Shown piece by piece: positions 1 to 64,000 of a DNA stretch of 64,000 nt (its first letter is position 1; the number at the start of each line of letters is the position of its first letter). The notes below the pieces were generated by a model, which saw only the letters and a list, made by a program, of their open reading frames with translations, did not search any database and was not told the origin of the DNA. The translations under genes were made by a program, and so were the position numbers. Source of the stretch: an uncultured Candidatus Saccharibacteria bacterium (GTDB lineage Bacteria; Patescibacteriota; Saccharimonadia; Saccharimonadales; Saccharimonadaceae); NCBI GenBank assembly GCA_946406665.1, contig CAMJLE010000002.1, positions 1,200-65,199 on the forward strand, read 5' to 3'.

Positions 1-523
1 GTCCAACCGCCTGTTGCATACTGGACAATACGGTTGCGATGGCGAAAAGGAAAGGATTTATGGCGATTACGCGCATCATATTAATGGCGAGCGCCATAGC
101 GGATTCGTTGAGGCCAGGCGCAACTACGTAGCGGACTAGCGGATCTGCAAATACCATAATAAATATAGAGGCGATCAAGCACAGAATTGCGAGAAAATTG
201 AGAATACTACCACTTAGCTCCCAGGCGGATTTTTTATTGCCCGCCACTAGGCGCTGGTTGAATACCGGAATAAAGGTAACGGCAAGAGCGCCCGAAGTAA
301 TGATAAAGAAAAGAAAATCTGGGACCGTAAAAGCGGCCGTATAAGCATCGAGGCCTGCTGGATAGGTGTCGTAATACATTGAATTAAGCCAGCGATCCCG
401 AAAGATGCCGAGCAATGCCGAGATGAGAGTGGAGCTAGCAATGACGATTGCGGCGGTCTTGACCGATAGTCGCGTATTAACTAGTGAAACGACTGAGCGA
501 AAGCGATTTTTTTGTCCTTTCAT
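1..523 (-). CDS. murJ: Lipid II flippase MurJ/MviN, N-terminal part (gene continues past window start)
   Basis: Absent from the ORF track because it runs off the edge. My translation from the ATG (complement of 521-523) gives MKGQKNRFRSVVSLVNTRLSVKTAAIVIASSTLISALLGIFRDRWLNSMYYDTYPAGLDAYTAAFTVPDFLFFII..., a typical MurJ N-terminus and polytopic membrane protein. Confidence 0.7.
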   Translation of the reverse strand, partial: MKGQKNRFRSVVSLVNTRLSVKTAAIVIASSTLISALLGIFRDRWLNSMYYDTYPAGLDAYTAAFTVPDFLFFIITSGALAVTFIPVFNQRLVAGNKKSAWELSGSILNFLAILCLIASIFIMVFADPLVRYVVAPGLNESAMALAINMMRVIAINPFLFAIATVLSSMQQAVG

Positions 524-532
524 AGACCCCCT

Positions 533-2431
533 CTAATCATGCAACTTTGCAGCATCTGGCAGCGTAGTGCCTTCAAGTATTTTTGCGACTTCTTTATCCT
601 CGAGCGATTCTTTTTCGAGCAAGACAGTTGCTAGTTCATCGAGGTACTTGCGGTTAGCCTTGAGAACCGCCTCGGCGCGCATGACAGCTTCTTTGTTGAG
701 TGCTTCTATTTCCGAATCGATGAGCTCGGAGGTCTTTTCGGAATAAGTCTTTGCGCGGTCGCCGAAGAAATTAACTTCGTCGGAATTGAAGACTTGGTCA
801 CGTAGCTTTGCGCCCATACCCTCTTGTGCAACCATTTCGCGAGCAAGCTCAGCGACGTGTTGCAAATCGGAACTGGCGCCCGTAGTGATGCCGTCTTTGC
901 CGAGAATCATACGTTCCGCCACGCGGCCGCCCATCGCGCGAGCAAGTACATCTTTGAGTTCGTAAATGCTCTTGTAGCTGCGGTCTTCTGGCGGAATAAA
1001 CCAAGTCACGCCACCCGCATGTCCACGCGGGATAATAGTAACTTTGTGCACAGGATCGGAGTCGGGTAAAACATGACCAACAATGGCATGGCCGGCCTCA
1101 TGATAGGCAGTGATGCGACGTTCTTGGTCATTCATAACCTTCGACTTGCGCTCTGGGCCAATAGATACGCGCTCGAAAGCTTCAGTAATATCCGAATTGG
1201 TAACTTCGGTATGATTTAGACGCGCAGCAGTAATGGCTGCTTCATTGGCGATATTTGCCAAATCCGCACCAGAGCTACCAGCAGTTTTCGCGGCAAGAGC
1301 GTCAATATTAACATCCTTGGCGACTGGCTTATTTTTAAAATGAACTTTAAGAATTTCGACGCGATCTTTGCGTTCTGGCAAAGTAACGTTGACGTGACGG
1401 TCGAAGCGGCCCGGACGGAGGAGCGCCTTGTCAAGCATGTCGACACGGTTGGTGGCGGCCATTACGATTACGCCGGTATCATTATCGAAACCGTCCATCT
1501 CCACGAGAATCTGATTGAGCGTCTGTTCGTCTTCGCGACCAGCTCCACCACGGGCATCACGCTTGTGCGCGACAGCATCGATTTCGTCGATGAAGATAAT
1601 ACTAGGCGCATTCTTCTTGGCTTTGCCAAAAAGGTCGCGCACGCGAGAGGCGCCTACGCCGACGAACATTTCGGCAAATTCGGAACCGGAAATCGAGAAG
1701 AACGGTACGCCCGCCTCGCCAGCAACAGCACGCGCCATGAGAGTCTTACCAGTACCAGGATCGCCAGCTAGCAAAACGCCGCGTGGAATCTTGGCGCCGA
1801 GCTTTTCATATTTCTTTGGATTCTTGAGAAAATCGACAATTTCGGAAAGATCTTGCTTGGCAGATTCATTACCAGCAACGTCTTCAAAGGTGACGCGCTT
1901 CTTTTCGTTACCATAGAGACGAGCCTTAGCTTTGCCGAAACCCATCGACTGATTGTTCATACTCTGCGCTTGGCGCATCATGTAGGCGAGAAAACCGACG
2001 ATAATTAGAATTGGAACAACGATGAGTGCGACGTCAAGAATAATGCCCATAGTATCGACATTTTCGATGATTTCGACCGCAACCTTGCCCTCGTTGATAA
2101 CCTCCTCAAAGCCCTGCTCTTGCAGGGTGCCAGCACCATCCTTGCGCGAAATGATGGTTTTTGGCAAATCCGACCCGTCTTTTGTGGTGACCTTAAGTTC
2201 GTTTCCTTTAACCTCGATCTTTTCGAGTTTGCCGTCCTTTGCGTATGATAATACTTCGGTAAGCGTGCGCTCTTCGGTCTTGACCCCGGCGTCTGGATTG
2301 AAGGCCGTAAACGCGGCCATGCCTATGATGATTACAACCATCCAGAAGATAAACAGACGAACAGTATTGATGAATTTATTTGGCTTTTTTTGCGGACGCT
2401 TTCCGCTGACACTTTTTTTATATTCTGGCAT
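533..2431 (-). CDS. ftsH: ATP-dependent zinc metalloprotease FtsH
   Basis: 632 aa with an N-terminal TM, AAA+ Walker A GDPGTGKT, the second region of homology, and the HEAGHA zinc motif. Confidence 0.95.
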
Positions 2432-2614
2432 TTAAACTCCTAAAATTAAATGGGCGACACACTCTCACCCTATCATCTATTAATTATAACAAAGAACGGA
2501 TAAGTTGTCCGCCTTGGCTTTAATTGACTTTTTTGTATTTTTGTGGTATAATGTCCTTATACGTACTTTTTACTCGGAAGCACAAAAAAGAGAGCTCGCT
2601 GGCTCTATTTTTTG

Positions 2615-2690
2615 TGGTCGGGGTTAGCAGGCTCGAACTGCTGACCTCGCGCTCCCAAAGCGCGCGCGCTACCAACTGCGCCAAACCCCG
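2615..2690 (-). tRNA. tRNA-Pro (anticodon TGG), CCA encoded
   Basis: The reverse complement folds as a cloverleaf: CGGGGTT/AACCCCG acceptor, anticodon stem CGCGC/GCGCG with loop TTTGGGA, T-loop TTCGAGC. It is followed on the minus strand by hairpin AGAGC..GCTCT plus a T-run (2590-2612). Confidence 0.9.
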
Positions 2691-2729
2691 GCTTGGGTAA
2701 TTATATCATAATTATGGTAGAATTGAAAC

Positions 2730-4274
2730 ATGAAAGATTACTTGATGAAGAGGCGGCGTATTTTTTTAATTATGATGCCGGCTCTCCTTGGTGCGCTTTA
2801 TATGATTCTCTGCGCAGCTAATCTTAGGCAATCAATATGGTTCGATGAATCGTTTAGTTCTTATCTCACCCGTTTTGATCTAAAAAGTATCTGGGAGTTC
2901 ACTGCTGCTGATGTGCATCCGCCATTTTATTATTATCTGTTGAAAGCCTGGGCGCACGTCTTTGGTCATACGGATTTTGCGATGCGCATGTTGTCGACCG
3001 TGCTGGGCGCAGTGGCAATTTTATTTGCGTTCTTATGGCTAAAATACAAGTACGGGCTGAGAGCCGCCACCGTTGGAGGGTTTTTACTGAGCATTTCGCC
3101 GATTTTCATACGCTACGGACAAGAGATGCGTATGTATACGTTAGTGGTAGCGATTGTCTTCGCGGCAACATTTTTCTTGCAATTAGCTATAGATAATGGC
3201 AAAAAATGCTGGTGGATTATCTATGCAATATTAGTAGCGTTGGGGATGTGGACGCATTATTTTGCGGCGCTTGCCTGGTGTGCGCACGTATTCTACTTAC
3301 TCAAGATTTACGGGAAAAACTTCTGGACAAAAAAGATCTGGGCAATTTACCTCTTGTCTGTAGCATTATTCCTACCTTGGATGCCGAGTCTTTATAGGCA
3401 ATTTTCCGACGTAGAACAGAACGGTTTTTGGGTAAGCTCGGTTAATGTTTCAACTATCACGAGCTATTTTACAGAAGGCACATTCTATATGCGGGCGGAC
3501 GAGATAAAGAATTGGCTAATGATTTTTGCATCACTAGTATTTCTAGCAATTGGCTTCGTGTTGATTCGTTACAGAAAACAAATGAGTATGCTACTGGCGA
3601 TGGCTTTTGTGCCTTTAGCGCTTCTTTTGCTGCTGTCAATGCCGCCGCTAAATCCGCTCTTCATCTCGCGCTATATTCTTTTCGCGATGTTGGCTTTGCC
3701 GATAGCCTTTGGTGTAGGTCTGGTATTTTTAGCGAACGATTCTACAAAAAAGACACCTCGCAAAAAAACAAAGCTTTGGAAAAAGCGTTTGATTGCGCCA
3801 ATCCTTACCCTACTAATTATGGTGAGCTCAATAATTGGTATCGCTTCGGTCTACCAGAAAGGCAACTACAATATGGATACGGGAATGAAAACCGTAAGCA
3901 AGGATGTCTATGAATCGGTGATTAGTCTTGATGGTGGCGAGAATCTACCGATTGTGAGCAATTCGGCTTGGTTATATTATGATTTGGCCGCTTACACTTC
4001 GGAGGAACACCCGGTTCTATTTATCAATGAAAAGACGAGCTACAGGTATGGATCAACACTCCCGCTCAAGAACAGTTACTTTGGGCGAATTGACGATTTG
4101 GATGGCTGGCTGGCAAAGCATGATAGCTTTTGGTACGTTGGGAAAGCGCCAACCAAGGAAGGCCAGGATTATATCAAGTTTCCGCGAAGTGGCTGGCGTG
4201 TGGTGCAAGTCATGACTCAGAAGTTTGACGAGCATAGCGATACTTACCAAATCTTGAAATTAGAGAGAGAATAG
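2730..4274 (+). CDS. Polytopic glycosyltransferase, ArnT/PMT-like (GT39/GT83-type)
   Basis: 514 aa with many TM segments. The early loop motif FDESF...DVHPPFYYYLLKAW is typical of dolichyl/undecaprenyl-phosphate sugar transferases. Confidence 0.6.
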   Translation: MKDYLMKRRRIFLIMMPALLGALYMILCAANLRQSIWFDESFSSYLTRFDLKSIWEFTAADVHPPFYYYLLKAWAHVFGHTDFAMRMLSTVLGAVAILFAFLWLKYKYGLRAATVGGFLLSISPIFIRYGQEMRMYTLVVAIVFAATFFLQLAIDNGKKCWWIIYAILVALGMWTHYFAALAWCAHVFYLLKIYGKNFWTKKIWAIYLLSVALFLPWMPSLYRQFSDVEQNGFWVSSVNVSTITSYFTEGTFYMRADEIKNWLMIFASLVFLAIGFVLIRYRKQMSMLLAMAFVPLALLLLLSMPPLNPLFISRYILFAMLALPIAFGVGLVFLANDSTKKTPRKKTKLWKKRLIAPILTLLIMVSSIIGIASVYQKGNYNMDTGMKTVSKDVYESVISLDGGENLPIVSNSAWLYYDLAAYTSEEHPVLFINEKTSYRYGSTLPLKNSYFGRIDDLDGWLAKHDSFWYVGKAPTKEGQDYIKFPRSGWRVVQVMTQKFDEHSDTYQILKLERE

Positions 4275-4293
4275 AGATATAATAGGCTAGAGT

Positions 4294-4369
4294 CGGGGCG
4301 TGGCGCAGTTGGTAGCGCGCGCGGTTCGGGACTGCGAGGTCGCCTGTTCGAGTCAGGTCGCCCCGACCA
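4294..4369 (+). tRNA. tRNA-Pro (anticodon CGG), CCA encoded
   Basis: CGGGGCG/CGCCCCG acceptor, anticodon loop TTCGGGA, T-loop TTCGAGT, 76 nt. Confidence 0.9.
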
Positions 4370-4421
4370 GCGAAGTAATAAACGAGAATACCCTACAGAT
4401 GTAGGAGTATTTTTTATGAAT

Positions 4422-5636
4422 TTAGCGTTGAATGATCGCGCGAATGGCCAACAATATACCAAGGAAAATGGCCGCAATAAAGATGCCTGCCCCAATGAAC
4501 TTGGCAATAATTAGAGGATAGTCGTAGAAGTCTATTTCATCTTCAAGATAGATCTTGGTTGAATATAGCTCATCCTCGCCGTTATATATAGTAAAAGTTC
4601 CGAGCTCTGCTCCGAGCGGAACATCCGGAGTAATTTCGTTAATGCCGTCGAATTTATACGTCAATTGACTTAGCTCAATGTCTTTATGTAAAATTGCGCG
4701 AACGTCCTGTTTTGATCTGATTTCTAGGGTTTTTTGCTTGCTATCAGTAACAGTAAAGGTCTTCAGATAATCACCGGTGCGAAGTATTTCTCTCTCAATG
4801 TAGGTTTCTTTTACGTAAGTATAAATGCGGCTAGCATCTTTGAGATGCTCCGTAGAGTTGGGATTAGCACCGAGCGTCACAAGAATATAGTTGACACCGT
4901 TTAGTTTAGAATTGCTAGCAAGGCAACGCCCGGCAAGTTGCGTATATCCGGTTTTTCCGCCAATAATATCTGGTCGTTTCGTAAAAGTTTTTTCCGCAGT
5001 AAGATTGACTGATTTTAGCTGATATCTGTAAGTTTGAAAGATTTTGGCAAAGGTTTTATTTTTGAGTGCGGCCTGCAAAATTATTGCCATATCATGAGCA
5101 GTAGAGTAGTTATCTTCATTCATGCCTACCGGATTACTGAAATGAGTGTTTTTAAGACCCAGTTCCTTAGCTTTTTGATTCATGGCATTCGCAAAATTAG
5201 CAATAGACCCGCTAGTAGAGATTGCGAGAGCTTGGGCGGCATCGCCGGCGGATGGCAGCATCGTGGCGTAGAGCAAATCTTCAATCGTTACACGCTGCCC
5301 TGCCCTCAGTCCAATTGCTACGTAATCTCCGAGATTGCCCACCATTTCGTTGGTAATAACTACCGCTTCGTCAAGATTGCGATGCTCGAGCACCACGAGC
5401 GCTGTCATTATTTTAGTCAAAGATGCAATCGGTAATTTCTTATGAGCCTGATGGCTGAGAATAGTCTTGCCATGATCGATATCTTGCAAAAAGACAGCTT
5501 GCGAACTGACACCAAGGTCTTTAACTACTTCCGCATCAGTCCTAAGCGCCGCGACCGACGTGCTCTGCAAAAAGCAAAGAAGTAGCACTGCGGCACCGAT
5601 GGCCAATTTTGCGTTCGTGCGCATAAATGAAATCAT
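4422..5636 (-). CDS. D-alanyl-D-alanine carboxypeptidase (serine-type, PBP5/6-like) with C-terminal TM anchor
   Basis: SLTK (SxxK), SAGDA (SxN-like) and KTGYT motifs. I chose the start at MISFMRTNAKL (ATG at 5636), one nt after the upstream gene's stop. The track ORF extends further, to 5702. Confidence 0.8.
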   Translation of the reverse strand: MISFMRTNAKLAIGAAVLLLCFLQSTSVAALRTDAEVVKDLGVSSQAVFLQDIDHGKTILSHQAHKKLPIASLTKIMTALVVLEHRNLDEAVVITNEMVGNLGDYVAIGLRAGQRVTIEDLLYATMLPSAGDAAQALAISTSGSIANFANAMNQKAKELGLKNTHFSNPVGMNEDNYSTAHDMAIILQAALKNKTFAKIFQTYRYQLKSVNLTAEKTFTKRPDIIGGKTGYTQLAGRCLASNSKLNGVNYILVTLGANPNSTEHLKDASRIYTYVKETYIEREILRTGDYLKTFTVTDSKQKTLEIRSKQDVRAILHKDIELSQLTYKFDGINEITPDVPLGAELGTFTIYNGEDELYSTKIYLEDEIDFYDYPLIIAKFIGAGIFIAAIFLGILLAIRAIIQR

Positions 5637-5637
5637 T

Positions 5638-7641
5638 TTACATGCCAGGAATTCGGAATGCACTAGGATCAGCCGGATATACCTGGTCAGGCATAACGCC
5701 ATTCTGGATAGCGCCAGAGTCGTCCGATTGTACTGGCTCTGCTACGGCCGGCATTGAAATATCGGGGATAGATGAATCCACAGTTGCATTCGGGTCGCCA
5801 AGACCTTCAACCCCATTCTTTAGCTGATCGGCAAAATCTTGGGCCGAGGGCGACTCAAACGGTGCCGAAGCGGGCGCATCGGATACCGACTCTGGCGCAG
5901 CGGCTGGATCGAAAGGAAGCGGCGGAGGCGGAAGAACCGTATTAGCATCAGGCATCGGTAGTGGCGGATCGACATATTCGTTGTTTACAGTATCAGATTC
6001 GCCTTGCGCAATACTGGTCGGCTCCGGTGACGTATCCATAACTGGCATGTCGCTCGGTACTGGAGCTGACAGAGGCTCGGATTCAGAAATATCTTCCGTT
6101 GACGGCTGTTGCACTGGCTCGTCGGATAGTTCAGAAGCCATCATTGCGGCATAGTTTTTGGGGACTTTCGGCGGCTCAAGAGCTTCACTCGGCGGAACGA
6201 GGTTCTTTTTTACGTGGACATTTGGGTCCTGAAGCTCATTCAAAATTGAGCCGTCGCTATTTGCGCCGTTAGCTGGTGCGACTAGCTGTTCGAGTTTTGC
6301 GGCAGCATCTGGGTCTTCGCCCATCACGAAGTCCGGCTCGTCCACGGATAGCTTAATTTGCGGCTCCGGAACAGCTGGTGCGATTGGCGTAATAGGCGCT
6401 TCTATCACGGGTGGCTCGTCAGGCTCTGATGGTTGCTCAGATTGTGGTGACTGCTCGACTACTGGCGTTGGCGTTTCTTCTAATTTTGGATCTTGACCAA
6501 ATGCCTGCTCCGGTTGCTCGACAGGCTCTGATTGAGGTTCCGGTTTCGGTTCAGGCTGAGGTTCTGGCTGTGGCTCAGGCTGTGGTTCCGGCTGCGGTTC
6601 GGGTTCAGCCTGAGGAGCTTGAGGTACGGGCTGCTGTTTTGGCTCGGGCTGAGATTCTTCCTTTGAAGACGCGTCATTTGCTGGCTTCTCGTCGTCAGCC
6701 TTCATCTCGTGGTCGTCGGTCGCATGATGAATTTCTAGGCTGGTAGGATCCTTTGGCTTTTCAGCTTCGACAGCCTTCGTCTCGCCAATCACATCGCTAA
6801 GATCATCGTTTGAGCTCGCTTTGGCGTCCTCGGAAGCATCGACTACGTCGGAAGTAAGAATATCCACAGGGATGCTTGACGAAATTAGCTGCTGATCGGC
6901 GCCGGCGGCCATAAGTTTACTTGCGACGGCCATTGTCTCTGGAGAGGTGCGCTCGTTCGAGAAACGATTCGTAGCAGAAACAATACCAGCAAGAAGTGCG
7001 GTGGCCGTTGATTTATCTACGTCATCTTTATCTTTTTCTTTAATTGCTTCGGATAGCTTAAAAACCATCTCGGAGACAGAAGAAGCAGTGGGGTCGCCCC
7101 ACTCAAGGTCGCCAAATTTGCCTGGAACATTTGCCGAAATATTGATCGAGCTAGCGTCGTGCATGATGCGGCCATACTCAGTCAGAGCCGAATCAAGATC
7201 ATCGGAGCTAGCAACATTTAGCGCTATAACGAGGTCAACATTATAGTCGCCGTGGCTAAATTCCATATCTTGCTGATCGATAGTAGTCTTATACGGAGTA
7301 ATGAAGACTTTTACGTAATCGCCGTCAATCTTGTAACGAAGGTGGTCAGCCTTCTCTTTGTCTAGGGCGATAATGAAATCCTGCAAACTATTGGTATTCG
7401 TTTCGAAAGTTTTCTCTGGCTCAAGAAATTCGATGGCATTCGGCACAGCGCCAGAGAAAATAGCTGTAGCATGTTTGCCGATTCTGTCTAATATAAAAGT
7501 GAGACCTAGTGCGGCGGACAGTTCGTCGACGCTTGGATCCTTAGAGAGGGCGACTAATACGTTGTCGCTCTGCCGCACGCGTTCGGCGACCTGCGAAATA
7601 ACGCTAGCATCCCCTTTAGGCTGAGTATTTGGATTTGGCAT
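5638..7641 (-). CDS. Protein with degenerate DHH-phosphoesterase-like N-domain and long Pro/Glu/Gln-rich low-complexity tail
   Basis: 667 aa. The first ~300 aa has an NrnA-like layout (..VLVALSKDPSVDE.., ..DLVIALNV.., ..LLAGIVSATNRF..) but the DHH catalytic residues are not evident. The rest is PEPQ-type low complexity. Confidence 0.45.
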   Translation of the reverse strand: MPNPNTQPKGDASVISQVAERVRQSDNVLVALSKDPSVDELSAALGLTFILDRIGKHATAIFSGAVPNAIEFLEPEKTFETNTNSLQDFIIALDKEKADHLRYKIDGDYVKVFITPYKTTIDQQDMEFSHGDYNVDLVIALNVASSDDLDSALTEYGRIMHDASSINISANVPGKFGDLEWGDPTASSVSEMVFKLSEAIKEKDKDDVDKSTATALLAGIVSATNRFSNERTSPETMAVASKLMAAGADQQLISSSIPVDILTSDVVDASEDAKASSNDDLSDVIGETKAVEAEKPKDPTSLEIHHATDDHEMKADDEKPANDASSKEESQPEPKQQPVPQAPQAEPEPQPEPQPEPQPEPQPEPKPEPQSEPVEQPEQAFGQDPKLEETPTPVVEQSPQSEQPSEPDEPPVIEAPITPIAPAVPEPQIKLSVDEPDFVMGEDPDAAAKLEQLVAPANGANSDGSILNELQDPNVHVKKNLVPPSEALEPPKVPKNYAAMMASELSDEPVQQPSTEDISESEPLSAPVPSDMPVMDTSPEPTSIAQGESDTVNNEYVDPPLPMPDANTVLPPPPLPFDPAAAPESVSDAPASAPFESPSAQDFADQLKNGVEGLGDPNATVDSSIPDISMPAVAEPVQSDDSGAIQNGVMPDQVYPADPSAFRIPGM
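6536..6613. repeat. In-frame tandem hexanucleotide-type repeat encoding (E/Q)P repeats (EPEPQPEPQPEPQPEPQPEPKPEPQ)
   Basis: Repeated ggttc/ggctg units are visible on the + strand, inside CDS 5638..7641. Confidence 0.6.
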
Positions 7642-7798
7642 TGTTGTTATTTCTGTTTATTTTTGACCTTTGATGCTTAGAGTTTAGCATAAGTTTATTC
7701 TGTTTGCAAGTGTTAAATCATCTCAACACTTTACATATTGCAAATTTTAGAATATAATATGGGTTAATCGAAATAATAATTTAAGGAATAAAAGATAA

Positions 7799-8215
7799 AT
7801 GCCGATTATTAAATCCGCAAAGAAAGCTGCGCGCCAAGCTGAGAAGCGTCGCGACAACAATCAAGCGATCAAAAAGGTTATCCGCAATGCATTGAAGGAT
7901 TTCCGTAACAAACCAACTGCCGAAAAGATGGCAATTGTTCAATCCGAATACGACAAGGCCGTAAAGAAAGGCCTAATCAAGAAAAATACCGCTAGCCGTC
8001 GCAAGGCAAATCTTGCTAAGTGGGCAAAAGAGCACGGTGTTAAGTTTACTGAGAGCAAAAAGGCTGCTCCAGCAAAAGCTGCTACCAAGAAGGAAGTCGA
8101 GAAGCCAGCCGAAGCTAAGAAACCAGCTGCAAAGAAGAGCACTACTGCAAAGAAGCCGGCCGCCAAAAAGCCAGCCGCAAAGAAAACAACAGCAAAGAAA
8201 GCTGAAGAAAAATAA
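7799..8215 (+). CDS. rpsT: 30S ribosomal protein S20 with Lys/Ala-rich C-terminal extension
   Basis: MPIIKSAKKAARQAEKRRDNNQAIKKVIRNALK is a canonical S20 N-terminus. The last ~50 aa are AKKPAAKK-type repeats. SD AAGGAA lies upstream. Confidence 0.9.
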   Translation: MPIIKSAKKAARQAEKRRDNNQAIKKVIRNALKDFRNKPTAEKMAIVQSEYDKAVKKGLIKKNTASRRKANLAKWAKEHGVKFTESKKAAPAKAATKKEVEKPAEAKKPAAKKSTTAKKPAAKKPAAKKTTAKKAEEK

Positions 8216-8230
8216 ATACAAGTCCATAAC

Positions 8231-8262
8231 AAAATATCTCCGCAATTGCGGAGATATTTTTT
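8231..8262. terminator. Bidirectional intrinsic terminator
   Basis: AAAATATCTCCGCAATTGCGGAGATATTTTTT: a perfect hairpin flanked by an A-run and a T-run, between convergent rpsT and the 8261..8824 gene. Confidence 0.7.
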
Positions 8263-8824
8263 ATCCTGCAATAGTGTCGTGTTCGGCCGACTCGAGCAAC
8301 TCGCCGTAGCTCTGCTCAATCGGCTTGCCCTTTACTTTGAGAACCCGGAATGTCTCGACTAGGTCGGCATACGCTTCTTCTGGGTCATCCGCGTCACTGA
8401 GGACTGACTCGATACGCCCATAATATCCAGGAAGACCGTCAATCTTGTCGACATACATACTGATTGTGTCGCCCATATTGAGTTCTTCGCGACGACGACT
8501 CACTTCGTATTTAAGCTCATAGCCAAGTTGATAAACAATGTGCGCAGCCTCGGTATAATCTTTCACGATGGTGGAATTCACGATATCGAGATGCTTATCC
8601 TCGAAATGGCGACGAAGTACAAGAGCATAGACGGTTTTGTCTGGCGCCTTAACAATGGTGCGTAGTGAGAGCCTGGGCATAGATTTATCACGAGAATAGT
8701 TTTTGGGCACAAAAATGCGATCGTGTTGCCAATATGCCTCGGAAAATTTAAAATTAATTTCTTCGAGCGTCTGAATAAAGTCCACACGACTCTGTAGTTT
8801 CATTTTGACAATAGATTTTTTCAT
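8261..8824 (-). CDS. CYTH-like (class IV adenylate cyclase/triphosphatase-like) protein
   Basis: 187 aa. The size and beta-rich pattern resemble CyaB/CYTH proteins. The assignment is from memory only and is weak. Confidence 0.4.
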   Translation of the reverse strand: MKKSIVKMKLQSRVDFIQTLEEINFKFSEAYWQHDRIFVPKNYSRDKSMPRLSLRTIVKAPDKTVYALVLRRHFEDKHLDIVNSTIVKDYTEAAHIVYQLGYELKYEVSRRREELNMGDTISMYVDKIDGLPGYYGRIESVLSDADDPEEAYADLVETFRVLKVKGKPIEQSYGELLESAEHDTIAG

Positions 8825-9237
8825 AGCGTTGCTCCTTCGCGGGCCTTATTCGCCCATTCATCCGCATCCTCGTTGCCATCGGTGCCGACATGACCACGTG
8901 TCCATTCGAGGATGACATTCGGCTTACTGAGATATAGATTATATAGCTCTTGGACTAGCTCTAGATTTTTAATTTCACCAGTTTTCTTTTTCCACCCATT
9001 TTTTTGCCAATTAGTAGCCCACTTGGTGACAACGTTCACCCAAAACTCACTGTCGGTCGATATTTTGTCGCCAGCTTTGGCGATTTTGTATGCAGCTATG
9101 AGCGCCTGCGCCTCCATGCGGATATTAGTCGAATTCGCCTCGCGACCAAGCGCAACGGGTTGACCGTCGAGAATTACGGCATAGCCACCGGGGCCCGGAT
9201 TTGGGCTCGCGCTACCATCTGTAAAATAGTGTGCCAT
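8821..9237 (-). CDS. rnhA: Ribonuclease HI
   Basis: GSASPNPGPGGYAVIL, TNIRMEAQAL, WTRGHVGTDGNEDADEWA (DEDD residues). Its TGA stop overlaps the next start (ATGA). Confidence 0.9.
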   Translation of the reverse strand: MAHYFTDGSASPNPGPGGYAVILDGQPVALGREANSTNIRMEAQALIAAYKIAKAGDKISTDSEFWVNVVTKWATNWQKNGWKKKTGEIKNLELVQELYNLYLSKPNVILEWTRGHVGTDGNEDADEWANKAREGATL

Positions 9238-9270
9238 ATGTACAGTATTTTACCATAATTCAGCTTCCTA

Positions 9271-9299
9271 TTGCAAAAATGCTTATGATGTGCTATAAT
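9271..9299 (+). promoter_or_regulatory. Near-consensus sigma70-type promoter (TTGCAA-17 nt-TATAAT with TG extension)
   Basis: TTGCAA at 9271-76 and TGCTATAAT at 9291-99. It is followed by a + strand-specific hairpin plus T-run at 9311-9340, then a second TGTTAGAAT (9355-63) directly before tRNA-Leu. Confidence 0.5.
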
Positions 9300-9371
9300 A
9301 TATAGTATATGATCATTGCTTTCGGGCCGTGGTCTTTTTTGTATCTTTGAAAAGTGTTAGAATATAGCCAT

Positions 9372-9458
9372 GCCCGCGTGGCGGAATTGGCAGACGCGCT
9401 AGCTTCAGGTGCTAGTGCCTTTACGGGCGTGCTGGTTCAACTCCAGTCGCGGGCACCA
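9372..9458 (+). tRNA. tRNA-Leu (anticodon CAG), long variable arm, CCA encoded
   Basis: GCCCGCG/CGCGGGC acceptor, anticodon loop TTCAGGT, 87 nt. Confidence 0.9.
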
Positions 9459-9472
9459 CGGAATTATTGATT

Positions 9473-9511
9473 AAAAAATACTCACCCTCTTGTGGGTGAG
9501 TATTTTGTTTT
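9473..9511. terminator. Intrinsic terminator (bidirectional)
   Basis: ATACTCACCC..GGGTGAGTAT hairpin, preceded by an A-run and followed by TTTGTTTT. Confidence 0.7.
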
Positions 9512-11078
9512 ACCAAATTTTTCCTGAGTCGTCGCAAGCGGTCAACTCTTTTGCGTCAACGGCGTCGGCGGTCGAATCCCATTTGGATTCTTGATACGTA
9601 CAGTTGTTGGTAACGTAAAAGTCTTTTTCGATATTCCCTTCGTCGTCTTCTGTACCATCTGCAGCAAGGGCGTAGCTTACGACTGGGAAGTATGTGTCAA
9701 TGAGCTCAACACGCGCCTCGACGCGACGGAACAGGTCGTTGGCGCGGCCAGTAGAGTCGACGATAGGCTGGACGTTAGCGAAATCAACCGATTTGCACCC
9801 ATCTTCACTATCGGTATAAATGCTACTCGAGTCGTACTTGCATGATTTTAGCTCGACGCTAACTTCGGTATCTGGTGCATCGTACGGAAGATTTAGTACT
9901 AGGAAGAACGTCGTGAAGTTGCGCGTGTCACTGCCATTGTGAGCAATTGGGCGAGGTACATAAATGTCGGCCGTACAGGCATAACCATTCGGAGTATTAA
10001 TGCCATCATTCGTATAGCAGAATACATCAAGTGGCGTATTATGCGACTTCGTAGACGATAACGCAAATGGACCGCCACGATAAGAGAAGCAGTTGGAGCC
10101 AGAACCGCATTCATTCGAGCCATAGATATGGTTAGAATAGTCTTTGATAGCATTGCTCGGTGAGTCTATGTCGAGGTTACTATATACGCCATTCTCCTTA
10201 GTTGGGCGTAGCGTGATTGTGCCGCGGTTGGTTCTGCTCCCGCTGGCTGCATAAAACTCATCAAGCGAAAAGGTGCGCGCCGACTGAATGAGCGTAGCTT
10301 GGATAGTAGACGGAACGGTCGGCAGTGAATTGAAGGCGTTCTTATAGTCGGCATATGGCCTAAACATATTATTAAACGTGATTTTGCCTGACATCGTTAG
10401 TGAAGAATCTTTATAGGAATGATAGCTACTCTTGATGGCCCCCGCAGGCGTGCTAGCATCTGCGAGATTTTTGCGGCTAAACCAGCTAAGCACGATGCGA
10501 TTTACACTATTAGTGTCGGCATCGCTAATTGTGCGAATCGGCACAATTTTGGTGGGGTACTTTGGTGCCAATGTTGTGAGATAATTACGGTTTTTGGCAG
10601 ACACCCTTACACAAGTATAGGCTTGATCGTAAGACTTAGCAGACTCGGCGACATCGCTGTTCTGGCTTTGCGTCTGAATAATTGTCTCATGGTTGCTAAT
10701 ATTATAGCCAAGCAGCTTGCTGACCGCATCACAATCTTTAGCGGTATTTTCGACGTCTGCCGTAAAGGCCTTTACTAAATCTTCACAGTTAACAGGGTTG
10801 CCGTCAATCTTGTAATTATACGTAATGTGACCATTAACATCAGTCGACCTTGCATTCATACAGTTCTGATAACGTAGTAAGACGATTTTAGCGTCTTCGA
10901 TCCCGGCAAGCGCAGAGTTGAGGGCGGACTGAGAGAGACTATAATTAGTCGTGCGGCTCATCTCCGACAACATTAGGCGCACGAAGCTTAGTGCGATAAT
11001 GCTCAGAAGCGTAGCCGTAAAAATCACTACGTATATGGCTGCTGCGCCTTTTTTAACTATCTTTTGCCTGATCGACAT
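9510..11078 (-). CDS. PilX-like large pilus-associated protein (N-terminal pilin-like hydrophobic segment, no E5)
   Basis: 522 aa. MSIRQKIVKKGAAAIYVVIFTATLLSIIALSF is followed by a Cys-containing extracellular domain. It is the last gene of a four-gene pilin-like operon. Confidence 0.5.
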   Translation of the reverse strand: MSIRQKIVKKGAAAIYVVIFTATLLSIIALSFVRLMLSEMSRTTNYSLSQSALNSALAGIEDAKIVLLRYQNCMNARSTDVNGHITYNYKIDGNPVNCEDLVKAFTADVENTAKDCDAVSKLLGYNISNHETIIQTQSQNSDVAESAKSYDQAYTCVRVSAKNRNYLTTLAPKYPTKIVPIRTISDADTNSVNRIVLSWFSRKNLADASTPAGAIKSSYHSYKDSSLTMSGKITFNNMFRPYADYKNAFNSLPTVPSTIQATLIQSARTFSLDEFYAASGSRTNRGTITLRPTKENGVYSNLDIDSPSNAIKDYSNHIYGSNECGSGSNCFSYRGGPFALSSTKSHNTPLDVFCYTNDGINTPNGYACTADIYVPRPIAHNGSDTRNFTTFFLVLNLPYDAPDTEVSVELKSCKYDSSSIYTDSEDGCKSVDFANVQPIVDSTGRANDLFRRVEARVELIDTYFPVVSYALAADGTEDDEGNIEKDFYVTNNCTYQESKWDSTADAVDAKELTACDDSGKIW

Positions 11079-11079
11079 A

Positions 11080-11934
11080 TTATCTTTCTCCGTATTGATT
11101 TGTATTATGTGTTTGTCCAGATGCGCGCACTGCGAAGTTAAACTTATTCACGGCGCAGTAATTGAATTCTTGCTGCGTAGACTCAACATTTGAGCTATAC
11201 ATAGTATCGGTGCCAGTACAGAAGTCTCCGTTGGAGAGGATATTTACGCCGCCGCGCATAGTAGCGAGAATAAACATCCCGGAATAAAATACCTGGCCCG
11301 TCTTATTATTCTGCGTTGCGGGAAGTACGACGAAATCATACAAGGCAAGATCACTCTCATTGTCGCCGATTAGGCTCACGATGCTATCGTCTTCAACGCC
11401 AGTAATCTTAGTGCTGTCAAGGACTCCGCCATGATGCGCGCAGGCAGTACGATCAGTGTCAGGGAATCTGGCGAATTTATAGTAATTGTCGTTAATGAGA
11501 AATAGTCTGTTTTTGTTGGAGCTATCTTTGCGAACACTCTCGATTGCTGGGGCCGTGTTCCAAACATAGGAGTATGCACCAGTACAAAATACACCGCCCG
11601 CCTGGACCGATTTCCCATTGGACGTCATCATCGTCTCATTGAAATAATTGCGATACGCTACTTTAATATCGTCTGGGGTTATGTTCATTCCGTTCGAGGC
11701 TTCAGGATTAATATGTTCGACAATCGGAGATCCGCCAACAGTACGTGTCAGATCGTTCAGGATATCGCGACCGTTGGCATTGATTTCGCGCATAGTGAGG
11801 CCTTTGCGATATATCTCAAGTATGCGCATCGTAATGGCTGTAATACCCATCAACATGACCGCTAGAAAAGTCATGGCGAGCATGAACTCAATAATAGTAA
11901 AAGCTTTTTTCTTGCGCACAAAACGTTTTTTCAT
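11080..11934 (-). CDS. Type IV minor pilin / pseudopilin (prepilin-type N-terminal methylation domain)
   Basis: MKKRFVRKKKA|FTIIEFMLAMTFLAVML class III signal peptide. Confidence 0.7.
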   Translation of the reverse strand: MKKRFVRKKKAFTIIEFMLAMTFLAVMLMGITAITMRILEIYRKGLTMREINANGRDILNDLTRTVGGSPIVEHINPEASNGMNITPDDIKVAYRNYFNETMMTSNGKSVQAGGVFCTGAYSYVWNTAPAIESVRKDSSNKNRLFLINDNYYKFARFPDTDRTACAHHGGVLDSTKITGVEDDSIVSLIGDNESDLALYDFVVLPATQNNKTGQVFYSGMFILATMRGGVNILSNGDFCTGTDTMYSSNVESTQQEFNYCAVNKFNFAVRASGQTHNTNQYGER

Positions 11935-12800
11935 TACTCTATTACCTCTGGATTATACAAGCGAACAATAGTCGTTAGCGTGCTTGGTGCGATTGAGCCA
12001 ACACTATGCCAACAAGTACGAATATAGAAGTCGAAATAATTAGAGTTGGCGGGATTCTCGCCCGGTTTTGCTCCTTTGTCGCCAACCGCAATAATGAACA
12101 CACCCTCAGCACTCGCGATTCTATTGTAGATTTTCTTTTCGGCAAGCGAGCCATCATCGTTGCTGCTCGAGCCTCCGCCGCCCCATATCTGGCGCTCGAT
12201 GCTGCTGCTTCCGTCCTCGGAGCTGGTTTCCTTATAAACGATACGCGGATAAACGACCGCATTTTTTAGGCGAGGATCATTGCCGATAGCACCATTTTCA
12301 AGCTCTTTTCTTATACCGCCAACTACAATATCTTCAATCATTGTCTGATACGATTCGCCATTATAGTTTGTTCCAAAGTCGGGCAAAATCAGGCGAGTAT
12401 TCAGAACGAAAGCATTATAGGAAAACACCATACCGTTGCTCGCGTATGCGTCGCTACAGCTACTTAAATGATTAATATCAAAATCAGCTCTCGCGCCCGT
12501 CACATCGTCTTCTGGCGTAGCTGGCTGCTGCGCGATCTGTCGCATAGCATTCCAGAGTTTACGGAATTGGCTAGCATCCTTGTCTAGCTGACGCTCAGCC
12601 ACGTAGCTTTGGTGAATATAGCGCAAAGCTTCGGCTTGACTATCAATCTCATTTCTCGCCATTAATTCTTCGAGTGTGCGCTGAGCAGCATTCAGGCCGC
12701 TATTCATAAGGTTGATTGTTATGATAGCCAAAACAGCAAAAACTGCAACGGCCATCATTACCTCGATAATTGTATCGCCACGTTTTTTTATTAATTGCAT
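11934..12800 (-). CDS. Type IV minor pilin-like protein
   Basis: MQLIKKRG|DTIIEVMMAVAVFAVLAII. Its start overlaps the upstream gene's stop (TAATG). Confidence 0.65.
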   Translation of the reverse strand: MQLIKKRGDTIIEVMMAVAVFAVLAIITINLMNSGLNAAQRTLEELMARNEIDSQAEALRYIHQSYVAERQLDKDASQFRKLWNAMRQIAQQPATPEDDVTGARADFDINHLSSCSDAYASNGMVFSYNAFVLNTRLILPDFGTNYNGESYQTMIEDIVVGGIRKELENGAIGNDPRLKNAVVYPRIVYKETSSEDGSSSIERQIWGGGGSSSNDDGSLAEKKIYNRIASAEGVFIIAVGDKGAKPGENPANSNYFDFYIRTCWHSVGSIAPSTLTTIVRLYNPEVIE

Positions 12801-13801
12801 GACGTCACCCCCGATGTGGTACCCTCCGTCGCGTCTTTTTCGGAATCGAGATTCATTAGCTCTACGTCACTTTGCCCCATGGCGCCGCTTCGAACTTTGA
12901 TTAGGCGACGGGCGTTGTTGTAAGTCTGCCCATCGCCGGAGTCTAAGCAGATGTCCAAATCGGCAATTTTGAAACCCAACTTGCCCGGCTCATCGACTCT
13001 CAAGAATTGGTTGATGCCGTAACGATCAATGGCTTGCTTATCTGTTGCCGAGATGCCTTGGCCGCTATTTGCGTTATTTACTTGCGTATAGTAATCTACG
13101 GGCGTCTGATTTACCGTCACGAGGCCATCCATAACATATGTCCTAATAGAGCCATCTCGAGGAGAACGGAAAATTAGGAGCGTCTTTTGTAGCGGATTGC
13201 CCTCTACGTCGAGCATCCTGGTGCCCCACTTCGTGTTCTGCTTTATTACTCTACCTGCTGTATGAATATAGCATGCCGTGTATCCAGAAGTGCAGTTGAA
13301 GGATAGATTGTTTGCCTTGACATACTTGCCTAGAACTTCAAGTTCAGTGGCGTTGGCAGGAATGCCGTTTGGTAGCTCGCGATTCACTGTTAAATAATCT
13401 TTCCCTAACAATTCCGTAGTTTCCATGCGATTTTCGTCGATAGTGACGACTGCGCCGTATACTACACAATTTGTGCGCCCACGATGAGACATTGAATCTG
13501 GCGCAGAAAGATTCTTTAGGCGAAAATAATCAGTCGGTTCGCCCCCTTCTATGTCTGATGAGACTAGACCATAGCAACTCGTGTCTGCTTCGCGAACAGT
13601 GATTTGCGTATCGGCCACAAACGAATACTGATCACGCAATATATTTACTACATCTTGTACGGCATCGTTATAGCGTTGCCTGGCAATATTATCCCCGAGG
13701 CCACCAAGTATACCCACCAGGAGAAGACCGCTCAGCGCGAGGAATAGCATTACCTCAATAATGGTAAAGCCCTTGCGAAATGCTCCCATATTTTTGTCCA
13801 T
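12791..13801 (-). CDS. Type IV minor pilin-like protein
   Basis: MDKNMGAFRKG|FTIIEVMLFLALSGLLLVG. The start could be the ATG at 13801 or at 13789. The track ORF extends to 13870. Confidence 0.7.
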   Translation of the reverse strand: MDKNMGAFRKGFTIIEVMLFLALSGLLLVGILGGLGDNIARQRYNDAVQDVVNILRDQYSFVADTQITVREADTSCYGLVSSDIEGGEPTDYFRLKNLSAPDSMSHRGRTNCVVYGAVVTIDENRMETTELLGKDYLTVNRELPNGIPANATELEVLGKYVKANNLSFNCTSGYTACYIHTAGRVIKQNTKWGTRMLDVEGNPLQKTLLIFRSPRDGSIRTYVMDGLVTVNQTPVDYYTQVNNANSGQGISATDKQAIDRYGINQFLRVDEPGKLGFKIADLDICLDSGDGQTYNNARRLIKVRSGAMGQSDVELMNLDSEKDATEGTTSGVTSCN

Positions 13802-13876
13802 GCTATTATTATACATTAACATAAGCAAAATGGGCGTATTTCTGTTCAAAAAATCGTCTTCTCTGCCCAATAAAAT

Positions 13877-15394
13877 CTATTTAGCGTATTCAATGGCGCG
13901 GGTTTCGCGAATAACGTTGACCTTAATGACGCCAGGATATTGCATAGTGGCCTCAATCTTGTCTGCTATGTCGCGGGCGAGTTTGAGCGCAGATAGATCG
14001 TCGATCTGTTTCGGCTCGACAATGACGCGAATTTCGCGACCGGCAGAAATAGCGTAGGCCTTGTCGATGCCCGGGAAGCTAGTTGCAACATTCTCGAGGG
14101 CCTTCATACGTTCAGCGAAGTTCTCGGCGGAAATATTGCGCGCTCCTGGGCGAGCAGCAGAAATAGCATCAACAATCTTGACAATTACCGCTTCGGGCGT
14201 GGTTGGCTCGATATCGTCATGATGCGCTGCGATTGCATGTACGACTTCATCTTTCATGCCAAACTTTTTGGCTAGCTCAGCACCAATGTCGGCATGTTTT
14301 CCTTCGATCTTGTGCGTGACAGCCTTGCCAATATCATGGAGAAGAGTGGCGGTCTTAGTCACACTAACATCTGCGCCAACCTCTTCGGCAATCATGCCGG
14401 CAATGTGAGCCATCTCAATGGAATGCAATAGGACGTTTTGGCCATAGCTCGTGCGGAACTTTAACTCGCCGAGCAGATGAAGGATTTCAGACGGAATACC
14501 AATAACGCCAACTTCACGAGCAGCATCCTCGCCGGCGCGAACGACTTCTTTTTCGATTTCGCGTTCAGCTTTTGCGACAGCATCTTCGATGCTAGATGGA
14601 TTAATGCGACCGTCTTTCATGAGGCGCTCAAGCGCATAGCGCGCAACTTGACGGCGAATAGGATCGAAACTACTAAGCACTACCATGCCTGGAGTATCGT
14701 CGACGAGTACATCTACGCCAGTGGCGTGCTGAAGCGCCTGAATATTGCGGCCTTCTTTTCCGATAATGCGCCCCTTCATATCGTCATCGGGCAGCTTGAG
14801 GGCCGTAATGGTGCGATCGGCCGTAACTTCTGAAGACATGCGCTCCATGGCCGTAAGAAGAATCGCCTCGGCGGTATCGTCGATGTGGTCATTGTAAGCT
14901 TTTTGCTCCTTAATCATAAGCTCGGAGAGGTCATTCTTAATGTCGCGCTCAGTCATAGAAATGAGTTTTTCCTTAGCGTCAGCTTTACTGAGGCCGGCAA
15001 TCTTTTCGAGCTTTTCTTGAGCTTTCGTGCGAATAGCGCGAACTTCGTCTTTTAACTCTTCGATTTCGCTTTCCTGCTTGCGCAATGCCTCGGAACGCTT
15101 GTCGAGCTGGTCGAGCTTCTTGTCGAGCAAAGTCTCACGTTCGACTAGGCGATTTTCGGTGCGCTTCCACTCTTTGCGATGCTCATTTTCTTCACGCTGA
15201 GCCTTATCGCTAATTTCGGAGGCCTCTTTCTTGGCGCTGAGAACTATCTCGGACGCCTCATGCTTAGCCTTGCGAACTAATTCATCGGCCTTGTTCTTGC
15301 CTCCGTTTTCTTTGCTTTTATTTACGGCATAAAAACCACCAACGCCAGCCCCTACCCCTAGGACTAACCCGGCGATAAGTAAACCTATCTCCAT
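13877..15394 (-). CDS. rny: Ribonuclease Y
   Basis: 505 aa with an N-terminal TM, a coiled-coil Lys/Glu region, a KH domain (GRIIGKEGRNI) and an HD domain (LLHDIGK..HH). Confidence 0.9.
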   Translation of the reverse strand: MEIGLLIAGLVLGVGAGVGGFYAVNKSKENGGKNKADELVRKAKHEASEIVLSAKKEASEISDKAQREENEHRKEWKRTENRLVERETLLDKKLDQLDKRSEALRKQESEIEELKDEVRAIRTKAQEKLEKIAGLSKADAKEKLISMTERDIKNDLSELMIKEQKAYNDHIDDTAEAILLTAMERMSSEVTADRTITALKLPDDDMKGRIIGKEGRNIQALQHATGVDVLVDDTPGMVVLSSFDPIRRQVARYALERLMKDGRINPSSIEDAVAKAEREIEKEVVRAGEDAAREVGVIGIPSEILHLLGELKFRTSYGQNVLLHSIEMAHIAGMIAEEVGADVSVTKTATLLHDIGKAVTHKIEGKHADIGAELAKKFGMKDEVVHAIAAHHDDIEPTTPEAVIVKIVDAISAARPGARNISAENFAERMKALENVATSFPGIDKAYAISAGREIRVIVEPKQIDDLSALKLARDIADKIEATMQYPGVIKVNVIRETRAIEYAK

Positions 15395-15518
15395 TCTTCC
15401 TCTTTCCTTCTATACGCAAATATCAAAATTAAGATGAAGGTGCGCATATCAATAAATTAAATAAATAATCGTAAAATTAAACGGCAACTTTGTACCTATT
15501 TTTTATTGTAGCACGTAA

Positions 15519-15851
15519 TCACTTCTTTGGGGGAGTGATATTTGCTGGTCGCCCGTACTCGGGCATAATGAGGTCCACTTCTTCGCCGCGATGGTTATAT
15601 AGCGGGATTCCTAATTGGTTGGCTAATGTGTTAACGACCGTTGCGCCGATACGTAATCCAGTAAAGCTACCTGGTCCAGACATGAATGTTATCGATTCGA
15701 GGTCTCGCCAGTCTTTATTGTTTTCTTGAAGCTTATCGTGGATATACTTTAAGAGGTGCTTGGCGAGATCGCGCCCTGCTTCCCATTCATAATAACGCTC
15801 ATCAAGCTTAATGACGACAGTAGGCTGCGAGGTGTCGAGATAGAGCTTCAT
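15519..15851 (-). CDS. tsaB: tRNA t6A biosynthesis protein TsaB, short form (N-terminal half only)
   Basis: MKLYLDTS...SGPGSFTGLRIGATVVNTLA. Only 110 aa. Confidence 0.7.
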   Translation of the reverse strand: MKLYLDTSQPTVVIKLDERYYEWEAGRDLAKHLLKYIHDKLQENNKDWRDLESITFMSGPGSFTGLRIGATVVNTLANQLGIPLYNHRGEEVDLIMPEYGRPANITPPKK

Positions 15852-16252
15852 TTTATGGTAATCTCCCGCGTATCTTCGTTAATATATTTAATTTCAATGA
15901 TATGACGATCCTCCGGCAAGACATCTTTAATACTCTGCCCCCATTCAACTACCGTGATAGTATCTGGATCGGTCATTGTGTCGGCAAGATTTTCGGCCAT
16001 AATGCCAGGGTCAGCCAAGCGGTAGAAATCATAGTGAACGAGACGATATTCTTTACCGGCGTATTCTTTCGAAAGGGTGAACGAAGGAGACGTAACCCCC
16101 TCTTTGACGCCCAGCCCCTGCGCAATTCCGCGCGTAAATGTAGTCTTGCCCGCTCCTACGTCGCCTATTAGTTCCAGAACGGCCGGCGCCGTGAGCGTTT
16201 TGGCAAAATCACTACCAGCTTTAATCATTTCCGCTTCAGAGTGAATTAACAT
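15848..16252 (-). CDS. tsaE: tRNA t6A biosynthesis ATPase TsaE
   Basis: GDVGAGKTTFTRGIAQGLG, SPSFTL, HYDFYRL. Confidence 0.85.
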   Translation of the reverse strand: MLIHSEAEMIKAGSDFAKTLTAPAVLELIGDVGAGKTTFTRGIAQGLGVKEGVTSPSFTLSKEYAGKEYRLVHYDFYRLADPGIMAENLADTMTDPDTITVVEWGQSIKDVLPEDRHIIEIKYINEDTREITIK

Positions 16253-17721
16253 GCATATATTTTACCATATTTTTGAGAATTATCCAGGACGGCGATTGGC
16301 CGGTAACTATGCTTTGTGATGCGCCAAAGAACAAGAGTGATAGCGATTATTGGGATAAAAAGCAAAAATGATGCCGGTTGAGATTGTGCAAAGCTAACGG
16401 TCGCCCATTTTATTTCACTCAAATGACGGATTACAAATATCTGAAAGGTGAGGATCGTTTTATCGACAAATACTATCAAAGTTGAGAGCGTACCTAACGG
16501 AATTATAGACAACAAACTAAGAAGCATAACGACCGGGATTAACGGCGTAACCAGCATATTCCCGACTATACTAATTACGGAGAATTGACCGAAATAGAAA
16601 ATGCTAAGTGGCAAGCAATATAGCTGAGCAGAAATTGTAACGATTATTATGTCCGCGAAAAAACTTGGACGGGCGTGGCCATAGAGAGTTTTAATAAGCA
16701 ATGGCGACAAAAACATAATGCCGGCGTATGAAGCCATAGAAAGTTGCCAAGCCATACTCAACAAAACGCCCGGATTAGCCATTGCGGAAATAGCCGCCAC
16801 ATAGACTAGAAGCCGACCGGGATGGAATCTTCGTCCATAATATCCAAATAACAACGACAGCCCCGACACTAGCCCAGCGCGTAGCAAGCTTGGGCTTAGC
16901 CCAGCGACAAGTATGAAGCAGGTCATCAAAACGGTAGCAGAAGAAAAGCCGGCAAAGCGGGAAATCTTACCGATTCATTTTCTCGCCGCACTCACGAGAA
17001 CTGATAGGCTAAAACCAGATGCTACAACAATATGCGAGAGTCCGACAATTTTTAGTTGCTCTTTGAGCTCAGCGGATAGCGGTTTTTCGCCAACCAAAAA
17101 GCCGAGTGCTAGATCGACAGCTGGGCTACTTATCGATTCACGTAGGTGCGCCACAGCAAACGAGTGGATGGCGGCAAAATAGTCTGGCGGATCAGGCTTA
17201 CTAGACCCCAAAATAACGGGGCGACTGATTGAAAAACTATAATCACCAAAACCCGCCCGTATCCTGGCGCGCATCTTTACCCGATCGGAGCGCGAGAGTG
17301 AGGGCTCTTCTCCGGCTAGAACCGCATATGCTTGACATTTCAGCTGTTTTGTGCTATTATTAAATAGTATGTCCCCTATTTGAAGGCGGACTTGATTGTT
17401 GGTGTCTTTCGATAAATCTAAAACCGTTGCGTTAACAATAGCTTCTCGGCCGACATAGCTACTAATTATCGCTTCATCATGATTGATTTGGCCGGTACGA
17501 AAAAGACCTGCTAGCACTCCTCCTAATAAGGCGCAAAAAATACGGGTAAAATTTGATGGCGCGAATGAGACTAAAAGCAAGACTAACGCGATTACGATAA
17601 GCTCAAAGAACGTAGTTGCTCAGGAAGTTACTAATGTGACTATAGTTCCCGCTATTATGCCAACCCCAAAGAGAAGAGGCGATATCGAGATATGCAGTAA
17701 GCGTTTATTGGACGAAAACAT
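16246..17721 (-). pseudogene. comEC: DNA internalization channel ComEC/Rec2, one continuous frame interrupted by two in-frame TGA codons
   Basis: Track ORFs 16975..17580 and 16246..16929 are in the same frame, separated only by a TGA (complement of 16975-77). A further upstream ATG at 17721 (MFSSNKRLLHISISPLLFGVGIIAGTIVTLVTS) joins in frame through a second TGA (complement of 17620-22). ComEC motifs are LSHIVVASGFSLSVL and LVAGLSPSLLRAG. Confidence 0.7.
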
Positions 17722-17788
17722 ACCGTAATTATATCGTTGGCGAAAAGACGAATGAAGCATAAGTATAAATATCTGTTATAATGATGTA

Positions 17789-19672
17789 GTGAAAAAGTTT
17801 TTGAAGAAGCTCAGCTTGAGGCAACGCTATCTTTTATGCTCAGCAGTTTTTCTTTTTGTGACCGCACTGTTACTCACCTGGTTCCTCGAATATCGTTATT
17901 TTTTAGGCAATATGTCGGGCACGTGGGAGTTTGTATTTGGTAGATTTCAGATTTATCTATTTAATACGTTCTTGATGTGGCTAATGCTCATTTTTATCTG
18001 GGGCATATTGGGCTCACCAATTGCCGCGACTGGCGTATCCTGGGTGTTAATTTCGATTTTGACATATATACATATCAATAAATATTACTCACGTCAGACG
18101 CCTCTTTTGCCAGAAGATTTTCAGCTAGCTAGCCAAGCTACGACTTTGACGAAATTCGTGGACTACGGCTCGATTACGCGATTAGTTATAGCCTGCCTGT
18201 TGATGATTTTTCTCACTGCACTTTTCTATAGGTTTTGGGCGAAAAAACTTCACCTAAAGAGAACTTGGAAGACTCATTCATTTGCACAGAAGCACGCTAT
18301 TGCTATGCGGTTATTAATCGTAGTAGTAGCAGGTGGCGCATTTTTCTTCTGTACCGATTTCATTCGCCATCACGACGGCTCCCGCTACGAAGACGTTCCA
18401 TTTCTGAACACTACTTTCACGGCCTGGAATCAAAATCGAAACTATACGGAAAATGGTTTTATCGTAGGATTCTTATACAATTTTCAGAAGCTTCAACTCG
18501 AGGAGCCTGATGTTTATTCCGAGAATAAGATTCGTTCCATCAAATCAAAATACGATGCTAAAGCCGATGAAGAGAATCTCAATCGTAAAGATTTAGCAAA
18601 GGACGATATTAATGTTGTAGTAATATTAAACGAGTCGTTCTTTGACCCGAACGTTGAGTTTAATGGCGAAAAATTCGAGGACTATTACCCACATACTGGG
18701 GGTGATATATTGCCAAACTTGCACGAGATTCAGAAGAACTATCCGAGTGGACTAATGTATTCGCTCGATTACGGCGGAGGTACAGCAAATATCGAATTCG
18801 AAACGCTCACGAGCATGACGAATTACTGGGTGAATACCGTCCCATACACTGCCTTAGTACCAAAAGCTGGGCAAATTCCTTCGATTGCACAAATGCTAAA
18901 AACAAAAGGCTACGCAACGACCGCAATTCACCCCTTCAATGGTGGCATGTACAAAAGAAATATCTCGCTTGCAAATGAGGGCTTCGATACTTTTATCACC
19001 GAGAATGAGATGGATTACAAGGACCACGATGGCAACTCTGAGTATATAAATGACCGCTCGGCGTATCGCCAGGTGCTAAAAGTACTAAAAGAGAGCGATC
19101 AGAAACAGATGATTGGACTGATTACGATGCAGAACCATACGCCATATAACGCTGAAAACTACGAGAAAACCCAATTCGCCGTGACAAACGACGACATTGA
19201 AGATCAAAGAAAGTCCGACATTGCGATATATTACCAAAGCTTGCATAATTCTGATCAGTATTTTGGCGAATTCATCGACGAAATTAATAAGTTAGACGAA
19301 AAAGTAGTTATACTATTCTTCGGCGATCATGCGGCTGGCCTGTTCGATAATGTCAATTCGCACGAGTCTAAGCAGGTACGCGATTTGGCGCGTGTCACGC
19401 CCTACTTTGTTTATTCGAACTACGATTCCGGTTTCCGAGGAAAGCAATCATTGCCAACCACTACGCCAAACTGCATGGTTAATACGATGCTGAATGGCCT
19501 AAACTGGCAAAAGGATTCATTATATTATATGGTAGATCAGGTTTGCGAGAATGAGCCAATACTAGCGGCTAGCTATATGGAGGGGCGCGAAGTGCGCATG
19601 GCGGACGTAATGGACGATTACGAACTCGTTACTTACGATATCTTAGGCGGCAAAAAGTATTGGACAAAATAA
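17789..19672 (+). CDS. LTA synthase/phosphoglycerol-transferase family sulfatase-fold membrane protein
   Basis: 627 aa with a GTG start. About 5 N-terminal TMs precede an extracellular sulfatase-like domain (VVVILNESFFDP..., FFGDHAAG). Confidence 0.65.
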   Translation: MKKFLKKLSLRQRYLLCSAVFLFVTALLLTWFLEYRYFLGNMSGTWEFVFGRFQIYLFNTFLMWLMLIFIWGILGSPIAATGVSWVLISILTYIHINKYYSRQTPLLPEDFQLASQATTLTKFVDYGSITRLVIACLLMIFLTALFYRFWAKKLHLKRTWKTHSFAQKHAIAMRLLIVVVAGGAFFFCTDFIRHHDGSRYEDVPFLNTTFTAWNQNRNYTENGFIVGFLYNFQKLQLEEPDVYSENKIRSIKSKYDAKADEENLNRKDLAKDDINVVVILNESFFDPNVEFNGEKFEDYYPHTGGDILPNLHEIQKNYPSGLMYSLDYGGGTANIEFETLTSMTNYWVNTVPYTALVPKAGQIPSIAQMLKTKGYATTAIHPFNGGMYKRNISLANEGFDTFITENEMDYKDHDGNSEYINDRSAYRQVLKVLKESDQKQMIGLITMQNHTPYNAENYEKTQFAVTNDDIEDQRKSDIAIYYQSLHNSDQYFGEFIDEINKLDEKVVILFFGDHAAGLFDNVNSHESKQVRDLARVTPYFVYSNYDSGFRGKQSLPTTTPNCMVNTMLNGLNWQKDSLYYMVDQVCENEPILAASYMEGREVRMADVMDDYELVTYDILGGKKYWTK

Positions 19673-19700
19673 ATAATACCCCTTTCGGGGTATTATTTAT
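19672..19700. terminator. Bidirectional intrinsic terminator
   Basis: AATAATACCCC-TTTC-GGGGTATTATT hairpin between convergent genes. Confidence 0.7.
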
Positions 19701-21110
19701 TTAATTCTTCGGGAATAGCGGCGTAACGGGTGGCTGAATATCTGCCGCCGTAAAGATTTCTTTAATCTTTGCAGAAATATCCGGTAAGAAGATCTGCAAA
19801 CGATCATTGATGGCTAGCAAGTCAGCTACAAGCTTAATCAAGACCTTTTCTGCCTTTTCTGGGTCGGTCTTAGCGAGCGCCCATGGCTTTTCAGCATCAA
19901 TGCGCTTGTTAAGCTCGGAGATACCATCCCATAGTACGTCGAAAGCGAAATTGAACTCGTATTTTTGCATGCGACGGTCAAACTCCTCGTCTGGCCGCTG
20001 CTCAACTTTCTGACCAGGGATGTTGTTTTTCTTGCAAAGTGTAGCAAGGCGCTGAACAAGATTGCCGAGGTCGTTTGCTAATTCATTATATGCAGCTTCG
20101 TATTTATCCCAAGTAAAGTCCGCGTCGTCGGTAGTAGAAGCATGTCGCAAGAAATAATAGCGAAAAGGCGCAAGACCGTGCTTGTCGATAATTTCTTGAG
20201 GGTCAATCACATTTCCGATTGACTTAGACATCTTCTCGCCATTAGCAGTAATCCACCCGTGCGCAAGCAAGTTACGCGGCAATGGTAGCCCAAGACCTAA
20301 CAAGATGGCAGGCCAAATACCGGCATGAAAACGCAAAATATCTTTGCCAACAATTTGCGTGTGGGCGGGCCAGTCGGCGGAAATATCCTTCTCGGGATAA
20401 CCTAGAACGGTAATGTAGTTCGAGAGTGCATCTATCCAGACATACATGACCTGATTTTCATCGTCAGGTACAGGAATCCCCCATTGAACCTGCTCTTTTG
20501 GGCGAGAAATCGAAACATCAGGCATATCCTTGAGCATATTCAAAAACTCTTTTTTGCGAGATGATGGGGTAATTTTGAGTTCGTCCGATTCTATCGCTTC
20601 GCGAATTCGATCTTTAAAGTCGGCAATTCGAAGATAGTAGTTTTCTTCCGATAACTTCGTATACGGCTTTTTGTGGTCGGGACATTCACCATGATTATCG
20701 TTGTATTCTTTCTCTGTCACATAGCCTTCGCAGCCCTCGCAATACCAACCTTCATATTTGTCTTTGTAGATATGGTCTGAAAGTTTGGTCCATATAGCCT
20801 GACAACGGCGCTCATGATCTGGGTCGGTCGTGCGAACGAAGTCTGTATATTCAACACCCAGCGAATGGATAAAATCTTGGTATTTTTGGGCTTTTTGGTC
20901 AACGAATTCTTGAACCGGAACGCCCTGCTCTGCCGCTTTCTTGAAATTCTTACTACCATGCTCGTCCGTGCCGGCCTGGAGGCGAACTTTTTCGCCGCGG
21001 TACATCATATAACGGCGGAGAGTATCCGCAAGTAGATAATCCATAGTGTGGCCAAGGTGCGGATTACCGTTGACGTATGGAATAGCTGTCGTAATATATG
21101 ATTCTTTCAT
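19701..21110 (-). CDS. metG: Methionyl-tRNA synthetase (short form)
   Basis: PYVNGNPHLGH (HIGH-type) and KMSKS motifs, 469 aa. Confidence 0.95.
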   Translation of the reverse strand: MKESYITTAIPYVNGNPHLGHTMDYLLADTLRRYMMYRGEKVRLQAGTDEHGSKNFKKAAEQGVPVQEFVDQKAQKYQDFIHSLGVEYTDFVRTTDPDHERRCQAIWTKLSDHIYKDKYEGWYCEGCEGYVTEKEYNDNHGECPDHKKPYTKLSEENYYLRIADFKDRIREAIESDELKITPSSRKKEFLNMLKDMPDVSISRPKEQVQWGIPVPDDENQVMYVWIDALSNYITVLGYPEKDISADWPAHTQIVGKDILRFHAGIWPAILLGLGLPLPRNLLAHGWITANGEKMSKSIGNVIDPQEIIDKHGLAPFRYYFLRHASTTDDADFTWDKYEAAYNELANDLGNLVQRLATLCKKNNIPGQKVEQRPDEEFDRRMQKYEFNFAFDVLWDGISELNKRIDAEKPWALAKTDPEKAEKVLIKLVADLLAINDRLQIFLPDISAKIKEIFTAADIQPPVTPLFPKN

Positions 21111-21149
21111 GAACCATATTTTAACATCTTTTACAGATAAAGGCGAATG

Positions 21150-21881
21150 CTACTTTCTGGTGACGAGGAAGATTACGACGCCAGCAATAGCAACAACTGC
21201 AATTAAGCTGACGGCGATAATGATAGGAGTCTTACTCTTGCGGCCAGGAACAGTGATGGCATCCGCTGCTGGAGCGGGTTGCTCGCTAGGCGTGGTAGCT
21301 GGCGCCTCGGCAGGCGCTGCGGATGAACTTGCGGGGTCTGCTTGAGCGACAGATTGATCGATAGGCGTCGTTTCGAAATTAGCTAACGGATCGGAATTAA
21401 TATTATCGTATTGCTTTGGCGCTTCGGTCTTTTGCTCACTAGGAGTTTCCGTCTCATCTATAATGTCGCCAGAAACGAACGAGGCGCTTGGCGTAGCTGG
21501 TTTTTCTGCAGTGGCTGGGTCTTCGCCGTTCATCTCGGCAGCATTTGCAGTAAGTGCGCTCAGTGTTGGATTGACGGCTGCTACAGGATCAGTCGCCGCG
21601 TCGGTAGTGCTAGCTGCGCCACCGGCAAGACTCATATTAGGATCTTGCCTAAGTTGCTGATCGAGCTCGTCTTGCGAACTCGGTACGTTATCTAGGCTAA
21701 TATCGTTAATATCAAAAGCCGCGGCCGGGCTTGAGCCGGCATCGCTTGTAGCAGCGATAGCCTCATTAATCGCATTCATACCTTCGGACTGGTCAACAAA
21801 ACTGACTGGTGCCCCGAAGTCATTTGCGGCCGAATCCGTGTTCGTGTTTGCCGTTGCAGAGTTCTGATTGTCTAAATCCAT
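21150..21881 (-). CDS. Low-complexity acidic/Ala-Ser-rich protein with C-terminal TM anchor
   Basis: 243 aa ending in PIIIAVSLIAVVAIAGVVIFLVTRK. No recognisable domain. Confidence 0.45.
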   Translation of the reverse strand: MDLDNQNSATANTNTDSAANDFGAPVSFVDQSEGMNAINEAIAATSDAGSSPAAAFDINDISLDNVPSSQDELDQQLRQDPNMSLAGGAASTTDAATDPVAAVNPTLSALTANAAEMNGEDPATAEKPATPSASFVSGDIIDETETPSEQKTEAPKQYDNINSDPLANFETTPIDQSVAQADPASSSAAPAEAPATTPSEQPAPAADAITVPGRKSKTPIIIAVSLIAVVAIAGVVIFLVTRK

Positions 21882-21931
21882 GCGGATCCGCCTCCATTAA
21901 AATATAATTATCCGTTTTACCTAATTATATT

Positions 21932-22702
21932 TTAGTGCTTATGGATATTTTTTTCAAGCATTAGCCAATCGGAAATCGATAAATCGGCTGGGCGAAGATT
22001 CTCATCTAGGTGCTGACTGGCGAAAATGTCCCTCAACTTCTCTTTTGGCAGATGAGTACCAACGGTTAGGTTAGAAATTAGTTTTTTGCGTGGCGCAATG
22101 AATCCAAGCTTTATTAAGGCCATCGTGCTCTCACTAGCAAGCGGCTCTTTCAGCGGCTCCAGAATAACGACTTGACTGTCGACTTTCGGCGGAGGCGTAA
22201 AGAATTCTCTGCCTACGACTGGACCTAAAGTAACTTTCGCATATATCTGAGCTGAGAGACCAAGAACGGAGTAGTCGCCCGCCTCTGCAGCAAGGCGTTC
22301 AGCCACCTCTTCTTGGATAAGTAGCACAATCTTTGCGGGAGGGTGGTCAGCATGCAAGAATTTTTGAATAATCGGGGATGTGATGTAGTATGGAATATTG
22401 CCCGCCACGACGTAGTTTTTGGGCAAATCAAGCGTATTTAGATCCAGAGACAGAATATCTTGATTGTGAACGACAAGATTCTTGCCGGGAAATGATTTTG
22501 GCAAATTCTCGGCTAACCGATTATCTAGTTCGATGGCTATAACTTTATCGAAGTTTTTAAATAGAGTTGAGGTAAGTGTGCCAAGGCCTGGCCCAATCTC
22601 GACCACCGTATCTACGCCGTCCGCTGCGGCAAAATTAGAGATATCCAACAGGATATCTCGGTCCTTGAGCCAGTGTTGTCCGAGAGATTTACGATTCCTC
22701 AT
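21932..22702 (-). CDS. rsmA: 16S rRNA (adenine1518/1519-N6)-dimethyltransferase
   Basis: MRNRKSLGQHWL..., VVEIGPGLGTLT. Start taken at the ATG at 22702; the track ORF's upstream extension overlaps the preceding gene. Confidence 0.9.
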   Translation of the reverse strand: MRNRKSLGQHWLKDRDILLDISNFAAADGVDTVVEIGPGLGTLTSTLFKNFDKVIAIELDNRLAENLPKSFPGKNLVVHNQDILSLDLNTLDLPKNYVVAGNIPYYITSPIIQKFLHADHPPAKIVLLIQEEVAERLAAEAGDYSVLGLSAQIYAKVTLGPVVGREFFTPPPKVDSQVVILEPLKEPLASESTMALIKLGFIAPRKKLISNLTVGTHLPKEKLRDIFASQHLDENLRPADLSISDWLMLEKNIHKH

Positions 22703-22709
22703 TTTTCTA

Positions 22710-23942
22710 TTACCACCAATGATTAACTGTCCAGAATTGATACGCCTTGGCCCAACTACCGTAGCGCCCCACAGCATAACCATTACACCATCGGAGCTGA
22801 GTGATAGGGTTCGTAGCCCAGTCGCTTCCGGCCGATGCCATTTTGTTGCCAGGGAGAGCCTGACAAAGACCAGTGGCGCCACTAGATCGGTTTCTTGCCA
22901 ATGGGTTCCAATGCGATTCGTGCGTGATAATAAAGTTCACATATCCATAGTCGCTCGAGGATATACCGGCCCGCGACATCCAATCTTCGTGCGATCCGGC
23001 CGGCAGATTAACTTTCATGCCAACACGAACTTCTTGCTCGACTGGTTTTTTCGTAACGATGGAGGAGATTACTTTGCGCGAAACCTCTTTGCCATTACGC
23101 ATTTCAATTTCGTAAGTAACCATCTTCTTGCCATCGCTTCCCTCTTTGACGACTTTGCGTGTTCCGTAATCCATGGAGTAATCTTGGATAGTTTTAGTAT
23201 CAAACTTCACTACTTCTTCGACCGTCTTTGTCTGTTTGCCCTGTTTATACACTGCGAAGTCGATGCCGTCCGTAATCTTGACGTTGTCCTCTAGTGATGC
23301 CCAAGTATCCTTATGGTCAACAGATATCTCGCGTTCAGCTAAAAATTCCCCGATTGTGTCGGCCTGCGTACGAACTACCATTTCCTCGCCATAAAAATCG
23401 AAATTAATTTGTTTGGCGCGAGTAATTTGATATGCCGCCATCATGCCACTCTCGAGTAATCCGTCATACGGCACAACTTCCACGACATCTTCGTCGAAAA
23501 GCTCAATGCCAGCATCCGATACGACTGCTTCTGGATCAGTGGATGAAGTATGAATATGACGTTTTACGGTGTCGTCAACAACGACGGTTTCGCGCGCGCG
23601 GTAAATGTTAATGCTAAACGATTCAGAATCGATTTTATCGTCGAGCCCTGGCTCTATCGTGTCATACTCGTCGTATTGAATTCCGGCACGAGCAAGCAAA
23701 TCACGAACAGTAGTCGCGCCAGATCGCATCGTGGTCTTATTCTCGCCGTCGTAGATAGTAATAAAACTCTGCGCGCCATCAGCGGTAGCGCCGTCAGCGG
23801 AAATTGCGCTCGCAAAAAAACCACTCTGCTTCATAACTATACTAACAACAAGAATAGCAGCAGTGATGCCAAGAATTACTAAGGATGGAATGGAGAACAT
23901 TCCTAATACCTTGCGTATTTTCATGCATATAAATTTTAACAT
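22710..23942 (-). CDS. YabE/RpfB-like cell-wall protein: DUF348 repeats + G5 domain + C-terminal transglycosylase-like domain
   Basis: N-terminal TM, G5-like segment (KVVKEGSDGKKMVTYEIEMRNGKEVSRKV) and C-terminal HESHWNP...GATGLCQALPGNKM. Sitting next to rsmA matches the yabE-ksgA synteny of Firmicutes. Confidence 0.65.
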   Translation of the reverse strand: MLKFICMKIRKVLGMFSIPSLVILGITAAILVVSIVMKQSGFFASAISADGATADGAQSFITIYDGENKTTMRSGATTVRDLLARAGIQYDEYDTIEPGLDDKIDSESFSINIYRARETVVVDDTVKRHIHTSSTDPEAVVSDAGIELFDEDVVEVVPYDGLLESGMMAAYQITRAKQINFDFYGEEMVVRTQADTIGEFLAEREISVDHKDTWASLEDNVKITDGIDFAVYKQGKQTKTVEEVVKFDTKTIQDYSMDYGTRKVVKEGSDGKKMVTYEIEMRNGKEVSRKVISSIVTKKPVEQEVRVGMKVNLPAGSHEDWMSRAGISSSDYGYVNFIITHESHWNPLARNRSSGATGLCQALPGNKMASAGSDWATNPITQLRWCNGYAVGRYGSWAKAYQFWTVNHWW

Positions 23943-23977
23943 ATCTAGCTCCTTCGGGCAAATTCGGGTAGCCCAAT

Positions 23978-24814
23978 TTACGCTTTCTTAATTAAAATAC
24001 GATACTTCGTAATCTGGATGAAATGATCTTTGCCGAGCGGATATTTTTTGCCCGGCGCATAATCGCGAATGGCGGCGATTGCGCGTTTTAGCTGAGGACG
24101 AGTTTGAGAAACCTGATATCGCAAAAGAAGACCTCGCAATAGCTCCAGGGCTGAATCGTCATCAATCCGGCAAAAGACATCACGGGAATAGCCGACTGAA
24201 CTATCTCTTAGGCATTCGTTGAGGATAGCCTCAATTTCTTTCGCAATCGCACACTGTCTACGATATAGCTCGCGGAGTTGTATTTTTTGCTCATCGTTGG
24301 CGTACATGAAGCGTGCGCGAATACGATTGCGCAGATAGTCGTCTTCAGTGTTAGTCTGATCTTGGCGAAAATGGAGCTGGTATTTGGCCGCATACTCATA
24401 AATATCTTTTTTTCGCCAGGAAATTAGCGGGCGCTCAATTGCTGGGTTGCGAAACGGCGCCAGCCCACGCCAACCAGTGCCGCGCAGGCAATTGATGGCA
24501 ATAGATTCATACACATCATCTAGGTGGTGCGCAACGTAAAGTCTGCCATCATGTTTCTCACAGATGGAATTTAGAAAATCATAGCGAGCTTGGCGCGCTA
24601 AGGCCTCAGATGCACCAAGGCCAAGATGGGCACTTTTAGCCTCAAATTCAAGACCATAGTCGTGAGCGAGCTTCTGGACAAATAATAGATCGTCGGCTGA
24701 GTTTGGTCGAATGCCGTGGTCGAAATGAGCCACAACCACATCTGGATCATCGCGGAAGATATGAAGTAGTGTAACCGAATCTATTCCACCAGATACCGCA
24801 AGGATTTTTTTCAT
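23978..24814 (-). CDS. tilS: tRNA(Ile)-lysidine synthase (short form)
   Basis: PP-loop AVSGGIDS at the N-terminus, 278 aa. Confidence 0.85.
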   Translation of the reverse strand: MKKILAVSGGIDSVTLLHIFRDDPDVVVAHFDHGIRPNSADDLLFVQKLAHDYGLEFEAKSAHLGLGASEALARQARYDFLNSICEKHDGRLYVAHHLDDVYESIAINCLRGTGWRGLAPFRNPAIERPLISWRKKDIYEYAAKYQLHFRQDQTNTEDDYLRNRIRARFMYANDEQKIQLRELYRRQCAIAKEIEAILNECLRDSSVGYSRDVFCRIDDDSALELLRGLLLRYQVSQTRPQLKRAIAAIRDYAPGKKYPLGKDHFIQITKYRILIKKA

Positions 24815-24851
24815 GTGCTACAATTATTCCATAAGCGGAGAAAAAAAGAAA

Positions 24852-25478
24852 ATGCTAATGGTTGGCTCAAACATGACCGACTTTCCAGTACTAAGCCTGC
24901 ATGTAGGTGGCGAGATTGCGCGCACAAAACGAGCCATCATCGACCCAGAGGATTTGCGAATCTTAGCCTACACTGTTGGTGGGCCGGCTATTGATAATGA
25001 CCCGGAAGCTGGGGATATTCTCGATTTGTCCGACGTACGAGAGATAAGCGATATTGGATTCGTCATTGATTCTGTAGATAATCTTACGACACGGAACGAA
25101 GTCATTAAGCTAGATGAGATTATGGCTCTGGACTTTGATTTGGTTGGGCTTAAAGTCGTAGACCAGAAGGGTAAAAAGATGGGCAAGGTCGTTGACTACA
25201 CCGTCGATTCCGGCAGCTTTATGGTCTATCAACTAATTGTTCAGCGTCCATTAATGTCCTCTTTTATCGACCCCCAGCTAACAATTAATCGCTCGCAAAT
25301 TGTAGAAATTGACGATTTTAAGGTAGTTATTAAACATAGCACCTCAAAGGTGAAAGTCCCGAAGAAGACCGAGGTGCCGGAAGAAGAATTTGTACCCAAT
25401 TTTGTTAATCCATTCAAAAAACCAGACTATGCTCCGTCGGACGAAAAAGTAGATAGCTCTTCAGATACGTCAGAATAA
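24852..25478 (+). CDS. PRC-barrel-like domain protein (two repeats)
   Basis: The start at ATG 24852 is preceded by GGAG. The PRC-barrel call is from memory of YlmC/YmxH-like proteins. Confidence 0.4.
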   Translation: MLMVGSNMTDFPVLSLHVGGEIARTKRAIIDPEDLRILAYTVGGPAIDNDPEAGDILDLSDVREISDIGFVIDSVDNLTTRNEVIKLDEIMALDFDLVGLKVVDQKGKKMGKVVDYTVDSGSFMVYQLIVQRPLMSSFIDPQLTINRSQIVEIDDFKVVIKHSTSKVKVPKKTEVPEEEFVPNFVNPFKKPDYAPSDEKVDSSSDTSE

Positions 25479-26155
25479 TTAAAACCTTGACGGACAAGAT
25501 ATTGCATTAGTTTTTGACGGTCAGCGTAGCGACTCGCCTTGCGTGCTATGACCTTGCGTAGTTCCTCTCGCTCATTACGAGTATCGTCTTGTAAGACTGC
25601 ATCGATAATGCGCTTATCGACCCCCTTCTCTGTCAATTCATTGCGAAGCTTCCGATTGCTGATACCTTTTTTGATGTGGCGATTTTCCACCCAAATGCGC
25701 ACAAAGCGCTCATCGTCAAGGTGTCCATGTTGCTCGAGTCGCTCAATGACAAGCGGCATAAGACTAGCGTCGTAGCCTTCGCGAATCTTCGTCTGATATT
25801 CGCCAGTCTTGGGATTCCTAATGCGCACTTTCTTGTTGATAGTCTTGCGCTTTAAATAGTCTTTGATTTCCTTAGTGGAATGAGGCCGCATCAGAACATA
25901 TTCAAGTGCGCGACTATAGAATTTACCGAATTCCGAAGCACGCTTGAGTTGAGCGAGCTCCTCTTCGGAAATCTCACGGCCTATTTTAACACCAAAATCT
26001 ACAACTTGAGAGATATCGAGGGAACAATAATACTTACTATCGATATAGATATTTACGCGATTGCGGTCGCGGACCGCCTCTTTGATATCAGTTACTCGAT
26101 GCGCGTGTGCATTGTTTTTCTGCTCGTCATCGAAAATAGTTTGAATTTCAAGCAT
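25427..26155 (-). CDS. recX: RecA regulator RecX
   Basis: Lies immediately downstream of recA (TAATG overlap). Helical-repeat protein of 242 aa. Confidence 0.8.
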   Translation of the reverse strand: MLEIQTIFDDEQKNNAHAHRVTDIKEAVRDRNRVNIYIDSKYYCSLDISQVVDFGVKIGREISEEELAQLKRASEFGKFYSRALEYVLMRPHSTKEIKDYLKRKTINKKVRIRNPKTGEYQTKIREGYDASLMPLVIERLEQHGHLDDERFVRIWVENRHIKKGISNRKLRNELTEKGVDKRIIDAVLQDDTRNEREELRKVIARKASRYADRQKLMQYLVRQGFNYSDVSEELSTFSSDGA

Positions 26156-27225
26156 TAATCTTCGTCGGTCTTAGCAGCCTCACGGACCTTAGCTTCAATC
26201 TCGGACATAAGCTCTGGCTTCTCTTTGAAAAGACGCTTCACTGCTTCGCGACCTTGACCAAGAGTCTCGCCATTATATTTGAAGAATGCGCCAGCCTTTT
26301 CTAGAACTCCATACTGAACGGCGAGGTCGAGCACGTCACCAGTTTTGCTGATACCCTCGTTATACATAATATCGAATTCGGCCGTACGGAATGGCGCGGC
26401 AATCTTATTTTTTACAACCTTAATCTTTGTGCGGTTTCCCGATACATTCTCGCCATCTTTAATCTGACCAATACGGCGAATGTCTACGCGGACGGAAGCG
26501 TAGAATTTAAGAGCGTTGCCGCCAGTTGTGGTCTCAGGATTGCCAAACATAACGCCGATCTTCATACGAATCTGGTTGATAAAGATAACCGTAGCTTTAG
26601 TCTTGCTAATGATGCCAGTGAGCTTGCGCATAGCTTGAGACATGAGGCGTGCCTGGAGCCCCATCTGGGCATCACCCATGTCGCCATCGATTTCTGCTTG
26701 CGGAACCAACGCGGCGACGGAGTCGACAATAATTAAGTCAACGGCACCAGAACGAACGAGCGTTTCGCAGATTTCTAACGCTTGCTCGCCATTGTCTGGC
26801 TGAGATATGAGCAGATTATCGGTATCGACGCCGATTTTGCGCGCATAGGCAGGGTCGAGAGCATGCTCTGCATCGATGAAGGCCGCCTGGCCTCCTTGCT
26901 TTTGTATTTCAGAAATAGCATGGAGTGCGAGCGTTGTTTTACCGGACGATTCTGGCCCATAGATTTCAATAATGCGCCCTTTCGGAAAACCACCACCAAG
27001 CGCTAAATCTAGCGCGAGTGAACCGGACGAAAATAGTTCGACGTCTATTTTGGACTGTTCGCCCAGTTTCATGATGGAGCCATCACCGAATTGCTTCGTA
27101 ATCTGAGTTAAGGCAAGATTCAAAGCCTGTTTTTTGCTGTCGTCCATTGCGGATACTTTATTTTCTTTACTAGCTTTTTTGTCTTTATCTGACGCGCCCA
27201 CCACTTCCTGACTCTTCTTAGCCAC
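26155..27225 (-). CDS. recA: Recombinase RecA
   Basis: [12 protein letters not shown] Walker A and a canonical RecA core, 356 aa. Confidence 0.97.
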
Positions 27226-27276
27226 TTGAGAACCTCCTGTTTATACTTATATTTTAGCGAATTATTAGGGTAAAAT

Positions 27277-27675
27277 CTAGCGCGACGGCGCTTGTAAACT
27301 ATGCGTCTGGTAGACATGTTGCGCTTTAGGGCGATAGGCGGCAAAATCTTCAAAAAAGTAAGCCAAGAGAGTCTCAATACGATTACAAGTCTTGTGTGGG
27401 ATGGTTTTAAGATTACGAAAAGCCCGATTCATACGATTTACGACTGGAGCGTAATAAATCTCGCCGGAGGACAAATCAAGACCAAGACCATAGATGTCTT
27501 TGGCGTGAGAATGATATTTATATATCAACGAATCTCGTAGATCCATCAAGAATTCGTCCCCAGCCGCAATGACGCCTTTGTCTACATCGACAGCAACCCA
27601 AATATAGTTGTTCGAACGGCGCCTAATTTGGGCGACTTCTGCCGCATTCAATTTCATTCGTTTTAAGAATTTCAT
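27277..27675 (-). CDS. Hypothetical protein
   Basis: 132-aa ORF in an intergenic-sized slot, with no domain recognised. Confidence 0.45.
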   Translation of the reverse strand: MKFLKRMKLNAAEVAQIRRRSNNYIWVAVDVDKGVIAAGDEFLMDLRDSLIYKYHSHAKDIYGLGLDLSSGEIYYAPVVNRMNRAFRNLKTIPHKTCNRIETLLAYFFEDFAAYRPKAQHVYQTHSLQAPSR

Positions 27676-27837
27676 CCTTTCTCCTTTCGTTTATATTTTT
27701 AAAGACATAGCCACAAAATATCATTTAGCCTGATGCGCAAAAAAGCATCAGCTCAATATTTTTGACAAAGGGCACATATATCTAGTAGAAAATATGTTAA
27801 AATATAGAAAATATTCAACAAAAAGTAAGGGAGAAAC

Positions 27838-28539
27838 ATGAGCGGACATAGCAAATGGGCAACCACAAAGCGCCAAAAAGCCGTCGTTGACGCCAAGCGC
27901 GGTGCGTTGTTTACGAAAATCGGCAACCAAATCGCCATTGCGGCGCGTAGCGGTACCGATCCTGCCATGAACCCGTCGCTTGCAATGGTGTTGGAAAAAG
28001 CTCGCCAGGCCAACATGCCAAAGGCGAACATCGAACGCGCAATTGCGCGTGTGGCAGATAAGAGCGCCGCCGCACTGATTGAGGAGACTTACGAAGCATA
28101 TGGACCCGGCGGAGTTGGCATCATTATCGAAGTTGCAACAGATAACAAAAACCGAACGATGCCAGAGGTGCGCCATACACTAGAGAAAAATGGTGGCCGC
28201 ATGGCCGATCCAGGCTCAGTGATGTTTCAATTTACGCGTAAGGGTGTGATTTTCGTAAAAGCAAAAGGCGACGAAGTCATGATGGCCGCGCTTGATGCGG
28301 GCGCTGAAGACGTTGCGGACGAAGAAGATGGAACGACTATCTATACAGTAGCTGGCGATCTCGCTAAGGTGCGCAGTGGCCTGATTGATGCTGGTTTCGA
28401 AATTGACTCCGCGGAATTGCAATACGTCCCAAATAACACCGTACCAATTGATGAAGAGACTTCGACAAAAGTCGAGAAAATTCTAGACGCGATTGATGAC
28501 CTCGACGATGTCGTGGCGGTACATACGAACGCCGAGTAG
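27838..28539 (+). CDS. yebC: YebC/PmpR family DNA-binding regulator
   Basis: MSGHSKWATTKRQKAVVDAKRGALFTK. SD AAGGGAG lies upstream. Confidence 0.9.
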   Translation: MSGHSKWATTKRQKAVVDAKRGALFTKIGNQIAIAARSGTDPAMNPSLAMVLEKARQANMPKANIERAIARVADKSAAALIEETYEAYGPGGVGIIIEVATDNKNRTMPEVRHTLEKNGGRMADPGSVMFQFTRKGVIFVKAKGDEVMMAALDAGAEDVADEEDGTTIYTVAGDLAKVRSGLIDAGFEIDSAELQYVPNNTVPIDEETSTKVEKILDAIDDLDDVVAVHTNAE

Positions 28540-28567
28540 ACGCGCTGTGGCTAATATTGGGGAGATG

Positions 28568-30007
28568 TCATTGTCTCCCCATCTTTTCGAGCCCTACTTC
28601 GTCAAATTGCGTCACAAGTTTTTGCAACGCCCGCTTTAAAGGAAGGTTAAAATCGATTGCAATTTTTTCGAATTCAGACAGTTCTATATCTATGTTTTCC
28701 GCCTTTTTCCAATATCGTATCCTATCTTTGGCCGCCAGATTCAGGAAGCCAATTACCGTATCTTGATGTTTCTCTATGACGTCTTGCGCCTTTTCGCCGT
28801 ATAGCGGCCTCAGCTGATGGAAAATGGCCTTTGTTTTATCTTGCTCATCTTCCGAAAGGCCCCTAAAAAAGACTAGCATATCATAATCATCTTGCTCCTC
28901 TTCCGTAAGCTCGCCTTTAGCTGCCGATTCTTCATATTTTCTGATGCGTTGCTCTTTTTTTAGCTCATCGCTCGCTGTCTGCCTGTCTTTTTCGCTAAGG
29001 ATATTATTATCCCTCAGGAAAAGTAATATTTCATACTCGTCTTGCTCTTCTGGAGACAAGCTTTCTTCTGACGTTTTCTTCTTTTCATATGAGTCAATTT
29101 TCTCTTGGTCGTCATATGTTCTATGGTCTACGATTACGATTGGCACGTTATGATACGCCGCATGTCGTAAAGCTATTTCATTTATTTCTCCATAATCGTT
29201 GGCCTGCCCTTTTTCACCCTGGCTTTTAGTCGTAATAAAATCGGGCAGTCTAGGTTCTCCTTGTTTATCGTAGCGGGACCAAGCTACTTCGTTATAGCTG
29301 GCATGGGATTTGCTCCCATCATTGGCCGGATTCATGATGCCGGCCAGGATGCTGGCATCAAACGCGTCAACCGTCGTCTTTTGGTCGCCAGCCAAATGAC
29401 TGACACCCGCGTCATGAGGCTTGGCCGCTATCACTGAACTAGGAGGGACGGAATTCCAGGCATATCCACACGACGTTGGCAGTTGCATTTCCCTGCTGAT
29501 GCGGTCCGCGGCGTTCACGTAATTTGCGCTGATAGTACTCCCCATCCCGCCGCTCTTAGAAGTAGAGGTGAGTGCGATTTTTTCTTCTAGCTCTTTTTTA
29601 TTTTTAGCCCACAATGACGGATCTCCTATTAGTTGGTTGGAGATCTCATGCCCTCCAGTCCACCCGGAACCTTGTGCTTGCCTATAGTCTATGGCGCTCT
29701 GAAAAAAGCAAACTGGATAACCATACCTCAACACATAAACTGGAATCTTTTTGTCATCATATTCCGCTGTGTGCCTGTAGACGTGTATGTCGCCTAGCTC
29801 CGCTAAGGCGTCCAGTTCTTCAAAATCTACGCCCGCAGCCTCATTGAGTCTACGCTCGATTTGTTCTTGTGCTCTTTGGCGAGCATATCCTACATTGTCA
29901 CCAGTCTCGGCGTCTCCATATTTATTTCGATAGATCTCCATCTCCCGGATGAGCTCTTCTTCATCGCCGCTCAATTCGGACCTTACTCTCGATTCCATAT
30001 TACTCAT
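28568..30007 (-). CDS. Hypothetical protein with internal acidic repeat
   Basis: 479 aa. Repeats are SPEEQDEYEILLFLRDNNILSEKDRQ and TEEEQDDYDMLVFFRGLSEDEQDK. No known domain recognised. Confidence 0.45.
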   Translation of the reverse strand: MSNMESRVRSELSGDEEELIREMEIYRNKYGDAETGDNVGYARQRAQEQIERRLNEAAGVDFEELDALAELGDIHVYRHTAEYDDKKIPVYVLRYGYPVCFFQSAIDYRQAQGSGWTGGHEISNQLIGDPSLWAKNKKELEEKIALTSTSKSGGMGSTISANYVNAADRISREMQLPTSCGYAWNSVPPSSVIAAKPHDAGVSHLAGDQKTTVDAFDASILAGIMNPANDGSKSHASYNEVAWSRYDKQGEPRLPDFITTKSQGEKGQANDYGEINEIALRHAAYHNVPIVIVDHRTYDDQEKIDSYEKKKTSEESLSPEEQDEYEILLFLRDNNILSEKDRQTASDELKKEQRIRKYEESAAKGELTEEEQDDYDMLVFFRGLSEDEQDKTKAIFHQLRPLYGEKAQDVIEKHQDTVIGFLNLAAKDRIRYWKKAENIDIELSEFEKIAIDFNLPLKRALQKLVTQFDEVGLEKMGRQ

Positions 30008-30088
30008 ATCTTGATTCTAACACGGACAACAATGTAGACGCTTAGGTTGATTATTCACTAGCTATGCCAATGGTTCACGAAGCGGCTA

Positions 30089-30520
30089 TTATATACCCGT
30101 ACTGCCGAATCCGCCACTGCGACCCGTCTTGGAGAGTTCGGAAACCTCTTCGAATTCCACTTGCTCATATTTCGTAACTACCCCCTGAGCGATGCGCATA
30201 CCTGGCTTAATCGTGAAAGCCTCGTCGCCGAAGTTTTTAAGTAGAACGCGTATCTCGTTTCGAAAATCCGAATCAATCACGCCAATACCATTCAAAAGAG
30301 ATATGTGATTCTTAAACGCGAGACCACTACGCGAAGATAGGCGGAGTTCGTATCCGTTGGGTATCTCGACCCCTATACCGGTGCCAAAATCCTTGATTTC
30401 GCCAGGTCGCATCGTATATGGCTTATCAATGTAGGCGCAAAGATCGAAACCGGCAGCGCCGGCGGTTTGGTAGCTAGGAATAACGACGTCGTTGTGAAGC
30501 TTCATGATTTTCATCTTCAT
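30089..30520 (-). CDS. dut: dUTP diphosphatase
   Basis: AAGFDL, RSGLA, GVIDSDFRNEI and GGFGSTG motifs. Confidence 0.9.
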   Translation of the reverse strand: MKMKIMKLHNDVVIPSYQTAGAAGFDLCAYIDKPYTMRPGEIKDFGTGIGVEIPNGYELRLSSRSGLAFKNHISLLNGIGVIDSDFRNEIRVLLKNFGDEAFTIKPGMRIAQGVVTKYEQVEFEEVSELSKTGRSGGFGSTGI

Positions 30521-30560
30521 ATGAGGATATTATATAGGATGTGATATAATAGCGCCTAGT

Positions 30561-30649
30561 GGAAGGATGGCCGAGCGGTTTAAGGCACCGGTCTTGAAAA
30601 CCGGCGTGGTTAATAGCCACCGTGAGTTCGAATCTCACTCCTTCCGCCA
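30561..30649 (+). tRNA. tRNA-Ser (anticodon TGA), CCA encoded
   Basis: GGAAGGA/TCCTTCC acceptor, anticodon loop CTTGAAA, long variable arm. Promoter TGATATAAT lies at 30542-50. Confidence 0.9.
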
Positions 30650-30668
30650 CGGACTGATTTTGAAACTA

Positions 30669-30842
30669 TTATTTTACTAAATATTCCCAACCTGGTTGCC
30701 AGGCTTTTATTTTTCTCCAGTCTTTTTCGATGGCCCCATTCCAAGAAATACCCTTCGTAATAACCTCGAGCGCTAGCTGTGACTTGTGCTCGGCATTATC
30801 CGTAGTAGTGCCATGCACGAAATAGATAATCTTGACTGCCAT
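30669..30842 (-). CDS. Possible 57-aa small protein (below ORF-track cutoff)
   Basis: My translation is MAVKIIYFVHGTTTDNAEHKSQLALEVITKGISWNGAIEKDWRKIKAWQPGWEYLVK. The N-terminus faintly resembles a histidine-phosphatase motif. Speculative. Confidence 0.25.
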   Translation of the reverse strand: MAVKIIYFVHGTTTDNAEHKSQLALEVITKGISWNGAIEKDWRKIKAWQPGWEYLVK

Positions 30843-30930
30843 TAATAATTCTCCATGGTTGTTAATCTATATCTTAACTATAACAGTTTTTTCTTGATAC
30901 TATTTCCATGGTAAAATTTAAATACTGATC

Positions 30931-32940
30931 ATGGCAAATAAAAAGTACAAAATACTAGAGATTGACCCGTGGCTAGAACCATATGAGGGTGATATTGATT
31001 TACGAATGCAACGTTACCGAGACACTTATCGTTCGTTAGTGGGAGACGGTAGTCTGGCGGGCTTTGCAAATGGATACATGTTTTTTGGACTCGCCAGGAC
31101 AAACACGGGCTGGGTCTATCGCGAGTGGGCGCCTGGCGCCGACGAAATGCATCTGATTGGCGACTTCAATAACTGGGATAGATTGGCACACCCCATGCAC
31201 CGTACCGAATCTGGTATTTGGGAAGTAAAGATCAAAGGGCGCAACAAAATCAAACATGGCCAGAAAATTAAAGTGCAGGTTACGCGTGGTGGCCGTAAGT
31301 TTGACCGTATTCCTCTATACATGAATCATGTCGTACAGGATAAGCTAACGCGTAGCTTCGTCGGCGAAGTGTGGGCGCCGGAAAAACCCTTCCGTTGGAC
31401 AGATAGCGGTTGGCGTGAGCGCAAAACAGATTCGTTAATGATTTATGAAGCGCATGTGGGGATGGCACAGGAGAAAGAGGCAATTGGAACTTACCGCGAA
31501 TTTGCAGACATTATTTTGCCGCGCATTGTAGATGAAGGCTATACGGCCGTACAACTAATGGCAATTCAAGAGCATCCGTATTATGCATCGTTCGGCTATC
31601 AGGTGTCGAATTTCTATGCCCCGTCGAGCTGGTATGGCGACCCAGATGATTTAAAATACCTAATAAATAAGGCTCATAAGCTTGGGTTGAAAGTATTGCT
31701 TGACGTAGTGCATTCGCACGCGATAAAAAATACGGCCGAAGGTATCAATATGTTCGATGGCACATTTAATCAGTTCTTCATGACAGGCGATGCCGGCGAT
31801 CATCCGGCTTGGGGAACGAAGCTCTTTAATTACGCGAAGCATGAGGTGATTCACTTCTTGCTGTCGAATTTAAAATATTGGGTAGACGAATACCATTTTG
31901 ATGGCTTCCGCTTCGATGGCGTAACGAGCATGTGCTATCACCACCATGGGCTCGGCGTTGATTTTACTGACTACAAGCAGTATTTCGATGTATTTACGAA
32001 CACTGACGCTATTACTTACTTACAACTCGCGAATGCGTTAATACACGAGATTAATCCCAATGCCATTACAATTGCCGAGGAGATGAGTGGTCTGCCAGGG
32101 ATGTGTATCCCAATCAAAGACGGTGGCATTGGTTTTGATTATCGTCTAGCAATGGGGATTCCCGACTACTGGATTAAGTCTCTCGAGAAGGAAAAAGACG
32201 AAGATCGAAATATGCACGCGATGTGGCACGAGCTAACAACGCGGCGCCCAGGCGAGAAAAGTATTGGCTATGCGGAATCGCATGATCAAGCACTCGTAGG
32301 AGACAAAACTCTAATCTTCCGAATGGCAGACGCCGAAATGTATAACGGGATGAATAAAGCTTATCACTCCCCCGTCATTGACCGCGCGATTGAGCTACAC
32401 AAGATGATTCGTTTTGCTACGCTGACGATGGCGTGTGAGGCATATCTCAATTTTATGGGCAATGAATTTGGACATCCGGAATGGATAGATTTTCCGCGCG
32501 AGGGTAACGGATGGAGCTTCAAATATGCGCGCCGACAGTGGTCGTTGGCGGACGATGGATTCTTGAAATACGAATGGTTGCTGAACTTCGACAAAGCCAT
32601 GATAGATTTCGCCAAGAAGAATAAGGTCGTCAAGCAGGGCCACGCAGAAAATCTCTGGCTAGACGAAAAATCGAAGATTATTGCTTTTGCCCGAGGCGAT
32701 TTGCTTTACGTTTTCAATTTTCACCCGAGCGAATCGGCGACCAAGTTCTTCCTGCATACGCATCCGACTGGCGCTGGTGAGTATAAAGCTATCTTTTCGA
32801 CGGACGATAAAGAATTCGGTGGCCAAGATCGCATCGACAAGAAATATGTTTATTCTACGATGAACGACAAGCGCGGACTAGGTTTTGAGATATATCTACC
32901 CTGCCGGACGGCGGTAGTCTTCCGCAAGAAAAGAAACTGA
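30931..32940 (+). CDS. glgB: 1,4-alpha-glucan branching enzyme (GH13, eukaryote-like type)
   Basis: 669 aa with GH13 catalytic regions (DVVHSH, GFRFDGVTSM, AEEMSG, YAESHD) and an N-terminal CBM48-like region. Confidence 0.85.
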   Translation: MANKKYKILEIDPWLEPYEGDIDLRMQRYRDTYRSLVGDGSLAGFANGYMFFGLARTNTGWVYREWAPGADEMHLIGDFNNWDRLAHPMHRTESGIWEVKIKGRNKIKHGQKIKVQVTRGGRKFDRIPLYMNHVVQDKLTRSFVGEVWAPEKPFRWTDSGWRERKTDSLMIYEAHVGMAQEKEAIGTYREFADIILPRIVDEGYTAVQLMAIQEHPYYASFGYQVSNFYAPSSWYGDPDDLKYLINKAHKLGLKVLLDVVHSHAIKNTAEGINMFDGTFNQFFMTGDAGDHPAWGTKLFNYAKHEVIHFLLSNLKYWVDEYHFDGFRFDGVTSMCYHHHGLGVDFTDYKQYFDVFTNTDAITYLQLANALIHEINPNAITIAEEMSGLPGMCIPIKDGGIGFDYRLAMGIPDYWIKSLEKEKDEDRNMHAMWHELTTRRPGEKSIGYAESHDQALVGDKTLIFRMADAEMYNGMNKAYHSPVIDRAIELHKMIRFATLTMACEAYLNFMGNEFGHPEWIDFPREGNGWSFKYARRQWSLADDGFLKYEWLLNFDKAMIDFAKKNKVVKQGHAENLWLDEKSKIIAFARGDLLYVFNFHPSESATKFFLHTHPTGAGEYKAIFSTDDKEFGGQDRIDKKYVYSTMNDKRGLGFEIYLPCRTAVVFRKKRN

Positions 32941-32983
32941 CCGCTCGGCCTCTTCGCGGCACAGTTAGCTGGGAGTAGCCAGC

Positions 32984-33015
32984 AAAAAACAGCCCCGGAC
33001 GGGGGGCTGTTTGTG
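32984..33015. terminator. Intrinsic terminator
   Basis: AAAAAACAGCCCCGGACGGGGGGCTGTTTGTG. Confidence 0.7.
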
Positions 33016-33016
33016 T

Positions 33017-33673
33017 CTATATTTCCGTGAAGTTATCCGGATTCGTGATTACTTTGCGTAGCAATCCGCCAGTCTGCGAAGCCGTAGGCATACTCTGCTC
33101 ATCGCAAACAGCATGCCACCCCATAAATACAAAGTCATAGTCGCCCTTTGAGAATGCGATATTTTCAGACACTCTCCCTTTTGGCAAACGGATGAGGCCG
33201 GCGCTATTGCAAGATGATGAATCAGTAGAGTCATACTTGCCAGCGTCTTGTGCGCTACGATAGGCCACAATTAATAGGTCGGACGTTCCTGCTGAGGCAT
33301 ACCAAGCCGCGTCATTACCAGTATCCTCGCGGGTGTTGTTGACTGTATATTTAACATCGTGGAGCCCATCTGGCAGTTTGAGCTTCAGCCCCCATTCGCT
33401 GATATAGATATATTCTTCCGCATTGACCTTCTTGGATGGGTTTTCAGGGGTGGTCGATGTACCAGTGTCGTCGCATTTAGCGCCCGTTTCCTCACCTGTG
33501 CCCTTAGCGGTTTGGCTATGCTCTTTCTCGCCCTGAGTACTTTGCGTCATTCCGTAAACGCCAAAGCCGACCCCGCAAGCAGCAATAATGATCGCGATGG
33601 CTGTGACGATTTTGAGTCCCACTCCGCTGCTCTGCTTATTTGGCACCTGAACTGGCGTTGAGTTTTGTTCCAT
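33017..33673 (-). CDS. Membrane-anchored hypothetical protein
   Basis: 218 aa with an N-terminal TM (GLKIVTAIAIIIAACGVGFGVYGM) and no known domain. Confidence 0.45.
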   Translation of the reverse strand: MEQNSTPVQVPNKQSSGVGLKIVTAIAIIIAACGVGFGVYGMTQSTQGEKEHSQTAKGTGEETGAKCDDTGTSTTPENPSKKVNAEEYIYISEWGLKLKLPDGLHDVKYTVNNTREDTGNDAAWYASAGTSDLLIVAYRSAQDAGKYDSTDSSSCNSAGLIRLPKGRVSENIAFSKGDYDFVFMGWHAVCDEQSMPTASQTGGLLRKVITNPDNFTEI

Positions 33674-33809
33674 CCTTTTTCCTTTCTCTACTTATGCTTT
33701 TATTTTATCACTCAGGCGACTCACTCGGGAAAAAATACGCCTTATGCGAAAAAGTGACAAGAGCGTCATCTTATGATATACTAATTTGAGTAAATACCTT
33801 TTCATAAGT

Positions 33810-33886
33810 GGCACCATAGCTCAGCTGGTTAGAGCGTAGGACTCATAAGCCTAAGGTCACTGGTTCGATCCCAGTTGGTGCTACCA
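33810..33886 (+). tRNA. tRNA with CAT anticodon (elongator Met or lysidine-modified Ile2)
   Basis: Anticodon loop CTCATAA, T-loop TTCGATC, CCA encoded. Promoter GTGACA-17-TATACT lies at 33753-81. Met and Ile2 cannot be told apart by eye. Confidence 0.85.
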
Positions 33887-33961
33887 TTGAAAAGGTATTT
33901 TGTTTTTAACAGCACGACACGACTTAGCGACCATGTTAGGCTATTATGCTAGAATAAGAAT

Positions 33962-34360
33962 ATGGATACAGAGACGAAAAAAGGTTTTACTGTTTTAGAG
34001 CTGATTGTTTGTATTATTTTTGTGGGGATTTTTGTAGTACTCTTCTTCTATCAGAAGATGAATGCGGATGCGATGGGGCGCGACGAAATGCGCAAGACAG
34101 CATTGAACGCCATGTTCTATTCGCTCGAGGAGGGCTATTACGAGAAGAATGGCGGTTACCCGGAAAAAATCAGCAACGCCGAAGTGTTGCCATGGATGGA
34201 TCCAAATCTCTTTACCGACCCATACGGAACACCGCTGTGGGATGACGGTAGCAATTATAGCTACGAAGGCAAAAATTGCGAAGACGGAAAATGTAAGTCA
34301 TACGAGCTTCGTTCGACGATGGAACGAGAAGAGGACTTCAAGAAAACAAGTCGGAATTAA
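33962..34360 (+). CDS. Type IV pilin (PilA-like), prepilin-type N-terminus
   Basis: MDTETKKG|FTVLELIVCIIFVGIFVVLFF, 132 aa, with C-terminal Cys residues. Confidence 0.7.
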   Translation: MDTETKKGFTVLELIVCIIFVGIFVVLFFYQKMNADAMGRDEMRKTALNAMFYSLEEGYYEKNGGYPEKISNAEVLPWMDPNLFTDPYGTPLWDDGSNYSYEGKNCEDGKCKSYELRSTMEREEDFKKTSRN

Positions 34361-34386
34361 AATATCCCCTTTGGGGGATATTTTTA
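34361..34386. terminator. Bidirectional intrinsic terminator
   Basis: AAATATCCCCTTTGGGGGATATTTTT. Confidence 0.7.
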
Positions 34387-35010
34387 GTCCTCGTCGCCGT
34401 CGTGCTTATTGCGTTTTTTGTTTTCGTATACGAGATGAGAAATGATCGTGACCTCATCGCGAGGCGTATCTAGAAACCTGAAAGTATAAGTAGTCTCATC
34501 GCCGACAGTAGACATGCGTAAGATGCCAATCTGAAAAAGATGATCCAGCAGGGTTTCTTGGCGGAAGGAAACGTCCTCGATACGACGGAGCTCGATTATA
34601 TTGGTGGAGTTCGCAAAGAGTGAGACGCGAGATTTTTGAATAGCACGACGGTTTGTGATATACATCTCATTTGCTTTATAGATGCTCTGCCCCACAACGC
34701 CGCCGGCAATAATAATGGCATAAAGCGCAAAAATAGCAATGCGCAAATAGCCTAACGCATCATCGTTGATTGTTAATAGTGTTTGATTATTCTTTAGGTT
34801 GTTAGCAATCATGATTAACGCGAAGCTCAAAACAACGATGCAGAATGCAACCATACACCAGATCGCAATGAGTCCAATACGCGAACGTACCAGGTGGAGC
34901 ACGACATGCTCGTCTGGCTCAAGTTTGATTTCTGGGTAGTCTTTTTCGCTGCGCGCGTGTTTAACTTGCGCTAGTTCGTCTTTCATGTTTTGATTATACC
35001 ACATCCTCAC
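34384..35010 (-). CDS. Membrane protein with bacterial PH (YdbS/YdbT-like) domain
   Basis: 208 aa. Two TMs are followed by a PH-like region. Assignment from memory. Confidence 0.4.
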   Translation of the reverse strand: MRMWYNQNMKDELAQVKHARSEKDYPEIKLEPDEHVVLHLVRSRIGLIAIWCMVAFCIVVLSFALIMIANNLKNNQTLLTINDDALGYLRIAIFALYAIIIAGGVVGQSIYKANEMYITNRRAIQKSRVSLFANSTNIIELRRIEDVSFRQETLLDHLFQIGILRMSTVGDETTYTFRFLDTPRDEVTIISHLVYENKKRNKHDGDED

Positions 35011-35086
35011 CTAAGGTGCTATATTTAACTTTGACATACTTAGTCTTAAATGGTATAATTGCCGCGTATACAGGAATACAAAATCT

Positions 35087-35599
35087 ATGCCAGAAAAAAT
35101 AGTAATAGGTCGTGAAACTCGAGTCGATTTCGGGAAGTACGCAATTGGCGTGCCGGCTAAGGTCGATACGGGTGCAGACGGATCCGCAATTTGGGCGAGT
35201 GATATTCGCATAGACAAGGAAGGGCGGCTTCGCTTCAAGCTTTTTGATGAAACTTCGCCATATTATACCGGCAAGGTAATGAAGCGCACGGAATATAAAG
35301 TAGCGCAAGTCAAAAGCGCATCTGGAAATATATCATTGAAATTTCAAGCATACATTACGGTCAAGATTTGCGGAAAACGCGTAAAGGCCCTGTTTGGGCT
35401 ATGCGATCGCTCAACGCATGCATACCCAGTACTGATCGGACGCCGAACGCTGCATGGAAGATTTATCGTAGACGTAACTAAGAATGAAGGCATATATACT
35501 CCAAAAAATATGATGACCCTGAATTTGCGCCAGCAATTAGCCGAAAATCCGCGTGATTTTTATAAAAACGTATACCTAAGAGGAGAAGTCACACAATGA
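35087..35599 (+). CDS. RimK-associated retropepsin-like/ATP-dependent zinc protease family protein
   Basis: AKVDTGADGSAIWA motif. ATGA overlap with rimK. Confidence 0.6.
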   Translation: MPEKIVIGRETRVDFGKYAIGVPAKVDTGADGSAIWASDIRIDKEGRLRFKLFDETSPYYTGKVMKRTEYKVAQVKSASGNISLKFQAYITVKICGKRVKALFGLCDRSTHAYPVLIGRRTLHGRFIVDVTKNEGIYTPKNMMTLNLRQQLAENPRDFYKNVYLRGEVTQ

Positions 35600-36507
35600 A
35601 AATTGCAATTCTTTCAAACGGAAATGGAAATTATTCTACCAAACGCTTAGTCGAAGAAGCCGAAAAGCGTGGCCATAAAGTTAAGGTCATTAAATATAAA
35701 TACTGTTATATAACCATCGAACAAGGCAGCAACCAAGTCTATTACAAAGGTAAGCCATTGCGCCACTACGACGCAGTGATTCCACGCGTGGCGTCGCATA
35801 TGACAAAATATGGTACAGCAATCGTGCGCCAGCTTGAGATGCAGGGCGAGTATTGCGTATCGAAGTCATTAGCCATCACGCGCGCACGCGATAAGCTGCG
35901 CTCAATGCAGTTATTGGCAAAGTATGGCATCGATGTGCCGAAAACCGTCGTGTCTCGCGATTCGGGCGATATAGATCAGCTCCTAGAGCAGTTGGGTGGC
36001 GCTCCTGTAATTATTAAGTTAGCAAGTGGCACGCACGGCAACGGTGTAGTCTTGGCAGAAACCAAGAAAGCCGCAAAATCTACGCTCCAGGCTTTCTACC
36101 TCTCTAACGATCAGGGTACAAACATTTTGTTACAGGAATTTATTGAGGAGTCGGCCGGAACAGATATTCGTGCTTTCGTGGTTGGCGGAAAAGTAGTTGC
36201 AAGCATGAAACGCCAAAGTCTTGATGATGATTTCCGTTCTAATTTGCACAAGGGTGGTAGCGGAACGATTATTAAGCTAACTCCAGAAGAAGAGAAAGTC
36301 GCCGTTAGGGCAGCAAAGGTAATGGGCCTGAGCATCGCAGGTGTCGACATCATGCGTTCGAAGCGCGGTCCGCTCGTTCTCGAAGTGAACGCCTCGCCAG
36401 GATTCGGTATAGAAAAGGTGACTGGTCGCAACGTAGCTGGGAAGATTATTGAATATGTCGAGCGAAACGCTACTCGAACCATTAGAAAAGATCGTATAGG
36501 AGCTTAA
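35596..36507 (+). CDS. rimK: ATP-grasp ribosomal protein S6 glutamate ligase RimK family
   Basis: 303-aa ATP-grasp fold (MKIAILS...,GGAPVIIKL..GTHGNGV, EVNASPG). Confidence 0.85.
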   Translation: MKIAILSNGNGNYSTKRLVEEAEKRGHKVKVIKYKYCYITIEQGSNQVYYKGKPLRHYDAVIPRVASHMTKYGTAIVRQLEMQGEYCVSKSLAITRARDKLRSMQLLAKYGIDVPKTVVSRDSGDIDQLLEQLGGAPVIIKLASGTHGNGVVLAETKKAAKSTLQAFYLSNDQGTNILLQEFIEESAGTDIRAFVVGGKVVASMKRQSLDDDFRSNLHKGGSGTIIKLTPEEEKVAVRAAKVMGLSIAGVDIMRSKRGPLVLEVNASPGFGIEKVTGRNVAGKIIEYVERNATRTIRKDRIGA

Positions 36508-36518
36508 GGGCTCACACC

Positions 36519-36553
36519 AAAAAATCAAGGCGCTCATCAGCCTTGATTTTTTA
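36519..36553 (+). terminator. Intrinsic terminator
   Basis: ATCAAGG..CCTTGAT hairpin followed by TTTTTT. Confidence 0.7.
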
Positions 36554-36574
36554 TGCTAGAATAGTAAATAGCTT

Positions 36575-37033
36575 ATGGTATTAATAGTCGTCTTTGCAGC
36601 ATTGCTTCTCTGTTTCCTGTTGGTACGCCATCACGTTGGAGTGCCGTTCTTGGCAATGATTGCGGGGCTGGCGGTGTACGAATACTTTGGTGCCGGATTT
36701 GCGAATGCAATAAGCAATATTATAACGGCGATTCCTGTCAACATTGCAGATACTGGTCTATACGTGTTATTCGTGGCGCTTGCGCCGATAGTGCTCTACT
36801 TTAGAGCAGGACGAAGCGGTTTATTTGGGACGTTGCGCGCAATTGAGTCCATCGTGTTTGCCGCCATGCTTACGATTTTGCTATCAGCGCCACTGATTTC
36901 ATTGTTTAATTTCGACACGCTGTCTGCTGATATAGCGGGCTACATCGCTGGCGCAAAAAGTATTATCATGGCTATAGGAATTATCTTTGCGTACGTAGAC
37001 GCATTTCTCTATCGCTCTGGGCGGCTTTACTAA
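36575..37033 (+). CDS. Hypothetical polytopic membrane protein
   Basis: 152 aa, about 4 TMs. Confidence 0.45.
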   Translation: MVLIVVFAALLLCFLLVRHHVGVPFLAMIAGLAVYEYFGAGFANAISNIITAIPVNIADTGLYVLFVALAPIVLYFRAGRSGLFGTLRAIESIVFAAMLTILLSAPLISLFNFDTLSADIAGYIAGAKSIIMAIGIIFAYVDAFLYRSGRLY

Positions 37034-37511
37034 TTTCCCACATTGCAATGCCGGCAGCTACAGATACATTGAAGGATTCTTTCTTGCCACGCATTGGTAT
37101 CTCAATTAGCTCGTCGCACTCGGCTAACACCTCTTTTGGAATGCCATGCACCTCCTCGCCGAGGACGAGTGCGGTTTGCTCTGGATATTCATTGATGCTC
37201 GTAATGTCTAGCGACGGTCGCTCTATGCCCTGCTCGAGGGCGTAGATTTTGTATCCTTGATTGCGCAGTTTTGCAAAAGCCGCCAAGATGTCGTCTTGAC
37301 GCTCCCACGAAACGAGCTCTTCGGCGCCAAGTGCTGTTTTATGGATTTGCTTGCGCAACTTTTCTTGCTCATGCGGAAGACCCTTATCTAAAAATGGCGT
37401 GTAGCCCGAAAAAAATACACCGTCTATGCCGAGGCATTCGCACGTACGCAGAATAGCTCCAACATTGTAGGTGGACCGGATATTATACAGGATAACAATA
37501 AGCGATTTCAT
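36981..37511 (-). CDS. SpoU/TrmH-family RNA 2'-O-methyltransferase
   Basis: NIRSTYNVGAILRTCE, LVLGEEVHGI, ESFNVSVAAGIAMWE. Confidence 0.75.
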   Translation of the reverse strand: MKSLIVILYNIRSTYNVGAILRTCECLGIDGVFFSGYTPFLDKGLPHEQEKLRKQIHKTALGAEELVSWERQDDILAAFAKLRNQGYKIYALEQGIERPSLDITSINEYPEQTALVLGEEVHGIPKEVLAECDELIEIPMRGKKESFNVSVAAGIAMWEISKAAQSDREMRLRTQR

Positions 37512-37525
37512 GCTACAATTAGATT

Positions 37526-39136
37526 ATGAATGAGGAAGAAGTTCAAATCAAGCGTAGGCAAAATGAGGAGGATGCGACCGTCCGCCACGCAAGAATTATC
37601 GGATTGCCATATCTAGACACTCGCAATTTCGAACGAGACGAGGGGTTGATTCGCGACGTTCTTACCAAAGAAGAGATGCATAAGAACTTCATTATTCCTC
37701 GACAGGTCGGAGAAGGTAGCAAACCGTACGAGTTCATGGTTACAAGCCAGACTCCTCGTAGTGTGATTGAGTCTCTACAGAAGAAGTACGACGAGGAAGG
37801 TATGCGCGTTGAGTTTTATTTAATCTCAAATTCGGCATACCAAATTTACATGTTGCGGCACGACCCGCCACAAGAAGCGCACTATGATGATATCGAGATT
37901 GCATCCGAGGGCGACTCCGAGACTATTCAGCAGGTTTCGCGTACGCTCAATAGCGTAGCGACCGATAAGGTATTCGATTACCTGCTAGACCAGGCCGATA
38001 GGCTCGGTGCTTCAGATATACATATCGAGAACTTGCGCCACGTTATCCGAATCAGGATGCGCGTCGATGGCATACTGCACCCAGTCGCCGAGATTAATCG
38101 CGACCGTTACCGCATCTTTATGGGCGAGCTAAGTTCGCGAGCGAGCGTTTCGACGGCTTCAATGCGACCGCAATCGGGACATATGCAAAAAGACATTACG
38201 CGCGACGGCGCAACGCATTTGCTGAATATTCGCGTCGAGACAGTGCCAACAATGTACGGCCAAGATGCAGTACTTCGTCTCTTTAACTTTGACGAAAGCT
38301 TGTTGAATTTGGATTTGTTAGGCATTACTCCAGAAGAGCGCGCACAAATTGACGAAGTGATATCACATCCGCGCGGCCTGCTTTTGATGGTCGGTCCGAC
38401 CGGTTCTGGTAAATCTACGACTCTATACTCGATTATTAACGCCTTGAATACGACCGAACGCAAGATTATCACACTAGAGGACCCGATTGAGTATGGTCTT
38501 ACTGGCATTTCGCAAATTCCAATTATGACCAATCAGGGTGGCTCATTTGCCGAGGGACTACGCTCCGTGTTGCGTCTCGACCCAGACGTAGTGATGGTTG
38601 GTGAGATTCGCGATCAGGATACTGCACGTACGGCAATACAGGCGTCCATTACGGGGCACTTAGTACTTTCATCCTTCCATGCCAATTCTTCGTCGGCCGC
38701 TTTCTCGCGCATGATTGACATGATTGGCGTGAACCCCGTCTTCTCTTCATCGGTACGGTTAGTGATAGCGCAGAGACTATTGCGCAAATTGGACGAGAAC
38801 AAGGAAGCATACAAGCCAGATGTACAAACGGTGAAATACATCAAAGATGTAATGAGCAATGTCGAGCTAACTGATTACAATATGGATGATATTACACTTT
38901 GGCGCCCAAAGCCGAGCCAGGAGCATCCATTTGGCTATAGCGGGCGTACGGCAATTATGGAGCAGCTCATCGTGGACGAGTCTATTCAAAGATTTATCCG
39001 CGGCGAGATGATGCCGGATACGAACCTGATTGAACAAACCGCAAGGCAAGGCGGCATGCTTACATTACAACAAAAAGGCATCATGGCGGCACTGCGCGGT
39101 GATACTACGATAGAAGAAGTAGCACGCGTGATTTAA
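37526..39136 (+). CDS. pilB: Type IV pilus assembly ATPase PilB/GspE family
   Basis: Walker A GPTGSGKST, Asp box, Walker B and His box, 536 aa. Confidence 0.85.
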   Translation: MNEEEVQIKRRQNEEDATVRHARIIGLPYLDTRNFERDEGLIRDVLTKEEMHKNFIIPRQVGEGSKPYEFMVTSQTPRSVIESLQKKYDEEGMRVEFYLISNSAYQIYMLRHDPPQEAHYDDIEIASEGDSETIQQVSRTLNSVATDKVFDYLLDQADRLGASDIHIENLRHVIRIRMRVDGILHPVAEINRDRYRIFMGELSSRASVSTASMRPQSGHMQKDITRDGATHLLNIRVETVPTMYGQDAVLRLFNFDESLLNLDLLGITPEERAQIDEVISHPRGLLLMVGPTGSGKSTTLYSIINALNTTERKIITLEDPIEYGLTGISQIPIMTNQGGSFAEGLRSVLRLDPDVVMVGEIRDQDTARTAIQASITGHLVLSSFHANSSSAAFSRMIDMIGVNPVFSSSVRLVIAQRLLRKLDENKEAYKPDVQTVKYIKDVMSNVELTDYNMDDITLWRPKPSQEHPFGYSGRTAIMEQLIVDESIQRFIRGEMMPDTNLIEQTARQGGMLTLQQKGIMAALRGDTTIEEVARVI

Positions 39137-39212
39137 CTCTCTTATATACCCTTTTCAAATTGGCAAAAATATGCTAAAATGAGACAAGTTTTTAAATATA
39201 AAAGGTAAAATC

Positions 39213-39659
39213 ATGTCATTTGAACTATTAAAGTTGGTGGGAGATGCCCAAAAGAAGAAGGCCGTCATTGACGTCCGCCCTGGCGATACCGTCCGTGTGT
39301 CCCAAAAGATTAAGGAAGGTGACAAGTTCCGTATTCAGGTTTTTGAAGGTACGGTAATTCGTGTTGACCGCAAACAATCCCATACAGAGCGCATTGTCGT
39401 ACGCAAGGTTGCTTCTGGTGTTGGCGTCGAGAAAAGCTTCTTGATGCACAGCCCACTCGTAGAGAAGGTAGAGATCGTTCGTCGTGGCAAAGTTCGCCGC
39501 AACAACTTGCGCTATCTCCGCGAGCGTTCTGGTAAGTCCGCACGTCTTGCTCAGAAAGATTTTGATCGTCATGCAGTGAATACGCTTCCGGAAGAAGAGG
39601 TTGCAGAAGAAGCCCCAGCCGAGGAAGTCAAAGAAGCCGAAACGGCAGAAGCTGCCTAA
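39213..39659 (+). CDS. rplS: 50S ribosomal protein L19 with acidic C-terminal tail
   Basis: RPGDTVRV...RIQVFEGTVI...RRGKVRRNNLRYLR. The tail is EEEVAEEAPAEEVKEAETAEAA. Confidence 0.95.
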   Translation: MSFELLKLVGDAQKKKAVIDVRPGDTVRVSQKIKEGDKFRIQVFEGTVIRVDRKQSHTERIVVRKVASGVGVEKSFLMHSPLVEKVEIVRRGKVRRNNLRYLRERSGKSARLAQKDFDRHAVNTLPEEEVAEEAPAEEVKEAETAEAA

Positions 39660-39660
39660 A

Positions 39661-40578
39661 TTGGCAATTTTAGGAATAGATGAAGTAGGAAGAGGTCCCT
39701 GGGCGGGACCTCTTGTTGTTGGTGCGTGTGTTTTGAGTGATGCGCAAATCGAAGGCTTAACCGACTCTAAGAAGCTTACGCCTAAGAAACGCGAGGCATT
39801 GGCGCCGATTATTCAGGAGAAGGCCGCTGTCGGCCTTGGTTGGGTTTCGGCCGCAGAGTTGGACGAGCTCGGCATGACGGCTGCGCTCTGCAAAGCTTGC
39901 CGCGAAGCAGTGAAGCAAATCCATGTGCCTTTTCATGAAATTATTATCGATGGCACAATTAACTTCCTGCGCGACACGCCGTTAGCATCACACGTGCAGG
40001 TTTTGACCAAGGCGGATTTGTTAGTGCCGGAAGTATCGGCGGCGTCGGTTGTGGCTAAGGTTGCGCGTGATAATTATATGTATAAGTTGGCCGAAAAATA
40101 TCCTGGTTATGGATTCGAAAAACATGTCGGCTACGGTACGGCAGCACACCGCAAAGCGCTAGAAGAACTCGGCGTATGCCCAGAACACCGAAAAAGTTTT
40201 CGCCCAATTGCGGAGATGCTAGGCATTGTGCCGGCAAAGAATAATCCAAAAAGCACCAAGACGAAAGGCGACCGTGGCGAAACAGCGGTTTGCGACTATT
40301 TAATTAAAAGTGGGCATGAAATTGTAGCGCGAAACTGGAAGAATAAGTTTTGCGAAATTGATGTAGTATCGAGGTTTAACGGCGTGTTATGTTTTACGGA
40401 AGTTAAATATCGACGCGCTGGGGCAGGGCTGGATGCGATAGACAAAAAGAAACTCGAGAAGATGCGTTTTGCGGCGGAGTTTTACTTGGCCCAGAATGGT
40501 GGCGGTGCGGCAATTTTAGCGGCCGCCGAAGTATCGGGCGACAATTACGAAGTTACGGATTTTCTAGTCCTACAGTAG
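39661..40578 (+). CDS. rnhB: Ribonuclease HII fused to YraN (UPF0102) endonuclease-like domain
   Basis: GIDEVGRGPWAGPLVV and DSKKLT (RNase HII), then C-terminal KGDRGETAVCDYL..EIDVV..FTEVKYR (YraN-type). I prefer the TTG start at 39661, right after the rplS stop. The track ORF starts at TTG 39601, inside rplS. Confidence 0.75.
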   Translation: MAILGIDEVGRGPWAGPLVVGACVLSDAQIEGLTDSKKLTPKKREALAPIIQEKAAVGLGWVSAAELDELGMTAALCKACREAVKQIHVPFHEIIIDGTINFLRDTPLASHVQVLTKADLLVPEVSAASVVAKVARDNYMYKLAEKYPGYGFEKHVGYGTAAHRKALEELGVCPEHRKSFRPIAEMLGIVPAKNNPKSTKTKGDRGETAVCDYLIKSGHEIVARNWKNKFCEIDVVSRFNGVLCFTEVKYRRAGAGLDAIDKKKLEKMRFAAEFYLAQNGGGAAILAAAEVSGDNYEVTDFLVLQ

Positions 40579-41302
40579 GCTCATCTGGGCATAGCGCGAG
40601 AACTTTTTGCATGGCGGACTTTTCGGAAGGCGTTACCCAAAGGTGGTATTTGTATTTAATTGAGATTTGGCGCGCAACATATTGACATTGAAATGCTTGG
40701 TTTGAGGGGAGCCAGGAGTCGGCGGAGGCATCGGATTTATCTTGATTAGCCTGCCCCTCTACGGCAAGAAGATTGAGTGGATCCTGACTAAGCTCGTAGC
40801 GCTTCTCGGCGTCAAGTTTATAGGCGCCAGTAGCCCAAGCATTACTGAGAGCAACAACATGGTCGATTTGGACTTCTTCCGAAGTACCCTGCCCGCGCTT
40901 AAAGTTAACGACTTGGCCAGTATAAGGATCGTCTAGGGTGCCAGTTTGGACTTTGCAGCCTTTCAAGACGGTATTTTTAAGATCACGATTTAAGATAACT
41001 TCGCGCATACTACAGCCGTGCTCATCGATTCCCCAGCTATCATAGAAAAGTTTACGATAATACTTCTGCGAATGGTCTTTTTCCTGAACGGCGAGACTTT
41101 CTAGGACATCTTTCGCTTTCGTGGAGTCGGCCTTGGTTTGCTCTGGCTTGAGTGCGATTTTATCAGGTTCCTGAATTGCCGGATCGAGTAAGGCGGCATA
41201 TTCGTAAGAGTTTGGGTTTAGAAAAATATAGACACAAAAAGCTCCTACCGCTAGGAGAATAGCAATAATTCGCCGAGTGCGATAGGAGATTTTCTGAGGC
41301 AT
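40553..41302 (-). CDS. Membrane-anchored/secreted DUF1524 (HNH-like, GmrSD C-terminal type) nuclease
   Basis: Start at MPQKISYRTRRIIAILLAVGAFCVYIF (ATG 41302), giving one TM. The C-terminal QIDHVVALSNAW...NLLAVEGQANQDKSD is typical of DUF1524. Confidence 0.6.
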   Translation of the reverse strand: MPQKISYRTRRIIAILLAVGAFCVYIFLNPNSYEYAALLDPAIQEPDKIALKPEQTKADSTKAKDVLESLAVQEKDHSQKYYRKLFYDSWGIDEHGCSMREVILNRDLKNTVLKGCKVQTGTLDDPYTGQVVNFKRGQGTSEEVQIDHVVALSNAWATGAYKLDAEKRYELSQDPLNLLAVEGQANQDKSDASADSWLPSNQAFQCQYVARQISIKYKYHLWVTPSEKSAMQKVLALCPDEPTVGLENP

Positions 41303-41303
41303 A

Positions 41304-41846
41304 TTAATAGTTTTCGGCTTGGATTTCGAAATAGGCCTGCGGATGCTTACAAACTGGGCATTCTTCTGGGGCGCTGTCGCCGATGTGAATATAGCCACAG
41401 TTGCGGCACTTCCAGACCGTTACGCCGTCACCCTTGAAGACGATGCCTTTTTCGAGGTTGTCGAGAAGTTTGCGGTAGCGCTTCTCGTGCTCAGCCTCGA
41501 TTTTGCCAACTTCTTCGAATAGTTTGGCGATTTCCTCAAAACCTTCTTCGCGGGCCTCTTTAGCGAACTTTACATACATTTCGGTTTCTTCGTATTCTTC
41601 GCCAGCAATGGCATCTTTGAGGTTTTCCTCGGTGTCCGGCACGCCGCCATCGTGGAGCAGCTTATACCAGATTTTGGCATGTTCCTTTTCGTTGTCGCTA
41701 GTTTCCGTGAAGATGGCAGCGATTTGCTCGTAGCCTTCTTTTTTAGCTTTGCTTGCGTAGAATTGATATTTTACGCGCGCTTGGGATTCCCCCGCGAAAG
41801 CGGCGTTGAGATTTTTCTCGGTCTTTGTGCCTTTTATTTCTGCCAT
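41304..41846 (-). CDS. Rubrerythrin
   Basis: MAEIKGTKTEKNLNAAFAGESQARVKY with ExxH pairs, and a C-terminal rubredoxin-like CRNCG...CPVC. SD AGGAG lies upstream of the ATG at 41846. Confidence 0.9.
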   Translation of the reverse strand: MAEIKGTKTEKNLNAAFAGESQARVKYQFYASKAKKEGYEQIAAIFTETSDNEKEHAKIWYKLLHDGGVPDTEENLKDAIAGEEYEETEMYVKFAKEAREEGFEEIAKLFEEVGKIEAEHEKRYRKLLDNLEKGIVFKGDGVTVWKCRNCGYIHIGDSAPEECPVCKHPQAYFEIQAENY

Positions 41847-41985
41847 ATATTTCTCCTTAGTTAATCCTATTTTAGCAGATGTTGACGAGGTGGAAAAAGC
41901 ATAGGGCATATCATTCGTTATCCTAGTTGCTACGGGGGGGATGCGGGTTTACAATGAATCTCAATAGTACACAGAAGACGGCAAC

Positions 41986-42666
41986 ATGAAGGTAAGTGAT
42001 TTAAACCCCGAATACAATAAGTTACAACGCAAGTACGGAGCAAAAGAATTAACTTCCATATACAATGGAGGGTGCACCAACAACCCCGATTATTGTTTCG
42101 TATTCATGAACCCTACAGGAAAGAACATCGCGTCAGACCCGAATTGGAAAGGGAGAAGGTCTCCGTGGATAGGGACTAAAAACATATGGAAACTGTTTCA
42201 CAGGATTGGCCTACTCGATGAAGGAATTTATGCCAGCATTATGGCTAAGAGGCCGAATGAATGGAACGAAGAGTTTGCGGATTTAGTATACGGTGACGTG
42301 GAAAAGCACAAATATTTCATAACGAATCTGGGGAAATGCACCCAGGTCGACGCAAGAGTGTTGCCAAATTCGGTCTATGTCCAATATCTAGACTTGTTGC
42401 GCAAGGAAATAGAAATAATAAACCCGAAAGTTATTATTGCGTTCGGGAACCAAGTTAGTTCGGTCTTGTCTGGCAATGCCATTTCAGTGTCAAAATGCAG
42501 AAAGCAGAGCTTCCCGATGGAAGTTGCTGGTAAAACATATGACGTTTATCCAGTTTTCTATCCAATAGGCAACGGCATGATGAACATCGATAAAGCCGTA
42601 GAGGACTTGGAATTTATCATAAAAAATACCGAGAAAAGATTGGCGCCTTCTAGCGCGTTGATTTAA
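41986..42666 (+). CDS. Uracil-DNA glycosylase superfamily-like protein
   Basis: 226 aa. FMNPTG and a late FYPIGNG resemble UDG-superfamily motifs A and B. Weak, from memory. Confidence 0.4.
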   Translation: MKVSDLNPEYNKLQRKYGAKELTSIYNGGCTNNPDYCFVFMNPTGKNIASDPNWKGRRSPWIGTKNIWKLFHRIGLLDEGIYASIMAKRPNEWNEEFADLVYGDVEKHKYFITNLGKCTQVDARVLPNSVYVQYLDLLRKEIEIINPKVIIAFGNQVSSVLSGNAISVSKCRKQSFPMEVAGKTYDVYPVFYPIGNGMMNIDKAVEDLEFIIKNTEKRLAPSSALI

Positions 42667-42684
42667 TAGCACCAATTTAGTGCG

Positions 42685-43269
42685 CTATTGCTCGTACAGT
42701 TTTAGGATTTTCTCGACCTCCTGTTTGGAGAGATGATCTAATTGGGTTTGATGAGAGAGCTCTAGGTTCTTGTTGCCCCAAGGCGCAGCTTTTTCGTCGT
42801 ATAGGCTCTTCGAATAAATCCAGCAATCGTACGGCAGTTTCTCGGCAGAATACTTTTCTCCCACGAAACCAAGCTTCTCGTATAGTCGGACAGCGTCAGC
42901 ATTGCCGACAATATCCGTATACAGCCTCATCGTCTTGAAGCCGCGCCGTTTTGCCATACGCATCGTTTCCTCGAGTATTCTTCTCCCATAGGATCTTCTG
43001 CGTTTGTCTGGGAGTACGCCGAACCACGCAAGCCATGCCGATTCATCATCGTAGCAATATAGGCCCGTTATCCCTATTGCTTCTCCGTTATCATATGCGA
43101 TGTAATATTTAACATAGTCGTCGATATAGTCTATTCCCGTCTTTCTTATGAAGGTATCTCTATCCAGAGACGCCAAGATATTAATAGTGCCATCTTCGTC
43201 TGGGAATATTTGGTTTTGAATCTTAATTGCTTCCTTGTAGTTTGCATGATCTACTAAGACGAGTTTCAT
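42685..43269 (-). CDS. GNAT family N-acetyltransferase
   Basis: The segment VLPDKRRRSYGRRILEE matches the acetyl-CoA binding motif, 194 aa. Confidence 0.75.
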   Translation of the reverse strand: MKLVLVDHANYKEAIKIQNQIFPDEDGTINILASLDRDTFIRKTGIDYIDDYVKYYIAYDNGEAIGITGLYCYDDESAWLAWFGVLPDKRRRSYGRRILEETMRMAKRRGFKTMRLYTDIVGNADAVRLYEKLGFVGEKYSAEKLPYDCWIYSKSLYDEKAAPWGNKNLELSHQTQLDHLSKQEVEKILKLYEQ

Positions 43270-43281
43270 AGTCTAGCTCCT

Positions 43282-44121
43282 TTATAATTCCAGAATTGGC
43301 ATTTCTTCCCTGTACCTCTTTTGCGCTTCTAAATCCAGGTCTGCCGTAAGCATACCTTCTTCGTTTCCTAGCGCTCGCAGGTTTTCGCCATCATACTTGA
43401 TGATTTTCGTGTCCGCACATAGCTTTTCGCCCGTTTGGTTAACTGCGCAAAAGTAGACTTGGTTTTCGATTGCTCTAGCTCGTGGCAGGACGTCCCAGGC
43501 TACGGCTCCAGTTGACTTGTTGAAGTGCGCTGGGAGAAAGATGATTTCGGCGCCGCCTTTGGCCAGCTCTCTAAAATACTCTGGGAATCTTAGGTCGAAA
43601 CATATGCCGACGCCAATTTTGATGCCATCTATTTCGAATAAGCCAATCGTTTGTCCCGGAATGGTATCGTCATTTTCGTCTAGCTTGAAGTCTGGCCTAT
43701 TAACTTTGTACAGATATTTTTTATCGTATCTGCCGATAATATTCCCCTCGCGATTAATCACGAAACTCGTATTCGTAGTTTTGCCTGGCACGTCACTTTC
43801 TAGAGCGACGCTTCCCAGGATGATATTTACATGGTTTTCTCGAGCGAAATCTTGGTACTTTGCTATTTCGTCTAGCCTCACCGCCCCGCCATAATAGTCT
43901 TTACCCCACGACAGGAATAATTCGGAAAGACATATGATATCGGGCGAGTCTTTGACGGCCTCGCTCAATCGGCCGAGGACTTTTTGTTCGTTCTCGTTTT
44001 TCGTGCCGTTGGATTCTGTTTGGATAAGACTTACTCTGACCATAGATTTGTGCTCTGATGGAATTATAGCATCGATTATCGGCGCGCCGAAAGCGTGGTG
44101 ACTACTTATTAACGCACTCAT
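43282..44121 (-). CDS. Carbon-nitrogen hydrolase (nitrilase superfamily)
   Basis: ICLSELF (Glu) and GICFDLRFPE (Cys) motifs. The start may instead be the ATG at 44043 (MVRVSLIQ). Confidence 0.75.
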   Translation of the reverse strand: MSALISSHHAFGAPIIDAIIPSEHKSMVRVSLIQTESNGTKNENEQKVLGRLSEAVKDSPDIICLSELFLSWGKDYYGGAVRLDEIAKYQDFARENHVNIILGSVALESDVPGKTTNTSFVINREGNIIGRYDKKYLYKVNRPDFKLDENDDTIPGQTIGLFEIDGIKIGVGICFDLRFPEYFRELAKGGAEIIFLPAHFNKSTGAVAWDVLPRARAIENQVYFCAVNQTGEKLCADTKIIKYDGENLRALGNEEGMLTADLDLEAQKRYREEMPILEL

Positions 44122-44252
44122 GCTTTATTAAAATCGTTTTTATTGGTTTGATTGATATGTGTTGGCTCGTTTCGTAACACATAAGGTTCGCCTCGCGGGG
44201 GCCTTATAGAACGATGTTCTAGGCGCCATCAAGACTCCCGAGAAAGGGAAAA

Positions 44253-44315
44253 ATGAGTATACAACTGCGCGTGTGGCGCGTGAGAGTTATGCTCACGTTG
44301 AAGTTTGCGAAGTAA
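44253..44315 (+). CDS. Cassette copy 4 small ORF, 20 aa (MSIQLRVWRVRVMLTLKFAK)
   Basis: SD GAGAAAGGG lies upstream. The peptide is a paralog of the sORFs at 47555, 47872 and 48176, with shared residues encoded by different codons. Confidence 0.45.
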   Translation: MSIQLRVWRVRVMLTLKFAK

Positions 44316-44384
44316 CGGAAGATCCGTCCTAAATTAGGACGGATCAACCAACACATCAATACGCTTCCTAGAGGCGTATTATAT
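44316..44384 (-). ncRNA. Predicted antisense sRNA of cassette copy 4
   Basis: Minus-strand TGATATAAT (complement of 44391-99), hairpin AATACGC/GCGTATT (44358-80) and hairpin GATCCGTCC/GGACGGATC (44321-45). The ends are approximate. Confidence 0.35.
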
Positions 44385-44396
44385 GGTTTTATTATA

Positions 44397-44921
44397 TCAT
44401 GGCGCTTTGACTGCCTTAGCGATGACGCTAACAATTTCTTGGCGGGACATTTTTTCGGGGTTGCGGAAACGCGCAAGCGGGATGTTGGCGGCTTTAAAAA
44501 TGCGCTCGACTTCCGCGTCGCGCTCGGCGCGAGATTTGCTGTCGTGCGAGGCATCGTCGAGCTCAATGGCACAGACTGGCTTGCCGGTTTCCTTGCTGAG
44601 CAAAACGTAGTCGACGGACTTGCCGTTAATGTGACGGAAGGCAGCGTTCCAATTCTGGCCTTTGACTTTGTGGTTTAGCAAGGCGGAAAGATGAACTTGT
44701 GGAATGATATACCATTTACCGCCGAGCATGTCGTTGAGTTGCTTGAAGAATTCGTTTTCGCGTTGCGTCATAATGTAGCTCTTGGCGAAATAACGGTAGG
44801 TAGATTTTTTGATTTCTTCTTCGTCGTCGGTTTGCTTTACGGCGAAGAGCTTGCGCGAAGCGAAGTCCGCTGCGACGAGAATGACTAGAGCGATGATGAT
44901 AATGATGTATGTTTTATCCAT
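44397..44921 (-). CDS. DUF2726 (restriction-endonuclease-like fold) protein with N-terminal TM
   Basis: YIIPQVHLSALL...SVDYVLL...VCAIELDDASHD...RDAEVERIF. Confidence 0.65.
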   Translation of the reverse strand: MDKTYIIIIIALVILVAADFASRKLFAVKQTDDEEEIKKSTYRYFAKSYIMTQRENEFFKQLNDMLGGKWYIIPQVHLSALLNHKVKGQNWNAAFRHINGKSVDYVLLSKETGKPVCAIELDDASHDSKSRAERDAEVERIFKAANIPLARFRNPEKMSRQEIVSVIAKAVKAP

Positions 44922-44938
44922 GATTCTATATTATCTCC

Positions 44939-46036
44939 TTATTTATCGCTTTTTCTACGATTGCAATCTCGGCAAAGCATTTGGCAGTTTTCAGCAACAG
45001 TTTTACCGCCTTGGCTCCATGGCGTAATATGGTCGGCTTCCATCTCGTCGATTTCGAAGTGTTGGTTGCATTCAGAGCAAATTCCCCGCTGGCGTTCGTA
45101 AGCCTCGCGCTTCATGTTGTCTGTAAATGCACGAATGCTTAAATGACGTTCGTCGCCACATAACAGGTATTCGTAGATGCCCTTCTTGGCAGTAACATCC
45201 TCGTCCTGCATGAGGCGGATGATTTCTTTTTCCATTTTCTGAGCATCGTAGGAATAATTATGGTATTTATTATAGAAGTCGCCCCATTCGAGGCCTTTCA
45301 TTTCTTTGCGATAATTCGGGAACAGCATTTGTGCCCATGCGATGACGGTCTGGAAATATTGCCAAAGTTCGGAGGCATTATCGTCGAACTGGTGCTTAGA
45401 CATATATTCTTCAATGTTGTCGTCGGAAATCCATTTCAAAGCAGATTGTAAATAGTCCTGGCGAATCGGCGAACCATTCATGTATTTTTCGGCTAGTCCA
45501 TAGGCGGCGCAGCCAGTTTTGCTAAAGTGGCGCTTAGCGTCAGTTAGCCATGGGCCGGCATAGACCGCGTTGCGAAGTTCCTGATCGGTAAGCTTTTCGC
45601 CGGCGATATTGATAGTCTTGAACCATTCGAGTTTTTCGCTGTCTGTACCGTCGCAAATGTAGATATATAAATCGTAGTTTTCAATTTGTGCACGTTCATC
45701 AGAAGTGAGGCTGTGAAAATATTTGTTGTTGATGGAGAAATCGCCCTGCACGTATTGGCAGAAAGAAATCGTACGCTGCTGGCCGTCGAGAATTTCGTAA
45801 CCAGTCACCTCCCCACTGTCATTTTTAACGACGGACCAATACATAACATTGAGCGGGAATTCTTTGCGAATAGTATCAATTACGGCATTTCGCTGAGCAT
45901 CTTTATATACGAATTCGCGTTGGAATTTTGGGCGGATGTCGAGCCTACCGCCGTAGCCAACAACGCCTTCTTCATTGCCGTCTTTATAGCCATCAAATAC
46001 ATCTTTGATTTTGATTTTTTGAAGCTCAATTTTCAT
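44939..46036 (-). CDS. DUF262 (ParB-like, DGQQR) + C-terminal HNH nuclease, GmrSD-related
   Basis: ILDGQQRTISF in the N-domain and CSECN...ADHITPWSQGG...NCQMLCRDCNRRKSDK in the HNH domain. Overlaps the methyltransferase stop by 11 nt. Confidence 0.8.
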   Translation of the reverse strand: MKIELQKIKIKDVFDGYKDGNEEGVVGYGGRLDIRPKFQREFVYKDAQRNAVIDTIRKEFPLNVMYWSVVKNDSGEVTGYEILDGQQRTISFCQYVQGDFSINNKYFHSLTSDERAQIENYDLYIYICDGTDSEKLEWFKTINIAGEKLTDQELRNAVYAGPWLTDAKRHFSKTGCAAYGLAEKYMNGSPIRQDYLQSALKWISDDNIEEYMSKHQFDDNASELWQYFQTVIAWAQMLFPNYRKEMKGLEWGDFYNKYHNYSYDAQKMEKEIIRLMQDEDVTAKKGIYEYLLCGDERHLSIRAFTDNMKREAYERQRGICSECNQHFEIDEMEADHITPWSQGGKTVAENCQMLCRDCNRRKSDK

Positions 46037-47093
46037 GGATTCTCCTTTTTATAAAAATACGCGAAAATACAACTACTGGAAGATTATTATCGTCCAATAG
46101 ATATACATTTTGTAATCGCCAAGTTTTATTGTATGCTTTATACTTTTTTATAGTTTCTTCAGGGGGTGGCGTGAAAAAAGAACAATCATTAAACACCCAA
46201 TTCGTGTCGCCGCTTCTTCCAATTATCTCAAACTGGTCAGGATCATAACTATTTATAAAGCTGTCTGGTACGCCCATGTAACCATAATAATCATCAGGAA
46301 TATCGGCTATCCTATCTATATTAATTGCATTAAAGTTACCGTATTTAGGATAATCACTCGGATTATAGTGTTTATAGAGTATTAGCCCTTCATGCCGCTT
46401 TTCAATATCTAGATTCGTAAACCATATGACGTTCCCGAATTTTTTCGTGGTTCCATCGGGGCGCATAAACTCTTTTATGTGGTTATATCCAAGCCAAACT
46501 TTATTATTAGCAATTAATGGAAATATTTCTTGATAATGGAGTTTATTAGAGTCGCCGATTGTTAAGAACTTCTTATCATATTCTATAAGTTGTAGGATAT
46601 AGTCTGGGAATAGGCTAAAGGGCGGGTTAGTAACGACAATATCAGCCTCTTTAAGATACTCGATTGATTCTTCACTTCTAAAGTCACCGTCGCCGTCAAG
46701 TATTGTAAGGTTATTATCATTGCTTTTAAGCAGAAGTTCGATATCCGAGAGATCTGTTGCTCCATCGCCATTTAGATCTGGGACTTCGGTTATTTCTATT
46801 TTGTAGGGTAATTTCTCGTCTTTATGGAATAACGGCAAATCATTAAATTCCGTATAGCTAACTGGCGATCCGGCATAGCACGTACAGATTAGCTTTTTTA
46901 AGCCAAGATGATTAAAATTCATAGCAAAATATTTGAAGAAATTACTCTCAAATGGATCGTCGCAATTGCAAAATACGGTTTTACCTCTGAAGTGTTCTTT
47001 ATAATGGCATAATTCGTTTTCTATGTCTCTTAGAAAGGTATAGTGCTCATCGTCTTTTGCTACTTTTGCCTTTCCTAGGCTAGTGTTGGCTAT
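46026..47093 (-). CDS. N6-adenine DNA methyltransferase, EcoRI-methylase-like family; apparent ATA start
   Basis: VVTNPPFSL motif IV. The frame is open upstream of the track's ATG (46922): (ATA)ANTSLGKAKVAKDDEHYTFLRDIENELCHYKEHFRGKTVFCNCDDPFESNFFKYFAMNFNHLGLKK matches my memory of the family N-terminus. AGGAGG lies 4 nt before ATA (complement of 47091-93) and an in-frame TAA lies at 47109-11. Confidence 0.7.
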   Translation of the reverse strand: MANTSLGKAKVAKDDEHYTFLRDIENELCHYKEHFRGKTVFCNCDDPFESNFFKYFAMNFNHLGLKKLICTCYAGSPVSYTEFNDLPLFHKDEKLPYKIEITEVPDLNGDGATDLSDIELLLKSNDNNLTILDGDGDFRSEESIEYLKEADIVVTNPPFSLFPDYILQLIEYDKKFLTIGDSNKLHYQEIFPLIANNKVWLGYNHIKEFMRPDGTTKKFGNVIWFTNLDIEKRHEGLILYKHYNPSDYPKYGNFNAINIDRIADIPDDYYGYMGVPDSFINSYDPDQFEIIGRSGDTNWVFNDCSFFTPPPEETIKKYKAYNKTWRLQNVYLLDDNNLPVVVFSRIFIKRRIHEN

Positions 47094-47124
47094 GGCGCCT
47101 CCTAACTCTTAGCGCCACAACTTC

Positions 47125-47349
47125 AAAAAGAAAATAAGACACCTTGCGATGTCTTGTTCAATATATGTTGCCGATTACATCATGAATCCGGGAACGTAAC
47201 ACCGCATGATGTCTTAAATCAATTTCTGCACTTAGACTGAAACAGCCTAACCGGAGCGATGAACCTTCCCGGATTTACGGGTTGTTTCAAAACACTGCCG
47301 CAAGTGCAGAATTGTAGCCTAAGTGCAAATTATTAAATTGATTTAAGAC
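47125..47349 (-). ncRNA. Structured ~225-nt leader/ncRNA upstream of the methyltransferase, with own promoter and terminator
   Basis: Minus-strand TGATATAAT (complement of 47356-64). A 15-bp helix (47211-25 with 47335-49) plus a 9-bp helix (47227-35 with 47319-27) enclose a multi-stem domain. The terminator is AAGACATC-GCAA-GGTGTCTT plus ATTTTCTTTTT (47125-55). The G-U pairs fit only the minus-strand RNA. Confidence 0.45.
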
Positions 47350-47554
47350 AATTTAATTATATCACTTAGGGACAGGGGTTGAGAAGTGTTCTGTTTGAAC
47401 TCATGCTTTTATGCCGTTCTGAGTTCTCCTATACTAAAAAGGCGCCGCAAGGTGTCTTAAATCAATGGTTTAAACTGACATTGAAGTTCATGAGAGCTCG
47501 CAGGGCTTCAATAAACAGGATTCTAGATAACTAGACACTCTGAGGAAGATTGTC

Positions 47555-47614
47555 ATGGTCATCACAGTTCGACTTTGGATTGTGGAATTCAGAATAAGAA
47601 TCAGGTTTGTTTAG
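47555..47614 (+). CDS. Cassette copy 1 small ORF, 19 aa (MVITVRLWIVEFRIRIRFV)
   Basis: SD GAGGAAG lies 6 nt upstream. There is codon-level conservation with copy 3. Confidence 0.5.
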   Translation: MVITVRLWIVEFRIRIRFV

Positions 47615-47618
47615 AGAT

Positions 47619-47688
47619 GAAAAATAACCCATAGGGGTTATCTTTCATCAAAACCATTTCGAGCGTAGTTTCTAGAGCTGCGCTCAAT
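47619..47688 (-). ncRNA. Predicted antisense sRNA of cassette copy 1
   Basis: Minus-strand TGCTATAAT (complement of 47695-703), hairpin GAGCGCAGCTCTAGAAACTACGCTC, and terminator ATAACCCC-TAT-GGGTTAT plus TTTTT. Confidence 0.4.
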
Positions 47689-47871
47689 AAGTATATTATA
47701 GCAAAAGCATTAAACTTACGCTTTTGCTTCTAGTTAATTAGGCATATTGTCTTTGAGGGTACGTGTTTTGCCCTATTGAATGTTTTAGCCATAAGCCATT
47801 GGAGGCCAGCTCGCTGGGGCTTCAATGAACGGTGATTCTAGATAGCTAGAGGTCCCGGAGAAAGTCTTTGC

Positions 47872-47952
47872 ATGAGCGTTCGGATTACCATCATGGGCGT
47901 AAGTGTGGAGTTTGGAATTCGGTTTCCGAAATTCAAAAAAATTCGTCGCTAA
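47872..47952 (+). CDS. Cassette copy 2 small ORF, 26 aa (MSVRITIMGVSVEFGIRFPKFKKIRR)
   Basis: SD GGAGAAAG lies upstream. The C-terminus IRF.K.KKIRR parallels copy 3 (IRLVRKPKKVSR). Confidence 0.5.
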   Translation: MSVRITIMGVSVEFGIRFPKFKKIRR

Positions 47953-48006
47953 ATAAATAACGACGAACCAAACACGTCGAGTGTAGTTTCTAGAACTGCG
48001 CTCGTT
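47934..48006 (-). ncRNA. Predicted antisense sRNA of cassette copy 2
   Basis: Minus-strand TGATATAAT (complement of 48013-21), hairpin GAGCGCAGTTCTAGAAACTACACTC, and terminator TTCGTCG..CGACGAA plus TTTTTTT, which overlaps the last sORF codons. Confidence 0.4.
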
Positions 48007-48175
48007 GAATATATTATATCAAATAATTGAACTCATGCTTTTATGAGTGAAATCTAAACATTAATATGTGAACGGGTTATTTTGGCATCGCGTGAGGCTC
48101 GGAGAGAACTCTCGCTCGCAGGAGCCTCACTGAACGGTGATTCTAGATAGCTAGACGCTCCTGAGAAAGATTCAG

Positions 48176-48259
48176 ATGTCACTCACTTTCAGGATTTGGA
48201 TTGTGGAGTTGAGGTCCGAAATTCGCTTGGTGCGGAAGCCAAAAAAAGTTAGCCGCTAG
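48176..48259 (+). CDS. Cassette copy 3 small ORF, 27 aa (MSLTFRIWIVELRSEIRLVRKPKKVSR)
   Basis: GAGAAAG lies 6 nt upstream. The stop codon sits inside the terminator hairpin of the antisense RNA. Confidence 0.5.
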   Translation: MSLTFRIWIVELRSEIRLVRKPKKVSR

Positions 48260-48307
48260 CGGCTAACCAAACCCAAACAGAGCGTAGTTTCTAGAGCTGC
48301 GCTCGTT
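48241..48307 (-). ncRNA. Predicted antisense sRNA of cassette copy 3
   Basis: Minus-strand TGATATAAT (complement of 48314-22, abutting the permease stop codon), hairpin GAGCGCAGCTCTAGAAACTACGCTC, and terminator GTTAGCCGCTAGCGGCTAAC plus TTTTTTT. Confidence 0.4.
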
Positions 48308-48324
48308 GGATATATTATATCACG

Positions 48325-49104
48325 CTACTCGACATTCACGCCTTTACTAAACAGTTTCTTACCACCGAAGTACAAGCCGGTTGTCAGCACGAGATACAAT
48401 GCATCAGTTACGGCAATGAGCGTGCGGTAGGTCGAGAAGCCGATTGCAACATCCATCGCGTCGCCAAACATGGCTTTGACACTATCGTCAAAAATGCCAA
48501 TTCCGTAAATGATGCCGAGCAGCAAGCTCTGCAGAGTGAAATATAACACTATGCCAAGAACCGCCGAACGAATCATGCGGCCATTATTTGCGCGATGACC
48601 AACGGTAAGGCTAAACATGCCAACATTCACGGCGTAAACTACTTCCAAGACAGCCGTAACGAGAATCCCGAGAACAATAAATGTCATATCGCCATCTTTG
48701 AAGACCGAGCGAAAATACTCATACATATCATTGTTCCAAAATGCAATAAAGAAACAAGTAATCACGACGGCGAGAGATAATAAAATGGCACAGAGTCCAG
48801 AAAGAACTTTGCTATCGTAGAGCGTATTTTTGCTTACTGGTAGCGTATGCGTCAAATATGCTTCGTCTTTATAGAAACTTTGGCGGAAACGTTCCCATAT
48901 TCGAATTGCCGAATTAATGACAGCATTAGCGAAAGCTGCAATCGTAAAACCACGCAAAATGCCAAAGACGAGATCACCAATTACGGAGCCCGTAAAGTTG
49001 CTGGAAATGCGAGTGAGGATAGATAGAATAGCCGTAATAGCAAAAATTACAACCATGTTACGATTCATCCACAGGAAGTCGTATTTAATTAGCTTTTTTA
49101 GCAT
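48325..49104 (-). CDS. ABC transporter permease-like membrane protein
   Basis: About 6 TMs. Start taken at MLKKLIKYDF (ATG 49104), overlapping the ATPase gene's end by 20 nt. Confidence 0.6.
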   Translation of the reverse strand: MLKKLIKYDFLWMNRNMVVIFAITAILSILTRISSNFTGSVIGDLVFGILRGFTIAAFANAVINSAIRIWERFRQSFYKDEAYLTHTLPVSKNTLYDSKVLSGLCAILLSLAVVITCFFIAFWNNDMYEYFRSVFKDGDMTFIVLGILVTAVLEVVYAVNVGMFSLTVGHRANNGRMIRSAVLGIVLYFTLQSLLLGIIYGIGIFDDSVKAMFGDAMDVAIGFSTYRTLIAVTDALYLVLTTGLYFGGKKLFSKGVNVE

Positions 49105-49792
49105 GGAACATCCTCCTAAATATTTCATCGATTGATGCTTTTTCTTTACTGCGAAGTTTGTCAGCATCGCTAGTTAGCGCAATTTTACCTTTATCGATGA
49201 AGATTACCTCATCGAGGATGCGCTCGATATCAGATATTAGATGCGTGGATATAATTACACTGGAGCCTTCTTTGAAATTGGACAAGATTGTATCGAGAAT
49301 ATAATCGCGCGTGGCAGGGTCGACGCCGCCAAGCGGCTCGTCCAAAATATACAGATCCGCGGCGCGCGACATTACCAAAATCAGCTGTAGTTTTTCTTGC
49401 ATACCCTTAGACATTTTGGATATTTTTGAGTCTGCATCGAGATCTAAATCTTCGAGCAATTTATATGCGCGATCCAGGTCGAAATCCTCATAGAAATCTT
49501 CGAACATTTTAATCGCTTGGCTGACCCGCATATTTTTGTCCAAATATGTGCGTTCAGGCAAGTACGAAATGTGCGCCTTCGATGGGGCGCCGATAGCCTT
49601 CCTTTTGAATAAAATCGTGCCGTCGGTTGGTGTGAGTAAATCGTTAATTAACTTTATTAGCGTTGTTTTGCCGGCACCATTTTTGCCGAGCAGACCGTAA
49701 ATTTTGCCGGGCTCAATTTTGAGACTAACGTCGTCGAGTACGGTTTTACGGTCGAATGTTTTCGTGAGATGTTTGCATTCTAGCAAAGTCAT
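49085..49792 (-). CDS. ABC transporter ATP-binding protein
   Basis: Walker A GKNGAGKTT, signature MSKGMQEKL, Walker B LYILDEP. Confidence 0.9.
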   Translation of the reverse strand: MTLLECKHLTKTFDRKTVLDDVSLKIEPGKIYGLLGKNGAGKTTLIKLINDLLTPTDGTILFKRKAIGAPSKAHISYLPERTYLDKNMRVSQAIKMFEDFYEDFDLDRAYKLLEDLDLDADSKISKMSKGMQEKLQLILVMSRAADLYILDEPLGGVDPATRDYILDTILSNFKEGSSVIISTHLISDIERILDEVIFIDKGKIALTSDADKLRSKEKASIDEIFRRMFHAKKAN

Positions 49793-50154
49793 CTGCCGCC
49801 TCCTATTTCTTGCAAGGTATTAATTGCTTCTTCGAAAGTGACGCCGATTTTTTGCGCTTCGGCAAGATAGGCTTTGGCCGCAGCGACTGCGAGTTGCTTC
49901 TTGTATTTCGCAATCAGCTTTTGATCTTCAGTGACGAATTTACCGTTCGTGCGCTCGGTAAAAATCAGCTGCTGGTCTTCAAGTTCTTGAAGAGCTTTTT
50001 GCATTGTGTTGGGGTTAACTCGCGCCTGGCTGGCCAATTCGCGCACAGACGGGAGTCGACTTCCCGCCGCGTACTGTCCCGACACAATCATCAGCCGCAA
50101 CTGCTCTACCAGTTGAAGATAGATTGGTCTTTCGTTGTCGAAAACGAATTGAAT
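49789..50154 (-). CDS. GntR family (YtrA-subfamily) transcriptional regulator; apparent ATT start
   Basis: The wHTH segment is LPSVRELASQARVNPNTMQKAL. The frame is open upstream of the track's TTG (50100) and encodes (I)QFVFDNERPIYLQLVEQL, the expected YtrA N-terminus. GAAAGGA lies 5 nt before ATT (complement of 50152-54). Confidence 0.7.
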   Translation of the reverse strand: MQFVFDNERPIYLQLVEQLRLMIVSGQYAAGSRLPSVRELASQARVNPNTMQKALQELEDQQLIFTERTNGKFVTEDQKLIAKYKKQLAVAAAKAYLAEAQKIGVTFEEAINTLQEIGGGR

Positions 50155-50220
50155 AAGCGTCCTTTCTATTGTATTACTTGCTTAATACAATAATACATAG
50201 TAGATGCTTATTCGTAAATA

Positions 50221-52023
50221 CTATTTGTTGTTCTTCGTATACGCTTCGATGAAACTTTTTAGTTTCTCGCCATTCAGCTTCACAAAATCTTCGTAGCTCT
50301 TCTCTGCTATAGCATCCGTCAAGAACTTTTGGTCCGCTTCATCAAGTTTGTCCGAACCTCGAAGCTGCTCGGAAATACAGTAAAGCAGATATGCTAGGCT
50401 GGCATTTTTATTTTCGCCATCTCCGAGTTTTACGACATGCTCAATCTCGTGGCTGGTGTCGGCAAGCGGTTCTTTATAGCGAAGCTTGATTGTGCAGAGT
50501 TCGTCCGAATCATTCACTACGGCAGTTTGATATTTGAACTCGCCGCCCGTAGCGGAGCCGTCGTTCATAGTTAGCTCATATAGCGCAATACCATGACCGC
50601 CGCTACCATATGGCTCGGAAATGACTGTATCGTTTTTGAAATCTTCGTGATTGAGTTCGCGATTTTCGTAGCCGAGCAAACGATATTCCTTGACAAACTT
50701 TGGATTGAATTCGACCTGAGCTTTGACGTCTTTGGCAATAATATTAGTTAGGCTTTCATAGCGTTTGTCGATGGACTCGGACACGTCTTCGAGACTATTG
50801 ACGACACAGTAAGTTCCATTACCATGTTTGGCTAGAACTTCGAGTTTTTCGTCCTGATAATTCCATAGGCCCGTGCCGATGACGGAAAGAAATAGACTTT
50901 CTTTTTTCTTTTCTTCGATGAGTTTTTCGAGGCCGCCTTTGTCGGTGATGCCGAAATTGAGGTCGCCGTCCGTAATGAGAATAACTTGATTGTTCCAGGC
51001 GGCGTCGTAATTATGCTTGCCAATCTCGTATGCCGTCTCGATGCCCTTGGAGCCATAAGTGCCGCCATTAATCAGGAGAGTTAGTACTTTGCCCATAATG
51101 TATTCTTTGTCGTAGCCTGAGCGGATGGCGTAATTTTTGAGCACCGTTTCATCTACGGAGCTATACGTAACTAGGCTAAATATATCGCCAACCTTAAGCT
51201 TGCTCACAATAACCGCAATAGATTGCTGCGTAACTTCTGTATTGCGACTCATGCTGCCAGAAACATCGAGCAATAGAATAATGTTTTGGTGTTCTTTGAT
51301 TTCGGATTTGGCCTGCGCGTTAATATATAGCAGTTTTTTAGTATCGCTCTTGTCCAGAATCTCGGTGCTAATATTAAACGTATCTTGCTTTGGTTTTGGG
51401 TTATCGTAATCAAAATAATTGAGCAATTCTTCAATGCGAACTTGCGATAAATCTACGTCGCGGCCATTGCGAATTTGGTTCATGACAACACCCATAGATG
51501 CGGTCGTGGTGGTCATGCGGAAAGTGGAAGTTGGCGCCGCAAATACGCCTTTAGCATCTTTTTCCTCAATGGGCGCGTAAGAGTCTGTGGAAATATTTTC
51601 CATAAACCCATCCGGTAAATCCTCAGAAAAACTCATGCGAATAGCCATTGACGCACCCACCTCCACCATAGCGCCATCTTCCGGCTCGCTCACTTTGGCG
51701 CGCCCCTTGCTCGCGCTCTTAGCAACGCTAGCTAGGCGGATACTGCTGTTTGGAATGTTGTCGTAATTGTATCTTCTGGTTGAGTATTTTTCGTAGATGC
51801 GCCGAACAGCCACGTCGATATCATCATCACCGACAAAGTCGTAAATTTTAGCCAGCAAGTTTTCCTCGCCAAGTTCTTTGAAAAATTTATTCACGGTTCG
51901 ATTATTGCCATAAGTAAAACAGGACAGGACGCTAGCGGCTTCTTCGGAATAGCCCAAGCCAGCATAGAAATCATACTTCTGCTTGAGTTTGGCGGTGTTT
52001 TTGATAGAGTCTTTTAATGCCAT
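50221..52023 (-). CDS. von Willebrand factor type A domain protein (YfbK-like)
   Basis: 600 aa with the MIDAS motif LLLDVSGSMS and a conserved C-terminal region like YfbK-type proteins. Confidence 0.75.
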   Translation of the reverse strand: MALKDSIKNTAKLKQKYDFYAGLGYSEEAASVLSCFTYGNNRTVNKFFKELGEENLLAKIYDFVGDDDIDVAVRRIYEKYSTRRYNYDNIPNSSIRLASVAKSASKGRAKVSEPEDGAMVEVGASMAIRMSFSEDLPDGFMENISTDSYAPIEEKDAKGVFAAPTSTFRMTTTTASMGVVMNQIRNGRDVDLSQVRIEELLNYFDYDNPKPKQDTFNISTEILDKSDTKKLLYINAQAKSEIKEHQNIILLLDVSGSMSRNTEVTQQSIAVIVSKLKVGDIFSLVTYSSVDETVLKNYAIRSGYDKEYIMGKVLTLLINGGTYGSKGIETAYEIGKHNYDAAWNNQVILITDGDLNFGITDKGGLEKLIEEKKKESLFLSVIGTGLWNYQDEKLEVLAKHGNGTYCVVNSLEDVSESIDKRYESLTNIIAKDVKAQVEFNPKFVKEYRLLGYENRELNHEDFKNDTVISEPYGSGGHGIALYELTMNDGSATGGEFKYQTAVVNDSDELCTIKLRYKEPLADTSHEIEHVVKLGDGENKNASLAYLLYCISEQLRGSDKLDEADQKFLTDAIAEKSYEDFVKLNGEKLKSFIEAYTKNNK

Positions 52024-52089
52024 ATCTCCTCCTATTTATGAGGTTATTATAGTCCAGTGTAATACATTTTTCGTATATAATATCCATGA

Positions 52090-52618
52090 ATGATGTTCGT
52101 AGCTGGAGAGACACTGTCGTTGCTGGCTGCGCTTGCTTTGGTATATTCTACATTCACCAACAAGAAGCAGGAAATGATGAAATGGCAAGCACTGAAATGC
52201 GGTCTTTCTCGGGTTTTCGGATTGGTTTCTGGGTGCCCATTCGGCCGTTGTGACAAATGTTCTGACCTTCGTTAGAAATATTCTATCCGCGAAGGGGAAG
52301 CTAAGCAAAAGTTTAACTTTGGTTATTTGCGCGCTAATGATTGTCGTTGGCTCGCTATTCAATAATCGGGGCTGACTGGGCGTGTTGCCGATAGTCGCTT
52401 CGGTGCAATTTACGCTTTGCGTCTATTCGCTAAAGTCTGCGCAGCATATGAGAATTGCGCTCATAGTTAATTTGATGCTGTGGGCAATTATTGACTTCTT
52501 AATCCAGGCTTACCCAATGTTCGTTGCCGATATAGTGATTGCCATAGTGACGTTCGTAAATGTATTGAGATTTCGAGACGAACGTGGCAATAAGAAGCGC
52601 AAGAAGGCGACCAAGTAA
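52090..52618 (+). pseudogene. YgjV-like inner-membrane protein remnant (one frameshift plus one in-frame TGA)
   Basis: Three pieces: MMFVAGETLSLLAALALVYSTFTNKKQEMMKWQAL (frame 1); NAVFLGFSDWFLGAHSAVVTNVLTFVRNILSAKGK...NNRG (shifted frame, switch near 52190-52200); then TGA at 52373-75 followed in frame by LGVLPIVASVQF... The family call is from memory. Confidence 0.4.
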
Positions 52619-52818
52619 CCTCGCGAGTGGGAACAAAAAAGTGGGCTTGGTTGCTACCCGACGGCTGCAAGCCGCCCTTCTTCTCTTTATCGTATTTACG
52701 CAATTCTACCTTTTCTGCCCATCTAGTAATTGTATCTTTAACTTCCGCGCAACAAAAGCGTGAGTTTATTCCGACCGACGCGATGCTCCCGCTTGGCGCT
52801 AGGTGTTATAATACAGAT

Positions 52819-53820
52819 ATGGCAATCGAGAGGGTGATTGATACTAGTCTCCACGAAGACGACAGCGATGAGCGAGCCGTTGAGTTTTCGCTACGCCCCA
52901 CAAACTTCAATGAATATATCGGCCAGCGACGCCTGAAAACTAACTTAAAGCTAGCTATCGATGCGGCAAAGAAACGCGGCGACGTGATGGATCACGTATT
53001 GCTATTCGGGCCTCCAGGACTTGGAAAAACGACTATGGCTGGCGTAATTGCACATGAAATGGGGGCGAATTTTCGGGCTACTTCTGCTCCATCGATTGAA
53101 AAAGCAGGCGATTTAGCAAGTATTCTAACAAACTTAGCCGATGGTGACATATTATTTATTGACGAAATTCATCGCTTGCGGCGTGCGGTTGAGGAAATCC
53201 TCTATTCGGCAATGGAGGATTATAAGCTTGATATCGTGATCGGTAAAGGACCGGCTGCGCGAAGCGTCAAGCTCGACCTACCGCGCTTTACATTAATCGG
53301 TGCCACTACGCAGGCCGGAAATCTCGCTGGACCGCTGCGTGACCGTTTTGGGCATTCCTATAGATTAGAGTATTATGCAAATGATGATATCCAACAAATA
53401 ATAGAACGCTCGGCAAGTATTCTAAACACGTCGATTGACTCAACGGCCTCTAAGCTGCTGGCGGAACGTTCGCGTTTGACGCCACGCATCGCAAACAGAC
53501 TGCTAAAGCGTGTACGCGATTACGCCGACGTAAATGGCGATGGAATAATTGACGAGCCGATTGCGAGGAGTGCTCTAAAAATGTTGGAAATCGACGATTT
53601 AGGTCTGGATCCGGCTGATCGCAATATGCTCACTTTAATGTACGAAAAATATGGCGACAGGCCGGTTGGGCTAAATACAATTGCGGCTTTAACTGGCGAT
53701 GAGGCTTCGACGATCGAGGATTATTTGGAACCTTTCTTGGTGCAAATGGGAATGATCCAACGCACGCCACGCGGCCGCATCGTAACGGACGTAGCGAAGA
53801 ATCATCTTGGCCTCGTTTAG
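52819..53820 (+). CDS. ruvB: Holliday junction branch migration helicase RuvB
   Basis: MAIERV..., LLFGPPGLGKTT, ILFIDEIHRL. TGTTATAAT at 52804-12 lies 6 nt before the ATG, so the mRNA is possibly leaderless. The track ORF's upstream extension is rejected. Confidence 0.95.
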   Translation: MAIERVIDTSLHEDDSDERAVEFSLRPTNFNEYIGQRRLKTNLKLAIDAAKKRGDVMDHVLLFGPPGLGKTTMAGVIAHEMGANFRATSAPSIEKAGDLASILTNLADGDILFIDEIHRLRRAVEEILYSAMEDYKLDIVIGKGPAARSVKLDLPRFTLIGATTQAGNLAGPLRDRFGHSYRLEYYANDDIQQIIERSASILNTSIDSTASKLLAERSRLTPRIANRLLKRVRDYADVNGDGIIDEPIARSALKMLEIDDLGLDPADRNMLTLMYEKYGDRPVGLNTIAALTGDEASTIEDYLEPFLVQMGMIQRTPRGRIVTDVAKNHLGLV

Positions 53821-56432
53821 TTTTTTCTAGTCTTACTGCTACTTCTAACGGAACGATACAATTGGTCGAGTTGCCGTTTACTAATTGCCCAGTATGACAG
53901 CCCGCACACTATACAGACGCACGCAATTGTGGCAACCGTAATCTCGATAGGTCCCGTGGCGGGCAGTTTATCCGTTTCCTCGATAGTTACGACGGCCGAA
54001 TCATCATCCTCACCACCATTCACTTCCGTAGTATCATCTATGCTCTCGTCTTTATCGTATGGTCTAGAATCTATGGGGCTATCCGCGGTACCGACAATTG
54101 GAGTTGGCGTAATTATTTGCCAAACCGCATAGAGCTTGACGCTTTCTGCATCCTTAATTATGTCGCCAGGTTGATAGCTAGCAGCCGTGCTGTCTTTATC
54201 GGTAGCCCACCCAATAAATAGATATCCAGAACGGGTCGGCCGAGTTTGAGGAAGCACTATCTCGCTCTCCGCGATAGAAATCGGAAGAGGTGCATTCGTG
54301 CCGCCATTTGCGTCAAAGGAAATCGTTTTTGATTCAAGTTCCCAAATCGCATATAAGCGTACATCGCTCTCGAATGACACCTGTTCGCCCGGTGTGTATT
54401 TTGCATCTTTTGAATCCGAGTCTATATTCCAACCGAGGAACTTGTAGTTGTCACGTGTGGGGATAGTTGCCGATAGGGTAAACGGTTGCCCAATAATTGC
54501 AGTCTGAGTGGCGGGGGCATTTGAGCCGCCATTTACGTCAAAAGCGACAGTGATATTTTGCTGTCGCCATACGGCAAAAAGCGTAATACTAACTGCGCCA
54601 TTATATTTCGCGCCAGGCTGATAGTCGGCCGCAGTGCCGCCCTTGCTTACGGACCATCCGATGAAGGTGTAGTCACTACGAGTTGGCTTAGTGCTCGACA
54701 ATACTAATTTACCAATTTCTGCGGTTGTCGCGATGGGCGCGCTGGAGCCGCCGTTTGCATCGTAAGTGACCGTAATCGTTTGCGCAACGGGAGTTGGCAA
54801 CGGAGTCGGAGTTGGGTTTGGAGCTGCTTTCCAGACGGCATAGAGTGTAATATCGGAATTCCCGGTAAAATCGCTTCCCGATACATATTTCGCACTAGTA
54901 GCGTTTTGACTATCAGACCAGCCAAGGAAGGTATAGCCACTACGAGTTGGTTGCACTTTAGATAGAGAAATCACTCTCCCTCCTGTTGCAGTTTGAGTCG
55001 CCGGTGCGCCAGAGCCGCCATTCGCATTATAAATAATGCGATAAGTGCCGCTCTTCCAAATAGCATAAAACGTGACCGCCCTCTTGGCGCTATATGTAGC
55101 ACCTGGTCGATAACTGGCGACGGTAGCTCCTTTGTTTGTAGACCAGCCAAGGAAGGTATAGCCACTACGAGTTGGCTTGATATCCGAGACGATGGCTGTT
55201 TCCGTCTGAGGAACTACTTGAGCTGAGGGCGCATTGGAGCCTCCATTTGCGTCGTAGCGGATCGTGTAAGTATTCTGCCGCCAGACCGCATAGAGCTTGA
55301 CGTTGGCATTCTTGCTGCCATAGGCCTTGAGATATTTTGCCCCTGCTGAATAGCTAGCCTTTGATGCGCTTTTGTTCGTAGACCAGCCAAGGAAGGTATA
55401 GCCACTACGAGTTGGTTTAGCGCTCGAGAGAGTCTTCCCTATTCCTACGTAGGCGGTTTGTCCTTTTGGCGCGCCAGAGCCACCATTGTCAAAATAAGAG
55501 ATGGTATAACTTTGGCGTAATTGCTTTAATAAATTCGGATCAGTTACTTTATAAATCGAATAATTGCCAGACGGGCCATTAAAGGCGAGGTATGGGATGT
55601 TTTTTTCGTCGAAATCCATACTCTCAACTTCGTACAGCGGATTGTCGATATAATAGGCGTGAGTAAAACTTCCATCCAAACCAAATTGATAAATAATAGT
55701 CGTATGTTTCTTGAAGACATCATCATAGGTTGTGCCCGCATAAGTACCGGCCGATTCCCAGGTCGGACGGTAAAGGTAGCCGTTATTATATGCGAGGCCT
55801 TGGTTGACTTGATTGTGTCGTTCATTGAAGCTGAAGATTAATTGATTCTTAGAATTAAATGAGCGAATTAGTGGACCCGCAGACATATGATATTCGTTGT
55901 GATCTCCATCGTAAGCGATACCGCTGCCGAATTGAACTTGTCCTTTGGCGTCAACTAGCTTGGCGATGCCTTTTTTCTCAAATGTGTTCGCATCAAGGCG
56001 AACGAGCACTTTTCGGCCCCCGTCGATTACGATGACCTCATTATTCTTCTCGTTCCAAGTAGCATCATTGCCGTGGCCCATATTATATACAGGTTTTCCA
56101 AGCACCGATGTTACATTTTTATTGTCGCTGCGACGTATTACTACGACCTGATTATGGTCCTCCTGTCCGGGCGGGCGCATGATTAGAACATAGTATTTAC
56201 TAGTCAACGTAAAACCCTGCAAACTACCAGCACCGCTTGGCAACTTTGCCGTTAAGACTTTTTTTAGTGAAAGACGCGTCATTTTACTCTTCGGATATTT
56301 TACGAGATCATGAGTAATTGCTTCTACAGGTTTTCCATGAATAGCGAAGAGGAGGCTGACGAAGACCGCCGCCATAAGTACGCACGCTCGTCGAACGATG
56401 TTCCGAATGCTGGAGATACTTCTTTTTTCCAT
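53817..56432 (-). CDS. LPXTG-anchored surface protein with six Listeria-Bacteroides-type (InlB B-repeat-like) repeats
   Basis: 871 aa with a signal peptide and an N-terminal ~300-aa globular domain. Six units follow of ..NGG.GAP......PTRSGYTFLGWS......Y.PG......LYAVW, then LPATG plus a hydrophobic stretch plus a basic tail. Confidence 0.75.
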   Translation of the reverse strand: MEKRSISSIRNIVRRACVLMAAVFVSLLFAIHGKPVEAITHDLVKYPKSKMTRLSLKKVLTAKLPSGAGSLQGFTLTSKYYVLIMRPPGQEDHNQVVVIRRSDNKNVTSVLGKPVYNMGHGNDATWNEKNNEVIVIDGGRKVLVRLDANTFEKKGIAKLVDAKGQVQFGSGIAYDGDHNEYHMSAGPLIRSFNSKNQLIFSFNERHNQVNQGLAYNNGYLYRPTWESAGTYAGTTYDDVFKKHTTIIYQFGLDGSFTHAYYIDNPLYEVESMDFDEKNIPYLAFNGPSGNYSIYKVTDPNLLKQLRQSYTISYFDNGGSGAPKGQTAYVGIGKTLSSAKPTRSGYTFLGWSTNKSASKASYSAGAKYLKAYGSKNANVKLYAVWRQNTYTIRYDANGGSNAPSAQVVPQTETAIVSDIKPTRSGYTFLGWSTNKGATVASYRPGATYSAKRAVTFYAIWKSGTYRIIYNANGGSGAPATQTATGGRVISLSKVQPTRSGYTFLGWSDSQNATSAKYVSGSDFTGNSDITLYAVWKAAPNPTPTPLPTPVAQTITVTYDANGGSSAPIATTAEIGKLVLSSTKPTRSDYTFIGWSVSKGGTAADYQPGAKYNGAVSITLFAVWRQQNITVAFDVNGGSNAPATQTAIIGQPFTLSATIPTRDNYKFLGWNIDSDSKDAKYTPGEQVSFESDVRLYAIWELESKTISFDANGGTNAPLPISIAESEIVLPQTRPTRSGYLFIGWATDKDSTAASYQPGDIIKDAESVKLYAVWQIITPTPIVGTADSPIDSRPYDKDESIDDTTEVNGGEDDDSAVVTIEETDKLPATGPIEITVATIACVCIVCGLSYWAISKRQLDQLYRSVRSSSKTRKN

Positions 56433-56514
56433 TCGATGTTTATTTGACCTATCTACACTTTGTGAGTATATGAGAAAGACACCTGTAAGTCAATCGAGCG
56501 ACCGCTAGTACCAA

Positions 56515-57411
56515 TTAACCGAAAAACGAACGTTTCTTAGCTTTGTCGAACTCTTCAATAAGCTCTTTCTGCTTACGTGTTATGTTCTTTGGAATTTCGA
56601 CATTTACCGTGACGATATGTGGACCGCGCTCATCGGAGCCGAGACGCGGGGCGCCGTGTCCGGATAGCTTAAAGTTAGTACCTGGCTGAGTGCCAGCCGG
56701 TATCTTCATAGTCACTTCTCCGTCCACAGTCTCGACGTCAACTTCTGTGCCGAGCACAGCTTCCACCATCGAGATTGTTACCTCGGAAAGAATCAAATCA
56801 CCTTCACGCGTTAGGCGCTTATGTGCGCGAACGCGCACCTCAACATAGAGATCGCCACGTTGACCGCCCTCTTGAGGGGCTGGGCCACCTTTGCCGTTGA
56901 GGCGAATAGACTGACCGTCGTAAATCCCCGCCGGAATTTTGAGCTTTATTTGTTCCCCATCAACACTAACATTTTTTGTGCAGCCAAAAATAGCTTCTTT
57001 AAAATCAATGGTTGTAGTCGTGCGATAATCACGACCGCGACGCACACCACGAAAACCGCCGCCGAACATGGCGCCGAGAATATCGTCGAGACCGCCAAAG
57101 CCGCCACCGCCGAAATCGAAGTTGAAACTTTGGCCATTGAAGTTGAATCCTTCGAACGGATTACCACCTGCACCGCCACCAGCACCGCCGACGCCGGAGT
57201 GCCCAAATTGGTCATAACGTTGGCGCTTGGTCTTATCGCTTAGAACAGAATATGCCTCATTCGCCTCTTTGAACTTCGCCTCTGCCTCTTTGTCGCCTGG
57301 ATTTTTGTCAGGATGGTATTTAATAGCAAGCTTGCGAAAAGCTTTCTTAATTTCATCATCAGAGGCGTTCTTATTTACGCCGAGAACTTCATAATAGTCT
57401 CTTTTGCTCAT
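56515..57411 (-). CDS. DnaJ-family co-chaperone lacking the zinc finger (CbpA/class B type)
   Basis: J domain with HPD ([10 protein letters not shown]), a Gly/Phe-rich region and C-terminal substrate-binding domains. No CxxCxGxG repeats. Confidence 0.8.
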
Positions 57412-57452
57412 GGACTAGATTATATATTTTAGCAGTCTATAGGTCAAGAGTG

Positions 57453-58403
57453 CTAAGAATTCATGAGGATGATACCGACGGATATGATTATCGCAGCAAC
57501 GACGTAGTACAAGATTATTTTCTTCGTCATTCGCTTTGCCGTAATAAACTTCGGAAAAGCGCGACCAAGGAACAACACGATAAAGAACGACACGAAAAGA
57601 TTAGACACACGAGCGATTGGCGCCAACAAAGAAACCACCGGCGCAACAATAAGTGCAAATTTATAAAGAATCTCGCCACCGAGCAAGGTAAAATTATCTG
57701 CAAGTTCGGCAAATAGGTAAAAGTGCCGGCGGCGGCTAGTAATGAAGGTACGCTTTAGCGCCTTGCGCCACGATTCAAAGAAGATGAAACACATAATTAC
57801 GGTAATCAGCGAACCGAGCTGGAAGAAGAAAAAACCTTGCGCAAAAAGCGTATAGTCTGCGATGCGATTACCAATAAACAACGCGTAGACGATGTCTGAG
57901 AGAATCGAGAAGAAACAATACACGATTGTCGTCAATGCTACGTCGACATTCGGGCTATGTTTTTCGCGCTTGCCGCTCGTGCCGAAAATCACAATTAACG
58001 TGGCTGCCATTATCATAACGAAGCCTAAGCTTTGGTTAGAATTAATCGTCTCGCCAAGCAGAAGTACGCCGAGCCCTATAGAGATAAGCGGAGCGACTTG
58101 GCCGAAAATCGTGACATCTATATTGTCGCCTTTCTGAATGGCTTTGTAATAGAAAATGGCCCCGGTAACATTAATAGCACCAGCCATCATTAGCCCGAGT
58201 GCGTTGCCGAGTGGCATCATAAAAACAGCGCGGCCAAAAATAAAGATTAATGCGATTATGGAAACCAAAAAACTCAGCGCATGCATAATAGCCAAAGAGC
58301 CTGCACGCTTTTTTGGCAAAGCAACGTCAGTAAGGTAATTTTGGATGTAGCCGTTGAAGCAGTAAAAAACAGATGCAGCAACGGGAAGAACTAGCCACCA
58401 CAT
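57453..58403 (-). CDS. EamA/DMT superfamily transporter
   Basis: 316 aa, about 10 TMs. Confidence 0.65.
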   Translation of the reverse strand: MWWLVLPVAASVFYCFNGYIQNYLTDVALPKKRAGSLAIMHALSFLVSIIALIFIFGRAVFMMPLGNALGLMMAGAINVTGAIFYYKAIQKGDNIDVTIFGQVAPLISIGLGVLLLGETINSNQSLGFVMIMAATLIVIFGTSGKREKHSPNVDVALTTIVYCFFSILSDIVYALFIGNRIADYTLFAQGFFFFQLGSLITVIMCFIFFESWRKALKRTFITSRRRHFYLFAELADNFTLLGGEILYKFALIVAPVVSLLAPIARVSNLFVSFFIVLFLGRAFPKFITAKRMTKKIILYYVVAAIIISVGIILMNS

Positions 58404-58430
58404 ATTATTATTATAACATAATAATAATGC

Positions 58431-59090
58431 TTATTTCTTGCTCCGTTTTGCCACTGCAGCGGCACTACTATCATTATCGAACGAATCGGCTATTTCGCGA
58501 CCAAAAAGGACGTACATTAGGGTGTCTAGGGTGACGTATCCCTCGATTTTCTCGTCTCGATTAATCACGATGCAGTATGAGCTATTGGTGCGCAAAAATG
58601 TCGCTAGGAGCATTTCGAGGGTATAGTCAGTGCGCACAAAGAATACGTCGGTGCTCATATATTTTGTAATCGGAGTTTCCTCGGTAATTGCTAGCGGATC
58701 GGCGTCATCAGTATTGAGAATACCGCAAACTTGATTATCCTGGTTTAAAACTGGAAAGCGAGTAGCGCCAGATTTGTATAGCTTGTCAAAAGTTAAAGGT
58801 CCAAGAAAATCCGTTTCATGCAAGAATTCCATATCGCGTTTTGGCGACATAATGACAGATACCGCCATTCTATCAAAGGCCATGGCGCTGGCAAGAAGGT
58901 TACGAGCCTGGGCGTCAAGCAAAGTTTTTGGCGTGCGCTTGATGACGCCAATTAATTCATCTTCGGTTTTTGGAGTAAATGGGGGTTCTTTCTTCTTTGG
59001 TGGACGATATTTTTCAAGCTTAGGATCGATAGCGGCCGTAAACTTTGCCATGATTCTATAAAAGAGTGATTTCTTGCTCTGGCTTGGCAT
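58431..59090 (-). CDS. CBS-pair domain protein (CorC/CNNM cytosolic part without DUF21 membrane domain)
   Basis: SVIMSPKRDMEFL...RFPVLNQDNQVCGIL...YMSTDVFFV...YCIVINRDEKIEGYVTL. Confidence 0.55.
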   Translation of the reverse strand: MPSQSKKSLFYRIMAKFTAAIDPKLEKYRPPKKKEPPFTPKTEDELIGVIKRTPKTLLDAQARNLLASAMAFDRMAVSVIMSPKRDMEFLHETDFLGPLTFDKLYKSGATRFPVLNQDNQVCGILNTDDADPLAITEETPITKYMSTDVFFVRTDYTLEMLLATFLRTNSSYCIVINRDEKIEGYVTLDTLMYVLFGREIADSFDNDSSAAAVAKRSKK

Positions 59091-59158
59091 AATGTATTTG
59101 CTCCGTTCCTCGTGCTATAATTATAGCATCTTATTAAGTGAGGATTCAGGAGTTACTA

Positions 59159-59887
59159 ATGAACAAGTTTACCGCAGTGGCAATTGCTGTATTAATTCTC
59201 TGCTTTGGCGGGTTGGTTTTATGGTCGGCGAATAGCAGAACGAAAAAAATGAACTTAGGAGATTACGACCCGGCTATCGTAATAGGAGCCGATGAGAATA
59301 ATGGAAATATCGGCGATCATGTTCGCGGAAAGGCCGACTCGAATGTTGTAATCGTAGAGTATGCCGATTTGTCATGTCCTGGCTGCGCTTCATTGATGCC
59401 TTATATGACTAAATTACACGAGGAATACGGTGATAGAGTTGCTTTTGTATTCAGGCATTTTCCGTTACAGTCCCATCCAAATTCACGTTCCGCCGCAGCA
59501 GCAATTGAAAGCGCGGCTAAGCAAGATTACTACTGGGAAATGCTGGAAGCGCTGTATGAAAATCGCTCAGACTGGTTAGTTGCTACTGGCCAAGAGCGCA
59601 CAGATATCTATGCGAAGATTTTTAAAGAGATTGCGCCCGATGGCAACGAAGAACAATTCCGACTCGACATGAACGACTCGGATATAGAAAAGAAAATCAG
59701 CTTCGATTACAATTTAGGCAAAGAACGTTCCAAAGTCAGTGCGACGCCATCGATTTTTATCAACGGAGAGCAGATAGATATCGCGGGCGATAGTACATCG
59801 AGCGAGGAGAGATCCTTCGAAGATGTCATTAAAGACGTAAAAAAGGTACTAGACGAACGCCTAAAGGGCGTCGAGAAAAAAGAATAA
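59159..59887 (+). CDS. DsbA-family thiol:disulfide oxidoreductase, membrane anchored
   Basis: CPGC active site (YADLSCPGCASL). The ATG at 59159 follows AGGAG; the track ORF starts at GTG 59138. Confidence 0.8.
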   Translation: MNKFTAVAIAVLILCFGGLVLWSANSRTKKMNLGDYDPAIVIGADENNGNIGDHVRGKADSNVVIVEYADLSCPGCASLMPYMTKLHEEYGDRVAFVFRHFPLQSHPNSRSAAAAIESAAKQDYYWEMLEALYENRSDWLVATGQERTDIYAKIFKEIAPDGNEEQFRLDMNDSDIEKKISFDYNLGKERSKVSATPSIFINGEQIDIAGDSTSSEERSFEDVIKDVKKVLDERLKGVEKKE

Positions 59888-59902
59888 GCCGTACATGACA
59901 AC

Positions 59903-59931
59903 AAAAAGCCTCCCAAAATGGGAGGTTTTTT
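59903..59931. terminator. Bidirectional intrinsic terminator
   Basis: AAAAAGCCTCCCAAAATGGGAGGTTTTTT. Confidence 0.75.
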
Positions 59932-59939
59932 GAATATTA

Positions 59940-60011
59940 CTACATTTCGATGTATTCATTCCATCGAAGTGTATCCACTCGCAGCGTCCCCTTACGAGTA
60001 CGCTTTTTCAT
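59940..60011 (-). CDS. Possible 23-aa basic small ORF (MKKRTRKGTLRVDTLRWNEYIEM)
   Basis: A strong SD (AGCAGGAGAAAACC-ATG) and its own TGCTATAAT promoter (complement of about 60091-99). It ends at the bidirectional terminator. Confidence 0.3.
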   Translation of the reverse strand: MKKRTRKGTLRVDTLRWNEYIEM

Positions 60012-60142
60012 GGTTTTCTCCTGCTTAGTAATGTACCGCTCTAAACGACCTTTGTCCCCTACCGATAATTACGGTTTTTGAAGCGGTAATAAGCATTATA
60101 GCAAAGATTTTTGGGCGCTTCAAGCATTAGCTTTTTATGCCA

Positions 60143-60721
60143 CTAGCGCTTCTTGAGAGCCTCTCTAATGCGGTCCTCAACCGGCAAGTTGATATCTATA
60201 CCGTCTAGCGCCTTTGTTGCGTCTGCTAACGTAAAGCCTAACGACATAAGAGCATCAAGCGCATCGTCATTTTTAGAAAGCGACTGCTGCTCTGGCTCCG
60301 TTTTTCGGCCATAATATGTCGGGAGCCCGACTTTATCTTTGAGATCAACGATGACACGCTCTGCAGATTTCTTGCCCACACCGCTAGCTTTCGAGATGTA
60401 GCCAGCGTCCGCGTTCGCAATCGCATTGCGCACTTCCTCTACTGGCGCAAGACTCAGGATGGCCATAGCGGCCTTCGGCCCAATCCCCTGCACCGTAATT
60501 AAAAGCTCAAAAAGCTTTTTGGCGGCAAGGCTAGAAAAGCCAAATAATTCTTCGGACTGCTCACGAATGTGATGGTATGTATATAGTTTTATATCGTCGT
60601 TGAGATTTATGTCGTCAAAATCAATGGCCGTAAGCGAAACCTCATACCCAACGCCGTTGACGTCAATAATAGCGGAATTAGCGAATTTTTCGGCAACTTG
60701 GCCGCGAACATGTGCAATCAT
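60143..60721 (-). CDS. ruvA: Holliday junction DNA-binding protein RuvA
   Basis: MIAHVRGQV..., HhH motifs (VQGIGPKAA, ASGVGKKSAERV), 192 aa. Confidence 0.9.
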   Translation of the reverse strand: MIAHVRGQVAEKFANSAIIDVNGVGYEVSLTAIDFDDINLNDDIKLYTYHHIREQSEELFGFSSLAAKKLFELLITVQGIGPKAAMAILSLAPVEEVRNAIANADAGYISKASGVGKKSAERVIVDLKDKVGLPTYYGRKTEPEQQSLSKNDDALDALMSLGFTLADATKALDGIDINLPVEDRIREALKKR

Positions 60722-60750
60722 AGGAGAATTATACTAGATTTCGCATCTTA

Positions 60751-61245
60751 TTATCTATAGGAAGCTCGAGTCATCAGGGCGTGCGTAATTGCCGCAGCGA
60801 GCGCATCGGCAGCATCATCGGGTTTAACGATTTGCCGCATGTTGAGAAACGTCCGAACAGCCTCTTGCATCTCTTGCTTCTTAGCGCGTCCATAGCCAGT
60901 CAAGGTTTGCTTAATCTGAAGTGGCGTGTATTCGAAAATCGGCAGATTGTGTTGCTTCGCAACAAGCAAGCAGACCCCCCTAGCTTCTGCAACCGTGATA
61001 CCCGTAGTGATATTTTGACTAAAAAACAATTTTTCGATAGCAAATTCGTCCGGATGAGTCTCTTCGATAATTTCATTCAGAGAATCAAATATGTCTAGTA
61101 ATCGATCGGCGAGCGGAGTATGGGCTGGCGTCGTGACGACACCTGCGGTCACCATGAGCGGTTGCTTATGAGTCGCAAAATCGACCACACCAAAACCGCA
61201 AATACCAGTACCTGGATCAATACCAAGAATACGCTTTGCTGACAT
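60751..61245 (-). CDS. ruvC: Holliday junction resolvase RuvC
   Basis: MSAKRILGIDPGTGICGFGVV. Start at ATG 61245; the track's extension overlaps the upstream gene. Confidence 0.9.
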   Translation of the reverse strand: MSAKRILGIDPGTGICGFGVVDFATHKQPLMVTAGVVTTPAHTPLADRLLDIFDSLNEIIEETHPDEFAIEKLFFSQNITTGITVAEARGVCLLVAKQHNLPIFEYTPLQIKQTLTGYGRAKKQEMQEAVRTFLNMRQIVKPDDAADALAAAITHALMTRASYR

Positions 61246-61252
61246 GGCATTA

Positions 61253-62812
61253 TTATACCCTACGAAACTTTGACAGAACACGCCGAGCAACACGGCAAAG
61301 CTCGCGTCGATATTGATATATGACATATATGATGCTTGCGGCCAATATGATTACAATTGTCGCTAATGCCGTAAATACTTTTGGGTTTTGATACGTTTCG
61401 CTATTATCTACGGGCGTAGGGGCGTAATCGACAGATTCGCCATCATTCTCGCGAATCTTGCGACATCGATTTGTCTCGGGATTACGCTCATAGCCATCTT
61501 TACAGGGGGCGAGATTGTTAGCGCTAGCAGTAGTTTTCTTGCGACAACGGTTCGTTTCTGGATTACGCTCATAGCCATCTTTACATGGAGCAAGCGCCAC
61601 CGCGGCCGTCTCTATTGTTTTGCAACGACGAGTGAGCGGATTAAGGTATTTTCCAGCAGGACATGTAATAGGCGTATTTTCTTGCTCTTTAATACAATTC
61701 CCGGTGGCCTTATTTATAATTTTTCCCGACGGGCAACTTTGAAATTCTTGGTATTTGTTTGGGGCGCCTGGGGTTGGCGAATATGTCTGGAGCCAGCCGG
61801 AATCGTCAGTGTCTATACCGAATAAGGCATAGGATACACCTTTTCTTTGACCGTGCGGATAGTTCACGGAGGCAACAATCGCATCCTGAACATCCTTTAT
61901 TACGATCGTGTTTGTGGCGGTCGGATTTTTTGTGAGCGCAAGCTCGGCATCTTGAAAGAGATAGTAGCCTCCCGGCGAAACAACCCCATCTAGGGCGAAT
62001 GACGATGTTTTATATTCTAGCGAGCATCCAGTAAGTGACAGGTTGTTTTGCGAGGGATTATATAGCTCTATAAATTGCTCTTGCGGCGAATTAATGTAGT
62101 AACTGTAGATTTCACTAATAACTATACCATCGCAAGAATCTTGCGGAAGGCTCTGCTCGGGTTCGACATTAATATCGGGCTCCGGCGATGACAGTTCTGG
62201 CGGCGCGGATTCTGGCGCCTTCTCCGCGATGCTGTCAAAATTTGGTTCTGGATAATATTTCTGCGTAACATAAGTGGAATTATCGGGGCAATCTTCTTCG
62301 CAGCGCACAATAGAAGTGTTGTCTTCTGCCTTAGTAGAGAACTTTGCGTAGTTTTGCTCGCATTCTATCTTCCCCCAGCAGACTTCGTCTATTAAATTCT
62401 CCCCATGATATAGCTCAAGCTTCCCTGCGGTGGAGGCTAAGCCGGCAGTGCCGAAATTATAGACGTAGGGGCTACTCGGGATGGAGCTATACTGGGGGTT
62501 GACAGATGCTCCGAGAATGAGGCGGTTAGATGAGAGTACTAGATTTTCGGCAAATGTTATTTCGCCCGCATGATTCCCTGAACTATTCGTATAAACGAGT
62601 CGGAATGACTCAAGTTCTAATTCCGAGTCATACATACGTTCTAGTTCTATAAAATCATAGTGCTGATTCGAATCATCATCCTTAAAGCCCGCGTTCATTG
62701 CATATATGCGCAAAAGCGGTTGACCAGAATCGTCTTCCGCAAAAGATGGGCGTGTTCAAATAAAACAGCTCGCGATAGTGATAATTGGCAAAATATACAA
62801 CAGTTTCTTCAT
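61253..62812 (-). CDS. Surface protein with two lamin-tail-like (LTD) domains, four CxxG..N..T..C repeats and C-terminal TM; signal peptide separated by an in-frame TGA
   Basis: FIELYNPSQNNLSLTGCSL (LTD). The repeats include APCKDGYERNPETNRCRK twice. The upstream in-frame ATG at 62812 gives MKKLLYILPIITIASCFI-TGA-TRPSFAEDDSGQPLL and continues into the track ORF (TTG 62713). Confidence 0.6.
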
Positions 62813-62890
62813 GCATTTAGAATAACCCCCCTCTAGACCTCGCCCCCAAGCATAAGTGCAATATTTTGTTAAGCATGCTAAACTGTAACC

Positions 62891-63574
62891 ATGAGCGATT
62901 TATTAAATATCGCTACAATAGTCCTGGCGGGCATTATTCAGGCTTCCCTTCAGTTGAGTTTGGGTGGTCTTGTTTTGCTGTACTATTCCAGCATGGGACA
63001 CCATAAGAGACGCAAAACTAGGTATTTGGCAAAAAGCTACATCTGGGGGGCAAGCGCAATCAGTTTCGTAATTGTCTGTGCGGGGGCATTTGTCTTGCAG
63101 AATACATTAGGCGGGCCAATACCGCACGGTTGGATGATGGTAGCAGTGGGTGCTCTAATAGCCTGCGCACTAGTGATGTTGCTAGGTTATTTTCGTGACG
63201 GAAATGGGACGGAGTTATGGTTACCGAAAAGTGTCTCCCGATACATAACCCGTCGAGCAAAGACTGCGAACGACAACGTCGAAGCGTTCTCACTCGGAAT
63301 GCTGAGCGCTTTCGCAGAGCTGCCAATTACTATAGTCACTTATTTTATAGTGGCCAACTGCCTAGTCGGCGTTAGGATGCCACTTGCTGCCGCCCTGCTC
63401 TATATAGTCATTGTCGCCACACCAATGATTGCATTAAAAGTCGGCATTAAGACTGGAAGGAATGCGATTGCCGTACAACAATGGCGAATTAGGAACAAAG
63501 GATTCGTTAAACTATTTGCGAGTAGCGGATTCGCAATAATGGCATTATTTATAGTCGCTTTTTGGGTATTGTAA
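62891..63574 (+). CDS. Hypothetical polytopic membrane protein
   Basis: 227 aa, about 6 TMs. TGCTAAACT ends 6 nt before the ATG, so the mRNA is possibly leaderless. Confidence 0.5.
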   Translation: MSDLLNIATIVLAGIIQASLQLSLGGLVLLYYSSMGHHKRRKTRYLAKSYIWGASAISFVIVCAGAFVLQNTLGGPIPHGWMMVAVGALIACALVMLLGYFRDGNGTELWLPKSVSRYITRRAKTANDNVEAFSLGMLSAFAELPITIVTYFIVANCLVGVRMPLAAALLYIVIVATPMIALKVGIKTGRNAIAVQQWRIRNKGFVKLFASSGFAIMALFIVAFWVL

Positions 63575-63831
63575 TGGGAAGAAAAAGAATTACCTACGAA
63601 TATACGCATGATGGCATAAAAGAGAGCATCCTGCGCCATGCAAAATCTTTACGCCTACCGGAAGGCTGGGGAGAACAGGTGGCCGAAAGAGTTGCGAAGG
63701 CAGCAGATAAATGGATAGACGACAAGGATGTGGTCACTGAAGACGATCTGCGAAACTTTATCAGCAAAGAACTTGACGATGTTAGCCCAGATATCGCTTT
63801 TGCTTATCGAAACCATGATAAAATAATATAA
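63562..63831 (+). CDS. Small ATP-cone-like domain protein
   Basis: 89 aa. Size and helical pattern resemble a stand-alone ATP-cone. Weak, from memory. Confidence 0.35.
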   Translation: MGIVMGRKRITYEYTHDGIKESILRHAKSLRLPEGWGEQVAERVAKAADKWIDDKDVVTEDDLRNFISKELDDVSPDIAFAYRNHDKII

Positions 63832-63833
63832 AG

Positions 63834-64000
63834 ATGAGCAAGCGTTTCGATTATGACCTGGCCGTCATTGGAAGTGGCGACGCAGGCGGTAAAGCGGCCT
63901 TAATTGCAGCCGAATCAGGACTGCGCGTAGTCTTGATTGAAGCAAACAAATGGGGCGGATCTAGCCTCAACTCAACAAATGTGCCTTTTGGCGCACTCTT
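63834..64000 (+). CDS. FAD-dependent pyridine nucleotide-disulfide oxidoreductase (dihydrolipoyl dehydrogenase-like), N-terminal fragment at window end
   Basis: My translation gives MSKRFDYDLAVIGSGDAGGKAALIAAESGLRVVLIEANKWGGSSLNSTNVPFGAL, containing the GxGxxG FAD fold. Confidence 0.6.
   Translation, partial: MSKRFDYDLAVIGSGDAGGKAALIAAESGLRVVLIEANKWGGSSLNSTNVPFGAL

Follow-up and report, generated by a model that had tools for sequence, protein, structure and literature searches.

Three tandem cassettes at 47395–48322 of the window—the whole 64-kb stretch of gut or rumen Saccharibacteria DNA analyzed here—each combine a structured plus-strand gene for a small peptide with a convergent minus-strand gene for a short antisense RNA (sRNA). 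From their sequence features, we judge it probable that they represent a new type I toxin–antitoxin (TA)-like family of the 3′-overlap kind, with a cationic, β-amphipathic peptide. The original prediction had likened this convergent pair of structured small-ORF (sORF) mRNA and short minus-strand RNA to type I TA systems, and our analysis supports that overall architecture.

No described RNA or protein family covers the cassettes, as had been supposed. In Rfam, the window and eight loci yield nothing but tRNAs above the gathering threshold, and relaxing the search to E up to 10 gives nothing credible within 46900–48400. Peptide searches of Pfam, NCBIfam, PADLOC, and PDB sequences (E up to 10) returned nothing but one chance WD40_alt match below the cut-off.

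Cassette Anatomy and Distribution

Direct-repeat families D1–D4 delimit three units in the window (72% column identity in alignment A1), matching the three repeats originally described. The 64 kb contain exactly three copies each of block B (GTAGTTTCTAGARCTGCGCTC) and block A (GATTCTAGATARCTAGA), against chance expectations of 0.00 and 0.18, respectively. A regex and fold screen located a fourth cassette, solitary and divergent, at 44105–44400; a covariance-model search of the window with filters off gave strong hits to the three array copies, a weak one to the 44.3-kb copy, and no others. The gap that holds the array also contains a separate minus-strand structured RNA of ~225 nt (47125–47352) with its own TGATATAAT promoter.

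Unit 1 opens with a promoter-region box, TGAACTCATGCTTTT (47396–47410, plus strand), that lies a fixed ~34 nt upstream of a TAnnnT hexamer across cassette types. Here the hexamer is TATACT (47430–47435), the −10-like element of the predicted mRNA promoter; in homologues its place is taken by TATATT or TATAGT. The predicted structured mRNA—leader, sORF, and 3′UTR through hairpin B—spans 47442–47685. We infer both of its ends and, as no intrinsic terminator for the plus-strand mRNA is evident, the 3′ end solely from covarying helices. Within it lie the P0 5′ strand AATGGTTT (47464–47471; partner 47651–47658, paired in the single-sequence minimum-free-energy [MFE] fold), the P1 stem-loop ATTGAAG/CTTCAAT (47480–47512; strands 47480–86/47506–12) with its conserved loop GCTCGCAGG, and block A, TTCTAGATAACTAGA (47521–47535), whose 5′ hexamer TCTAGA is complementary to the hairpin-B loop. 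The Shine–Dalgarno sequence (SD) GAGGAAG (47542–47548) precedes a type-b sORF of 19 aa, MVITVRLWIVEFRIRIRFV (47555–47614, stop included), whose frame is kept in homologues. On the minus strand, a predicted antisense sRNA of ~70 nt (47616–47688; covariance-model score 75.6 bits) comprises a 5′ hairpin, a linker, and a terminator, downstream of the TGnTATAAT-motif promoter TGCTATAAT (47695–47703).

Unit 2 repeats this order: box TAAACTTACGCTTTT (47711–47725, plus strand); a predicted structured mRNA (47757–48003) with P0 present in the MFE fold (47761–68/47970–77), P1 (47797–804/47820–27), block A (47836–50), and SD (47858–64); and a type-c sORF of 26 aa, MSVRITIMGVSVEFGIRFPKFKKIRR (47872–47952), with its frame conserved in four homologues. 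Its predicted sRNA (~73 nt; 47934–48006, minus strand; 55.2 bits) has a terminator that overlaps the sORF stop and a TGnTATAAT-motif promoter, TGATATAAT, at 48013–48021. Unit 3 carries box TGAACTCATGCTTTT (48028–48042, plus strand) with a TAATAT hexamer at 48062–67, and a predicted structured mRNA (48074–48304; MFE and RNAalifold) containing P0 in two segments (48073–78/48270–74 and 48080–86/48238–44), P1 (48092–100/48122–30), block A (48141–55), SD (48163–69), and hairpin B (48280–304). Its type-d sORF of 27 aa, MSLTFRIWIVELRSEIRLV-RKPKKVSR (48176–48259), joins a variable basic tail to the 19-aa core, and it is opposed by a predicted sRNA of ~68 nt (48241–48307, minus strand; 81.5 bits) with promoter TGATATAAT (48314–48322, again a TGnTATAAT motif). 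The five elements listed per unit in the original prediction all lie where it placed them, with the peptides it gave: the complementary stems closing a GCTCGC(A/T)GG loop, block A, an SD (GAGGAAG/GAGAAAG, 5–8 nt 5′ of the ATG), the sORF, and the minus-strand promoter, hairpin, and terminator.

The fourth cassette shows the same plan on the plus strand: box 44114–26, P0 44157–65/44348–56, P1 44181–86/44202–07, block A as TTCTAGG (44217–23), SD 44240–48, a hairpin at 44321–45, and hairpin B at 44359–79. Its type-e-like sORF of 20 aa, MSIQLRVWRVRVMLTLKFAK (44253–44315), aligns with the family. Its A/B hexamers, TCTAGG/CCTAGA, are complementary, and the second CTAG arm is absent. The minus-strand feature (44318–44399) comprises the promoter TGATATAAT (44391–99) and a predicted sRNA at ~44318–44384 with a weak U-run and a weak covariance-model score (9.4 bits).

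We recovered ~40 related cassettes, from 18 contigs besides the window's. The family is narrow: Its named matches are confined to Saccharibacteria metagenome-assembled genomes (MAGs), some from rumen or horse feces, and two viral-contig pattern scans plus blastn found no cassette match in phage and plasmid collections. Arrays hold up to ~5 cassettes each, and the promoter-region box stands before first or solitary cassettes and is absent after the last. Cassette content differs among genomes, some loci carry insertions, and defence-type genes (DUF2726, GmrSD-HNH, EcoRI-type methylase) interrupt the array.

The Encoded Peptide

Its substitution pattern marks the sORF as a true coding sequence under peptide-level selection. 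Its frame is intact in 24 of the 25 complete units retrieved with a leader-only pattern, and pairwise differences at codon positions 1/2/3 total 1097/457/1463, i.e., 3 > 1 > 2. The pN/pS ratio is 0.36 in frame and 1.58 in frame +2, and frame +1 contains stops in 19/19 sequences. In the type-c sORF of unit 2, substitutions are mostly synonymous (four sequences, by reading). The codon differences that the original prediction quoted for copies 1 and 3 are as given there, and the claim built on them, that selection acts on the peptide, holds across the family. Other-frame TTG ORFs, including one overlapping the sORF of unit 2, and minus-strand ORFs were rejected as unconserved.

Family sORFs encode 19 to 28 aa around a 19-residue core with the consensus M-x-[IL]-T-[IVF]-[RK]-[IVL]-W-x-V-E-[FL]-x3-I-R-x-V. 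Two of these residues, W8 and V10, never change across the five peptide types. Types a and b stop at this core; types c, d, and e add K/R-rich C-termini. The 27-aa peptide reported for unit 3 exists as an ORF, but its C-terminal tail is variable and the conserved part is the 19-residue core. This basic tail is weakly constrained: Its coding region crosses an A-run, where indels occur, as well as the terminator hairpin, and homologues end it differently (RKPKKVSR, RKPNKKS, RKPKK, or RKPKNS).

The peptide is cationic and β-amphipathic by composition and is atypical for a type I toxin; the original prediction had likewise called it atypical, as basic and lacking a transmembrane helix. The transmembrane proxy of Fozo et al. 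2010 (PMC2887945) asks that IVLFCMA residues make up at least 10 of 15; a single one of the 15 peptide variants (L018) reaches this threshold, and the others score 8 to 9. Most variants carry a net charge of +2 to +9 (L018 has 0), and the β hydrophobic moment exceeds the α moment.

These properties also fit an antisense-controlled gene for a nontoxic small protein, whose expression the sRNA merely tunes; we consider this unlikely, though it deserves weight. An Arg-rich, β-amphipathic peptide without a transmembrane helix could act as a basic β-hairpin-like molecule in RNA or ribosome binding, at the envelope, or on the epibiont's host bacterium. Purifying selection across five paralogous types suggests a function kept for the cell, not merely a selfish module. 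In some genomes the arrays adjoin an ABC transporter operon, but this neighborhood is not conserved, and many arrays abut ruvB instead. The peptide also has no signal peptide. Silencing as heavy and multilayered as this architecture implies, like repeated sORF loss in cassettes that keep their sRNA gene, is more typical of genes with toxic products.

The Predicted Antisense RNA and Clamped mRNA

On gene anatomy, the sRNA gene is conserved and complementary to the mRNA 3′UTR. All 26 of 26 units carry a TGnTA(T/C)AAT promoter, a 5′ hairpin, a linker, and a terminator with a U-run, which lies on the minus strand only. The predicted sRNA measures 65 to 75 nt family-wide and 68 to 73 nt in the three array units. 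The window contains 20 TGnTATAAT motifs where 3.0 are expected, most of them immediately 5′ of genes and tRNAs; the motif is the usual promoter type of this genome. Compensatory changes are seen in 6 of the 8 pairs of the 5′ hairpin (0/500 shuffles match the score), and its loop, CUCUAGAAA, is nearly invariant. A covariance model of the sRNA finds 39 copies in 20 sources. The predicted sRNA is fully complementary to the 3′UTR and, in long types, also to the last sORF codons.

Cassette decay is asymmetric. Eight cassettes have lost leader and/or sORF yet retain a promoter-bearing sRNA gene; no intact sORF without an sRNA gene was found among the recovered cassettes. The persistence of these eight orphan sRNA genes with intact promoters would fit equally well if the sRNA were the main product, a trans-acting regulator to which the plus-strand RNA and its sORF are secondary as sponge, decoy, or decaying partner, and the almost invariant loop points the same way. 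We regard that arrangement as improbable: The sORF is under codon-level purifying selection, the plus-strand RNA itself has extensive covarying structure, and the sRNA linker varies along with its cis target, as a cis-antisense RNA would.

The structures belong to the plus-strand RNA. Unit 1 folds with an MFE of −87.8 kcal/mol (z = −6.2) on the plus strand vs. −63.2 (z = −3.1) for its complement, and unit 3 with −92.0 kcal/mol (z = −4.7) vs. −77.6 (z = −3.6). RNAalifold energies for plus vs. minus strand are −58.8 vs. −27.7 for type b (73 pairs, 13 with compensatory changes; unit 1 mRNA) and −50.2 vs. −34.3 for type d (52 pairs, 8 compensatory; unit 3 mRNA). As the sequences are related, all covariation counts given here include inherited changes. 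Many G·U pairs are invariant in the plus-strand consensus folds. The P1 stems are retained in homologues around the GCTCGC(A/T)GG loop, with covarying pairs CG:7/UA:2 and AU:5/GU:5 in type b and GC:8/AU:2/GU:1 in type d, and the G-T pair in unit 2 P1 is a wobble in plus-strand RNA only. A minus-strand structured RNA or riboswitch was rejected because the plus strand folds far better and holds the invariant G·U pairs.

Other structural ideas were set aside. In the type-b consensus the SD is paired with the 3′ end of the ORF; this sequestration is weakly conserved in type d, and we dropped it as a universal trait. When the 3′UTR was masked as if bound by the sRNA, SD accessibility showed no consistent change (26 units, nested-structure folding), which leaves a simple refolding switch unsupported; we therefore claim no translation-control mechanism. 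Pairing of the P1-loop motif GCUCGCAGG with the hairpin-B stem, judged by eye, is unsupported because the loop is invariant while the stem varies.

Covariation points to two long-range contacts that clamp the leader to the mRNA's own 3′UTR. For P0, cognate 5′/3′ segments outpair cross-type ones in 30/31 units, with a mean pairing attained by 0/2000 permutations. The second contact joins block A to hairpin B: The same-strand hexamers of the leader (A) and block B are exact reverse complements in 31/31 cassettes, across four A/B states (TCTAGA/TCTAGA, CCTAGA/TCTAGG, ACTAGG/CCTAGT, and TCTAGG/CCTAGA), and are therefore read as inverted repeats pairing inside the plus-strand RNA. The flanking A:B pairs 5–34 and 10–29 covary (UA/CG/AU and AU/GC), with a score attained by 0/500 shuffles. 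The sRNA loop has the sequence of the leader motif itself, not its complement, and the sRNA would therefore compete with the leader for the 3′UTR.

This result reassigns a contact in the original prediction, which had paired the sRNA hairpin loop with the leader motif beside the SD—the equivalent of DRa/DRb in par/Fst systems—in addition to the 3′ overlap. The complementarity is present in the window, where loop UCUAGAA matches leader UUCUAGA over 7 nt (plus 3 by the original alignment), and the convergent genes overlap at the terminator as in par. As a contact between RNAs, however, it finds no comparative support. In the majority state the two sequences match because TCTAGA is a palindrome; in the states CCTAGA/TCTAGG and ACTAGG/CCTAGT, the sRNA could form only 4 bp with the leader, whereas same-strand A:B pairing stays perfect. 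The second par-like patch thus fails, and we rejected sRNA:leader pairing on covariation. In addition, neither Fst-family models nor those of other type I toxins match the peptides. We regard the par/Fst-type mechanism as very improbable. That the cassettes are nonfunctional repeats or mobile-element remnants with fortuitous ORFs and hairpins is scarcely credible, for the interrupting defence-type genes, variable cassette content, and insertions that might suggest it are set against codon periodicity, conserved promoters and terminators, several covarying helices, and the lack of matches in phage and plasmid collections.

Proposed Mechanism and Relation to Known Systems

In the type I TA-like model we favor, the plus strand would yield a ~235–255-nt, highly folded mRNA from a weak-looking promoter made up of the conserved ACTYATGCTTTT box and the TAnnnT hexamer, a −10 box that is nonconsensus, whereas the sRNA promoter is consensus. 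This mRNA would encode the 19-residue cationic core peptide, in some types with a loosely constrained K/R-rich tail, and the minus strand would yield the 65–75-nt sRNA from its consensus extended −10 promoter. P0 would join the 5′ segment to the segment between the terminator-complement hairpin and hairpin B; together with the block-A hexamer:hairpin-B loop contact, it would form a pseudoknot clamping the leader to the 3′UTR. The sRNA, carrying both sequence patches of the leader, would probably begin binding at the CUAG loops, because CUAG fits the YUNR motif whichever strand is read. It would then displace the leader from the 3′UTR and form a ~70-bp duplex, so that the mRNA would undergo RNase III-type decay, become translationally inert, or both, keeping the putatively harmful peptide off.

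Our literature search found no description of Saccharibacteria small RNAs or small proteins, and no occurrence of Saccharibacteria together with type I toxin–antitoxin in the library searched; the papers listed by a broader query mention neither Saccharibacteria nor Patescibacteria. We tentatively suggest that the cassettes may be the first type I TA family in Saccharibacteria/CPR, pairing a 19-residue cationic, β-amphipathic (hairpin-like) toxin, not a transmembrane helix, with an antitoxin sRNA that mimics the leader's two patches and evicts the leader from a pseudoknotted 5′–3′ clamp; in this full form the proposal is possible but, on balance, doubtful. In Saccharibacteria, which live as epibionts and whose genomes are very small, an sORF/antisense module that is multicopy and strongly conserved would bring type I TA-like regulation into the CPR; it would also represent a kind of family that searches requiring a transmembrane helix would miss. 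It also offers a compact, testable RNA model—a two-contact 5′–3′ clamp mimicked by an antisense RNA—with a peptide short enough for synthesis and covariance models for annotating Saccharibacteria genomes.

The cassettes share several features with the type I TA class: a small sORF under coding selection, antisense sRNA gene anatomy, a charged C-terminal cluster (types c, d, and e), and tandem intergenic duplication. A hydrophobic toxin with a predicted transmembrane segment is lacking, as are the DRa/DRb direct repeats and Fst-like toxin sequence of the par/Fst family. The ibs/sib, ldr/rdl, and zor/orz loci likewise place paralogous toxin/sRNA pairs in one intergenic region with similarity beyond the ORF, and IbsC is also 19 aa. 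Their toxins are strongly hydrophobic, however, their sRNAs overlap the ORF or 5′ region, and they have no sequence relationship to the cassettes. New type I loci were found by Fozo et al. 2010 through just such tandem duplication with similarity beyond the ORF (PMC2887945).

The par system (Fst/RNA I–RNA II) of Enterococcus faecalis pAD1 likewise has convergent RNAs meeting at a terminator hairpin, a small ORF, and a short antisense RNA (~65 nt). Its direct repeats pair between RNAs near the start codon, whereas the cassette motifs are inverted and would pair in cis; the cassettes also differ in having no Fst homology and a terminator U-run on the minus strand only.

In hok/sok and aapA/isoA, 5′–3′ pairing keeps the full-length hok and aapA1 mRNAs inert. 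P0 in the cassettes would be a comparable long-range 5′–3′ mRNA helix, and the cassette SD is likewise partly sequestered. The antisense RNAs of those systems bind the 5′ part of the mRNA, whereas the cassette sRNA would bind the 3′ partner of the clamp; the second, pseudoknotted A:B contact and the unrelated peptides also set the cassettes apart.

The 3′-overlap antitoxins RatA, SR4, and SR5 act via RNase III after initial contact through YUNR loops, and SR4 also refolds the ribosome-binding site from afar (PMC8464778). The cassettes differ from these systems in their CPR host, in a shorter overlap (~70 nt vs. 114–123 nt), and in a peptide of 19 to 28 aa that has no transmembrane helix and no sequence or profile similarity to their toxins. 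They differ further in the pair of covarying contacts, mimicked by the sRNA, that clamps the leader to the 3′UTR, an arrangement that, to our knowledge, is not known for RatA/SR4/SR5-type systems. What the two share is the basic plan: a convergent toxin mRNA and antitoxin sRNA, here putative, that overlap at their 3′ ends, a strong antitoxin promoter, and charged toxin tails that the K/R-rich tails of types c, d, and e resemble.

Organization of the cassette array and its relatives

Three ~300-nt units lie head-to-tail at 47395–48322 of the window, each combining a predicted, folded plus-strand mRNA that carries a short open reading frame (sORF) with a convergent gene for a predicted minus-strand antisense small RNA (sRNA). 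A repeat search of the window recovered the conserved blocks of the array as three-copy families, and MAFFT alignment of the units gave 72% column identity. Block A (GATTCTAGATARCTAGA), the leader motif before the Shine–Dalgarno (SD) sequence, and block B (GTAGTTTCTAGARCTGCGCTC), the 3'UTR hairpin, each occur exactly three times in the 64 kb, against 0.18 and 0.00 copies expected by chance. The elements of the original prediction—on the plus strand, the P1 leader stems, their loop GCTCGC(A/T)GG, block A, a purine-rich SD, and three sORFs; on the minus strand, TGnTATAAT with a hairpin and terminator behind it—all stood where it had placed them.

A regex and fold screen of the window added a fourth cassette (44105–44400), solitary and more divergent, with the order of parts unchanged. 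Between it and the array lie a separate structured RNA and genes for DUF2726, a GmrSD_N+HNH endonuclease, and an EcoRI-type adenine methylase (44397–46922); these three defence-type genes look like an islet inserted into a larger ancestral cassette array. GC content falls to 0.38 at 46–48 kb. The separate RNA, rod-like and ~225 nt long, is on the minus strand at 47125–47366 (promoter TGATATAAT at 47356–64, terminator 47155–47136; MFE −74.1 kcal/mol, z = −5.6). It is 85–88% conserved beside the cassette arrays of L008, L013, L015, and L019, has no Rfam match, and has the 14-nt string TGTCTTAAATCAAT in common with the type-b leader. Its predicted fold, in which internal bubbles are enclosed by long stems, is tentatively reminiscent of 6S RNA.

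A genome-collection scan with block B as query returned seven loci, six of them in Saccharibacteria MAGs (sheep rumen and horse faeces are among the sources, and one MAG is named Nanosyncoccaceae); the seventh, from Caulobacteraceae, was a chance match without the remaining cassette elements. A metagenome scan yielded 13 further loci using a pattern of leader elements only, which leaves the sORF and sRNA assessable free of bias. Viral contigs, phage genomes, and plasmids gave no cassette match, Rfam holds no family for any cassette part, and Pfam, NCBIfam, PADLOC, and PDB gave no match for the sORF peptides. A search of a literature library found no work joining Saccharibacteria with type I toxin–antitoxin systems, and among the papers listed by a broader search none mentioned Saccharibacteria or Patescibacteria. 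By these comparisons the module matches no described family and appears so far restricted to Saccharibacteria.

Two further observations concern other RNAs. In L002 (reverse complement, 2500–2720), L005, L006, L007, and L020, the array is bordered on its left by a minus-strand leader of ~200 nt, closed by a 14-bp stem (GGAACTTACAATTT/AAATTGTAGGTTCC) and situated ahead of a protein gene (MSSLIELLPKVV...); this leader, unmatched in Rfam, could be a structured 5'UTR or riboswitch. At 4294–4369 of the window, ARAGORN places a tRNA-Pro(CGG) that the Rfam tRNA model does not report at its gathering threshold.

The sORF and its convergent antisense gene

The frame behind the SD is intact in 24 of 25 complete units, the exception being a 1-nt deletion at the start in L013. 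Across 19 distinct core coding sequences, pairwise differences at codon positions 1/2/3 number 1097/457/1463; pooled pN/pS is 0.36 in frame vs 1.58 in frame +2, and frame +1 contains stops in all 19. Judged by this substitution pattern, the sORF is a real gene. Its peptides fall into five types (a–e; window units 1, 2, and 3 are b, c, and d, and the fourth cassette is e-like) with a conserved unit of 19 residues, invariant at M1, W8, and V10. In the longer types a basic tail crosses an A-run and the terminator hairpin; because its end varies by indels, it is loosely constrained. The peptide had been described as atypical, and it proved so: cationic, with many beta-branched residues and a hydrophobic moment greater at beta than at alpha periodicity, and with only 1 of 15 variants passing the simple transmembrane proxy of Fozo et al. 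2010.

All 26 units examined carry an sRNA gene with a TGnTATAAT promoter (TGATACAAT in two), a 5' hairpin whose 9-nt loop is CUCUAGAAA, a 10–14-nt linker, and a strong terminator hairpin followed by 4–7 U, for a predicted length of 65–75 nt. The 5' hairpin stem shows compensatory changes in six of eight pairs (33 cells; score reached by 0/500 shuffles). Terminator stems, compared by eye, differ wholly between cassette types yet stay complementary, with the U-run on the minus strand only. The sRNA covariance model found 39 copies in 20 sources. TGnTATAAT is clearly this genome's normal promoter type, occurring 20 times in the window vs 3.0 expected, mostly directly before genes and tRNAs. It also stands 6–8 nt before the start of several genes (L005 6632–6650; L010, L013–L015, L018, L019; window 17774–17791 and 58403–58418), including ruvB next to the arrays, and their mRNAs would by implication be leaderless. 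Within ~25 bp, the promoter of ruvB stands back to back with the last sRNA promoter.

On the plus strand, most cassettes have a box ACTYATGCTTTT at a fixed ~34 nt 5' of a TAnnnT hexamer, itself ~7 nt ahead of the first structured element of the predicted mRNA. Since the box precedes first and solitary cassettes and is missing after the last, it belongs to the plus-strand promoter and not to the adjoining sRNA promoter; by sequence, the mRNA promoter looks the weaker of the two.

RNAalifold energies favored the plus strand in type b (−58.8 vs −27.7 kcal/mol) and type d (−50.2 vs −34.3 kcal/mol), as did single-sequence folding (z = −6.2 and −4.7 vs −3.1 and −3.6). The consensus folds comprise 73 pairs (13 with compensatory changes) in type b and 52 (8 with such changes) in type d; on the opposite strand, the many invariant G.U pairs among them would become A.C. 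These models assign the cassette structures to the plus-strand RNA. Within the ORF, synonymous changes on both sides of one hairpin (ACA/ATT to ACT/ATA) preserve its pairing. In the type-b consensus the SD region is paired with the final ORF codons, SD sequestration is weak in type d, and masking the 3'UTR in nested folding gave no consistent change in SD accessibility. The P1 loop of this RNA, GCUCGC(A/U)GG (47496–47504, 47809–47817, 48114–48122, and, as CCUCGCGGG, 44191–44199 in the fourth cassette), hardly varies, even as its stem changes; a search for a covarying partner found none, and the loop might bind a protein or make a tertiary contact.

A long-range clamp and its alternative partner

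The helix P0 joins a segment near the mRNA 5' end to one between the terminator-complement hairpin and hairpin B, and the window units show it in their MFE folds. Its strands vary by type with complementarity kept (AUGGUUUGG/CCAAACCAU, CGGGUUGA/UCAACCCG, GUGUUUUG/CAAAACAC, AUGUGUUGG/CCAACACAU); cognate exceeded cross-type pairing in 30 of 31 units, and 0/2000 permutations reached the observed mean. Block A's 5' hexamer and the block-B hexamer, each taken from the plus strand, form a perfect reverse-complement match in 31/31 cassettes, through four A/B states (TCTAGA/TCTAGA, CCTAGA/TCTAGG, ACTAGG/CCTAGT, and TCTAGG/CCTAGA). Covariation (pair 5–34, UA:13, CG:3, AU:1; pair 10–29, AU:14, GC:3) leaves zero unpaired cells, with a score reached by 0/500 shuffles. 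In the window's fourth cassette the A hexamer is present and the second CTAG arm absent, so the A:B pairing is better conserved than the local block-A hairpin.

The original prediction had instead paired the sRNA loop with the leader, as a par-like "second patch". That contact is not what evolution preserves: the sRNA loop has the sequence of A because the sRNA is the complement of B, and loop:leader pairing is limited to 4 bp in two of the four hexamer states. The apparent match in the window is a product of the palindrome TCTAGA. As the sequences read, two 3'UTR elements (the 3' strand of P0 and block B) can be occupied either by the leader or by the sRNA.

Cassette loss and relation to type I systems

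Copy number and order of cassettes differ among genomes. Of ~40 sRNA genes, 30 are in intact cassettes and eight are orphans that keep promoter, hairpin, and terminator, with leader and/or sORF deleted or replaced by an insertion. One sORF carries a frameshift; among these cassettes, no intact sORF was found without an sRNA gene. Such asymmetry is predicted for a toxin/antidote pair and would also fit an important stand-alone sRNA. In L006 (~2730–2960), L007 (reverse complement, ~560–790), and L016, a ~230-bp insertion with promoter-like TTGACA...TAGTATAGT and a hairpin with a trailing T-run (GGGACGGGCCC...GGCTGTCCTATTTTTT) takes the place of one cassette's 5' half; possibly it represents a further small RNA gene or a miniature mobile element. 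L007 also holds a type-b cassette (reverse complement, 930–1115) with an intact sORF (MAITIRLWIVEFRIRIRFV) and sRNA gene whose entire leader, from the P0 5' strand through P1 and block A to the SD, is cleanly deleted; this naturally "leaderless" form is a possible control for expression studies.

These results support a convergent sORF-mRNA/antisense-sRNA pair. We regard the two-gene anatomy as very probably real and lean toward a toxin–antitoxin-like function. In txpA/RatA, bsrG/SR4, and bsrE/SR5, an antitoxin that overlaps at the 3' end sets off decay by RNase III; SR4 refolds the RBS as well (PMC8464778). By analogy, the sRNA would repress the peptide, and on binding it may break the clamp formed by P0 and A:B. 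A U-turn could be presented by both kissing loops, as CUAG matches the YUNR motif on either strand.

The module shares with the type I class a small ORF, an antisense sRNA, tandem paralogues, and, in some types, charged tails, but its peptide is not the hydrophobic transmembrane toxin of that class. It departs from the par/Fst family in both defining features, having neither direct-repeat pairing at the translation initiation region nor an Fst-like toxin.
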